A DNA stretch of 63,646 nt, counting the filler, from Reticulomyxa filosa (taxonomy: Eukaryota > Protista > Foraminifera): the NCBI GenBank assembly GCA_000512085.1. It is 20 parts of 20 records of this genome, joined end to end, with 100 filler letters (N's around TTAATTAATTAA, not from the genome) between each part and the next. Parts side by side here need not be neighbours in the genome. Positions count along the whole stretch, not along the records: positions 56,068 to 60,782 come from ASPP01027228.1; 19 more parts are not named here. One strand, 5' to 3'. The notes beneath the pieces are model-generated. The model was not told where the DNA came from, made no database searches, and saw only the letters and a list, made by a program, of their open reading frames with translations. The position numbers were made by a program, and so were the translations under genes. Of this stretch, positions 1 through 63,646 are shown piece after piece (position 1 is the first letter of the stretch; the number at the start of each line of letters is the position of its first letter).

Positions 1-315
1 TGTTGGCATACTGGGAGCATCAATCAGATTGATAAGATAAGAAACACGCTGTTGTTGTTCTTTTTCCTCTTGCTCGTGATACAGGGACATATACGCTGAT
101 TTGATGGGAGTGTATTCACGATCTGCATCTACACGCTCCATGTCGTCGGATTTTTTCTTGATAACAATTCCTGCACTATTTATCAGTAAATCCATCACTG
201 TTGATTTCCCATGTCCAGTGTGTGAGAGAACGCAGACATTGCGAATGTTTCTTGGCTGGTCCATCAAACTTCGGAGTTGTTTCACCGAAAAATATACCTT
301 GGAGATCACAGTCAT
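1..315 (-). CDS. eEF2/EF-G family translational GTPase-like protein, N-terminus, with degenerate G motifs (runs off the window)
   Basis: Not in the ORF track. Manual translation from ATG at 315: MTVISKVYFSVKQLRSLMDQPRNIRNVCVLSHTGHGKSTVMDLLINSAGIV...DREYTPIKSAYMSLY...YLINLIDAPSMPT. This aligns with the eEF2 N-terminus (NIRNMSVIAHVDHGKST...ERGITIKS...YLINLIDSPGH). Confidence 0.85.
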   Translation of the reverse strand, partial: MTVISKVYFSVKQLRSLMDQPRNIRNVCVLSHTGHGKSTVMDLLINSAGIVIKKKSDDMERVDADREYTPIKSAYMSLYHEQEEKEQQQRVSYLINLIDAPSMPT

Positions 316-529
316 TCATCTTGGATTTATGACACTGGCAAAGAAAAACAAAAGCATTACCATATTCCTCTTTTTTGATTATTGAGCGCAATAACTTAAA
401 AATTCAAGTTTTTTTCTTGTTTTCCCCCTTTTTTTTTCTTACTTGATCAGAGCAAGTAGTATACCCAACACTTTCAGTTGAGTTCACAGCAACATTGTTG
501 GAAAAGGTGAAATATCCATCTAAAACTCT

Positions 530-1530
530 TTGTGCAGAACAAATGGATCCATCATTATCAAATGATGAATAATCAATGCTATTTACACAATTTGTGTAGG
601 GTAAATTTATACAGTTATGAAATTTAGAACCCCTTTTGTCTCAAACTCTCTCGTTTTCTTCTTCTTGTTTTGTTGTCTGTTGCCATTTATATTCTTCTTA
701 ATTTTTTGCTTTAAAGGTTGCTCAATTTGTTTATATGATTTTATCATTAACTTTTTTTTTAGATCGAAAGTGTTTCAAAATTTGTATTTTCTAGAAGTTG
801 CAACTCTTTGCATTATGAATCTTCTTTCATTTTTTTTTAAATGTCTTTATTGTTGCTTGTATTTCTTCATCTCAAGTTTCAATTGATGACTTGTCTTTCG
901 TCATCGATGCATCAATTACTAAATATGCTATTTTATTCCTAAATGTTACATTGCAATTTTCAGCACATGCATCAGCATTTTTCTTTTGTTTCCATTCTCC
1001 TCTCGCTAAAATAATTTCCAACTTAATAAATACGGAAAAAAACAAAAATTATTAAAGTTTACATTTTGATCCATTGCCTCCTGAACCATACAGATATGGC
1101 ACATTGACAAATTCAAGTGTTTAAAGTATTAAATGATATTCAAAAGTACAATGAAACAAAATCTGATCATATCCAAATCTTTGGATTTGTAATCTAAGGC
1201 CTTCAATGAATATTTGTCATCAATGTCCTTAAAGTTACAGTCCAGTTGTTTATATATGTTTGTGCATCATTCTTTCATTGTGCTAATTGATTTTGGATTT
1301 ATTTTCATCTTAAATTAAATAGTACAAACTGCTCTTAATTCAAGGTTAACTTTCTAGTCACTTTCATTTCATGGCATTACAATACCACTCGATATAACAT
1401 TAGCTACTATGCTTGTTTTTGTATCATGTTGGGCACTGTTCGCCAATTATCAATATGTCTTTGCGATTCTTGTCTTTAATAGAATTTAATTACATTTCAT
1501 TGTTTGCAATTCGTTTAAATAAAAAACACT
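530..1530 (-). pseudogene. Decayed zinc-finger/coiled-coil/WD40 gene
   Basis: Minus-strand fragments broken by stops: RIANNEM*...DILIIGEQC, QRFGYDQ...EYHL* and TNCVNSIDYSSFDNDGSICSA. The last closely matches the WD40 repeat at 62.3 kb (SVRSIDYSTFDDCQFICSG). Confidence 0.45.
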
Positions 1531-2583
1531 ACAAAACTGTAAATTATGATTGGTCATTCGACAATGCCACTCACTATCTGCAGTAACATTCATCGAACGA
1601 TGATGTTGTCGTTTCTGACCCTTTTACTGGTTTTGATCCAGACAATTGTGCAATTGACTGAGTCTATATTTTAGTCTTTTTCTTGTCTGTTAATTAATAC
1701 GCAGAAAATTTGAGCTTTGCAATGAGAATCATATCAAAGGAAAGCATATTTCGTCAGCATTTTGCTTGATTTCTTTTTCTAAACACTATTTCTTCATTAT
1801 GCTAAACAAAAAAAAATACTCCAATTTTTTTACTTATGTTAATTTGATGATTACTTAAAAAGAAAAAAAACGAAAACAGTTTGCATCAAGTTTTTTTTAG
1901 TTTGGTCTTGGTCAAAACCAGCAGAAAAATCAGAGAATCCACGAAGCGATATTAAGGTAATCTCCAAGATATTTTCACCGACTCCAATTTTTTAATTTTT
2001 GAAACAACAATTGAGGAAACAAAAATATTGCGATCTTACTGTGTTCGCTTAATTTCAAATGGTGTATTTTAATATTTTTCTGTCGATCATACGCTTAACA
2101 CTAAAACACAAATGTAGAAATAAACAAATCTTTGAATAAATTTGAAAAATGTTGAAATCAAATTTAATATATGATGTCAACAATATTTTAAATGGCTGAA
2201 TTGTGAGTAATAATTATTTAATTGTTTTACTAAGGGATAAAAGTATTGAAATATTCAAAATAAATTTATAAATTGACATGTTTCAAAATTGTTTTCAAAG
2301 TATTTACAAACGTTCAAATGAGTTACATTGATAGTGAATTAGTTTTAAAAAAAGATCTGAGCGGATTATTCAAAATTGTGTTCAAATTTTGAAGCCAATG
2401 ATTTGACAAAATTATCAAAGACAAGTTTTTCTTTGCATGTTAATGCAGACAGTAAGCGAATGAACCGATGTCAAATAAGACGTAATACACTACAAAATAA
2501 TGAAAAACGGCTATACCTTTTTCATGTTTTTGTCGTGAGTGTAATAATTGTCTACAGCAGTAAAATATCAAGCGTGTTCACGT

Positions 2584-4040
2584 TCAGTTTGAAGGGGTTA
2601 CAAAATGAGCCAGCTGCTGAGCATATTTAAAAACTCTTCTCTCCATTAAGTATTCTAAATTCAAAGATGTGACCATTGGCGAGATATCGAAGCCAACAAT
2701 GGCAGAGATACTTTTCCAATCTTTTTCATGCAATTTTTTGTTACTTAAAATTTGCAACAACAGTAAACTGGAATCTTCTTTAAAAACTTGCAATTGGTGT
2801 TGTATCTGAGTCAACAGTTGACTGTCTTTATTTATTGTGAGCAGAGTTGCGATTTGTGCAACTAATTGGTTGTAAGCATTTTCAACATTGTTATAATTCA
2901 TTTCAAAGGGATTATTTTTTAACCAGTCGTGGTACTGTCTTTGAAATGACTGTGCCGTTTCCCAAATTTTTAAGAGTTTTTGCGTTTCTTCTCTGTAGCA
3001 AATGTATTAAATTTCAAAAGATTCTCATTTAAAAACTTAGACAAATCTAAAAAGTAAAAATAAAAACTTGGTGATATTCCATTGCTGCAAGAGAGTGGTG
3101 TCAAAGCTATCTTCAATTTGCAAAGCTTGTGCATCGTGACTGACAGTTTGTTCTTCACGAACAATATCTTCGTACATGGTGACAAGATGTGTAAGCTTAT
3201 TGGGATTTTTAAGAGAGTCAATGTGGTTGAATTCAGTTTTAATGGCATTAAATTTGTCCACATATTTAGGTATTAGCTTTTCAAACAATGTGTTAATTTT
3301 CAATTGAATGTGTTCGATAATTTCTCGTTCAGTTTTTTGTAATGTTTGTTGTGCCTCTTTCAAGTGCGTTTGGTTCATCGCCTCATAACATTTACTCACA
3401 CGTTGTAATTTGCGAAGTAGGTCGATACTAATATAGTCATTTTTCAAAAAAAATTGCAAATAATTTTGCAAAGAAGCACATTGGTGATGCAATTTCTTTT
3501 TATGAATCTGAAAATAGGCTTGAATTGAGTTTTTCAACTGCAACAATTCCTCAATTGTTTTCGGTTCCACAAGCCATTCTTTTGTGACGCTTTGGCATTG
3601 GTTTAAAATCTCTTGACATTTTTCCGACAGCCTACTGCCGACACCGATAAATATGTTTTTCCTTAGATCTTGCACTTGTGCAAGGATTAAGTAGTTTATA
3701 TGTCGGCAATCGACTTCTACAATATAGCATTGAAAAAAAAGACAAGTTTTTTTAATCTCTTCACTCGTGAACTGCAACTGTTCCAGTTGCGTTTGAAGAG
3801 TTTGCAACCACAAACTTTCATTTTCATAAGAGCTAAGTTCATGTGGTTTCAATGAGATATTGAACACATGTTCATAGTGTTCAATATACCATTGCCTTTT
3901 CTCCTCCAAAGCATCCACCGAGTGTTGTATGACTGTTTGAACCTCGGATATTGTTTCCATTTGTGTCTTCTCATCAATGATAACACTTTTTTTTTTTTAG
4001 ATAATAGACATATGTTTTTGAGGAATGTTCCCGGAAGCAT
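2584..4040 (-). CDS. Dynein heavy chain tail/linker-like fragment (multi-exon, apparently truncated)
   Basis: Helical ORFs 3037-3960 and 2584-2901. Motifs LVEPKTIEELLQL and LSNKKLHEKDWKSISAIVG resemble the DHC stem and DHC_N2 (L.NP.LK.RHW..I). Confidence 0.55.
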
Positions 4041-4136
4041 TTTTAGTTTTTTTTTAAATAGATAAAAAAAAACTACTATAAATATAAATATATAAATTAT
4101 ATTATAATTTATATATTTATATTTATATTTATAATT

Positions 4137-4236
4137 NNNNNNNNNNNNNNNNNNNNNNNNNNNNNNNNNNNNNNNNNNNNTTAATTAATTAANNNNNNNN
4201 NNNNNNNNNNNNNNNNNNNNNNNNNNNNNNNNNNNN
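4137..4236. other. Artificial contig spacer N44-TTAATTAATTAA-N44 (first of 19)
   Basis: Identical all-frame-stop 12-mer cores start at 4181, 7041, 14147, 16731, 23179, 26211, 30170, 31443, 33952, 36297, 40254, 41478, 42611, 44621, 46508, 49797, 56012, 60827 and 62213. Confidence 0.99.
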
Positions 4237-5002
4237 TTTTTTTTTTTTTTTTCTTTTTTTTATTATTAATTTTGTTCTTTTTTCCTTCAATTTTTTTTTT
4301 TTTCTTTTGGTTGTTTGTTGTCAAGTACATTTTGTGATAGTCTAAAAAAAAAAAGCCTGATTGCAAAAACTTTTGTCCGTCCATTGAATGAACTTTCTTT
4401 TGTCTCTTTCTTCTTTTATTCCGCTCATTCTCTCCTCATTTTTTTTTTTCCTAAAAGAAAAATGTTGTTCAGATTTACCGTTATTTGTTTTGTGGTAAGA
4501 ATGCTTTTAAAAAAGCAGCCACATTTTGACTTAGTGATCACTTACGAGGTTATGACCTTCCTTGTTGTTGAAAGCGTTTTTAACAAAGCCGGCTGCATTT
4601 CTACTTTGCCAGTCTTTTATTTGTATCTCGTAGACAGACAAAACATTTTAAGTAAGACCAACATTTTATTCATTTCTAAGGAAATTGACAAAAGAAAGCA
4701 TATTTGTGGCAATTGTATTGATTCTTAGTTTATTATATATGTAATTTGCCCTTTATGGATAACAAAGATTATATTAGATTTCTTAATAATAGCTTTTCAA
4801 CTTAACAGGTATAAGACACTCAAACTTTTGCTCCAAAGTGGCCTAATTAAGATCATCCGCCATTTATGTTATCTAAAACTTGCAATAAAAGACTGCAAAA
4901 ACTTTTTTATCTTTTCCAGTAGTTTAGCGAACAGCTTTTTTCGAAACAAGGAAATTTCCAATATCTACATTTTTCGGTTCGAAATTATTATTCCAAAAGA
5001 CA

Positions 5003-6928
5003 ATGAAGTCTCTTTCGTATCTTCAACACCATGTGGAAAGCGTGCTAAAGCATGCGCAAGACGCAAGTGAGATATTACCATTGTTGAGCGAATTATTTGA
5101 AGTTGAAGAACTTAGAAGTATTGCTCAGGAAAGAATAAACAAAATAAAAAAGAATATCGACGATGGCAACACAAGTGGAAATGATTATAATAACTCAAAA
5201 GAAAGGCTATGTCATGTATATTTGCGAACATCATGCATTGACGAAATTCTTCCACCAAATATTCTTTTGTATATTTTTTCGTACTTGAAAAGTGCTGACT
5301 TGGAATGGCTACCTTTGCTTTCCCATTCATTTCGTTTTATTTTGACTTCAAGTGCATCATTATACAAAACAGTTAATTCAAAAAAAAAGAAGTTGAATAA
5401 TGATATTTATTTTGTTTGTGTTGTATAATGAAATATTAAAAGTATACATTAGCATTGAGTGAGCCACAAAGCTATATTTGGAAGAGGAAGATCAAAGAGA
5501 ATTTAATGTTAGAAGTAGATCATGCAGATACAGATGTCACAATCACAATTAATGACAGCCGAGTGAAAAGCAAATTTTATAAAAATGTGACAGATTTTTT
5601 TAATTGTTCGCAATTTCCTTGGTATCATGTCCGAAAATGGAGCATTAAAGGGTATGATAATTTAGATAATACTTCAAAAGCATTATTTATCAATAAACCT
5701 TTTCTCCTATATCGCTCATTGTTTGATCCAAATTCAAGTAATTTATGGAGAAATACTGTGTGTTTTTGGAGAACCTATACAATGGGAACAAAAAAGGAAA
5801 AAAAAAATTTGAGAAGAAAAATAAGAAAAAGTAGAAGACGAGCCAGTTTGGTGGAATGGCTGAAAAACTGGTATGAAAATGGGTTTCAAATAGGAAAAAA
5901 TCATGGTTTTATAGATTATTCTTCAATTGTGTCATTAGAAGAATATAAACACAATATTTTATCGGATGATGATTATCAAAAACAATCTCAATTTCTCTTT
6001 CAAATGATGTGTCCACTTAAAAAAAATTCTCGTTGTTGTAAATATTTGCAAGAGCAATTGAATCCAACATTGCGATATTCTACAACAGTAAATTCTATGG
6101 TATTTTGTATTACTGACAATGGCAGCAAGATATTTACAACAGACAGCAAAGATAATCTTCATTCTTTCTTCACTTTTCAACACAGTTTAAGAAGCTTTGC
6201 ATATCTGTGAGGCAAAAACACAAATTTAACAAAAAAATACAAAAACAAAAAAAGATGACTGGAAACAATCAGTGAAGTGGTTATGCAGAAATATGATGGA
6301 ATTGAAAAAATGGATTGCACTTGGAATTATTCCAGCAGTAAACACAAGAAGCATATTCGAAAAAACTCAGTATTTATATGATCATGTTTTGTGTTTGAGA
6401 ATGTTGATTGAAGATTCTATGCAACAATTTAGTGATGAATATAATCGTGTTTTGTGTCTAAAAATGTCGATTGAAAAATCAATAAAGAACGTTAATTCTA
6501 AATCATATGATGAAAATATCAAAATAACAAATACAATCGATGATGAAAATGAATTACGCCAAATGACTGGATTCATACTTGGAAAAGAGAATGATGAAAA
6601 AGAAAACGACAGCCAAGAAGATAATATAAGATACGAGATAAATTGGTGTAACATACAAATTGGAGATGAATTTTCACAAATTTGTATTGAAGGAATAGAT
6701 AGTTTAAGTAATGCAACGAGACATATTGTATTTGGTCAACTCGTTGATTTTTCAATTGAAAATGAAAATCAAAATCAAAATGAAAGGATACATGAAATCA
6801 ATGTTGAAGGCTGGAATATTTATAATATTTTGAAGAGTGACGATGCAAATCAAAAAAAGATATTGTTGATCTGTTTGGTATTAATTTTTCATCTTGGCGG
6901 GAAACTGTTGTTATGTATTTATTTTTAA
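5003..6928 (+). CDS. F-box-like protein (multi-exon)
   Basis: F-box-like motif CIDEILPPNILLYIFSYLKSADLEWLPLLSHSF. Three successive ORFs separated by short AT-rich introns. Confidence 0.6.
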
Positions 6929-6958
6929 AAAATAAAGTAAAGTGATTGCTTCTTTAAA

Positions 6959-6996
<38 letters not shown>

Positions 6997-7168
6997 NNNN
7001 NNNNNNNNNNNNNNNNNNNNNNNNNNNNNNNNNNNNNNNNTTAATTAATTAANNNNNNNNNNNNNNNNNNNNNNNNNNNNNNNNNNNNNNNNNNNNAAAA
7101 AAAAAAAAAAAAAAAAAAAATGTACACATATACGTATACATATATGCATATACGTATATATAGAAAAA

Positions 7169-7796
7169 CTTCGGTGTAATCATTGATGACAAAACAACTT
7201 GAATTTAAACATTGAATGAAAATGACGTCATTTCTGGTGTGAGCCTGATTCGGAAATAGATCGTCAAACTTGTGTTGTGCTGTGTTCGCTTGACTGCCCG
7301 TAGGTGGGTCTGAACTGTCGCTGACGTAACTCATGAAAGGTGGACCAAAATAACCTCCCAAACCCATTAACACACACCAGAGTACCAACACAAGGACACG
7401 GCAGTTGGAAACGAAATAAAAATATCTGTCAAATACTTTTTCAAATCTCGACTTCTTCTGGGTATCTTCTTTTCTTCCATTCTCTTCATATTGCTCACCG
7501 AGTGCAAGATAACCTACACCCACTCCCGATCGCGAGTCGTTTTGATTTCGGAAGTCTGCTGAAACGTTGCCAACTGTTGTAATTGTGTGCTTTCGAGATA
7601 AATACTCTTGCTCTTCTTCGCGGACGGGCCCCGCTTGAGACCGATATATATCAAGCGACGGTGTGATGCTTTGGTCTATTGACAAACTATTCCCGTTCCC
7701 TTGAACATTAGCAGGATCTTGGGATCCTGCCCATTGATTTAGATCCTCTGAGGGGTATGTTGGAGGCTGTGCGACAATATTTTTTCTCTGGCTCAT
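7169..7796 (-). CDS. MMPL/RND-like membrane transporter, 5' exon
   Basis: RVLVLVLWCVLMGLGGYFGP (TM helix) followed by PPTGSQANTAQHKFDDLFP, resembling the MMPL N-terminal motif P.GS.S..A...L...FP. Cut by intron and contig end. Confidence 0.5.
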
Positions 7797-8015
7797 GGTC
7801 CTGATTAGCTTTTTTTGTTATTACTTTTCGAAGTTTCGTTTTTTGTACCTGTTAACTGGCAAGCTTTGTTTCAGCTTACCAAAAAAAAAAAACTGGTAAG
7901 ATAAATATGAAACAGAACGAGTTGAATTTATTGTGATGATGCATACAGAAATATCTGTTGTTACAAGTTTGCAAAAGGGCTTGCTTGTAATAAACTATTT
8001 CAACAAAAAATTGAG

Positions 8016-9942
8016 ATGAGTCGTCGTCCAACAACAGTCATAACTGCACCAATTGCGGTGAGTGATGAAGATAGTTCAAGTGGCGAGATATTGGGACTTC
8101 GTCATGTGAGTGGAAGAGGAGCGGTCGAAGAAAGCAAGTCTCATACACACAGCCCAGCAAGCAAAATATGTCATCGCCACTCACACAACAATCACCACGA
8201 ATCAGCGAGCAATCGAAAAGACCCAGAGATACAAAAGCAAGACAAAGAGAAGCAGGCATCTAACGAGTGGATTCGTAGCTTTGGTCGATTTTGTAATATG
8301 TTCATACCATTATTGATCAATGCGTACTTAGTCTTAGGACTGCTGTACCTAACTCCTAATCTCCATTTGTTTGGATGAAGCGCTTTGGAACAATAGGAGA
8401 GTACGGTTATGTGATTATTCCTCCATTGTTTAATTGTGGTTGTTTTATACTGTACGCATTGGTGATGTGGACTTATGCAAAAGGGGCCTGTGTTCATCCA
8501 GGCCCGGTGTCGCCAGCGTGGAAAGAATGGGTATGTGTCGCAAGCCAATACATAATAAAAAAAAAAAAAAACAAAGCATGCGATTTTCCGTGTTTGTGAC
8601 ATATTTAATTATGGCTATGAAATTGGCATATGTGCACATATAAATATATACGTATACATATATGTATATATATATATATATATAACTGGGTGCAATTTTG
8701 TTTTTTTGTTGATGGAGTTGGGCAATTCAGAACGGTAACCCAGTGTTTCGTCCCAAATTACCATTGTTTGCCATGGAAGCATCGCAAAGAAAAACATTGA
8801 AAGGCGCTTCGTTAGTGTCGGTAGTGACAGATATGTCGAAAGAATTTTGTCGGCATTGTCAATCTTATCGACCTCCGCGAACACATCATTGCAGCCGTTG
8901 TCAAATGTGTATTTCTCGAATGGATCATCATTGCGCTTTTCTAAATAACTGTGTCGGACTCAATAACCATCGATACTTTTTGCAGTTTTTAATGTATTGT
9001 CAATCCGGGCTGCTTTTATACGATTTATGTGCCCTGATCGTCTTCTGTTCTGGTTCTCACGATCTCACATTTTCTCATCATCCGAACAAAGGTGTTGTTT
9101 GTCCGTTTTGTTTATTTGCTTCTTCTCTATACTCTCTCTCTCTCTCTCTCTCCTCATATCCGACAGCGAAATAAATAAAACACAAAAGGGCGCTTTTTTG
9201 TGGTGATGATATTACTGCCGGCTATTTCCGTCTTTTTTTTGACTTTTTGTTTTACTTTGATCTTGGGCCAAATTAGCAACATTTTGAAAAATCGCACATA
9301 TGTCGAGGTTCGGTTCGAAAAAGAGCTCGCCACTAAACGTCAAACTTCCAATCAATCAAACACGCTCAATGATGTTAATAACGACAACAACAACAATGAC
9401 AACATTAGCATCAATAAAAGAAACAAGCGTTTGTTGTTTAATCCTTTTTCTTTTTCTTTTTCTTTTCTTTTCTTTTATTTGTATTGCTCTTTCTTATCCT
9501 TTTTTTTCTCTCTCTCTCTCTCTCTCTCTGCCCTACGTATTAGAACGACAAATAAAAATTGGACTCGTTTCCTCAAAATAATACAACGCAATCACCATTG
9601 GATATCGACTTAGCTGATTCCCACAAAACGGAAGAACGAGAGTCGTTGATTGCAAAACCAGCTGACCAAACCGACAAAGTCAACGCAACGAATTCAGATA
9701 GATTCAATTCTGGCGACAAATGCCAAAATACCCAAATAATTATGGGCTCTTCTCTCTTACATTGGTTCTTGCCTTTGAGTTGGGATATCGACGAGGTTGG
9801 CGTACACTGGGCAATGCATAATTCAAGAATTACTTCTCACATGTATCGCTCCTACAATTCATGGAGACTTACTTCTTGTCTTCGCAGATCTATACTTTAT
9901 TTGCGAACAACCAGGACAAATAACGAAACTACCAATGTTTAG
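8016..9942 (+). CDS. DHHC palmitoyltransferase (multi-exon)
   Basis: FCRHCQSYRPPRTHHCSRCQMCISRMDHHCAFLNNCVGLNNHRYF. Also TM segments, HPG motif and RTYVE (TTxE-like). Confidence 0.95.
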
Positions 9943-12653
9943 ATCAATTTGTGAATGTCAAGTTCGAAACTAGTTTATACACTCCATTTTGTGAGAACTC
10001 CAACTTTCATTGACATAGTTTTATTATCCTATGTCTTAAATGTGTCTTGCAAATAATTATGATTTTACGCCGTTATTTTGATATCTTAGAACGTATTGAT
10101 CGTATTTTCCACTCTTATTCACTCGCTTTTGTCTGAACAATAGTGGCGTCAATTGATAATGTCACAAGTAGAGTTTTTGCAATTTTCACTCTTTTTTTCC
10201 TCCATTTTTTTTTTGCTGTTCTCATTGCAATTTTTTGGCCATTTGACCATTTTCAACTTATGTTCCTCTGTTCTGGATTTATTAATCGATGTTTTCGAAT
10301 GTTACAATAATGGCCCTTTTTGTCAGATTTGAAGATCTATACAAAATATTTAGTTTCTTTAAGCATTTTTCAACGTGCAAGAAGATCAAATTTCATGTGC
10401 TCAATGTCAATTTGGTTTGTACGATCAAAAAAATATTGTACAAGCTATCACAAATCATTCACTTCACATCTTTTTCCCCTAAATCATATACAAGAGACAA
10501 AAAAAACAGCAAATAAAGCATTATTGTAACAAACTAAAGCTTTTTGCTGAATATTATCATGAGCTCAATTGAGTTACATTCTCGTTCTTATTCATTAACA
10601 ATAAGTAATCAGTGAAGAATTACATTATAAAATTTGTTCTTCCTATTTGCATCTGTTTTTTAATTGATTTGATGCTGCAAAACTAAAAATAAATTCCTTT
10701 CCAAAAAAAAAAGTGTAATGCATATACGATATAATGGTGTCTATGACTTTTTATGGTGACTATCATTGTGCTAAATAGAAAAAAAGAAAGGTATATTAAC
10801 GTAATCTCATTGACTTAGACAAACATTTTTTCTTCATTACTATTATGTTTTAATTTTGAAATGTAATTATATATTCCGGTACATGAATAACACTTTTTAT
10901 AAACACTTTTATTTTATTTTAAGTATAAAACTCGTGCAGTTTCATCTTAAAAAGAATTGCTTTTTTGTTGTAATAAGATTTTCGGTATGCTAGAATAATC
11001 ATACAACAAATTCATTTGCTGAAGCTGTTTGTTAGACAAAAAACATTAATAACAATTTTCCTATAAAAGAACAATTTGCTGTTATGCAACAACTTTGACA
11101 GTTCACTACAAACAAGATATCTTCAAAATTTGTAAGAGTTGAATTTTTGACATATGTTTAGGGATTTACATTTTTCTCAGTTTGTGTATTGTAAAAATTA
11201 CTTGCAATATCAAAAAGAAAAGAAAGCTTACTTTATGCAATTGCAAAATTGGGCTGAAGCCAAATCATCTTATCAAGCGCTTAAAGGACGCAATAAAAGG
11301 GCTGAAATAATATGAATTCATACAATACAATGATTTGTATCTTTGATCTTTTGTTAACTGCGACTTCAATACGATTATTATGCTTTGAAGACTTTTAATA
11401 TGACAATTTCTAATAATCTAATTCTACAAATTTTTTAATAACTTTGTTAAATTTCTGCTATTGTTTTCTATAACAGAACTAATAGACAAATGAATTTTAT
11501 TAATTTTTGTTCATGTACGTTTTAATCACAAATGTGAAAAATCATGTTTAATAAATTTCGTTAGCAAAACTGACAAATTTTATACTTAAAAAAATATTAT
11601 AAAAAGTGTGTTGAATGTGATATAATAATGACATATAATTATATTTTAGAATCTAGATAATATCATGAAAATAGAACTAATTGTTGCCCAAGTCAAGGGC
11701 ATTCTATTTATATATGTATATATATTTTTCATATTAATCGTAATTGACATGAGACATAAAAAATTAATAATATATACTGATTTCATCTTACATGAATGAC
11801 ACTTCTTTTTTTGAAATTTTTACAAATTTGTCGATCTTTTAAAAAATTGATTTCTAGTTTTGTAACAATATCTTTTGTATGACTGAATAACAACACAATT
11901 AAATCATTTGTTGATGTTTAAAAAAGTATATCAAGACAGCTTCAAAGCTTATGATGAATAGATTTAAATGAAATTTTTGACAAAATAAAATTGTTTGGAA
12001 AAGAAGCTAGTCAAATGATAGATTGGCAAATGGGCAATACAAGATTTCATGTTCTTGGCAATTAGATTGTACGATGCTTTTAATTTTTTTCAAAAAAAGA
12101 CAATAAAGGAATAAATAAAAAGATAACAAATCTGCTGGATTCTTGATACTAATTCATTCGTATTTATTACTTTAATTTTTTTTTCATACATTGCCACAGC
12201 TGTTGCCATTGATCGTTTTCTCATATTAGTTTTATTCGTTTCATTTCACAAGTTAACGACAGCTTTAATTGAGAGAAAATTTGAAAGCTTTTGGAATGAT
12301 AAACTATTCTTTTCATCTCTAATTTTTGTCAAAATGTGCTATGGACTGCATTTTGATTGATTCGCTAATATATAATTGAAACTGTTCTAAAGTCGTCTTG
12401 ACTGTCCCCGAAGATATGGAGAGTTCAACAAAGTTGTCTACCCGTTCTATTTTTGGAGCAAGGAAAAAACATGCACAAAAGTATCTAAACAAAAAATATT
12501 TTCTTGGAATTGACAAATAATATAAGAGGGAATTAGTGATATATGTCTTCATAAAGAACATTGTGAAATTACTTTTAAGATTATGATGGATGTAAATGGA
12601 CCTAACGTGTTGTTTTCCCTTAAACCATAAAAAAACCTTCCTGAAAAAAAAAG

Positions 12654-13660
12654 ATGCAAGATGAAACAGGAAATTCGGAGTGGTCAGCATCTCTCAAAAA
12701 GAAAAAACAGTGGCTGGGTACACGTGCACCAAATTCATCACGAGAATCGAATAGAACAGGAAATTTCTTTCACGAGAGTGATGGTGGTCAACATAGTAGC
12801 ACGGATCGTAGAGAAGTGAAGCAGAGCCCCAGCACAGTGGTATGTAGTGCCAAGAGAAGAGGAGGGAGTGAATGTGGAGAGGAAATGGAGTGTGTGTGTG
12901 TGTCAGAGTATGTACATATACATACATATATACATGCAATGCATATACATATGTGTGAAGAACGAACAAAGAACAAAAAAAGCGAAACTTGAAACAAATG
13001 TGTAGGATAGACGAAAACCTGGGGACGAAGTGTAACAAATCCAGGAAAAAGTGGGAGTGATTTATCGCAAGAGATAAGCGTAAGCAATTGGAGACAGACG
13101 CAAAGGCGGACTTTCGACATACGGCCCGTCAACACCATCACCACAACAACAGCAACAAAAGCAACAACAGCAACAACAGCAACAACAACAACGGCAGCAG
13201 CACGAACAAAAAGAATGATCGGAAGTAACACCATGGAAAGGAAGGTAAAGCAAATAGGCCAAGAGCGAAGACAGGACGGAGAGAGAGAGTATCGAGAACT
13301 GCAAGGAGGAATAAGAAGAAGAGTAGAAGAAGAGGAAGAGGATGATGATGATGAAGAGGAAGCAGAGCACGTATACACATCAATTGTGCAACGAAGTGCG
13401 AGCGGCGTGGACAGTGAAGACAATGAAGATAACAGTGACTTTGACATGGACGAAACAGCGAGTACCACATCAAGTCACAGCAATCAGACAGCGTTGTCCT
13501 TTCGAACGGGTGGACTGTCTCACACTCGGTCCGAAAAAAACATCCAACGATACGTCATGCCACGATCTTTTTCTCGACCAAAAGTCCAGCGTGACGACAA
13601 TTCTAACAATAATAATAATAATATTAATAATAGCATTGACAATAATAACAATATTAATGC

Positions 13661-13696
<36 letters not shown>

Positions 13697-14003
13697 AATG
13701 TACGTAACAAAGGGTAACTTTACTGTGCAACTAAGTCCTCGAAGAAAACATGCATACAACTTCAATGTGGACAACGTAACGAAAAACGAGGATGTGAGAG
13801 ACAACAAGATTGCGCCAATGTTGCAGAAGCACCACCGACAAAAGTCCAAGTCGTTGAACAATGCACTGTTTGCTGAGGAAGCAAATACCATACGCAGAGG
13901 GGAAGGACAGCAGAAGAAAATCAAAATCACCCCACACCATGGCGAGGTCCAAGACCATTTAAAAAGCCAAAGTATTTTACAGACATATATACAGATAAAT
14001 TAA
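12654..14003 (+). CDS. Low-complexity Q/N/E-rich protein, unknown function (partial)
   Basis: Long ORF 13215-14003 with poly-N and acidic tracts, plus upstream exon-like segments. Confidence 0.5.
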
Positions 14004-14224
14004 TAAAAATATCCTGTATATACATATATATATATATATGTATATATACAACTAGATTTAAGTGATTACGTATACTACAAATTTTTTTTTTAAAAAAAAA
14101 AANNNNNNNNNNNNNNNNNNNNNNNNNNNNNNNNNNNNNNNNNNNNTTAATTAATTAANNNNNNNNNNNNNNNNNNNNNNNNNNNNNNNNNNNNNNNNNN
14201 NNAAAAAAAAAAATGAATACGTAT

Positions 14225-14965
14225 ACCAATATGATATCGTCTTGAGAAGTGGTAACATTTTCAATCTTTGGCAAAGTTCCAAAGCCAAAAGAGACCCGTT
14301 TTGCAAAAGACGCAGCACCTGCAGATGGACTGGACAGGTTGTTGCCACTAGCATTGGGAGTACTGGGTGCAGACTGGGCAGCAAGTGGTAATGGTGTTAT
14401 TATTTGAGATGGCTTTGGTGTTGCGGAAGTAATGTCCGGAGGCTCCGGCGACAGCCCTCGATCGGAAAACATGGTCGTTTTAGGAAGCCTTTTCTAACTT
14501 GTGATTCAATCTCCCTACGTAAAACTCGACTAGTGCAATCATTTCATTCATCACAATGCCGCACATATTCCTTGTCAAGTCGTGGTAATACTTCCCTGCG
14601 TGCAGCATCTCCGCTACATTGGCGACGATGCTTTGCACCATGTTATAAAAGTATGTTCCGGACTTGGTTAATTTCACCACACTTTTTTGTGACGACAATG
14701 ACGATGACGACGATCCAACATTTTTATTGTTTTCGTTGCCACTACTTGGTTCGCAGTATTGGCATTGGATTTGTTGTCATGGTCCATTGACGAAATGCGC
14801 GCATACGACGCACGTCTCGAAATGGCCAGCGTTCTGCGCGTTGTCGGGAGCATCGCCTTTCGGACTTTTGCCACCAGTTTGCTGGAGGATATCATATCGT
14901 CATTTTCGATTTGGTCTCGAATCATTCGCGTTTTATCTTTGAATAGCTTTTGGATTTGCTTTCTC

Positions 14966-15012
<47 letters not shown>

Positions 15013-16650
15013 AGGGATAGCGAATGAACACAAATGAAAATTTAAATTATAAACACCATGCAGCATACACACATACATAATAATAAAAAAAAAAAAAAAA
15101 AAACAATCCAAACCATTGGCAATTCAAATTTGCTCGAGAGCAAAAAGGAAGCATGAATTCCATAGTGATCCAAGCGATGGGATTGTTGGAAGACGATTTT
15201 TAAGCAGTCGCCAATGGCGGCGTATTTTTGTCTAGGAACACAAACACTTGCCTTTCGAACAAGTCGATGAAGCGATTTAGCTCCTGGCACATCCACACCA
15301 CGAGCGCACTCATATGTGCATTGGTGTAGTCATTTTCGTGTGCGTCACCATCTCTATTTCCATCGTCGTCATCGCTATCTTCGTCGCCAAGGTTGCCACC
15401 ACCGCTATTGTTTTTTTTCTCTTGCACACTATTGATCCAATCCAAATAGATCCACTTTTCCAAGGCGCTTTCACCGGCATTGTTGGCATCATTGTTCTGT
15501 GCTTTCTGAGCCTCCACATTTTTGGTGGACAGCATGTCAGCAGCAGTTGTGGAAGGGATAGTATATTGGGACCAATGCCAATGCCAACATTGACACCAAC
15601 ACCTGTAGCAATATTTGGATGCGGACCACTAGCAGCAGTGCTGGTGGGTACTCCTGGGAGCTTTTGTTTGGAGCGCTCGTCATAGAACCAGTCAAACTTG
15701 GTGAAGTTGCGTTGATGGGTGTGCTGCAGCTGTTCATCGTGTGCGAAGCGTGCCATGGAGTGGAACTCTTGGATCATGTTGGCGTACTCATCGGCGGTGC
15801 GAATGACATGCATGAAGAAGATATCGCACAAATTTTTGATATACTTTTCAATGTCCCCAGACATGACAATTTCCCGAATGGCCTGCTTTAGCTGTTTGGA
15901 TTTGAACAGCAGCAGTAGTTTCATGGCCTTATCCACATAGCCAAGTTTCATCAAATGCAACGTCAGCTCTTTCCTTCGAATTTCGACACCACCCGCCCCA
16001 ATGCCACCCATACCAAAGCCAGTGGTGGCAATACTTACATCTCCTCCTCTGTTTCCTCCTCCTCCTCCTCCTCCTCCTCCTCCTCCTCTTCCAGATTCGT
16101 CATTGTTCGCAGAACGACTATTAGGATTACGACCCCACGCGTGGTTGTTAGCACGCGTGCTAATGGAGGTGAAGGCTTGCAACTGCTGTTCCAACAGTGT
16201 GCGCAGCGTGTTACGATGGAAGTTAAAGAGCGATGCGTAGACCTGCTGTTGCGACTTGTGATCGTTCTCTTGCTGATGTTCGAAGAGACGATCACCACGA
16301 CCATTGCCGCTGTAGGCGTAGTGCTTCTTCATTAGCGGCGCGTTGATCATTAGATCCACTGCTTCATTGAACTGCCGATTACAAATGTATTGCGATATCT
16401 GCTCGTGCCATGTTTGGATCAGTTGCCAATTGCGCTCCATCTTCTCCTTGTGCTCGCGCAGTGATTGCATCACGTCTTCGTCGTACAACAACATCTCTGC
16501 TGCTGCTGCTGTTGCTGCTGCTGCCGCTGCTGCTGCCGCTACTGCTGTCGTTGTTGTCGTTGTCGTCGTCGTCATCGTCGTCATCGTCGTCGTCGTCGTC
16601 GTTGTCGCTGGGTCGTTCTTGCCATGTGCCAAAAGCAGTCTCTTTGATTT
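14225..16650 (-). CDS. EXO84: Exocyst subunit Exo84 (EXOC8)-like, C-terminal helical domain, with frameshifts
   Basis: QYICNRQFNEAVDL; LMKLGYVDKA...SKQLKQAIREIVMSGDIEKYIKNLCDIFF; MSALVVWMCQELNRFIDLFERQVF; IGDCLKIV...LDHYGI. These follow the Exo84_C pattern. Confidence 0.75.
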
Positions 16651-16947
16651 CTCATATTTTTCATTCGCTTCATTGTTATTGTTATTNNNNNNNNNNNNNN
16701 NNNNNNNNNNNNNNNNNNNNNNNNNNNNNNTTAATTAATTAANNNNNNNNNNNNNNNNNNNNNNNNNNNNNNNNNNNNNNNNNNNNCCCCCCCCTTTTCC
16801 CCTCCCCCTTTTTCTAAGTTTTACCCCTGACTGTTATTTGAGTCTTTTTTTTTTTTATTTTATTTGATTGGTTCGGGTTTATTTATTTATTATTTTCTCC
16901 TCTCCCATCCCCTTCTCTCCTTTTTCCATCTTTCACTGTTTTCAGGA

Positions 16948-17495
16948 TTGGATGGGTCTCACAGCTATGACAAACCCCAATGGAGTCGCGAAGAGCAAAT
17001 CGCTGCCAAAGACAATGAATACTCACGTCTTTTGGAAAAGAATGGACACGAGTGGGTTTATGTTGTTAGTCCGATGCTCATCCGAAAAGTTTAGCTTTTT
17101 CATTGATAAGTGATGCGTTTGAAAAATTTTAAACTTGCATCTTTTTGTATGGGGATGGAAACAAAAAGAGGGAACTGGTCCTTTTCGACATGTGGATGCT
17201 AATGTATGCCGATTTTTTTGTGGGCTCGTGGCATTCGACTCTCACTAGAACACTGTGCCATTGGCGTGGCTATGAACGCATTCTAAACGGGACACATTGT
17301 TGGCTGGTTTCAAAATGGAATAACAGTTTGCAAAAACATCAATCCAAAGCAAAAAACTTCCAAGACATAATCCAAGAGGATAGGCAGCTCTCTAGCCAAG
17401 CCAAATATGAAAAAACGCTCAATAATTTTGGACTGGAGTGGTTTGACTTGGACGCTGTTGACTTCCCTTTGCTCACGTGGTCAAAGAATGGTTGA
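16948..17495 (+). CDS. Fucosyltransferase-like glycosyltransferase, C-terminal part
   Basis: LFDMWMLMYADFFVGSWHSTLTR resembles the D..LL..AD.FVG...STFS motif of GDP-fucose transferases. Confidence 0.5.
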
Positions 17496-17781
17496 TTTTT
17501 GTGCATTTCATTTGCTCTGCTTTTTTTTTTTTTAAGCACAAAACCATTAAAATGTTGCAAGGTGTACGACACACATCATTTCTCTCAAGCATTGTAAGTT
17601 TCATTTGAGTTTTTGTCCTTTTTCTTTTAATTTTTTTGTATGTTCAATATTTTGATATTTCTGGATCTTTCTACAGCAAATACTTATCCTCTTAAAACAT
17701 TTTTTATAGGGACCAACAAAATATATGTATATATAAAATACAATTTATGAATATGATTATGAGAAAAACCCTGAACAAGAT

Positions 17782-20021
17782 TTGATGCATGCTTCAACAC
17801 TGTCAAAGAAAGAGCTCTTCAAAAGAGAGCGAAGAAAAATCTATTTGCTTGCACAATGCTTTTGGATTTGCATTGTGAATTTTGAAAAAGAGCTAGATTT
17901 TGCATGGATGAACAACAACAAGAGAATAAGAGCGACACGAATCATGAATTCGCATCAATCCTCACAAAAACGAAAAATTTTGAACTTGATGTGAACGAAT
18001 TGAAAGAATCTGTCCAGAAACTATCGCTTGAGCTGGAAAAAAGTCAATCGCAATGCAAAATGCAGCAATCTGAGCTCTCCAGCAAAACCGAAAGGATTGC
18101 TGCAATCGAAAAGCTTTATGAACAATGTGCCAATGATTTAAATGAATCTCGGCATGCAAACGATCTCAAAAACGAACAAATATCTACTTTGAAAAATACT
18201 ATTAAAAATTTCGAGCAAATATTGGATAAGATGAACAAAGAAAAATCAGATTTAGTGACATTAACAGCTGCAAATAGTGAAACAATAAGTGCAATAGAAA
18301 AAGAGAAAGACCGATTGAAAGAGCAGTTGAATGACGCATTTAGCAAAAATATATTAGAGCACCCAGAGTATAAAACTTTGCTTTCAAAGTACGAAGAACT
18401 AACCACTAACTATAATGAAGAGAACAAAGGAAGGCTCGCGGCTTTGTCTGCCTGGCAAAAATCTGAACAATCATTTCAGACGTTAGAAAAAGAGTTTCAA
18501 GAGCAAATCCATGTTCACAGCAAAATACACAAAAAAATGGGGGCATTTACTTGTTGTCTGTCTTTTTTTTATCGCTGTTTTATGAAGGTAAATTTGAAAA
18601 CCATAATCCATTATAGACAATAAATCAACAAAACACTCAAAATTTAAAAGAACTTGAATGGGAAAGGCTTCGAAATAAAAATATTACTGAAACAAATGAA
18701 GTTAACGTTTGCAAGACTTTAAACAAGGATAGACAACCAAAATAATACTGACAAAAAAAAAAAATAAACTAAGAGTGGTTAATGTACAAGTAAACCTAAA
18801 AAAAACAGAAAATTCAACAAGAATTGGCGACGTTGCAACAAGAAAGTTTGCAATTGAAAATCAGACTCGGAACGGTTGAATCTCAGTTGGTATCGAACAA
18901 TGAGATGGAAAAAGTTCGAATGCAAACAGTTGCGGAGAATATCAACACCGAAATGAAGTGGAGACAGCATGTGTTGGTACAGCAAATAAAGCAGCTACAA
19001 ATTGAAGTGCAAGATGCGAATTTTCAAAAGCTGAAATTGCAAAAAACATTGAAGCAATTAGAAATTGAATATGTTAATGAAAAATTGCAAAAAAATAGTA
19101 ATAATTCAGAAAACAACTTTGTATCATCACCCTCTAACCAAGATAAAAAAGCAATTACTCATAACAACAAGACTTCCAATCAACCAAAAAGTCTTGTCGT
19201 ATTCAATAACAATAACAGTGGACACACTAATAATCGTAATAATCAATTCAATCAAAGTCACCCTTCTCTCTTTCCTTCTGATGCAATGGCTACAAAGTTA
19301 GGTTTATGTGTGTCTTTTTTAAGTTCACAAGAGCTTCTTAAGTATCACTCTGAACAAAAAATAGAGTGTTCAATGATTTAGACGATCTTGACGAACAAAT
19401 TATGCGACTAAAAAGAGAGATCCAAGAAAAAACAACTGCGTTAATCACAATTTTTTCCCATCAAAATATTTATTTTTTTTTGCAACTAACACTTACAAAA
19501 AAACTTGATATTACCGACAACAAAAGTACAGTGGTCCTGAACCAAATCCATGGTTTGGTAACATAGTATTGCATTCTCCAATGCGCTCTAACTATCTTTC
19601 ACATGGAACAAACACTTTTTATGCTAAGGCGCAAAGCACAAGTGCTGGCAACAATTCCATTATGTCAAATTCAAACAAGATCCAACAAGTTCCACAAACA
19701 GTCTCTAATAGTCGTTATCCTGAACACTTAGAGCGTGAACAAAGTGTTGCGGACAATCAATGCACCGCAAATGGAGACGATTTTTGGAAAAGCGACGAGA
19801 CGTCAATGCCTGCGAAGAATGAAAACAAGGACGTTCCAAGAACTTTGCCGGGCGTAAATGAAAAAAAACAAAACAACACTACTAGTAACAAAAGTAACGT
19901 CTCTGTACCTCCAGCAAAATACAAGCCATTAATCAATTCTAACAATATTAATCAGGATAATGCACGAAGAGGTCAAAAAATATATGACGACGACGCAAGC
20001 AAACCTCGTTGGCGCTTTTGA
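17782..20021 (+). CDS. Long coiled-coil protein (multi-exon)
   Basis: Heptad-rich E/K/Q/L ORFs 17904-18623 and 18824-19381, and a disordered tail 19569-20021. Confidence 0.65.
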
Positions 20022-20356
20022 AAATTGATTTTTGTTGTTGTCGGTCTTCCCCTTAGAATGTTTTGTTGGTTCAAGAAAGATTTAATTTTGATTATTTTCA
20101 TTTTAGAACGTAAAAACAGAACACATTTCCAAAATCACAAAACAAAACAGAAAAATAAAAAAAAACTAAAACAATGAACACTTTCAACGAGCTAAAGTTA
20201 CAGAAATTCACGGGGTGATAAGTTAGAAAGGGATATAGAAAAAACAAAAACAAAAACAAAAATAGCAATAACAATAAAAACAAAAACGAAGAAAAAACAA
20301 AAGCAGATAATAATGAATAAATTAAAGATTTTTTTTTTTGCGTGAGGGTTGCGACA

Positions 20357-21199
20357 TCAAGCAGCTGGCTTGAAAATGCTAGAGTCACAAAACCTGATTC
20401 TGAAAGTGACTCGGGACGCACATTCTACAGCGGGCATCAAAAGCGCTTTCTGTGGCAAATCTAAGAAAACAGGACCGCAATAACGGTTATTGAACGCAAA
20501 CAGACACGTCCTTTTTTCCAGGCCAATCATAAACTGAACGCGGTCCCCTTTCTTCAACTTCTTTCCTAACGAGCCATGGGACGGCACAAAATAGTGAACA
20601 TCTTTAATGTTTATTCTAGGGCAACCACTGTTCGAAAACTCATTGAAATATACTGCACATCTTATTTTTTTTTTTTTAAGTCAATTTTTTAATTTTGTTT
20701 TTATTTTTTATTTTTATTTTTTTGAAATAAATAAATGAATAAAAATAAAAAAAACAAACCCAGCATTTTGATTGATGAACCAATTCCAGTTGCGTATTTG
20801 TGGCTTGTTTGTGTTTGGGTCGACCAACACAAATCCAAAGTTGGAATAAAAATTGTCATATTCGTGGTCGACTATTTCAATCTCCCACGCAATGTTGTCT
20901 ACGTATTTGGCATTCAAATCTATTATGTAATCCGCACATAGTATTGCAAATCGGCCATGAAGAGATTTTAGGGACGCTGTCGCTTTGTCGAGGAATGTTG
21001 CCGTTCCTCCATGCTCGTCTTGTTTCCATTCCACAGGCAAGAACAGGTATTCCGTTACTATATTTGTTAATCCACTAAACCATCTGTTTGCTGTCAACTT
21101 TCTTCCTACTTTTATTATTCTTGTTCTCTCTACTTCATAGGCCAACCATTCGACCACAGTTTTCAAATGTGTCTTGTTATGCCAAATAGATGTATTCAT
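20357..21199 (-). CDS. SPRY/B30.2 domain protein
   Basis: IAWEIEIV...NFGFV and LKKGDRVQFMIGLEKRTCLFAFNNRYCGPVFLDLP...LMPAV. Confidence 0.75.
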
Positions 21200-21737
21200 T
21201 TGATATTCCTAATCGATCTAGTAATGCTCCCTTTTGTTTTCAACAAAAAATTCTTGTGTTTAGTTTTGAGACTTTTGTGCTGTTTTCGTGTACATAATAC
21301 TTCGCAGTCTTTCCAGTAAAAGCAAAAATTGAGGAAAAAAACAAGTGTACTTGGCCAAAAATGACAATATAAAAACCAAAAAAGAGAGTAATAAGTTGAA
21401 CGTCGATCTTATCAAAAGTCCGTTTGTGATACAGTCATGTTGACAATGCAAAAAAATTGGTGACAAAAGTGTACGACAATAAAAAAAAAGATATGGTCAA
21501 ACACTGGAAACGCATTTGCTGAAGAGAGACAAAGTTTGAATGCAACAACAAAAAAAAAGAGTTGGCACAATTGATAACACCATATTTTATTTCACACAGC
21601 AAAGCCATATTACGTGTCCAGATTTCAGTGTGAACCAGCATAGGGGGTGTGAGTGGGACAAATGAAACAAATAGACAAAAGCAAATAAACAAACAAATAA
21701 CAAAAAGAAATCCAAGGGAATAGCACAAGTTTTTATT

Positions 21738-22950
21738 TTATCTCAGAATGACCTTTGGTGGGATTTTTACTTTAGGAGGGGGCGGTGGTGCTGCTGTTGC
21801 TGTTGTTGTTACAACAGTGGTCGTGGTCGCCGAAGCAGGTTTCGGTGGGGGTGTTTTTGCGGATGCTGCGGTTTGAGGTGTGTTTCGAGGGTTCACGGCA
21901 AGTCTCTTTGGGATTTCACGACAGTTGCAGCACTTTTGGCATGGGTTTTTACACGAGACTTTGCATGGACTTTTGCATGGAGTTTTGCATGGAGTTTTGC
22001 ATGGACTTTTGCATTGATTCTTGCAGCATTGGCACTTGCATTCCAACCATCGGGAACAGCAAAATGGAGTCAAGCCCAAAGGCAGACAATAGCGACAGCG
22101 ATGACAGCGCGCACATGCGGTGCGACTCAACCAGTCTTGTTGCCATTTCGTCCAAGGCGACTTTTCGCCTTTGTACTTTCGCACGCAAAGGACAGAGAAA
22201 AAGGTTACGACGGCACCGAAAAGAGAGGCAAAGGTGGCAATGGCGATAATTTCCGCATTGGTCAATCCTTGTTGCTTGCTATGCTTGGTGAGATAAGGGA
22301 ACTGATACACCGAATACGATTTATCCGTGCCTTGGCCATTACTGCAAAAGCTTTGGTTTTGTATTGTCAATCCCGATTTCATCAGCGTCACATTTTTGAA
22401 TGCCTTGCTTAAGATACAAGCGCCATTATTAATTAGTGCAAATCCTTTTCAAGTGTATTTTTTATTTATTTATTAACATATTATATACATACATATATAT
22501 ATATATATATGTACATATACATATGTATATACATACATATACATAATATGTTAATAAATAATAAATATAGCATTAAAGTTTATTTTAAAAAAAAAAAATT
22601 CATGAAACGATAACTAACCTGGATAGTCGTTTTCGTAAGCAACTTGCGCACATTTGGACACTGCAGAAGCTCTAGTCGTGTAATTATCTTGCAACAAATA
22701 GTGCAGACCTTCAAAGTTTTTAAAGTCGTATCCGGTCAATGACGAAGTCAACGTAGACATGTCATAGCAGCCCAAGTCTTGCAGGGCAATTTCCGCTGTT
22801 TGGAATGCGTACAAGTTCCATTGCGCCGCCGAACCGCGTCCTTTTGAGTCGCACTTGCTGTTGGCCGTGGCATTGTATTTGTTGTATTCACCGCTGTTGA
22901 ACAAATCCTTGAAGCTTATGCATATGCCTCCGTCATACATGGCAAATCCT
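21738..22950 (-). CDS. Single-pass membrane protein with WSC-like ectodomains and Cys/Pro-rich tail (partial)
   Basis: DLGCYD...KCAQVAYENDYPG, C.SKGRG..QWNLY, TM helix IIAIATFASLFGAVVTFFSVLCV, then CKSP/CKTP repeats. Confidence 0.6.
21948..22015 (-). repeat. 12-nt coding tandem repeat (CKSP/CKTP)
   Basis: Repeated ttttgcatgga[c/g] units on the + strand. Confidence 0.85.
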
Positions 22951-24177
22951 TAACGTTGACATCATATATGTATATATATATATATTTATATGCGTGTATG
23001 TATGTATATTATTTGTTTTTTTTTTTCTTTTTCAAAAAAATACACAAATAAAGTAATTCTATGGTTTATAGTTGAACAAATATTGAATTGCAAAAAAAAA
23101 AAAAAAAAAAAAAAAACTTTTTTTTTTTTTTTTTNNNNNNNNNNNNNNNNNNNNNNNNNNNNNNNNNNNNNNNNNNNNTTAATTAATTAANNNNNNNNNN
23201 NNNNNNNNNNNNNNNNNNNNNNNNNNNNNNNNNNTTTTTTTTTTTTTTTTTATAGTGTGATTTTTTTTTATAAAAACAATAAATGATATTATTTGAAGTT
23301 TCGATTTTGCGAGTGTTTTTTTTTTTTTTGAACAATTGGAAAAAAAAAAGGGAGAAAAAAAAAAAAACACCTGAATTTTTCCGCGTAGCCAGGTCCAGCA
23401 TGGCAGTGAGACCCCTTGCTGTTGAGTAGATGTCCAAGCTTTCTTGCCACGTGCGTACATCCATTGGTGGAATAAACCGTTGTTCGGTTTCTTGAACTAT
23501 CGTTACTCCAATTATACATCGCGGGGTAAAAACGTCCACCATATGGCACCACGTGGCCTCCTATCCATCGATTTGCCGCCAGATGCACAGTGCTTACTAC
23601 ACCGCCACATGGCTGCAGACGATGTAGTGCTTTGTTTTTTTGTTTATTTGTTGGGCATATTGCTTTCTTTTTTTTTTTGAATACGTTTAAAAAAAAAAAC
23701 GAGGCAGGGCAAAAATTTCAAGAAATTTTACATCTAGGCCAGAAAAACAACAGAAATTAACTGTTCAAGGAATTATACCTTTGAAATAATGACCCCACGT
23801 GACAACTACTTGACCAGTATTTCCCTGTGTTCATGTACCTGCTCAAGTTTTTTTCTGCATTTGCTATGTTTCTCCTACGTCAAAATTTAAAACATTCACT
23901 ATTTCTACAAAATATTGTCCATAACCGTCACAGCAGTGATGTAATTGTGCTTATCGAAGAAAAGATAGTTTTAGCAATTTTTCTTTTGATTCTTTAAGTA
24001 TTACGTTGAGGTATATTTGTCTTTTGAAGAGTGGCATGTTTGCACGAAACAGCATCGAAAAATTGTACAATTTTGTAAAAGACGTTTTTATGTTGAGCCA
24101 AAGAAACAACCCTATCCCAACAAAGTCTTTTTTTTTCTGTGATAACTCCCGCATACTAAGCAAAAAAATCTCAAGAG

Positions 24178-26075
24178 ATGATAAATCTGCTTGACTTGCC
24201 TGATACTTGCCTGGATGTAATATTGACATTCTTGATATTATACGTGTCACCATTACCAGACGAGGCAACTCTAGTTTGTACTCGGCTTCGAAAAGTGACG
24301 TACGAAAACAGGTGGCTTTCGTTGATGTGGGTGGTGCAGGTCCGACCGACGTTTCAATTTAAGAACAAGAACCAACTTTTTCAAATCGGAACAAAAGAAT
24401 CACCAATAACAAATAGAGTTGTTATAATAAAGTGAGTTTTGCAAAAAGAGAGGAGGGGAGACTTTGCATACTTTTGATAAAATAAAATAAAATAAAACAA
24501 ACAAGGTCAATGGAAGCAATAAAATTTGGGAAATTTCCAATAAAAAATATGAACACATTTCAAATCGACAAAGCAACGACCAAGGCACTAGCATATGGAA
24601 TATTCAATGAGATCCGTTTGTCTGTGCGATATCTATCACTAATGAATTGTGCATTTTTCTATGAAAATTCAGATGGCTCACAAACCAAGAGTGGTAAGAA
24701 TAACAATAGTAATAGCAGTAGTAGTAGCAGTAGCAGTAGCAATAGTAATAGTAATAGTAATAGCAATAACAATAACAATAATAATAGCAATGGCAATAAT
24801 AATAGCAATAGCAATAACAATAATAATAGCAATAACAATTCTTCACGACCTTTTGGGAATGAACCTGTTTATTTTGCTCCATTAAACGAGCAAGATATGA
24901 ACCGATTAGACCTGACGCATACTTTGCCATTGAGACCTTCTCAGCACGCTCTTTATTGGCCACAGGAGTTACGTTTGTCTGTTGTACGTATACTTATTTC
25001 TTTCATTTTCATTTTATTTAATTTATTATTATTATTATTATTATTATTTGTTTTTCGCTTGCTTTTAAAGTATATATATATATATATATATATATATTGC
25101 ATATACATATATATATATATGTATATACAAATATATAAATCTGTACATGTGTGTTTGACGCAAAAGTGAGGTGTCATCAGAAAGTGCAGAAGAGAAGAAA
25201 AACCAATCAGATGAGATAGGATTGGAGTACGACGACACGGACACGGAGTATGACGATACGCAGTTGTACATCCCCAATGCGAATAGCCAAATCCCAGGTG
25301 GCACTGTCTTGTACTTCAAAAAAGTGACCAACGACGACATTGGTCAAAGCGCTCATGACGCCGACTTTAGTGCCAAGCATACCAGAGTTAGTATTCTCTC
25401 TTCCGATGGCTATCTTGGACCAGCCAAGCCGATCCCCCAGAGCTTTTCCGATGATTTCTTCTTTTCTTCTTGTTTTGTTTATGTATATGTATATGTATAT
25501 GTATATACATATATGTATACGTATACTACTTTCAATTCAATCAATATACAATGAACTATCAAACAAATAAACAAAAAAAAAGCTTCAGAAGAAGAAAATG
25601 ATCAAAAAAAGAGCAAGGAAAGCAAAGGCAAAAACAGCAGTGAGATAACAACAAAGAAAGAGGAACCAACGAAGATGATAAAGACATTGCAGCGTCCATT
25701 TGGTGAAGATATTCTTTATTACGCGCCGGTGACATCAGACGACATTGACATGCACGAAGATGAAACACCGAGACATCGTCTGCGACCTTCTACGTCGCAA
25801 GTCGGACTAATGGATGGCAACACTCCTTTTGGCTTTCAAGGCGCTTCGCAGTCCAAGAGCGACATCAACAATGCCGCCAATAGCAAGAATAGAAAAGAGA
25901 ACGAAGAGAAACACAACAACGACATGGATTTTGACAAAATAGAAGACGATGACGACGACGAGATGATGATGATGATGATGACAGTGTTGATATGGATTTG
26001 CAATTGCAAGATGAAATGTGGACTGCCCATGAACAATCCCTTCATTCACTTCCGGAACTGTTGCCGCAAGGGGGA
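24178..26075 (+). CDS. F-box-like N-terminus with low-complexity inserts (multi-exon, partial)
   Basis: MINLLDLPDTCLDVILTFL is an F-box-like start. Following exons are separated by (TA)n introns. Confidence 0.45.
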
Positions 26076-26266
26076 AGTTTTTGTTTTTTTTTTTTTTTTT
26101 TTTTTTTGGATGATCGTATACGTAGCATTTGTGCATAAGAGAAAAAGATATATATATATATATACANNNNNNNNNNNNNNNNNNNNNNNNNNNNNNNNNN
26201 NNNNNNNNNNTTAATTAATTAANNNNNNNNNNNNNNNNNNNNNNNNNNNNNNNNNNNNNNNNNNNN

Positions 26267-26301
<35 letters not shown>

Positions 26302-26339
26302 ATATTTATGTATTTATTTATTTGTTTGTTTGTTTGTTT

Positions 26340-27956
26340 GTTTGGAAAAAAACACAATTAGCACCCGAAGCATTGCAATACAATGAAGACATGATTGCAA
26401 TGTCGGGCAAACCTGCGTACGGCCAGATGATGCACCACCCCATGGCGGGCAATGGTGGTGCTCCGCTATTTCTAATGCAGCCACATGCTGGTTTGGAGCC
26501 CAATCATTCGATGCACAACACGGTCATTGCAATGCCTGCACCGGCCATGAAGACGAGACTTGCATCTGCATCTGCGGCTCGCATGCCTGTTGCCAGCGCA
26601 ATGCCGTCGTCAGCACAAATGGACAAACAGCACAACAACAACAACAACAACAACAACAATCAGGAAAGCAAAAAAAGTAAAGCCAAAGACATTGAAAGCA
26701 GAGAGGACGCAAGTGGAGACCACTCGAAATGGAAAAAAGAGGACTCGGTTCGGGTCCCTCCCAATCTGCCTCTGATTTTTGTCAAGCACAAAGATCAGGA
26801 TGGCGATGCAAAAGGTAAAGACAAAGATAAAGGAGAGCAAGCTGGAGACGGAGTCAATGTAGTGACTCCACCTTCATCCCCCTCAGTCAAGTACTCCACT
26901 TCGCCCTCACACCATTCCTCCGCCACCTCTACCGAAGAAAGGGATCCTGTGGATGACCCGGGCAGTGCCAAGCCAAAGATAAATCCGGACGGCGCTGAGA
27001 AACTGGACAATTATCGCGTCAAAGAAAAAATTGAACATAAACTCAAACGATTGATTAACACACAACGCGACCAAATTGAAAAAATGCAAAAACAAATCGA
27101 AGAAAAAGGGGCACAGATTCGTGTGCAATTGATCGTCGATCAAAAGATTATCAACGATGCCTTTGCCAAAACATCCCAAGAACTGCAAGAGCAGATCGAC
27201 ATTCAACAACAATTGCTACGTATCGCATTGCACGAACATCACAAATGGAAACAAGATTGCCAACTTTGGAAAAATGCTTTGGAAACCGATTATTGGCAGT
27301 GCAAGGTCGATGCGGAAAGAAACGACCTTTTAGAAAAGAGTAAACAATTCTATCGTGATTGCTCACAACGCTGTCGCAGCAAATATGCCGTACCTTTAAA
27401 ACATATTGATTTGAAGTTTCCTTTCATTTACGTGTACCCAAAAAAATATGTATATGTATACTTTTTTATTATTATTGTTCATGCATGTCTATGTAACAGA
27501 TATGAGCAAACACCATTCACACAAGACATGATTGGACCGATTTCTGGAAAAGTTGCACTTAAACCACAAGTGGTTGTTCGAATTGTAAAGAAATTCGAAG
27601 ATTGTGACAATAGTGAAAGTGACAACGAAAAAGAAAGTAAACAAAGCATTGAAGAATGTGCCAAAAACAATAATCACTCCAAAGACGCCGGTCGAAACAA
27701 AGGAAAGAAAGTAAATTTATTACGTGTAGAAATAAGTTCACCGTCACAACAATCATCCATAATACGTGGATTTGTTGTTCAAATCATTCAAAGAGACTTT
27801 GCACCTAAAGTCATTGAGCTTTCACACGACAAAGAATTTGTCGAAATCAAACTATCTAATGAACTAAATAGATGGTGCGGTGACGTATGGGTCCAAAGTC
27901 AAAGTGAATGTGGGTTGGGTGAAGCGGTTCACGTCACAGTTGATCTAAAAGTCTGA
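26340..27956 (+). CDS. Coiled-coil protein with C-terminal FN3-like beta domain (partial)
   Basis: 555-codon ORF with a central coiled coil. C-terminus VEISSP...IRGFVVQ...VWVQSQSECGLGE is FN3-like. Confidence 0.55.
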   Translation, partial: VWKKTQLAPEALQYNEDMIAMSGKPAYGQMMHHPMAGNGGAPLFLMQPHAGLEPNHSMHNTVIAMPAPAMKTRLASASAARMPVASAMPSSAQMDKQHNNNNNNNNNQESKKSKAKDIESREDASGDHSKWKKEDSVRVPPNLPLIFVKHKDQDGDAKGKDKDKGEQAGDGVNVVTPPSSPSVKYSTSPSHHSSATSTEERDPVDDPGSAKPKINPDGAEKLDNYRVKEKIEHKLKRLINTQRDQIEKMQKQIEEKGAQIRVQLIVDQKIINDAFAKTSQELQEQIDIQQQLLRIALHEHHKWKQDCQLWKNALETDYWQCKVDAERNDLLEKSKQFYRDCSQRCRSKYAVPLKHIDLKFPFIYVYPKKYVYVYFFIIIVHACLCNRYEQTPFTQDMIGPISGKVALKPQVVVRIVKKFEDCDNSESDNEKESKQSIEECAKNNNHSKDAGRNKGKKVNLLRVEISSPSQQSSIIRGFVVQIIQRDFAPKVIELSHDKEFVEIKLSNELNRWCGDVWVQSQSECGLGEAVHVTVDLKV

Positions 27957-28192
27957 TCAACACACCTTTCAAACAAAAAACAAACTCAGTTTGCAATTAA
28001 TTGGTTTTTGTTTTATGTTTGCCAGTAAAACAATTTCTCACATTTTTTGTGTTAAGAAAGTTTTGATATTAAAACAACATTTAAATCTTTTGAGCTTCGA
28101 GCATTGATGCATTGTGCAAAAAAATAGTTTGCTTAGAAGGTAGCAAAGTCTAATTAAACAAAAATGGAAATTTGAGCTACTTGTTGTTGTAT

Positions 28193-30041
28193 TCAAAATC
28201 CATTTTTTCTGACCAACAACAGAAGAGCAATAAGACGGAACGCAAAAAAAAGAACGACCATCATGTACCAATCAAAACCCAGGTCACTCTTGTGCACATC
28301 TAAGGATTTCAAGTACGCATCACCCGATGAATATCCTAGAACATGGCCTGTAGTAGGATCTGTTTTGACAGAATAGGTCTGTCCACGGAATTCTGTGATA
28401 GTCAATGCGTTGATCATGTACCTATAGAGTTTAGTATTTGTCACATTATATCGTATTGGGATGCGTAGAAGGAAAAAAGGAAATAGACCAGTCTCGTTTT
28501 TTTTTTTGTTTTTTTTCACAAGATATCAGTCTCAACTTGAATACATCCACCCACTGCAACCATCGAATCCAAACAGGAATTTGATCCAAGCTAACCAAAT
28601 AATTGGCAAATAACAAAAACGGAATGAACGTGACAGGGAATATTTGCACGGCCACGCTGATGTTTTTCGCCAACACACCAACAATCAATCCAACGCTACC
28701 CATGGCATTGACACACAAAATAATTGACAAGTACATCTCCCAGAAGCCACTATCAAATCGGACCATCCAATAACAAATCAGCAAGTAAATCATCGCAAAT
28801 ACACAAGTTTCTGGTATTTGCACCAGTGATTTGATAATCACATAAGTTGTCGTCGGGTACATGTTATTATTTCTTTCGCGTTCGAACAGCAGTCTTTGTT
28901 CTGGAAAAGTCAACACCGTACTAATCGCTCCAGTCATCGATGTGTTTATTGTCAAAAAAAACACGGCACCAAAGCGATTACGTAGGCTCGTTTGGTCATG
29001 TCCCAAATTATAGTACAATATTCCTTTTTTTTTTTTTTTTTGTTTGTTTATTTGTTTATGCATTGCTTGTTTTTTCAACAATGATCCCCTATCAAAAGAA
29101 TGATAAAAAGACCAAACCTATTAGCAAAGCAAAAATAATGGACTGCATCAGCCGAACTCGAGAAGGTCTTGGATCTCTTTTCAATATTTTGAGCTCTCTC
29201 TCGAACAGGCATTTCAATTGAGTGAAAAATGAGCTGTGAATCTCTGACACCGGCGTGAGTTTGTCATATGTTTCAAAGTGACAATCGCACTGATCCTTGT
29301 GTCCTTCAAAGTACTTTTCCCACTGTTCAATAAAGAACTTTGAATTCGATTGGATGCTGTTAATGACAAAATCTGCTGGATTCGTGAACTGCGGACAGTC
29401 ATAGCCTATCGATTTAAAGTAGGCCAACACATTCTTTGTCGGTCCAAAGTATACACAATGGCCCTCTGCGAGCAAGCACAATTCGTCCAATAAGTTCCAA
29501 ATCTCCGACGATGGCTGATGTATCGTCGCAATCACTTGTTTACCTTACAAAAAAAAAAAAAAAAAAACCCGAACAAGTCTTTTTGGGGAGTCCAAAATCT
29601 TTTATTCGACCATTTAAAAAAAAAAAACAAACAAAGCAAAACAATACCTTCACGAGTTAATCCTTTCAAAATTTCCAGTGTCTTCATTGCAGTATATGAG
29701 TCCAGGCCACTTGTAGGTTCATCTGCACGTACGCATAAAAAGTTGTCAAAAAGGGAAGAGTGGGGGGGGGGGGGAAGAGACTTTTTTTTTAAAAAAAAAA
29801 AGCACCTAAAAATATAAGATCAGGATTTGTAACCAACTCCACCCCCACACTGGTTCTTTTTTTTTCACCGCCTGATATCCCTCGAATGGCATCATTACCA
29901 ATGAACGTGTCTTTACACTTTTCCAATTTCAAAGCCGTGATGACATTGTTCACATTTGCGTTCCTCTGCTCGACCGTTGTTTCACGCGGTAAGCGCAACT
30001 TTGCACTAAACTGTAATGCCTCTTCTACAGTTTGTGTCGCA
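28193..30041 (-). CDS. ABCG (White-type) half transporter, 3' portion
   Basis: ISGGEKKRTS signature; IFL-DEPTSGLDS Walker B across an intron; TIHQPS; NPADF; ABC2 membrane domain. GT-AG introns are frame-consistent. Confidence 0.95.
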
Positions 30042-30225
30042 CTATAAAAAGTAAACAAAATCAACAAAAAAGTTGATTTTCGAAGTTGGTCGAAACTTCT
30101 AAAAAAAAAAAAATTTTTTTTTTTTNNNNNNNNNNNNNNNNNNNNNNNNNNNNNNNNNNNNNNNNNNNNTTAATTAATTAANNNNNNNNNNNNNNNNNNN
30201 NNNNNNNNNNNNNNNNNNNNNNNNN

Positions 30226-30893
30226 CAGAATTTTTTATGGACCCAAGATAAAAAGAACATATTTGTGAAAATAGATTTGGCAGATGTGGTAAACAAATAC
30301 TTGAAAGTACAACTAACACGAGAAGCCCTAAGTTTCAGTGCCACTTCACGAGGCAAACAGTATCAATTAGAAATCAAATTTCGGTTTCGAGTGAATCCAA
30401 AGACAGCTCAGTATTCAACCAAAAGGGTTGTGTCTTTTTTAGCAAAAAAAAGACCTGGAATGCATGCCCGTTGATTGGCCAAAAAAGTATAAAGTTCTTT
30501 TTTTGTTTGTATCTACATATAATACGTTCACAATTCTAATATCACGTCTTTCCGCTCAAAAAAAAAAAAAAAAAAAAAGGGGACAAAAAAAAAAAGACCT
30601 TATGCAAAATTGATTGGAAAAGTTCATCGACGAATATGACAGCAACAAAAAAAGAATTAGATACGAACAACAACGAGGATTGGAAATACATGAAACCAAG
30701 ACCAGCACTAAACGAATGGGACGAGCTTAGCGAATATGATGATATTTATGTTTTTCCGGATAAAAAAAAAGAAGCAAATGTAACTTCCAATGAGGGCAAC
30801 AATGAACAAGAAGCCAGTGCTGCCACAACGGAAAATGAAAAATCTCAGCCTTGGCAAATCAATGAAAAACAAATTATATCATTTTCCAAATAA
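30226..30893 (+). CDS. p23/CS-domain co-chaperone-like protein
   Basis: FLWTQDKKNIFVKIDLAD...LSFSA...YQLEIKF, followed by KIDWKKFIDE after homopolymer correction. Confidence 0.7.
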
Positions 30894-33800
30894 CATTTTT
30901 TTTTATTCGCTTCGTCTTCTAATCCAGACATGTCTTTGTCGATTTTGCGTATCTTACCCAAAGAAAAAAAATATTACTTTGTCACGTACACAAAGTATCG
31001 GATAATTTTGTATTTTTTTCTCGTTGGAGGAAAAACAACAGGTAAGGTACAATTCGACAAACCTTGACGTCGCAAAAAAAAAAAAAGTACTTTTTCTTAA
31101 CTGTGATAAACATGGATAAGAAAATAAAGCAGCAACTACTCTCGATCCTGTGCCCTTAAAAAAATCTATAAACAAAATTAAAATAATTGATTTTGTATTT
31201 TTCAAAACAACAATGTTATCTTTTATCTAAGAATAAGAATTGTATCATTACCAAACATAAGATCGATACAATTACTTGAGATAAAGAAAAAATTTGTTGA
31301 AGTGAACGTTGCAAATGTTTGAAACAAATTACATTGGTGTGAAAGAATTAAATAAAAATGATTTGAACAAATTAAATTTGATTTGTCAAAAAAAAAAANN
31401 NNNNNNNNNNNNNNNNNNNNNNNNNNNNNNNNNNNNNNNNNNTTAATTAATTAANNNNNNNNNNNNNNNNNNNNNNNNNNNNNNNNNNNNNNNNNNNNTA
31501 GTCTAGAACTTTTTTTTTCCTGTTTGACAAAAAAAAGAGTAACGAGTTATCTTGATAAAATGTGTGACTAAAAACAATTTTGGATAAAATTTGTTGATCA
31601 AAACTAAAATTACAAATTTCTTTTATATAAAAGTTATGAGTTGAATAGTCGTAAAAACCTTTTTTCCTTTTCTTGGCGAGGTTCGGAGTCTTGGGTGTTG
31701 CATGTATAATCACGTCGTTTCAATGTTGCTCCAACAGACACAATTGATTGATATCAAAGTTAGTAGTACTACTAATTTCGAATCATTGCACGTTACAAGT
31801 TGTGGTGCAACGCTCTACTTTTGGCAGTCGCACTCCAAAGTCAATACAGAGCATTATCCAATGGATACCATCGCCATACCAACAATTAATATACAGATCA
31901 CTATCACGCCAGTCGCCAGCACGCCAACTAATACCACTCCACTTACCATGACAACAAGCGCGAATATCAATCTAGTTCAACAAATTTGCACACGTTTCAG
32001 TTACTTTTGATATACCTTTCTTTCGATTAAAAAAACAAATAAATAAGAAAAAGGCATATAGAAGTGATGAAAAAAAAAGTTGATAAAAATAATTGTAAAA
32101 TTCTAATTTTGAATATATATGTACAAATACATATATAATATCCAATAGACAATGGCATTGCTAGAAGTCCTAACAATACCTTGGCTCTGATTGTAGATAG
32201 AACTTCGTTTTCATTCAAACCAATGGTGATAGGAGTCCAGGTGGGAGCATATATGACGTAATTGTTATTATTGCAATCAATGAGGGCGTCGATTTGTGCA
32301 ATCCTTACCTCGCCCTGGCATTATGGTTACAATATTGGCGTCGATATGCTAGGGGCTTTATGCATTGACAATGTGTAGTAGAAGCCCAGCCGCTCACAAT
32401 GACCCCACATGGCTGACAATACAAAGTGGACGTACCACCACAACGACAGCAATTGAGCAAAAATGAGCAAACGATCTCCCCGCAATTTCGACACAAAAAA
32501 TGGACAAGTATATATTATATTATGTATATGTGTAGCTCTACATCTTACCTAAAATTTTGTAGAAACATTTTTCTACTTGAAAATTATCTGATAATTATTT
32601 TTCACTTTGATCTTATGTAATGAATAGAAAACAATCAAATTGAGTGGAAAAAGGCATTCGACGATTTGGGCACTGGTGTATCGAAAGGTCAATTGCTGGT
32701 TTGCGCTTCGTTAAAATGGATAGTCAGTTCAATGAGCTGAAGTGGGTCAGCAATTCAAAAAAAAAGTTATAATTTTTTCATTTAATAATTCAATATCTTT
32801 TTCATCTTAAAGGACAACACAAAAACACATTATCTTAAATATAACATTTGTAATTTGAAATAATCAATAGATGCAAAGTAAGTGATGCGCAATTGAATAG
32901 CGATACCAAATAAGTATTGCTCGATCTTGTGGTGGACATGGCGCAATGGAAGATCGTCGTCGAATCAAATGATTGATCTAAGTTATAAGTGATTTTTTTT
33001 TGTTAATAATGTTACATTTATTTAAATATGTATGTATTTAAACAATAAATATGTACATATTTTTTTTTGTATAGACAATGGACCAGATGCAAATAAAAAA
33101 GAAAAAACGGGGTAGAAGACAACCCGTCTCCGAAAGGAGTAAACAAGGTTTGTCTATTTTTCTTTTTTAAAAAAATGTTCAAATGTTGTGTATTTGTGTA
33201 ATAATAGTTACAAGTCAATGTTGTTATTTTTATATTCCCCCTTCACACACACAAATGGGGTTGAAGGCCACCCCGTTCGCGAGATTAGGGATAGCGGTAT
33301 GTTATATATATATTCCTTTTATTATATAATGTAAATGTGTGTATGTGTGATAATAGGAATTCCCCGCACAAAGAAAAAATTATTTATTTTTTTTGTCCCC
33401 CCTCCCAATATATAAACCAATAAAAAAAAATGTTTGAGTGTTTTTATATAGGAAAAAAAAGTGATGAGCTCGAGCTCCAATTGGTATATATATTTTTTGT
33501 TGTTTTTTTAAAAAATAAAAAAATTTGATTGTGTGTAAATAGCTGCACCAGAACGCAAACAGATCCAGATCCAAAGATGTTATTTTAAAAAAAATTGTGA
33601 AAGGTGGTGAGGGGAAAAAAAGATAAATAATAAATAAAAGGGGGGAAAAAAAGGGTGAAAAAGAAAGAAGGAAAAAGAAAAATAATAATTGATAAAAGGG
33701 GGGAAAAAAAAGGAAGAATAAGGAAAGAAGGGAGGAAAAAGGAGAATAAAGGATAAAAGGAGGGAAAAAAAGGATAAAGTAAGTAGAAAAAAAAATGAAA

Positions 33801-34119
33801 GAAAAAAAGAAGAAAAGAAAAAAAAATATGATAATTATTATTTTTTATAAGTTGGAGTAATGCTCCAAAAAATAATTGTATACTGGCAAATGCCAGCATT
33901 AATAGTTNNNNNNNNNNNNNNNNNNNNNNNNNNNNNNNNNNNNNNNNNNNNTTAATTAATTAANNNNNNNNNNNNNNNNNNNNNNNNNNNNNNNNNNNNN
34001 NNNNNNNAAAAAATACAACAAAACAATGCTTTTTTTTTTGGTGTTGATTTGGAACATTGCCCTGCTTAGATCACACAAAAAAGTTATGGAGTGCAAAGCG
34101 GCGGAAAGGAGCTATTGCT

Positions 34120-35162
34120 TTAAGGAGGAAATGAGTAAGGAGTTGACCAAGTAAGATCAGGTTGAACGTTTTTGTAATTTCCGCATTCGGTGGTATCGAC
34201 TCCCCATGACGTATTTGTAAAATGTGAACTATGAAGCATAGGATTATTGTAATTGCGATGATGACAACTCGTAATGGTGGGTAGATCGACAAACACATTC
34301 ATTTGTGGCGTTGGAAAAGAGACGAGGGTTTGATTAAGGGGCGGACATACTGTTCCTAGAGAAAAAGGTTGAATTGGAGGTATTACTTTGGCGATATCCA
34401 AGCTATTTTCATCAATGGCATTATTCGAGTGGCTATGATGGTCGTCATTTAAGACATGATCATCAATGATATTCGTGGAAAGTAGATTTTGAGGCGAATT
34501 GGACGAAACAGATAGATTCAAAGGATATTGAGTGGAAGGAGGATATAAATGCATTTGGGAGCCAAACATGGAACAATTATTGAAATGAACATTATTTGAC
34601 ATGTTGCCATTCATTAATAAGTGGCATTGACTCTTGGGCATGGGTGGAGATGGCAGGCGTTCTGTAGCACTGTTCGGATGTAATATTGAGTGTTGCGAAT
34701 TTGCCAAGTGATTTTCTGAACTCGTGATATCGTGTGCCAATGGAGATAAATAAAATATTGGATTGGCTATCAAACCAATCACTTTGCATCGATTGGTGAT
34801 TTGTGGAGTGGCTCAGAGTTTGGCTTTGGACACTTGAGCTTGCGCTCATGTAGTTGTGCAAGTCATTATAAAGAGATGTGTCCGCTCCGTCGTGGAAACC
34901 CGATAGTGGACACTGTACCGAACAGCCACCAACGGGGTCGATATGATGGGTAAACATTGGTGCAGTTTGCAGCAATCCTTGCAATTGAGGAGTAAATTCA
35001 TCACCACGATTATGGTAGTGGTTATTCGTACTGCCTTGTTCCACTACCGTTTGGGATATCATTGGGTTATTTCTATTTTCGTCTTCATTGATATTTAGAT
35101 TATCACCATTAACAGTATTGTTGTTATTGTTGTTGCTATTGTTATTGCTATTGCTGCTATTG

Positions 35163-35202
<40 letters not shown>

Positions 35203-36100
35203 TGTTATACATTGAGCTTTTGATAAGTTGGCTTTGTTCACGTGCCATTATGTCTGTGTACATGGAAGTTAATTCCAAGTCATAAAAATGGGGCATGTTT
35301 TTCATGCCATTGTTTGTAATTGGAATTGAATTTTTCACTGACTATTTGTAGTTATTTGTTTGTATATTTACATTGTTTTGTTTTTTTGTTTTTTTGTCTT
35401 TTTTCAAAACATTTAATTGGCTTGCACATACACACGTACATAAATGTATATGATGTTATAAAGTTGGGCCAATTTCACAAATATGGACTTGTTTGTTTAT
35501 GTAGTGTTGTTGTTCATACCACACACACGTGACTTTCACACAAATGTGTACCGCAAGCCGTGCATAGCCAAAGGAAACCGTAGTATTTTGCTTGATGCAA
35601 AAAGGGATCAATTTTGCAACTGCAAACGCCACATATTATATCTTCGTGAATGGAATAGGTCATATCTTTCAAACACGCACTGTTACAACGTTTGCACGTT
35701 GCCTCAATTTGTAACTCATTGCTCATGTCTTGTTGCAAGCTTTTCCATTGATCGTTTATCAAATACGGCCGCTTTTTTTTTTTTTTAAAATTTTTTTGTA
35801 AGGCTCTTCTCTCCTCTCTTTTAAATCGGTGGAGGGGAAGGAAGGGAACCTCTAAAAGGAAGAAAAAAAAAAGAGGCAACTTTGAGTGATGTGGAAGAGG
35901 TGATGGTATCATGACCATCCATAGAATTCCGTTTGCGTTTGCATGTGCGATTTGATTTTGCTTTCGTACTACGTTTTTGCTGTTTCAGCAATGTAAATCG
36001 ATTGCTCCAATTCTCTTTTCCATACAATTGTTCACAGAAATATTTTGATTCAGGATACGCTTCATCAACCAATTTCAAATATTCCATTTCCCTGTTTTCC
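34120..36100 (-). CDS. Cys-rich (CxxC pairs) zinc-finger-like protein with Asn-rich tail
   Basis: CKRC...CGVC...CTACGTHLCESH, followed by long poly-N low-complexity ORFs. Confidence 0.5.
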
Positions 36101-36352
36101 CATTTTTCCCACCTTTTTTTTTTTTTTGTTTCCCCCCCCCCCCCCATTCAAAAAAAAAAAAACATCTTGGTAATCATTATCCTGTCATTAAACTCAAACC
36201 TTTGTATACATATGTAACAATCCACATGCACACGAACCAAAAAAAAAAAAAANNNNNNNNNNNNNNNNNNNNNNNNNNNNNNNNNNNNNNNNNNNNTTAA
36301 TTAATTAANNNNNNNNNNNNNNNNNNNNNNNNNNNNNNNNNNNNNNNNNNNN

Positions 36353-37200
36353 CAGCAGCAGCAGCAGTAGTAGCAACAGAAGTCGATCAGTTGGAAAGTG
36401 TAATAGAAAAAAGTCTTGAGGCGGCAAACATACCGAACCATAAGATCAGTGAGCTGACGAAGGACTTGTTATCTACGCAATCGATCAAAGACAAGGAGCA
36501 TACCAAGCCAATTGCGGTGATGGGGAATTATTGGGAAAAGCGATCCAGCAATAGTAATACCACAGCAACAACAACAACAACAACGACAATTGCTTCTATT
36601 GCAACAACAGTCACTGGCATGGATCTTAATAACAATAATAACAGTATAAACAATGGAGGCCTGTCCTATTCCGGTGAAGAGAACTTCTTAATGCGATCCA
36701 GCAATAAAGACAAAAGCGAGTTTCGTGACCCTTTCGATATCGAAGACCGTCACTCATTACTGCTGTCCTTTGGGATGCTTCACAAAAGCTATGGCCATTC
36801 GTCTCACACATCTGCAACGCAGGTGAACATGTCCAATCCGTGCTATTCCAAATTGCTGCGACCGTATCATGTGCGTTGCAACAACTTGAAGCAACAGTTG
36901 GAGGATGTGTTGTCCGGAAACATCAACAATACCAACAATTGCTACTTGGGAAGCAAGACGCAGACCATTCTCTCCGTTGTCCCAGTTATGGACTGCGATG
37001 TGCGTGACTATCTTCGGCGCACTCCAGAATACCTGGCCAGCCATTTCGACAAAAAACTTCGTCCTGCCGCTTTCGGTGGGAATCCTTGGCGCATCAAGAA
37101 GCGCGAATCTACAAAATCCAGTCCGAGTCCAAATCAAATTGCAATCACTGTACCAACGAGTAACAGTATTAACAATAGTGCTACAACTAATACTAATAAC

Positions 37201-37241
<41 letters not shown>

Positions 37242-38094
37242 TAATGCTATTGCTACAACTACCACTTCTACTGCTGCTGCTGCGAATATGAATATAGATA
37301 TTGATATACCTATTCCTTCTTCACCTTCCATTCATGATGCCACTCACAACATTGATGTTCCCGAACCTTTGTTGTTATCTACACTCTCAAACATACATCT
37401 TTTATCTCCTGTATTGACCCCATCCCCACTGCCACATATATCTGCTCCTGTACCTGTCTCGTCGTCGTCACCATTACCTTCTCCTTCTTCTCCGTCTTCT
37501 TCTCCTTCCCCTTCTCCTTCTCCTCCTTCTTCTTCTTTTTTGTCGGGTGCCGCTGGCTCTTTTGCTTCCTCTTTGCCTTCGCTGCAACCTTCAGGCTTCA
37601 CCACTCCAGCTGTCCTAGGGACTGACAGTCTTGCAGTTGCACCGGAAAATAGATCCAACAAGTCGCCTTCTTTACCTCGGGTAAAAAGGCCTTTGCCAGA
37701 CAAAGAAGAACGCGCAGGACCCCCGACAAAAAAATCGAAAAAGGGAGCCCCTGTTGATAATGTTGCTTTTGTGTTGGCCTTCTTAGATACCTTTCGAGAC
37801 AAACTCAGAGCGCCGCAAGACATTGACTGTGATTGGCTGGAAACACAATTAAAAAACTTACCTGGTGTGTTGTATAAGTGTCGATCATTCAAAACATACA
37901 GACTATCTTTCTCTTTTGTTTTTTTTTTTAAACACCATTTACATAATGTTGTGATTTAATCTCTTTTTTGTAACATAGCATCCGTGCGACTGAGTAAGTG
38001 GTTTGCAAACGAACTAGTTCAAGAATCTTTTCAATATTCGCAATACCAAGCTATGAAGTGCATCCAAAAAGTATTGATGCACAGCACTGTATGA
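36353..38094 (+). CDS. INTS6: Integrator subunit 6 (INTS6/DICE1)-like, C-terminal part
   Basis: HTKPIAVMGNY, FRDPFDI..R..LL, FGGNPW and C-terminal KLRAP...LKNLPG...ELVQES resemble INTS6 motifs (from memory; needs an HMM check). Confidence 0.55.
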
Positions 38095-39217
38095 AGAAAA
38101 ATCTTTTCTTAAATTTTTTTTTTTACAATTTTCATTTTTTCCGATAAGAATATCCGTTTAACAAATTTACCAATGAAATACAACTGACTTCCAAAATATG
38201 ATTTTATTTCGAGTACAATGCATTTTTGTTTCTTCTTCTTTTTTTTTTAATTGTTGCAAATTTTTTACAAAATCAATGGATAGCAAGAGAAAACAACGGA
38301 TTTATGTGACAAAAAACAACACAAGTTATGTTAACTTGAACGCAAAGTTTCTTTATTCCAAAAAAACATAATGTGGTAATTTTAATTTCATTTCTTTTTT
38401 TTAGAAACGAAAACTGGAAAAAATGTTTGTTCGAATCGAAAAAGTAGCATTATATTAATCATTCGTTGTAATATTGGGAAAAAATAGTTTGCGATTCAAA
38501 AACAGTACATTGAAAGTACTTTACGAATTTACGCTTGTTAATACAAACAAATCAATTGCAATTTGTCAGCATTTTATCCGAATTTTAATTTAAACTAAAT
38601 AGCACTTAATATAATATGATCAAACTGTTCATCATTGAGCAATTCACTAGATTGAGTTAATTTGTCATATCATCAAACATAAGTGATATTTGTATCGTGT
38701 CGGCTATTTGAGCTCTCAAATAATTGACTTCAAGACCAGATATTTGTTAGCCCAACATTAAACGATATATAATTCATTACCAAACAAAGTCCACAGCCAC
38801 TTGTCCCAACTATTTATCCTAAGATTGCACGCAATCTATATCTTAAAAGATAAGTATTAATTGCTAGTGACAAAGACAAGCAAAACGCAGCTCAAGCAAG
38901 ATGAGTAGTTCATTTAAAAAAAAATTGTTAATGAGTAAATAAAGAAATTGTGAAGATTTTTAATGCGGAAAAAAAACATTCGATCACAAGGAACAACATA
39001 TTCTATATCTTGGACGAATATTTATGGTATTATTCATACTTTTTTAAGTGTTTTTTTGTTTCTCTGGAAGTGAATAAGTTTTTTCCCTGTTAAAAAAAGT
39101 TCTCTGAGCCTGCGAATGCGGAGCTTTCTGGTTTGAATATTGTCTCTTGAAAATAACATAACAATGATGATTTCCAACTCGAACTTGAACAGCATGGAAC
39201 TGTCTGTGTAACAGGTA

Positions 39218-40160
39218 GTGAAACAATTGTCGAGTCAATCTCGAGCGTTCCCTCGTGTATGGCCAAGAGGTACGAATGGGCTTCGGCCAATGCATTCCTA
39301 TGCAAAAGTGGAACAACTGCTGGAAGAGAAATGGGAGAAGAAGCGTAAAGCCACGGCACTCGAGATGGCAACACTACCCGAAAAAAGGTACTATCATTCC
39401 GGTCCACCACGTACCAAACGAATACGCTTATCAATTATGGTTTCCCCAGACATTAACAACATTCGACACCTTTTGCAAAACGTAAGAAAGCCCTATGCAT
39501 ATACATATACATAACATATATGTATATGCATATATGCATAGGCTTTTGATTTTTTTTTTTAAAATAAAAAAAAGTATCCAGTAGATGCCTCGTGCTTTAC
39601 AGCAGGTTTATATCGAAGTATCGAACTGAATGATTGGAAAAGTTTGGAATGGATAATGAGAGAACTGATCGGTCGTAGGTCGTCGAAGGAAATAACACCA
39701 ACGCATTTTAACTTGCTGTTTTACGGACTGAGTGAATTGGGGGCGCCACTGAGAGAGAGCATGAAATGGCTGGGTATGCAGATGCAATTCAAAATAGCAT
39801 ACCCGCCGACCAGGTCGATGTTGAATTACGTGTTACATCACTGCTATCTGCACAGTCGCCAATGCGCAAGTACACGTGACAGCAATGGCCTGGATACTGG
39901 ACTGCAGTGCGGACAACGAGTGGTTGACCTGTTCGACACTCTAAAAATCAAACCCCATGAAGTCACGTTGGCACATCTAATTCGCTTGTACGGGGTTTGC
40001 AATCAAACGCAGAAGTCGTTGCAATTGCTGCAAAGTCTTGTCGCCGCACATAACAATACCAAACAACACGACACAAATCATGTCCTTCTCAACACTCTCC
40101 ATTTCGACGCTTTCTTAGATGGTCTATGTGTCAATAACTCACATTTTGATTTGATCGATC
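39218..40160 (+). CDS. Pentatricopeptide-repeat-like protein (partial)
   Basis: ITPTHFNLLF, PTRSMLNYVL, IKPHEVTLAHLIRLYG and LNTLHFDAFLDG are PPR-like helices. Basic N-terminus. Confidence 0.6.
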
Positions 40161-40389
40161 GAATAAAGAACAAAAATAAAATTAATAATAATAATAATAA
40201 TAATAATAANNNNNNNNNNNNNNNNNNNNNNNNNNNNNNNNNNNNNNNNNNNNTTAATTAATTAANNNNNNNNNNNNNNNNNNNNNNNNNNNNNNNNNNN
40301 NNNNNNNNNTTTCAAAAAAAAAAAAAAGTACAAGTTAAGAAACTTTTTGAAATTAAGTGGATTTGTTGCCAATAAACAAAACTTGTATA

Positions 40390-41370
40390 GATTACATTCA
40401 AAGCCGAGGTCGATTGCACGAGTTGGAAACAAAAAACATCATTCGCAAGTTGGTGGAAGTTGTCGGACAATTACATAAGCGCGGCATTGTCCACAGGCAA
40501 GTTTGCTGTTTGTCTGTTAATCTGTTTGTTTCGAGAGTATCAAAAACAAAAAACGACACGAATGATAAGACGAGCTGATTGAAAAAATGTACCTACAATT
40601 TTGGGGGTTTTAAAAAAAAAGGGACATCAAACCCGAAAATGTGATGCTGACAAGCGGGGGCAATAGTCACATCAAACTGATTGACTTTGGAGACGCTTTG
40701 TCAGGTGTACAAGATAAAAAAAATATTGTGGACTAGTCGGAACTGCTTTTTATTTGTCCCCTGAACGTTGGCGTAAACGTCAAACTGGTTGGCAATTGAA
40801 AGCCAGTGATATATGGGTAAATAAAAAAGAATTTTTCCTCCTTCAAACACATTTCCCTCTTTTTTGCCCTCTTTGTCCCCCTTTTTTTTTTCTGATCTTT
40901 CCCTTCCCTTTGGCCCTCTTGTGTCTCCTTGCATTATGTATACGTGTGTAATATTTGTACGTATTTTTTTAAAATTTTTATTCAAATGCACTGCAAAGGC
41001 GATTGGCATACTAACTTATGAGATGGTGTATGGCCAACGCGTGTTTCATGGGTCGATGGAAGATACGGTAACGTTGAGGACATCGATTTTGAAGAATGAA
41101 TGGAAGTTTCCCGAAGAAGGCTTGGAAAGGGGTCACGCTCGGCAAGTGTCGCCGATTTGCAAACACTTTATTCAATCTTTATTGGCGTTTGATCCGAGTC
41201 ATAGGCCATCGGCACAGCTGGTGTTGTTTCATCCCTGGCTCGCCCCAGCCAATTCCTCAGTCAAAGAGTGGGTGACAAAGTGGAATGAATACACAAACGA
41301 GGACACGCCTTGTTGGGCTACGTACGAACCTTGCGGTCATACTGAAGGATGCAACATGCATAAGCAATAA
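40390..41370 (+). CDS. Ser/Thr protein kinase (CAMK-like), C-lobe
   Basis: HKRGIVHR|DIKPENVML...KLIDFG, SDIW|AIGILTYEM, DPSHRPSA...HPWL. Confidence 0.9.
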
Positions 41371-42695
41371 ATTTTTAGACATGTGTTTTGCCTTTTTTTC
41401 TTTTGATGTTTTTTTCTTCGGTTTGGTTTGTTTNNNNNNNNNNNNNNNNNNNNNNNNNNNNNNNNNNNNNNNNNNNNTTAATTAATTAANNNNNNNNNNN
41501 NNNNNNNNNNNNNNNNNNNNNNNNNNNNNNNNNAAAAAATCAACAATTCAAAAAATTAAATATAATATGTGTAATTAACAAAAAAAATTGTATTTTAGTA
41601 GAATTATAACATATCAAATTCAAAAGCATGCTTAGTGCAAAAAATAAATCAATCTAAGTCTATGTTTAACTTATATCAATCAAAAAACTTTTAGTATTAA
41701 ATAAAGTAGTTCATGTGAAGCAGTTTTGAATAGAAACACACTAAAAAAAAATGAGATGATAAAAAAAACGAAAAAAGTAAAACTTTCCATCAGTAGGCAC
41801 ATAAAGTTTTATTTTTTTCGGTTTTTTCATTGTTTCATTTTTTTAAATTTTTTGTTTGTAAGTATATTTTGTTGCTTTGAAGTATTGTTTATGTTATATT
41901 ATGTTTATTTTTTATGTGCTTAACAAAACGAATTAATTTGAAGAAAAAATATCGAAAGACCTTTTTTTATACATGCCGAAACATAAAACAGTGCTTTTCA
42001 AAAATTAAAATTAAAATTTGATCCAACAGTCTTGTCTTGAAGAATAATGCAAATTTTTGATTATGAATGTTATTAGACACAATTACTTTTTTCAATTCGA
42101 CAGTATCAATAACACTTGAAAAAAACTATACTTTTTATTAAACTTCAAAAAAAGTCATATAAAATATAGTGTTTTCGAGTTTTATTATTATGTAATGTTC
42201 AGACAATGGCTTGTCAATAAAAAAGATTATCCTTTGTTCATATTATTGCGTTATCTGATATTTGCCATTGAAAACAAAAAATCTTTCTTTTGTGGCATTT
42301 TTTATCATTACTATGCACACTATTCGCGCTATTTTAAATTTGAGCCTCAATTCTTGAATGTTCTAGCACATGTCGTTGATCGAGTATTTCAAAGTAAAAA
42401 AGTAAATAACTTAATTGCTTTTTTAATATAAAAAACAAAAAAAAATTGCATCAAAAATCATTTCACTTTTGCATTGCAAACTGTAATAATAAGCTGATAT
42501 TAAATTGTATTCGTCGTAGAAGAATTTTGATTACAGATTCGGATTCCCACGATCTCTAGTATATATNNNNNNNNNNNNNNNNNNNNNNNNNNNNNNNNNN
42601 NNNNNNNNNNTTAATTAATTAANNNNNNNNNNNNNNNNNNNNNNNNNNNNNNNNNNNNNNNNNNNNAAAAAAATTGTGTATACGTATTTTATGGC

Positions 42696-43168
42696 TTGGT
42701 AAGAGCCCAGTCTACGTCTTCTCCTCAATGCTCATCATTGCTGACAGAAACAACATACTCAAATGGACAAAGCGCAACCACAAACACTGAACTTCAAAAT
42801 CGTGTTTTAGTTAACGTTGCTGTTCTTCTTCTTCATCATTTGTTTTATCTTTTTTTTTTTTTTTTTTTCTGCTGTATATTGTATTGAAATTGTTTCGGGT
42901 AATCGGTTGTGTTCTCTATTGCATTACCAAAAATTTCATGAACAAATAAACAAGTTGCTCCAAGTGATTTTCGCTCCAAACCACGTTCAAAGTACTGCAG
43001 ACATGCAAGCCGGTTGTTCCGCGACGTATCAAATGCATCAAAATCGTCAACAGCAAGAAGAGCACTTGAACCAAAGAAAGGCCACCAGCAACAGTCTAAA
43101 AACGCAAGAGCAAACTGGACGTAGCCATTACCTACTGAACGCAAAAACAGAAGTCTCGGGGGTACAGC

Positions 43169-43208
<40 letters not shown>

Positions 43209-43765
43209 GCAACAACAACAATATTATCAACATATGATGCTCAACTTTGGTACCGAAGCAGGGTCAAACATAGTGACGAAACCATCAAATGCCCTCTTAT
43301 CTTCATCGCGTGTTGTGCCATCCTATCCACAAGCATCGGCTTTATCGACGTCGCTTTCGCCGGCGACCTCTCCCCTTTCCAATGCGGACAATGGCTGGGG
43401 TCACCAGCAGGTCCCACAACAGCAGCGACAGCAAGTGCTGTTTGTTCATCCCAGCTACGTACACTCTCGAACCGGTGAGTTGACAGCGTCGACGTCATTG
43501 TCATTGTCATTATCATCATCGTCGTCGTTGTCGTCGTCGTCCTCTTCCTCCTCCTCCTCACCCCCGTCATTGCCGTCGTCATCGTTGCTATCAAGCACAC
43601 CCACCCTTGTGTTCGCCAATAGCATCCTGAAACAAAAAGAAAGTCCAGTTGTATTCGAGCAGTACAGTCAGCCTACCAAACCTTTGATGGATGTTCGTAT
43701 GGCCCATACTACAAAAGAAGAAGAAGGAGGAGGAAACTGTTGGAACACGACGGATCCATGGAATA

Positions 43766-43800
<35 letters not shown>

Positions 43801-44394
43801 ACAACAACTGCAACCAATCAATCGATACTACATCCCACTTGGCATGATCCCAAAGCAATACATTACGTAACCACAGCCACGCAAACCAACGGATCCTTTT
43901 CAAACTATGCCATCTTGATCACGCCACAATCGCGGCCAAAGGGGATAAAGGACACTCATTTTGTCCAGTCATCGAATTCATTTGGTCCATCCGTCACATC
44001 TCAGCAACAGCCTCACACACCAAACACGAACTGGACGGAAAGTGGTGATATGTTCAATGCAAAGCAAGGCGTCGCCAATAATAAACAAACACCGTCTCAC
44101 AGCAAGGGTTATCATCATCCTCATCATCATCGTCATCACTATCACCACCAGCAGCAGCAGCAGCAGCAGCAACTTCGCGCCAAAAACGGCACATACAACA
44201 TATGGGCCAACGATGAATCTACTCAAATTGGTGTGTTACCAAAAAACTTTTCCAATACAACTTTGCTGACAAATCATTCCGAAGTGTCTCCATCCACGTT
44301 TCAAAGCCAATTGAAACGCTCTCACCCTGCTGTCAGTAGTAGTAGTAACCTCGCGAACATGAACTCATGTTTCCCTCGAATCATTCGTCAGTGA
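42696..44394 (+). CDS. Q/S/T/H-rich low-complexity protein (partial)
   Basis: 525-codon ORF with poly-Q, poly-S and poly-H tracts. Confidence 0.55.
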
Positions 44395-44414
44395 TCGTCT
44401 TTCGATCCCCCCAA

Positions 44415-44448
<34 letters not shown>

Positions 44449-44753
44449 TAAAATTTAGAGCCAATAATCAAAATAAAAAAATAAACGTAAAAAAAAAAAA
44501 AAAAAAAAAAAAAAATGAGAGGAGAAAAATAAAAATAAAAAACGGTATACATTGTATCTATATATGTATACGTAGGNNNNNNNNNNNNNNNNNNNNNNNN
44601 NNNNNNNNNNNNNNNNNNNNTTAATTAATTAANNNNNNNNNNNNNNNNNNNNNNNNNNNNNNNNNNNNNNNNNNNNAAAAAAAAAAAAAAGAAAGCAACA
44701 AATAAACGAAGAGAAAAATAAATGACTTAATGCATGACAACACATGGAAAGAT

Positions 44754-46381
44754 TCATTGCATCAAGTCAGTACTAATGCTGATATGATTATTACTTCGTG
44801 CAAGGACTAAGGCCGTTTCTCCCATCTATAAAACATCAAGCAAACGCAAATGAGAGAGAGAGAGGTCATGAAATGTTCACAAAAATAGTTTCAGATACTC
44901 AACATTGTTCATAATTCCTTTGTTTGATTTATTTTTCAACAATTGCACAATATCTTTATAACCATACTTGGCCGCGTACATCAACGCAGTGTATCCTTCC
45001 TAAAGTGTTGGACAGTAAGATTGAGTGTGCAATTGACACAAATATATTCAAATATAAATATAAACATGTATGTGGTGTATTCATGTTTATTTATAATTGC
45101 AAGTGCACTCAACTTCATTTTGATGATTAACGTCAATCCCATGATTCACCAAACATTGAGCAGTGTCCGTAAATCCATTGATAACAGCCAAAAGTAATGC
45201 ATTGTCACCAGAGTTCGTGACAGCTCTCAAATTGGCTTTGTGGGAGATTAAGAGCTCCATCACTTGCGTGCGACCATAATAAGCGGCAAAATGGAGTGCG
45301 GTTTTTGAATCAAATTTTGGCGCGGTGAGTTCCAAATTGCAGTGATATTCAAGTAACGTTTGCACTAAAGATACTTCACCTGTGATACAAGCAAACATCA
45401 GCGCAGTCATACCTTCTTTGTTTTGCAAATCAGCATTGCATCCGCCTTTCAACATGTTGGCCACAACGGCCAAAGTGTCTACCGAAATCTCGTTTGCGTC
45501 TTCACCCAATATCAGGTGTTTGTTCTCATCTCGTCTGCATGTGCAAGCTATCATGAGTCCGCTGTCTCCATTTTCGTCTTGATAGTTCATATAAGATGCA
45601 GCCTCTTCGTTGACGACCAATTGCATCACACTTCGATTTTTTGCTTTGGTAGCTTTATTTATTTATTTATTTTTATTTTTTATTTTTTGTGTGGAATGGT
45701 TAAAAAAAAATGTTTGAATAAAAAGCGTGTACAAAACATAATATTATATACATATATGTATATAATATTATGTTTTGTAGTGTGCGTGAAAAACATGCAT
45801 CCAACCTAATCTTTCAGCATGCATGCGCAAACGTTGTTCAATGTCATCGATTTTTTCTTGCTGGGGCTGCTCATTGTCAGCATCTTGCTGTCGTGTGCGA
45901 TCCAATTCGCGATAGGCCTTAATTTCGGCAAGGTTTTCCTTGGCAAGTTCAAACCACTCGGAATCGGATTTGGCGAAATCTTGGATGGACACACCAGCGC
46001 AAAATTCAAACTCGCTTTCTTGCAGTGATAAGTCATTCAAAATCTGCGAAGCAATTTCTCGCAGCCGTACATCTTTGCATTCTAAGAAGTACTCCTGTTT
46101 GTCTTCCTCTGTCAAAATCTGTTGGGACTCCAACTCGTTGATCGTGATGGTCACATCCACGGGCGTGATCACGACAAATTGGCCATCGCCCATGTAGTCC
46201 ACGTATTGCGTTTGCATCCCAAGTGTCTCGTCAACCATCTTTTCAATGATTTCGACTAGCGTAGCTTCGTCAATCGTCGAAAATTTGACAATGTCTACAA
46301 AGCCATCCAGTTCGATCAATATCATTCCCCAGCTGATCATTTGAATAACTCCTGCACTGGGATCGGGTTCATCGTTTGGCA
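44754..46381 (-). CDS. Degenerate GGDEF-like domain fused to ankyrin repeats (5' end missing)
   Basis: Exon 46381-45806: MILIELDGF...VDYMGDGQFVVITP...IASQIL...FCAGVS...FELAKENLAEIK. Phase-1 GT-AG intron 45805-45653 joins it in frame to ankyrin exons (GMTALMFAC, KTALHFAA, GYTALMYAA, GETALVLA). Stop at 44754. Confidence 0.7.
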
Positions 46382-46817
46382 CTGATATATAACAAGTGAT
46401 GGTTTATTTGCAAAAAAAAAACAAAAACAAATAATAAAGAGAAACTTGTTTATATACATATACNNNNNNNNNNNNNNNNNNNNNNNNNNNNNNNNNNNNN
46501 NNNNNNNTTAATTAATTAANNNNNNNNNNNNNNNNNNNNNNNNNNNNNNNNNNNNNNNNNNNNTTTTTTTTTTTTTTTTTTGAGGGCAAAAAAAAACTTT
46601 TTAATTGATCATTCTGCTTTAAACAATTTTGGATGTTATTTATTGGTTAATTTTTCCCAGTTGTATCGTTTTTTTCCTCCCTCTATCTGGTGCATCATTT
46701 TCTCATGAAAGCTCATCCACCCTTGGTTTTTTCACCAAAATATTATAAGCATCCACTCATTTGATCTTACCAAAAAAAATATTCAAGACGATTTGCAAAA
46801 AAAAAAAAAAAAAAACA

Positions 46818-48053
46818 GGTTCAATTCAAGAGCAAAAAAAACTTTGCTCCGAGGGACGAATGAAGAAACAATCATACCAAGAGCAAATTAAGACACAATT
46901 ACCCGCATCACTTTGCTATCCACAATGTGTGGTATTCAATGACGAGATTCTGATCTGTGGAGCATACGGTCAACCAAAATGCTACTCCTTTCACGTAAAA
47001 CAGAGTACATACAAGGAAATCTGTTCATACCCATCAAATGTTGGACTATTGGGTCACTCTGTAGTTGAATGCAATGATGAAAGTAGCGACAACGACGAGA
47101 AAATGACGACATTGTTGTCATTTGGTGGAGAAGACAAGCATACCTTTGTAATGAAATATAAGAGTGTGTGGGACGAAAAGGAGCCAGTCAAAGATATGAA
47201 TAGATGGAGTCGAGTGAAGAACAGAGTTGTATTTGGATTTAATCGAAATGAAAGAGATGATAACTTGTGCGGAGCACGTGGACTAATAAGTGGATATAAC
47301 AAAAACTTGTTATTTGTGGTCTATCCGCCAAACGAAATTGATGTGATAGATTTGTCATCATATGAATACGTGCCAAATGTATCCAATAAAAAAATTCCAC
47401 AAATGATCAAATCAAAAAGAATTGAGTTTTCATCCTTTGTGCCAATGACAAAATATGGCAAACAAATCACCAACGAATTTATTTTGACATGTGAAGAATT
47501 GAACATTTGGATCAAATACGACGAAATGGAAAAAACATTTTTGTACAAATTTTTGCCGACTTTCTGTTTGGGCGTACCTTTGTCTTTTTGTGGTTATACC
47601 TATATCTATGATCACATTTTGTTGTTTGGAGGGCTTAATCACAATGCCAGCCAACGTAGCAACTCTATTTCTGCCTATGACATGAAAAATCAACAATGGT
47701 CAAATGTCTCGGTTCTAATTCCCCAATCCATTAGCAGTTGTGCTGTTGTAATCTCTCCAGCTGATTATAGCTTGCACATCATTGGAGGAAGAACCTACGC
47801 TTCTGAACTCAATTCTCATTACATTATCCCGATCGACAAAATAATCCAAAAAAATGTTAATGTATCCTTTTTTGCGTTTGTTATTGTTTGGTTACTCCTT
47901 TCAATTTTATTTGACTTTTGGTTTGTTGTTTGTTTGCAGTGGACAATTGCAGAAATTCGGATTATCACAGGTTATTGGCAACACAAGTGCCAATTTCATA
48001 GATTGGGATGGATTTATGACTTTGAGAAAATTATCTTATTATTTTTAAAGTAA
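46818..48053 (+). CDS. Kelch-repeat beta-propeller protein
   Basis: EILICG, TLLSFGG, ILLFGG...YD...W and LHIIGG repeats. Confidence 0.85.
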   Translation, partial: GSIQEQKKLCSEGRMKKQSYQEQIKTQLPASLCYPQCVVFNDEILICGAYGQPKCYSFHVKQSTYKEICSYPSNVGLLGHSVVECNDESSDNDEKMTTLLSFGGEDKHTFVMKYKSVWDEKEPVKDMNRWSRVKNRVVFGFNRNERDDNLCGARGLISGYNKNLLFVVYPPNEIDVIDLSSYEYVPNVSNKKIPQMIKSKRIEFSSFVPMTKYGKQITNEFILTCEELNIWIKYDEMEKTFLYKFLPTFCLGVPLSFCGYTYIYDHILLFGGLNHNASQRSNSISAYDMKNQQWSNVSVLIPQSISSCAVVISPADYSLHIIGGRTYASELNSHYIIPIDKIIQKNVNVSFFAFVIVWLLLSILFDFWFVVCLQWTIAEIRIITGYWQHKCQFHRLGWIYDFEKIILLFLK

Positions 48054-48426
48054 ACAAAAAAGTCCTTCGTTTGATTTGCTTCATGTACATGTGTTTGTTT
48101 TTTTTTTTTTTGCAACTTTCAAATGGTTGTATCTTCATCGCATTATCACCTTAAAGGCATTTTCTCAAATGTATTACAAAGAAACTTGAACAACAGACTC
48201 CAAACATTGGTTTTCAATATTGTATAGAGTGCTTTTTCCAATTTTTTCTATCGATCTACTTTTTTTTTTTTTAACATATGTGAGATTCACCAAAAAAGAT
48301 AATGCACAGCTTAGTAATGAATTAATGCAGTAACAAAGTGATTTTATTTATAAAAAAAAAAGTGAAAGCAGTACCAAAAAAAAAAAAAAAAAAAGTTTAT
48401 AAAAATGAAATACGGTATACGTAATA

Positions 48427-49660
48427 CTACTGCTTAGAGTCAAACCAAATTTCGACAGAAGTCGTATCTTGACTTTCGATACAATACCACTCACCGCACT
48501 TTGTGGATCGAAGCTCGGTCCGAATTTTGCGCAACATTTGATCCAAAGAAAGTGTTTTGTACATGGCAACGATGGTACTTTTCAAGAGAGAGCTAAACAA
48601 AGACAAGTCACTGACAATGTGACCTTTGGTGGTGGACCAAATGGTGAAGAAGTCATCATCTCTGTGTGCGTTTAATGGGACTTGTGTAAATCCCCGAATG
48701 GGAGCGGTAGTAGATTGAACTTGGCACTTGGGTATGTTTTTCCCTCGACAAACGTCAACAAAGAAAATTTTGGGACAGCCTTTAAGCGAAGGCATTTCTT
48801 CACCATCGAATTTGGATCGAATTTTGTCAATAGACACTTGTTTCCCATCACTGGTAACAAACATGTTATTGTCATCTCCATGTCCACATATGATCATTAT
48901 CAACGCGTCATAGTTGTTTGTGTTTCTACGTAGTTTGTGATTGACGATAATATTGTCAATGAATTCATGGACGTCACTTTGAGTCATTTGTGATGATTTG
49001 TTACATATGTAATCATATCGCAATTCATCTTGGAAGATTTGTTTGAAATTGACCATACCCTTTTTTGGACACTGGACAGATTTTCCCATGAAGTATCTGA
49101 ATTGTATTCACTAATTCCAATCATAATGACCAAGGCATTTTGAATGACTTTGAGAGGCAACTTATTGTCGCGGTTCTTCCAATGCGCAAAAAACAGAGTC
49201 TCCTTCTTTTGATGCGCAAAAGCATGTTTGATCTGTTCGTCCGATGCAATCAACGTACGGTCACTACTGTCAAACACTTGAATTCCCAAATTCATTTTTT
49301 TGCACCTTCAAAGTACTTTGACCCTAATGCACGCTCGATCTCGTGATGCAGCTCCAACAGCGTCAAATCCTTCATCTTTATCGTTTCTTTTTCCCGTTAA
49401 TCGACACCAAGGCCGTCCGCACGTCCGCCGCTTTGCTCTCTTCCAACGTATTCGTGGCTGTAGTAGTCGCAGAGGAAGCGCTGTTTCGCGACTGGTGCAC
49501 AGAATCGGTGGAAGAAGAGGAGGCATTGAACGTAAGGAAGTACTCGATCACCAAACGCAAAGGGTCAAATTCATTGTCCGTTTGAATTTGAATATTCCAT
49601 TTGTTTTGGATCCATTGCTTGAAATTCTTCGTTGACAATGTTTTGTATTTGTCCGTAATT
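48427..49660 (-). CDS. Caspase-like peptidase C14 (three homopolymer frameshifts)
   Basis: NALVIMIGISEY; YDALIMIICGHG (catalytic His); SLKGCPKIFFVDVCRG (catalytic Cys). Confidence 0.85.
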
Positions 49661-49852
49661 TCTTGTTTTTCATTGTTGTTTCTTTCATTCCACCATTTCA
49701 GCCACTTTTCATTATTAAAAGTTTTATTATTATCATTATTATTATTATTATTNNNNNNNNNNNNNNNNNNNNNNNNNNNNNNNNNNNNNNNNNNNNTTAA
49801 TTAATTAANNNNNNNNNNNNNNNNNNNNNNNNNNNNNNNNNNNNNNNNNNNN

Positions 49853-49886
<34 letters not shown>

Positions 49887-49889
49887 TTA

Positions 49890-50895
49890 ATAATATAAAG
49901 GCAGCATATTTGCTCGCGAAAAGTGGATGGATTGGATTCAACAAAGATAAAACATCCACCACAAATGCCGTCAATGGCACCCACGTATCCTCCTCGTCCA
50001 CGTTTTCCACAGCGTTTGAACGGATGAAGAAGGCTGTATTCAAGAATTACTCTACTTCCGAAAGTGAGGATCTTTTAAACGAGCCGCCCGTCATTTGTGT
50101 CACACCGGAAAACTTGTCCCAATTTGTCGGGCCAAGAAGATTCACCTCCGATCGTACATACGAGGACGACAACACCACGCCTCCTGGAGTTGTCACTGGC
50201 TTGGCATACAACAATTATGGTGGATCTACCAATGTTTTGAATTTTATTTATTTTCTCTTTATATAACAATTTATATATATATATATATGTACACATACAC
50301 ACATATACTTAAAAAAAAAAAACAGTACATCGAAACAGTAATCTATCGTCACGAACAAGGCAAAGGAGGATCTTTAAAATGCACCGGCCAATTGGGCAAA
50401 GTAATGAGTGAGTCGGTAGATATTGCATACGTGTTGGCGCGCTCAACACTTTACGAAGTCGACAAACACAATGAGTTTTTCAATGATCATCACATCCACT
50501 TGCACTCACCTGAAGGGGCGATTAGCAAAGATGGACCGTCAGCAGGCATCACTATCACCACTGCGCTCTTGTCATTGGCTCTCCACAAAAAAATCTCACC
50601 CAATATCGCCATGACAGGCGAAGTCACTCTCACAGGAAAAATTTTGAAAATTGGCGGAATCAAGGAAAAGCTTTTGGCTGCTAAACGTGCCCATATCGAC
50701 ACTTTGATATTCCCCGCTCAAAACAAAGATGAATTCTTTGATGACAAAACCATTCCCGAATATTTAAGGAAAGAATTTAAACAGGTTCATTTTGTTCAAC
50801 ATTACAATGACGTTGTTGACATTTTGTTCCGTAATCACAACGTACACACACACGCACATTCGCTTGATCATTCCATTGCAGCAACCAACGATTGA
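49890..50895 (+). CDS. LONP: Lon protease, C-terminal protease domain
   Basis: PPGVVTGLA, TGQLGKVMSES, IHLHSPEGAISKDGPSAG, AMTGEVTLTGKILKIGGIKEK. Confidence 0.95.
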
Positions 50896-51382
50896 CCTTT
50901 TTTTCTTTGTCGTTGCGTGGGCATTTTCTTTCGGATCTTGGGAGAGAATGCAAGAAGCAAGAGAGCTTACACTCTCCAATATCCCTTGGGACAAGAAGTA
51001 TGCATCAATAATGTGCTATATCAGAAGAATGTTCATGCTCTTTCTATCCTTATTTTCATTTCCAGTGTATTTTGTTGTTGCGATGAACCAACCAGACTAT
51101 TTTTGTTTTTTCCAGCTTTTCTGGCGTTCATTATATCGAAATAAATTTTCAATATTCAAAAAAACAAAACAAAAAAAATTAAAGAATTCATCAAATCGAA
51201 TAAAAAAACACAATTTTAAAAAAATTTGTTGTTTCATTTAAATAATTAAATCTTCATGACCTTGGGATTCAGTCAATGTAAAAAACGAAAGAGTGTACAG
51301 GAGGGAAAGGCAGCGTTTTCCCCCTTGTACTGTGCCAGAAAAAAAAACACAATCTAATAGCCACCTTTGATTATTGTACACC

Positions 51383-52110
51383 ATGTCTTACGATGGTTTT
51401 CAAAGCAATAATGTTCCTTTAGTGATTGACAATGTTGAGTTTGTGTGACTCTTTTGTTAAGTCGTGTGTGTGTGACCTCTTTGTTGACTGTGGTACGTTC
51501 ACCTTGACGAATAGGGAACAGGCACGATAAAAGTAGGTCAAGCAGAGAAGCCATGGCCTCAAGCACAGATTCCAAATATGTTCGCGCGTTACTTTTTTTT
51601 TGTTTTGTGTTGTATTGTTATTATTTGACTTGAAGAGATGAGAAGACAAAAAACTTGGCGTGTACGATGAGAGCAAAACAATATATTTTGTTTGTGTGAC
51701 TGTTTGAAAACGTAGTGTTGGCACCCCTCGACACACAAGAGTGATTTTGTCAGCCGCCAAACGAGTTGAGAACTGACACACTCACAACACGAAACAAAAC
51801 AAAACAAAACAAAACAAATATGGAAGAGATCAAGTTCACAATTGAGTTTTTTGCACCACATAGGAACGTGTAGTCGGAGCCGAGGCATTGGAAAAAAAGG
51901 GATTATTTCGATTGTCACGTCCCATGAAGCATGGTGTCATAGACAACATTCAAGATATGACCGATGTTTGGGAACATATGTACAACCATGTTTTAAACGT
52001 TCCTTCAAAAGAAGTTTCGTGTGTGTGTATTTTTATTATTATTATAATTTTTTTCATTTGAATGCCAAAGCTTCTTTTTTTTATCCTCTCCAAAAAAAAA
52101 AAGTATAAAC

Positions 52111-52141
<31 letters not shown>

Positions 52142-53317
52142 TGATCATATAAAATAATAAAAATATTGATGTATGTTGTATATAACACACAATATACATC
52201 CAACGTATGTAATGTAGTATCCAGTGCTGTTGACGGAAAGTGTAGACAACCCTGTTCGCAATCGCGCGGCAATGGCCAAGACGTTCTTTGAAGCATTTGA
52301 CGCACCGGCCTTATTTTTTGCGCCGCCGCCAGTGTTGGCATTGTACGCTTCCGGACGATTGACCGGCTGTGTGTTGGACAGCGGACATGGAATAACACAA
52401 TGCGTGCCCATTTACGATGGCTTCGCGTTGCCTCATGCCATCACTCGAATGGAAGTGGCCGGTGGAGATGTCGACAAGTACTTTGAGCATTTGATTCGCA
52501 AGCTATCCGCTGTCACCTTTCACACCAGCAGTGAATTGGAGTTGATTCGAGACTTGAAAGAGCAATAGTTGAGCGAGTGCACGAGTGTTTTAATTGTGCA
52601 TTGCTGACGAGGGGAGAGAGGGGGAGGAAAAAAAAAAAAAGGGACCAAAAAAAAAAAAAAAAGATTTTTTAATTGGAATTTAAAAAAAAAAAAAAAAAAA
52701 AAAAGTTGTGAACTAATGGACACAAGAAACAATCGCGCTGCAATCCCAACGGCTTTGACTGGCCGATCGTTGACTCAACGAAACGACGAAGAAAGCAACT
52801 CAATCGAAGTAAAGCTACCTGATGGCAAAATACTAAACTTGGGCAGTGCTCGTTTCCGTGCCCCAGAATTGTTGTTTGATCCGTCTTTGATTGGATTGGA
52901 GTATCGTGGAATCCACTATTGCGTGCTTGACAGTATTGCCAAAGCCGACTTGGAATTGCGAAGAAACTTGTACCAGCAAATTTTATTGAGTGGTGGTTCG
53001 ACAATGACAAAAGAGTTTGGAAAACGTTTGCTTGCTGAATTAAACAAAATTGTGGTTTGAAAAATGCAAAATTCAAAATCTTTGCTCCTGTCAAGAGAGA
53101 GTTATTCTCATTTACTTATTTATTTTTTATTTTCACATCTTTCGATACAGTATCAACATTTGGTTTTTTGAATTTTCTTTTTTTTTACCACAGTTTGACC
53201 GCTTGGGCTGGTGGTTCAGTCTTAGCCATGATCCAAGGATTTCAACAAATGTGGATTACCAGAGCAGAGTACAATGAATCAGGAAATCGCATCTTGTACA
53301 AAAAAAGTTTCTTTTGA
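51383..53317 (+). CDS. ACTR1: Actin-related protein, Arp1/centractin-like (multi-exon)
   Basis: PLVIDN|GTGTIKVG; [18 protein letters not shown]; FHTSSELE (Arp1-type); [14 protein letters not shown]; LSGGST; AWAGGSVLA. Confidence 0.8.
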
Positions 53318-53830
53318 GAGTGAAGAAAAGGGGAACAATTTGAAAGGGATACAGGTGGGTACAGTTTGGTTGTTTATGGTTGAAATATTGCAAAATGTGC
53401 GTTTCTGTGTCACAAAAAAAATGAAACTAAAGCAAACAAAACCATCACTCATCTCTTCCTTCCCCATATTTTGTTTTAATGACGAAACTATTCGTTAATC
53501 GTTGTTCCAGCAAAGCAAATGAAAAAAGAAAAATATTTTGTTGAAAGCATTTCTTATACCATTTTCTCTATTTTTATGGTACCACTACCGAAGATAACAA
53601 AAAGGACAAAATATTGAAAGGTTTTATTTCATTGAATTTCAATAAGTTTCGGCCAACATTGGGTTCGTGTTTAATCATTCATTAATTTGTATCGCCAATA
53701 ACAACTTTAGATAACATTTTCCGAGCAGTTTTGAATAAAAATAAAAAAAAAAGTGTGGTGCATGAAAATTTATATAGGCTAAGGGAGCAGGACAAGAATA
53801 GGGTTTTTGACTACCTGAAATGGTGGTAAC

Positions 53831-53908
53831 ATAACAGACACTTATACTGGCTTTCAGCCGGGCGTTTGACTGGGGCGCTTAGGATCTTAGACAATAAGTG
53901 TCGGTTAT
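53831..53908. repeat. 15-bp inverted repeat (1 mismatch) enclosing a GC-rich structured core; candidate ncRNA or mini-element
   Basis: ataacagacacttat (53831-45) pairs with ataagtgtcggttat (53894-908). Internal hairpin ggct-ttc-agcc. A T-run follows. Confidence 0.5.
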
Positions 53909-54228
53909 TTTTTTTTTCCGCTTAAAAATAACGTTTTTTTGACTTTTAGGGTTCATCGTTCGATGACATGTCGACACAAGTTGTTAATGATTTATGATAT
54001 GTCTCAGATTATTTTTGCATGCCATCCTTTTTTTCAAGGTGTAAAGATAAAATGTTTTATTTGTACTCAATGAAAATATTCAATGTTTTCACGACTAAAA
54101 ACACTTGCAAGTCAGAAGGGAAAAAACATTAATATTCTACTTCTGCCTGTTTATTGTCACAGTGGCCTTTCTTGAGAAAAAATTGGCATTTGTTATTCAG
54201 AAAAGAGGCACCTTTTAATTTGATTTTT

Positions 54229-55951
54229 TTATTCTTCTTCTCTTTCTTCAGATTCTTTAGCTGGAGCTGGTTCGTGTTTTTCTTTAGTGGCGTTGACGGA
54301 TCGATCTTCCATCAATTGATATTGCTTCGTCCACGTAAAAATATCTTTCTCAGTCTTTTTTTGTTTCTTGTACAATATGGCAATAACCACAATACCCGCT
54401 ACGATGACAACAACAATAAGGACCGAGATAAGAATGGCCAAGGTAAAGCTAGTGGAGGCTTTGGAGCTGGAAGTGGTAGTGGCAGCGTTACAAGAGTTGT
54501 AGTTAGGATCACTTGGGCTTAAGCATTTTCCACAAGCATCTCTCTCATAACCCCCTTGACAAACACCACGACAATCTTTGCCAGTATTATTCCAAGTTGC
54601 TAAAGATGTAGAGACGCAAATGCCGCAAGGATTTGTCTTGTATCCACTATTCACAACCCCGTCACATCCCACACAATCATCCCAATGGGGATCCGTTTCT
54701 GAAGACAAGCACAATCCACAACGATCTACAGAGTAGTGCCCATAGCATACGCCTTGGCAATCTCTATCCGATTCAGAACAGTTGGGAGCCGGTGCAGCTG
54801 TGGTGGTTTGGAAGCATTGAGGAGGCTGTGTTCCATTTATAAATCCAGCGCAAATGGCATCTAACACTTGGCACGTTTGTTCGGTTATTTCATCGCAATC
54901 AATGTTGCCATACACTATCGCCGAATTGACCAACACGGTTGGTAGATTATAAAGATATTGGTTTTCGCGAAGTCTTACCTCCTCCTGCAATATGGTATTT
55001 ACCCCGCCCCTGTAGGTATACCCTCCAGAGGTGCTGACACAGTTTTTCACCCACTGTGTCATGTTGGAGTCCAAAGATGTCATTTGTGTGTAGCTGCAAC
55101 TCTCCGTAAACGTTATCATAGAATTATTCGTGAGCCAACAGTTTTTATTCCATAAATTTGAGTAGTCCCACCACAACGATTCATTCAATTTAGTTGAATT
55201 CGCATATCTTTTTTTCATAAAAAAAAAGACAATAAAATGAGGAATGTAAAAACAAGAAGGGGATGCAAAAAAAAAAAAGCAAGATAATCATACGCAACTT
55301 CCATACGCAGATATTTCTCAAATTTTCTTGAACTACACTCATGCCTGTCAATCCTACTGACAAGTCGTATTCCGGATCCGGTGCGCAATATCTACGTTGT
55401 TGGTTTTTTTTTTTTGTTATTGTAAACTTGGCTGTAGTATACCTATGCCTGAAAGAAAGAAGAGATTATTGCTTACGTCTTTTCAATGTAAAAAAAAAAA
55501 AAAAAAAAAAACTTAAATAATATACACACATATGTATGTATACTTCTCTCAATGAGCACACAAATAAAATAAAATAAAAAGTGTAATGAAATAACCTTCC
55601 ACTGTTGGTACATTGCGATCCGCAATGGAATCCTCCGTCGTCACAGCCCCAGTGCGCGCCATCTAAAATATATACGTGGGGAGTGAACACAGTATAATTG
55701 TTATATTCGAAATTCAACGCTGTGTCTCTCCAGTTTTGTTTGAACGCGACACTGTTGAGGTCGTTCGCACTTGTCCACAGCTCGTATTCCACGCGATCGT
55801 CCGGATGAGGGAGTCCCCATTCCAATCGAGCAATCGTCCAATTCAACTCTCTTGCAAGAGGATACACTGTTCCGTTCGTATTGTTTGGATTCCAATTCAC
55901 TACTCCCAATTCGTTCATTAATATGCTGCCATAAGTTGTTTCTAACCCCAT
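54229..55951 (-). CDS. Vacuolar sorting receptor (BP-80/VSR)-like protein with Cys-rich repeats and TM (partial)
   Basis: LPHPDDRVEYELWTSAND, FTPHVY, QCTNSGR|YCAPDPE...VVQENLRNICVW, LPTVLVN, VLDAICAGF, TM helix, cytosolic YQLM. Confidence 0.9.
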
Positions 55952-56069
55952 TCAAAACATTTTTTTGNNNNNNNNNNNNNNNNNNNNNNNNNNNNNNNNN
56001 NNNNNNNNNNNTTAATTAATTAANNNNNNNNNNNNNNNNNNNNNNNNNNNNNNNNNNNNNNNNNNNNTA

Positions 56070-56959
56070 TAATAGAGAAAATACTATCGACCTTTAAAGA
56101 TTCTTCAAAGACATCCTTCTTATGTGCGCAATGTAAAATTTTCTCCAAACGGTTCTAAGATTGTTTTATGTTCAGATGAGACAGTCAAAATATGGAGTAT
56201 TGAATCCGAAAAAGAAATTGGAATACTCAAAGGACATTCAGATATTGTAAATGATGCACAATTTTCACCAGATGGGGGTATGATTGTTTCATGTTCAGAT
56301 GACAAAACCATTATATTATGGAATGAATCATCATGTAAAAAACAACCGAATTAAGAGGACATAAGCAAGCTGTGACCAGTGTCCAATTCTCACCAGACGG
56401 AAAAACAATTTTATCTGGCTCACACGATCAAACAATTCGAATATGGGATTTATATTCCGGACAAAAAGTGGCAATTTTAGAACAATTCAATAACATAACA
56501 TATGCACAATTTTCACCTAATGGTCAACAAATTATGTCAATATCCAATAATGGACCAATTGGAATTTGGGATGTAACAAGACGTAAAATGATATATGAAT
56601 TTAATGATAATACTCAACATGAACGTAAAGCAAAATTTTCATCAAATGGTCATTTGGTTGTATCTTGTTCAAAGACAGAAGAAATATTCTTATGGGACGT
56701 GGCATTTGAAAGAAAAAGCAAGACATTGAAAGGACATTTTGATGCAGTGAATGATGTACAATTCTTTTCAGATAATCAAACTCTTGTATCATGCTCAATG
56801 GATAATACAATCCGACTATGGGATGCGGAATTAGAAGTAGAAATACAAAAATTCCAAGGATATTCCGATAACATAATTATGATAGATGTTTCATCAAACG
56901 ATAATACAATTGTATCAATTTCTGAAAATGGAGTCATTCAATTATGGAAGTCATTGTGA
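56070..56959 (+). CDS. WD40 repeat protein (one homopolymer frameshift near 56345)
   Basis: Repeats of GH...V...FSPDG..IVS.S.D.TIR.WD. Confidence 0.9.
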
Positions 56960-58156
56960 ACCTTTTCACCATTTGATGGAAAGACAACCAAATACAATCT
57001 AAAATCAAGTGAAATCAACAAATTTTTGTTCATAAGCAATAACAATATTAAAAAAAAAAAAAGTTTAACAATCGCGTTTTTCTCGTATTCATGAAATTTG
57101 CCAATTCTTTTTTAAGCATTTTGGTAGAATGCCTTGTGAATGTTTTTAATTGACAAAATGAATTTCTTCATTTTTTTTTGTGTCACGAAATGTCTTGTTT
57201 AGCATAAAACGTAATGAAATTTTTTATAGAAATGCAAGACAATAACAGATTATGAAAAAAGATCGCATATTTTGCTTTAAATTCCATTTGGAAAGTAGGT
57301 CTTCAAAGTGGCTTATCATTGAAAGATAGTATTTGGAAGATGAACAAAAATTAAACGTAGTAGAATATTTTGATTTTTTTTTATGTAAATAAGTTCATTT
57401 TTAAGTAATTGCTAAATATTAAATTGATAAATTCTTCATGTTGTTAATTTTGTTAATCACATGAATGTCGATCATCAACTTTTGTTTTCTCTGGAATGAT
57501 TCGAGTGATCAAACAAACTGATTTATTTTGTTCAAGATATAAATACTTACCATACAGTTAAAACAAACATAAGAATTTCACTTGTAAAAGTACGATTTGT
57601 GTGATCATGTAAGACTTTCACAGTCCAATGTTAAAAAAACGGTTACCCTGAACTCTATTTGATCAACATCACATAACAATACTTTAAAAAATTCAAGAAT
57701 AAACGACTCTCTGACATATGAGTCTCAATATTGATATGTTTTACCTTTGTTCTGGCTGTTTATGTTGTTTTGTAAATTTTTTTGATTTTTCGCATTTCTT
57801 TTATCCTTCAACAAAAAATTCTATGCAGCACGTACAAAATTGGAGAAGAAAAAAAATGTTAACAAGGTTCCCAAAACATTGCGAAGATCTTGTTCTACAA
57901 CTATCAAAAACTAAAAAAAATTAAATTTTGCATTGCAAAAAAAAAAGGTCCACAAGTATAAGGTCTTTAAAAATTTTTTATTGATAAATGGAAAGTACTA
58001 CCAAAAATTATTGTGATGTTATTATAGCGAACACAAAATTTTTCTTTTGTTGCAAATGATATTTCACGTTCTTAAAAAAAAGGCTTGAATAAAAAAAACA
58101 CCTACTTGAAAAAAACCTTGCAACAAAAAAAAAACTTTCCGTCTTCCGCAACTAAA

Positions 58157-60704
58157 ATGCTTTCTTTGTGTTACACGTTATTAAGTTTGTGGCTGACCCA
58201 ATTTTGGTGTTAAGTGAGCAAACAAGCATTTTTTTTTGTGACAAAAAACAAAAAATAACATAAAACAGCGAGCAAAGCACAGTTGTCAGCATCAGAAAGT
58301 AACGCACTGGTAAGTTTCTATAATTCGACAAAAGGGTTATATTGGGATATGTCATTTGGAGGTACGTGCACACTTTATGGAGTAAGGTGTGCTTATTCAT
58401 GGAATGGAGCCACACTTAATGCCACTGTAATTGGATTGACCTTGCCGTTTGAAAACATAAGTGGGACAATATCTCCAGAAATTGGTGACTTAATTAATTT
58501 AGAGATTCTTTCTTTAACCGACAATAGGTTAAGTTTAAAAAAAAAAAAAGTGATTAAAACTTATATTAATTTTAATATTTACATGTATGCTCTTGGTTTT
58601 GTGATTCAATGTTCTAACAGATTCACCGGGACTATACCGTCAACAATTGAAAAGTTATCAAAATTAAAGAGTCTTGGTTTGTCTCAAAATCAGTTAAGTG
58701 ATGAAAAATGCAATTGTGTGAATTTTGGTTTGAAGTGATATTTTAATATATCGAACACATTTGTCTTGTTTCGTTGTTTAATACACACATACATATACAT
58801 ATACATGTACAAAGACTGAGCGGAACGATACCATCAATTATTGGGAATTTACGTGAATTAACTTATATTAATCTGTATTACAATCAGTTAAAGTATTAAA
58901 AACGAAACCTATCAAACATATTTGTCAGCTAATTTGTCGTGTTGAACACTCTGTCTTACTTTCATTTAATATATATAACAGACTCTCTGGGACTATACCG
59001 TCGACAATTGGAAATTTAAATAAATTATCTAATCTCGAGTTGGAATACAATAAGTTAAGTCAATAAAAAATAAAAGTGTCAATTTTTGTTAAAAGTGACG
59101 TTTACATTTTATATATATATAATGTAAGATTAACTGGAGTTATACCATCAAGTATTGGAAACTTATCTGAACTAACATCTCTTTATTTGTTTTACAATCA
59201 GCTAAGTAGTGCTCATTAAAATGTAATTACTTTTGATTTCAAGTGATATTTTTTTGTATGAAACGCATTATCTTTGTCTGTGATTTGGTGTATTGAAAAG
59301 ACTATCTGGGACGATCCCATCAACACTTGGAAATTTGAATAAATTGACAAAACTTAGTTTGTCCAGCAACCAGTGACGTAGTCAAAACAAAACTTGTTTC
59401 TATCTCGATACATTTTTGTCTTGTTTGTGTAACTTAAATTTATTACAGACTAAATGGGACTATACCGTCGATACTTGGAAATTTAACTCAACTACTGTCT
59501 CTCGCTTTGGATAACAATCAGTGAAGTAACAGCGCAAAAACACGTTCAAAAAAAAAAAAAAACGTAATTGCTTTTGATTTGGGGTGATTGATGCATTGTG
59601 TTGTGTTGTGTTGGTTGTGTGTTGAAAGGTTAACTGGAACCATACCGTTGGTGGTTGGGAAGTTAGTTCAACTGAATTATCTTACGTTGAATAACAACCA
59701 GTTAAGTGCAAATTGTATTTGCTTTTCATTCGAAATGGTTTCTATATCGAACATTATCTTGTTTGTTTGTTGTTTTTTTTTTTTATGTAAAAAGACTCAC
59801 TGGGACAGTCCCCTCGACAATTGTAAATTTAAAGAATTTAAACGTTCTTATGTTGTCTGGCAATCAGTTAAGTAATGTTTTTTACAAAAATTTATAATCT
59901 CTTTGATTTGACTTGCAGAAATTATTTTATTTTATTTTTTTTGTCGAACACATTTTTTTTTTTTGTGTATTACTTTTAAAAAAAAAAAAAAAAAAAGATT
60001 AACTGGGACGATATCACCAACAATTGAAAATTTAGTTCAATTGTCTCACCTCATTCTGAATAATAATCAGTTGAGTAACAAAACAAAGCGTATTAAAAAT
60101 TGCATTGTCTTTGATGTAAAAGTGATTACGTGTGTATGTATGTTTTTTTTTTTCCCAATAAACAAAAGACTCTCTGGGACCATACCCTCAACGATTGGCA
60201 ATTTGAATAAATTGACCTTCCTTCTATTGTCCTACAATCAGTTAAGTAATGCTTTGCAAGATTGTATATTACCTTTAATACGACCTTGTTTGTTTTTCAA
60301 CGTACAAAAGGCTAACTGGAACTATCCCGCCGACGATTGGAAATCTGAGTAACCTAACGACGATTTTTTTGTCACACAATAAGTTGAGTTGGCTATTTGT
60401 TGTTCACAAAAAAAAAAAAAAAAAAAAAGTGTATAATGAATAACAAATAACTAAATAAACAAAGATTAAGTGGTGAGTTGCCGCCATTGAAGAAGCTCAC
60501 GTTATTAAATTGCTTTTCTGTTGGCAACAATATGTTGAGTGGCACAATTCCATTCAATGAAACTAGCAATTTGGATAGCATGCGTATGTTGTCATTAGAA
60601 AACAATAACTTTCACGGGAAATTACTCGAATTGCCTGCAATGCATAGCTTATCGATATTGACGCTGCATTCCAATCAGTTTTCTGATAGCAATGTTGATC
60701 AATG
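58157..60704 (+). CDS. Signal peptide + LRRNT cap + plant-type 24-aa LRR receptor-like protein (3' end missing)
   Basis: Exons 58157-58208 (MLSLCYTLLSLWLTQFW) and 58269-58527. Eleven 72-nt exons start at 58621, 58815, 58982, 59129, 59301, 59449, 59629, 59795, 59998, 60169 and 60311. Last visible exon 60465-60704. Consensus LSGTIPSTIGNLxxLxxLxLxxNQ. Confidence 0.93.
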
Positions 60705-60943
60705 GTATTATATTACAAAATGTGTATACATATATATGTATATATATACATATATATACATATATATACATATATATATGTANNNNNNNNNNNNNNNNNN
60801 NNNNNNNNNNNNNNNNNNNNNNNNNNTTAATTAATTAANNNNNNNNNNNNNNNNNNNNNNNNNNNNNNNNNNNNNNNNNNNNAATATATATATAAAAAAA
60901 AAAAAAAAAAAGGGGTATTTTTTTTATTTTTTTGATTGAATAG

Positions 60944-62045
60944 AACTCAGATCTATTGGTGGTGGGATGTAAGCCGAACCAAGCGAACGCGAGCAAGGCG
61001 AATCTCGCCTCGCGGGTACAATACGGCGGGGGACTGCAAATGTACGAGTTGACAGTGAACGAATCCGAAGGCTCGGAAGTACATGACTTTGCATTGGCTG
61101 ACTCCGTGCAACTGTCTGACGGCGTCGTCAGCATGGATTGGAGAGATGATCTGTTACTCGTCGGCACCAACGAAAGTCGGGTCTTGTGCTACACCACTCA
61201 CTCCGAGCGCAAAAGGTTTCCAATAATCCTGTTCCCTTTGGCCATAATGAGCAAGTTTTGAAGATTCTTTTCTGTTTTTTTTTTTGTGCATATAATATAT
61301 ACATATATGCATATACACATATGCATATATGCATATGCATTTTTTTTTTTGTGATTGCATAGAAAGCAATGGTATATACTCCCGGATCATGGATGCAGTC
61401 GTCACGTATTAATGCGGTCAAATTGCAGAGGATCCCCAATCCTGACTCGTTTTTGACTATTAAAAATGAATGGTTTTATTTGTGGAATATCAAGTCGCCA
61501 GAGGGCCCTGTCACTTATGAAAGAGTTTTGAAATTTTATTTGGTTTCTTTTCTTTTTTTTTTAAAAAAAAAAAAAAAATGAAGTGGCAAAACTCGCTTCA
61601 AATGAACCGTTGCAAAATCCATTTGTGTTAGGCCAGTACCTCACCATTGTGTGCCGTGGAGTGGCAACCTAATCATGAACACGTATTCATTGTTGGTGGG
61701 GTAAGCAAAAATCTGAAAATCGTCGATTTGAGAGGAATGTCACGAGACCCATCCAAAGCAGTGGTATAGTGTACCTCCTTCATCTTTATGTTCCCCTCCA
61801 TACACACACACACATCATTTTGCATGCTTGAAAATATTAACCTCTCCTCACTGTGTGCGTCCTAGCCACGACTATTTCGAGACGCACATGACCATGTGGT
61901 TCGAGACGTGGCGTGGAGTCCCTTTGTAGAGTATTGGATTGCTACGTGCGGCGAAGATGCATGTGTGAAAATATGGGACACTCGATACGAGTATGCGCCT
62001 GTCAGAGTGTTGCGCGGGCACACCAACTCTGTCCACACTGTTGCG
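60944..62045 (+). CDS. WD40 repeat protein (multi-exon, partial)
   Basis: VVSMDWRDDLLLVG, LWNIK, LKIVDLR, VRDVAWSP and KIWDTR...LRGH pieces. Confidence 0.7.
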
Positions 62046-62268
62046 TCCTCTATCTCTCCTTTTTTTTAAAAAAAAAAAAAAAAAAGCAATACGAATAACA
62101 ATGATCAAATATAATTCATTTACGTGGAAAGAGAATCGAAAAGAGACAAAAAAAAAAAAAAAAAAAAANNNNNNNNNNNNNNNNNNNNNNNNNNNNNNNN
62201 NNNNNNNNNNNNTTAATTAATTAANNNNNNNNNNNNNNNNNNNNNNNNNNNNNNNNNNNNNNNNNNNN

Positions 62269-62720
62269 ACCTGAATGTCCATTGAATGATTGAATTTGTT
62301 TGTTGTTATTAACATCCCATACACGAACTGTTTTATCATATGATCCAGAACAAATGAATTGACAATCATCAAATGTTGAATAATCAATGCTCCGCACAGA
62401 CATTGTATGTCCAGTAAATGTATTGATTAATTTGGGTGATGAACAAAATACGTCAAACATGAAGAAAGTAGATGCCTATATTAAATAAATATTTGAATGT
62501 TTTTGATTGCATTTAAGAAACGAAAGAATAAATAAACTAACATAATTGAGAATAAATTTATCAAAATCTTTGATCCATCCTAATTTAATCTTTAATTTTC
62601 GAATCCAATGGTGGATAATGATTTGGATCTCTTCTTCTTTTGACTGTTTCAAGCATAAAGCAAAATTAGAAAAGAAATAAGAAGAAAAACGTAAAAAAGC
62701 AACTTAAACGAAACTTTCAT
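62269..62720 (-). CDS. WD40 repeat protein, 5' part, preceded by a short helical module exon
   Basis: SKEEEIQIIIHHWIRKLKIKLGWIKDFDKFILNY|ASTFFMFD...TFTGHTMSVRSIDYSTFDDCQFICSGSYDKTVRVWD. Confidence 0.85.
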
Positions 62721-63646
62721 TGATAGGTTAAAGTATCTTCTTTTTTTTTTTGAGATGATCTTTGCAAAGATGATGAAAAAGACGCTTTTTAACTTTTTTT
62801 TTTAGGATTAAAATGAATTTCTTTTATTTTGTAAATATAAATTTTGTAATAAGAGATAATTATTTTATTTTGTAAAATATTAATACATAGTTTTTCAATT
62901 TTTTTTTATTTGAAAGAGCATTTAACTTTCCATTAAAAAAAAATTGTAAAAAATTTTTTTTGGAGTCAACAAGAATTTTTTTATTTTAATTTCTAGTTAA
63001 CTCAAAATTGTAGGAATATGAATTATTTTTTTTAAAGTCATTTAAAACAATTCCCATCAATAGTTTACAAATCATTTCCAGACTGGTCATTGAGTTTAGA
63101 ATCGTTCTTTGTTCAATGTTTTCATTGTTCATACAATCTCTCAAAAGTACAAAAAGTTAATATTAATGCACTTTATCCTTGTCCCAATAATTTCCAAAAA
63201 CATAAAATGGAGAACAAAAATTTAGTGTCTTTTACTTTTCATAATTACTAACCTCTCAGGAACATTTTTCTTTTAAAATGTAATTCAGTAAAGAAAATGT
63301 GTTGTGTTTTCTTTGTCAGTCAAAATGTGTGAAAGAAACTAATTTTTGATTTGTATTTACAGCAAGCATTCAAGGTACAGTAGAATGCAAAGTTAACACC
63401 TAAAACGACACCTTATAGAGATGATTGATTTTCTTCATGAAAAAACAACATTTAGACCTAATTTTTTTTTTAAATATTTACAAATCGTGCAGTTCTTAAA
63501 TATCATTTTGGTTTTTTATTAAATCTTTACTAATTATTTCAAAAATTTGAATATTTATTCTTTTTGAAAATTTTCGAGAAAAAGTTGATAACAGTGCATA
63601 CATCGTAACCATGAAACTTGCCAACTTTTTTTTAAGCATTTTCAGA

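What the first reader, a model, noticed from the sequence alone, without database searches (positions are those of the whole stretch)
58157..60704. LRR receptor built as an array of 72-nt, one-repeat-per-exon cassettes: candidate combinatorial recognition system
Seen: eleven consecutive exons, each exactly 72 nt (58621-692, 58815-886, 58982-59053, 59129-200, 59301-372, 59449-520, 59629-700, 59795-866, 59998-60069, 60169-240, 60311-382). Each encodes one 24-aa LRR and each is flanked by phase-2 introns at the same repeat position (N-Q/K|L-S/T-G). Any exon can therefore be skipped, duplicated or swapped without changing frame. A signal peptide and LRRNT cap precede the array. Known: one-LRR-per-exon architecture occurs in brown-algal ROCO and ciliate LRR genes, where exon shuffling has been proposed. 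Inference: this could be a diversifying surface or immune receptor in a foraminiferan-like protist, varied by alternative splicing or DNA-level exon shuffling.
Basis: partly seen in the sequence, partly recalled or inferred. Interest (0 to 1): 0.85.

Follow-up and report, generated by a model that had tools for sequence, protein, structure and literature searches.

The report
One-repeat-per-exon LRR gene, foraminiferan-like genome
This is the front part of a gene for a secreted or surface leucine-rich-repeat protein in which eleven repeats each sit on their own 72-base exon; that layout is already known from brown algae, plants and animals, and nothing here shows the exons being mixed to create diversity.

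Summary
At the stated coordinates there are eleven exons of exactly 72 nt. All have AG acceptors; ten have GT donors and one has a GC donor. [quoted passage not shown] Each encodes one 24-residue plant-type LRR. A signal-peptide-like exon and an N-cap exon precede the array, and an unsplit exon with about three irregular LRRs follows it. The piece then ends in a (TA)n repeat, so the 3' end (TM, kinase or other) is missing.

Intronless LRR proteins from metagenomes align exon by exon, in alternating frames, which supports the splice model. No RNA run was listed, so splicing is not directly shown.

The cassettes are old duplicates. They share 54-76% DNA identity, dS is about 1.3 and scaffold dN/dS is 0.08. 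Introns share no significant homology. No near-identical or re-ordered cassette occurs in the locus, and no paralogue could be retrieved.

The neighbouring WD40 gene is closest to Reticulomyxa filosa proteins, which fits a foraminiferan-like source.

The 72-nt, phase-2, one-LRR-per-exon layout is published for brown-algal ROCO genes. Analogous layouts exist in SERK-type plant receptor kinases, NLRs, gonadotropin receptors and Tetrahymena.

Verdict: a new member of a known kind. Combinatorial use is possible but untested.

The parts
58157..58208 (+). Exon 1: ATG and a 17-residue hydrophobic signal-peptide-like leader, ending in phase 1. The donor is GTTAAGT at 58209.
   Evidence: Read from the sequence. 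The ORF listing shows the ATG is the first in its frame. No signal-peptide predictor was available, so this is inferred.
58269..58527 (+). Exon 2: the end of the signal peptide (S-K-A before Q), an N-terminal cap with a helix and a C-x6-C pair around G-V, three N-x-S/T sequons, and the first LRR. It ends in phase 2.
   Evidence: Sequence matches to N-cap plus LRR1 of FLS2, ERL1, PEPR1, SERK2 and PRK6. A profile of relatives matches plant LRR-RK N-termini. The AlphaFold model has mean pLDDT 74.5. Foldseek top hits are all LRR ectodomain N-termini but weak. Pfam finds no family for the exon alone.
58621..58692 (+). LRR cassette exon 1 of 11 (72 nt, phase 2-2)
58815..58886 (+). LRR cassette exon 2 of 11 (72 nt, phase 2-2); donor GTTAAAG
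58982..59053 (+). LRR cassette exon 3 of 11 (72 nt, phase 2-2)
59129..59200 (+). LRR cassette exon 4 of 11 (72 nt, phase 2-2), followed by the only GC-AG intron (GCTAAGT at 59201)
59301..59372 (+). LRR cassette exon 5 of 11 (72 nt, phase 2-2)
59449..59520 (+). LRR cassette exon 6 of 11 (72 nt, phase 2-2)
59629..59700 (+). LRR cassette exon 7 of 11 (72 nt, phase 2-2)
59795..59866 (+). LRR cassette exon 8 of 11 (72 nt, phase 2-2)
59998..60069 (+). LRR cassette exon 9 of 11 (72 nt, phase 2-2). Its acceptor is directly preceded by an A19 run.
60169..60240 (+). LRR cassette exon 10 of 11 (72 nt, phase 2-2)
60311..60382 (+). LRR cassette exon 11 of 11 (72 nt, phase 2-2)
60465..60704 (+). Last visible exon: about three irregular LRRs (23, 25 and 23 residues) encoded without introns. 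The 3' border is uncertain, and the gene is cut off by the (TA)n repeat and the piece edge at 60725-60782.
   Evidence: Sequence reading. Pfam LRR_1 and LRR_4 match below threshold. Tandem repeat at 60725-60779.

Best explanation
This is the 5' part of an ordinary protein-coding gene from an AT-rich, foraminiferan-like genome. It encodes an extracellular plant-type LRR protein, either secreted or membrane-anchored: a signal peptide, an LRRNT-type cap and at least 15 LRRs of 24 residues.

Eleven of the repeats each lie on their own 72-nt exon. An ancestral unit of one LRR exon plus one short phase-2 intron was tandemly duplicated long ago. Since then the introns have drifted in length and sequence, while selection has kept every exon at exactly 24 codons and kept the structural residues (L, G-T-I-P, I-G-N-L, L-x-L, N).

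The residues that form the concave beta-sheet face (x-x-L-x-L-x-x) differ freely between repeats, as in any LRR ligand-binding surface.

The most likely mode of expression is constitutive splicing of all exons into one solenoid. The symmetric exons make gain or loss of repeats easy over evolutionary time, but nothing shows a splicing-level or somatic combinatorial mechanism.

Shown: the architecture, the LRR class, the cap, the age of the duplicates and the purifying selection. Inferred: secretion, constitutive splicing and ligand binding.
For: - Exon geometry and motifs.
- Homology to intronless LRR proteins is confined to the modelled exons, in alternating frames.
- Selection: scaffold sites have dN/dS 0.08 at dS about 1.3; beta-strand variable sites have dN/dS 0.86.
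- Divergence: exon DNA identity is 54-76%. No pair is near-identical, and adjacent exons are no more alike than distant ones.
- Introns: they align only over the splice signals and low-complexity runs. The shared intron motifs are not above shuffles.
- Intron retention gives a premature stop in 8 of 11 cases.
- N-cap: C-x6-C with G-V; PDB sequence and profile hits to FLS2, GSO1, PEPR1, TDR and SERK N-termini; 12 of 41 aligned relatives hit Pfam LRRNT_2; the language-model search returns LRR clusters at 0.95.
- Nine N-x-S/T sequons lie within the exon pieces.
- Source organism: the WD40 neighbour is closest to Reticulomyxa filosa proteins, and piece GC 0.30 compares with 0.32 for an R. filosa contig.
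Against: - No transcript evidence of any kind; no run was listed.
- The 3' end is missing, so 'receptor', 'secreted' and 'anchored' cannot be told apart.
- Neither Pfam LRR nor LRRNT_2 reaches threshold on any single exon. The joined model was not searched.
- The symmetric phase-2 cassettes and one weak GC donor are what an alternatively spliced array would also look like.
- Ectocarpus genes of the same layout do show alternative splicing (PMC11378527).
- No paralogue could be examined, so exchange between loci is not excluded.
Confidence: 0.68

Rival explanations
1. Cassette exons are alternatively spliced by exon skipping, as reported for Ectocarpus ROCO genes. One gene would then yield LRR solenoids of different length and surface, forming a splicing-level recognition repertoire.
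For: - All eleven exons are 72 nt and phase 2-2, so any skip keeps the frame and gives Q or K at the joint.
- One GC donor (59201) and three off-consensus donors (GTTAAAG, GTGACGT, GTGAAGT) could be weaker sites.
- Published precedent for alternative splicing in 72-bp phase-2 LRR exon arrays (PMC11378527) and in NLRP3 (PMC6642158).
Against: - No RNA data.
- Symmetric exons are a precondition for such splicing, not evidence of it. The same layout in SERK-type plant receptor genes is described as evolutionarily conserved (PMC7496461).
- Each cassette has kept its own distinct surface residues over a long time (dS about 1.3), as expected if all are used together.
Confidence: 0.17
2. The locus belongs to a large, fast-evolving family in which 72-nt LRR exons are exchanged between loci at the DNA level by ectopic recombination or exon shuffling, as in Ectocarpus ROCO and Tetrahymena LRR genes.
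For: - The layout is identical in exon size and phase to the brown-algal case (PMC11378527, PMC3341825).
- Concave-face positions are unconstrained between repeats (dN/dS 0.86).
- The source assembly is fragmented and repeat-rich (the piece ends in a microsatellite), so paralogues may simply be out of reach.
Against: - Within the locus no two cassettes exceed 76% DNA identity, and the introns are unalignable.
- There are no dead LRR copies inside the introns, unlike Ectocarpus.
- Protein searches with exon 2 and with the last exon found no close relative.
- A collection-wide pattern scan found only intronless LRR genes.
Confidence: 0.1
3. The array is a decaying or unexpressed gene relic, or a fragment of one.
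For: No transcript evidence. No annotated protein corresponds to it in the databases searched. The neighbouring WD40 gene carries a frameshift.
Against: All 14 modelled exons are open and all splice sites are intact. Exon length is perfectly conserved. Scaffold dN/dS is 0.08.
Confidence: 0.05

Closest known systems
Brown-algal ROCO and LRR-only genes with 'type I LRR exons' (Ectocarpus, Saccharina; PMC3341825, PMC11378527)
   Same: One LRR per exon. Exons are exactly 72 nt, described as phase 2 and arranged in tandem arrays. The LRR domain was modelled on plant PGIP. Frame-neutral exon gain and loss are possible.
   Different: - The published exon register starts at G-x-x-P and ends N-x-L-x. 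Here the exon starts at L-S-G-T-I-P and ends at N plus two bases, so the intron sits about two to three codons away. This comparison uses the printed consensus only.
- ROCO proteins are cytosolic LRR-ROC-COR GTPases. This gene starts with a signal-like peptide and an extracellular-type Cys-pair cap.
- Ectocarpus shows near-identical shuffled exons, dead LRR copies in introns and alternative transcripts. None of these was found or testable here.
Plant LRR-RLK subfamily II (SERK/NIK) gene structure (PMC7496461) and plant LRR-RK ectodomains in the PDB
   Same: - The same order of exons: signal peptide exon, N-cap exon with a Cys pair, then exons carrying 24-residue plant-type LRRs.
- The same LRR consensus (L-x-G-x-I-P-x-x-L-G-x-L).
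- Exon 2 aligns to the N-termini of FLS2, ERL1, PEPR1, SERK2 and BAK1.
   Different: SERKs have only five LRRs on four exons, and their TM and kinase exons are known. Here there are eleven single-LRR exons and an unknown 3' end. Sequence identity is low (PDB E-values 1e-8 to 1e-3 with the single sequence). The organism is not a plant.
Tetrahymena LRR genes with arrays of 90-bp exons (PMC6564038)
   Same: Tandem arrays of equal-length LRR exons with an extreme phase-2 intron bias. Interpreted as exon shuffling from a clonal origin.
   Different: Exon length is 90 bp (30-residue unit), not 72. That paper describes thousands of young, species-specific copies. Here a single locus with old, diverged cassettes is seen.
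Vertebrate NLR and glycoprotein-hormone-receptor LRR exons (PMC6642158; LH receptor as cited in PMC11378527)
   Same: Strict exon modularity of LRRs, in-phase introns (phase 2 in gonadotropin receptors), and exon skipping documented for NLRP3.
   Different: A different LRR class (28-29-residue RI-like, or typical-type), different exon sizes and unrelated domain context.
Intronless N-cap + plant-type-LRR module proteins of bacteria and uncultured microbes (hits; loci L003-L066)
   Same: The best sequence matches to exon 2 (35-50% identity) carry the same A-L-x-x-L-Y-N-x-T-x-G-x-x-W ... W-x-G-V cap followed by L-S-G-x-I-P LRRs. Their N-Q-L-S-G codons match the window's exon end plus donor.
   Different: They are single long ORFs of 600-4900 residues without introns. 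Many have multiple cap+LRR modules and sit in bacterial gene neighbourhoods. No cassette exons.

Membership tests
Plant-specific-type LRR (24-residue L-x-x-L-x-x-L-x-L-x-x-N-x-L-S/T-G-x-I-P-x-x-L-G-x) | 24-residue period with the conserved L, N, G, I-P and L-G positions | tested here: met
   Column profile of the 11 exons. Ungapped tblastn HSPs from intronless plant-type LRR proteins fall on every exon.
Plant-specific-type LRR (24-residue L-x-x-L-x-x-L-x-L-x-x-N-x-L-S/T-G-x-I-P-x-x-L-G-x) | Significant match to a curated LRR profile (Pfam LRR_1/LRR_4/LRR_8) | tested here: inconclusive
   Single exons are too short: 0-1 weak hits. The last exon gives LRR_1 17.7 bits and LRR_4 17.1 bits, both below cut-off. 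Exon 2 gives none. The joined spliced model was deliberately not searched.
LRRNT_2-type N-terminal cap (PF08263) | A helix followed by a Cys pair around W/Y-G-V, just before LRR1 | tested here: inconclusive
   - C-T-L-Y-G-V-R-C has the plant C-x6-C spacing (sequence).
- PDB hits to N-cap regions.
- 12 of 41 aligned relatives hit LRRNT_2, but the window's exon itself does not.
- The model has helix 7-19 but pLDDT below 50 at residues 29-42.
- Foldseek E-values are 0.018 or worse.
One-LRR-per-exon cassette arrays (brown-algal type I LRR exons) | Tandem exons of exactly 72 nt, one LRR each, all in the same phase | tested here: met
   literature PMC3341825, PMC11378527
One-LRR-per-exon cassette arrays (brown-algal type I LRR exons) | Signs of ongoing shuffling: near-identical exons, or non-coding LRR copies inside introns | tested here: not met
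   Maximum exon identity is 76%. An exon HMM finds nothing in the introns above shuffles.
One-LRR-per-exon cassette arrays (brown-algal type I LRR exons) | Alternative transcripts with different exon subsets | not testable with these tools
   No sequencing run was listed for this stretch.
ROCO (LRR-ROC-COR GTPase) | ROC-COR domains downstream of the LRRs | not testable with these tools
   The piece ends at 60782 inside or just after the LRR region. The signal-like peptide and extracellular-type cap argue against a cytosolic ROCO (inference).
LRR receptor kinase / receptor-like protein | Transmembrane helix, with or without a kinase, after the ectodomain | not testable with these tools
   The 3' end is absent.
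LRR receptor kinase / receptor-like protein | N-terminal signal peptide | tested here: inconclusive
   A hydrophobic 12-residue core and S-K-A at positions -3 to -1 are read from the sequence. No predictor was available.
Tetrahymena 90-bp-exon LRR genes | Exons of exactly 90 bp | tested here: not met
   Exons are 72 nt.

The most novel reading that the evidence does not exclude
Foraminifera (Rhizaria) may independently have evolved an extracellular, plant-type LRR receptor built from symmetric 72-nt cassettes. These would be combined by exon skipping or exchanged between loci. That would be a third lineage, after brown algae and ciliates, with a cassette-based LRR repertoire, and the first on a secreted or surface protein with an LRRNT cap.
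Probability: 0.15. Interest if true: 0.6.

Novelty: new member of a known kind. Interest (0 to 1): 0.3.

Why it matters
If only the architecture is real, as shown, it adds a rhizarian example to the known cases where LRR solenoids are encoded one repeat per symmetric exon. The intron sits at a slightly different place in the repeat than in brown algae, which suggests convergent origin. That is useful for annotation, because prokaryote-style and many eukaryote gene callers miss such genes; none of its exons is represented in the protein databases searched. It also bears on ideas about how repeat proteins grow. If the cassettes were shown to be combined, it would point to a diversifying recognition system in a free-living amoeboid protist that feeds on and lives among bacteria. 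No evidence for that exists yet.

Tried and rejected
1. RNA support: the look-up of sequencing runs listed no run, so read laying could not be used.
3. Paralogues or orthologues by protein search:
   - The exon 2 ORF and the last exon found nothing in the word-indexed search.
   - The exhaustive representative search gave 4900 hits. The best are intronless giant LRR proteins at 35-50% identity, some in bacterial contexts.
   - An exact look-up of the window's WD40 product found nothing. Two earlier look-ups failed on my own frame error.
4. Collection scan for the 'LRR exon + donor' pattern:
   - My first local test used a wrong spacer, corrected.
   - The metagenome scan gave 64 loci. Nearly all are intronless LRR ORFs that read N-Q/K-L-S-G straight through; a few are chance, non-LRR matches. 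None has the cassette architecture.
5. Idea that the introns are dead LRR exons (intronization of alternate repeats): an exon HMM against the introns gives no hit above shuffled introns. Rejected.
6. Idea of conserved functional intron motifs (T-T-T-G-A-T-T-T..A-A-G-T-G-A-T and T-C-G-A-A-C-A-C-A-T): the copies lie at comparable intron positions, but the counts are not above shuffles. Left as an unexplained minor point.
7. Positive selection on the concave face: dN/dS is 0.86 at saturated dS. This is not evidence of diversifying selection.
8. Rfam: no match.
9. Fold of exon 2: the Foldseek hits are coherent but weak.
All searches were exon by exon, by reference.
Full report
**Observation.**
- Every interval is exactly 72 nt and every one is preceded by AG.
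- Ten are followed by GT, mostly the heptamer GTTAAGT. One is followed by GC (59201, GCTAAGT).
- Each exon begins with the last base of a split codon and ends with the first two bases of the next, so all flanking introns are phase 2.
- The inner 23 codons are open in all eleven exons. They encode L-[S/T/N]-G-T-I-P-x-x-I-G-N-L-x-x-L-x-x-L-x-L-x-x-N, the 24-residue plant-type LRR.
- The split codon is always CA or AA plus A or G, so any exon-exon join would give Q or K.

**This is far beyond chance.**
- A pattern linking the G-T-I-P codons, a 49-nt spacer and the exon end plus donor hits 6 of 11 exons, with none in 100 shuffles.
- Identity between exons is highest at second codon positions and lowest at third (0.76 against 0.53).
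- Exon length is invariant while intron length ranges from 70 to 131 nt.

**Gene model around the array.**
- Exon 1 (58157-58208) starts at the first ATG of its frame. It encodes a short hydrophobic leader and ends in phase 1 at a GTTAAGT donor.
- Exon 2 (58269-58527) completes a signal-peptide-like sequence (S-K-A before Q). It then encodes an N-terminal cap (A-L-V-S-F-Y-N-S-T-K-G..W, then C-T-L-Y-G-V-R-C, the plant C-x6-C spacing) and the first LRR.
- After the eleven cassettes, an exon starting at 60465 carries about three irregular LRRs (23, 25 and 23 residues) without introns.
- The piece then runs into a (TA)n/TATACATATA repeat at 60725-60779 and ends. The 3' part of the gene is therefore missing, and its nature (TM, kinase, GPI or none) cannot be known.
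- I corrected my own off-by-one errors for exons 1 and 2.

**Independent support for the splice model.** No RNA run was listed for this stretch, so I used homology instead. Four intronless LRR ORFs from metagenome loci (L008, L032, L035, L039) were compared with the piece by ungapped tblastn.
- Significant HSPs fall on each of the eleven cassettes and on exons 2 and 14.
- Median HSP starts lie within a few nt of the modelled exon starts. Median ends lie about 7 nt past the exon ends.
- The frames of successive exons are 2,1,3,3,1,2,2,3,2,2,3, so only splicing can join them.
- The 7-nt overshoot has a simple cause. The donor heptamer G-TTA-AGT read in frame spells (Q)-L-S, the very residues that begin the next repeat.

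**What kind of protein.**
- Exon 2 alone matches the N-cap plus LRR1 of plant receptor ectodomains: FLS2 at 9e-9, then ERL1, PEPR1, PRK6 and SERK2.
- A profile of exon 2 with 40 database relatives (alignment A2) matches GSO1, FLS2, PEPR1, TDR, PSKR1 and the full BAK1/SERK N-termini.
- 12 of the 41 aligned sequences hit Pfam LRRNT_2, but the window's own exon does not reach any Pfam threshold.
- The AlphaFold model of exon 2 (mean pLDDT 74.5; low at residues 29-42) has an N-terminal helix followed by short strands. Its Foldseek neighbours are all LRR ectodomain N-termini, from Bacteroides LRR proteins and from PSKR, FLS2, TDR, ERL1 and SERK. E-values are only 0.02-1.
- The language-model atlas returns LRR clusters at 0.95.
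- Nine N-x-S/T sequons lie inside the exon pieces.

Taken together, this is an extracellular plant-type LRR ectodomain. Secretion is inferred, not tested.

**Age and history of the cassettes.**
- Pairwise DNA identity between exons is 54-76% (mean 65%). Amino-acid identity is 43-83%.
- Adjacent exons are no more alike than distant ones, and no higher-order period is visible in the matrix.
- A Nei-Gojobori style count gives dS about 1.3 with dN/dS 0.08 at scaffold positions. At the five concave-face positions (x-x-L-x-L-x-x) dN/dS is 0.86.
- Introns align only at the splice signals and in poly-A/T or TA runs.
- Two short motifs recur at comparable intron positions, but their counts are not above shuffles.
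- An HMM of the exons finds nothing in the introns above shuffled controls. The introns are therefore not dead LRR copies, unlike what is described for Ectocarpus.

The simplest history is ancient tandem duplication of an exon-plus-intron unit. It was followed by long divergence under purifying selection on the scaffold and on exon length. There is no sign of recent duplication, conversion or shuffling inside this locus.

**Source organism.** The upstream gene (56068-56959, + strand) is an intronless WD40-repeat gene.
- Its best database relatives are overwhelmingly Reticulomyxa filosa WD40 proteins, at 35-41% identity.
- An R. filosa contig (L002, ASPP01032852 of GCA_000512085.1) has GC 0.32 against 0.30 for the piece. 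It also has a short intron with a similar donor, GTTTAGTG.
- The window's own products are not in the protein collections.

**Search for relatives with the same architecture.**
- The exhaustive representative search with exon 2 gave 4900 hits. The best are intronless proteins of 600-4900 residues with many cap-plus-LRR modules, at 35-50% identity, and some sit in bacterial neighbourhoods.
- The word-indexed searches with the exon 2 ORF and with the last exon found nothing.
- A scan of metagenome contigs with the exon-plus-donor pattern returned 64 loci. Nearly all are uninterrupted LRR ORFs that read N-Q/K-L-S-G straight through; a few are chance, non-LRR matches.

So no paralogue or orthologue with cassette exons could be examined. 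Every search was made exon by exon, by reference.

**Comparison with what is known.**
- Brown-algal ROCO and LRR-only genes: each LRR on a 72-bp exon described as phase 2, with exon shuffling, positively selected concave-face sites and, in Ectocarpus, alternative transcripts (PMC3341825, PMC11378527). The printed exon register there (G-x-x-P ... N-x-L-x) differs from the register here (L-S-G-T-I-P ... N) by two to three codons. This suggests an independent origin, although I could compare only against the published consensus.
- Plant SERK/LRR-RLK II genes: the same exon order, with a signal peptide exon, an N-cap exon with a Cys pair, then exons carrying 24-residue LRRs. The structure is conserved across land plants (PMC7496461).
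- Tetrahymena: tens of thousands of 90-bp phase-2 LRR exons (PMC6564038).
- Human NLRs: one or two LRRs per exon, with functional exon skipping in NLRP3 (PMC6642158).
- Gonadotropin receptors: phase-2 LRR exons (cited in PMC11378527).
- I found no paper on such genes in foraminifera.

**Verdict.** The architecture is a known kind appearing in a new lineage and on an extracellular plant-type LRR protein. The combinatorial-receptor reading is permitted by the geometry, but no measurement available here supports it, and the in-locus evidence points to old, stably maintained cassettes. I rate it a new member of a known kind, of modest interest.

Noticed in passing
window 56068-56959 (+): An intronless WD40-repeat gene, cut at the piece's 5' edge and ending at the stop at 56957-56959. 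Its reading frame shifts between the ORF 56124-56354 and the ORF 56372-56959, next to an A6 run near 56340. This is either a real frameshift or a homopolymer assembly error. Its best relatives are Reticulomyxa filosa WD40 proteins at 35-41% identity.
   Followed up: partly
window 58209, 58528, 58693, 59054, 59701, 59867, 60241 and other donors: The donor heptamer GTTAAGT is used by the two non-LRR-junction introns as well, so it looks like the organism's general donor consensus. Read in frame after C-A it spells Q-L-S, the start of the next LRR. Intronless LRR genes elsewhere carry the same codons at this spot (64 metagenome loci). An LRR's N-Q-L-S codons would therefore be a ready-made donor site in this organism. 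That could explain why the intron sits there, but this is only an inference.
   Followed up: partly
window 59201-59300: The only GC-AG intron of the gene (donor GCTAAGT), following cassette exon 4.
   Followed up: no
window 59548-59562, 59978-59996, 60408-60428: Long poly-A runs (15-21 nt) lie inside introns. The A19 run abuts the acceptor of cassette exon 9. Acceptors in general read A-A-A-G or A-C-A-G with A-rich rather than pyrimidine-rich sequence just upstream, and T/G-rich tracts lie further upstream.
   Followed up: no
window 58724-58739, 59232-59247, 59573-59588; 58751-58760, 59747-59756, 59944-59953: Two short motifs recur at comparable positions in several introns: T-T-T-G-A/G-T-T-T..A-A-G-T-G-A-T about 30-50 nt after the donor, and T-C-G-A-A-C-A-C-A-T about 35-55 nt before the acceptor. 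Counts are not above shuffles. They could be relics of the ancestral unit or branch-site-like signals.
   Followed up: partly
window 60070-60168: This intron is 99 nt long and has no in-frame stop, so its retention would add 33 residues without breaking the frame. Eight of the other ten introns that follow a cassette exon would introduce a premature stop.
   Followed up: no
window 60725-60779 and 58781-58811: TA-rich microsatellites: TATACATATA x5 at the piece end and ATATAC x5 inside an intron. The first probably caused the assembly break that truncates the gene.
   Followed up: no
P0001-P0150; L001: Very large intronless proteins (up to 4892 residues) from metagenomes carry up to about 35 repeats of the same module, an LRRNT-like cap plus plant-type LRRs. 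Some also have fn3, Ig or FlgD_ig domains and bacterial neighbours (MerR, acylphosphatase). The cap-plus-LRR module is therefore widespread outside plants.
   Followed up: partly
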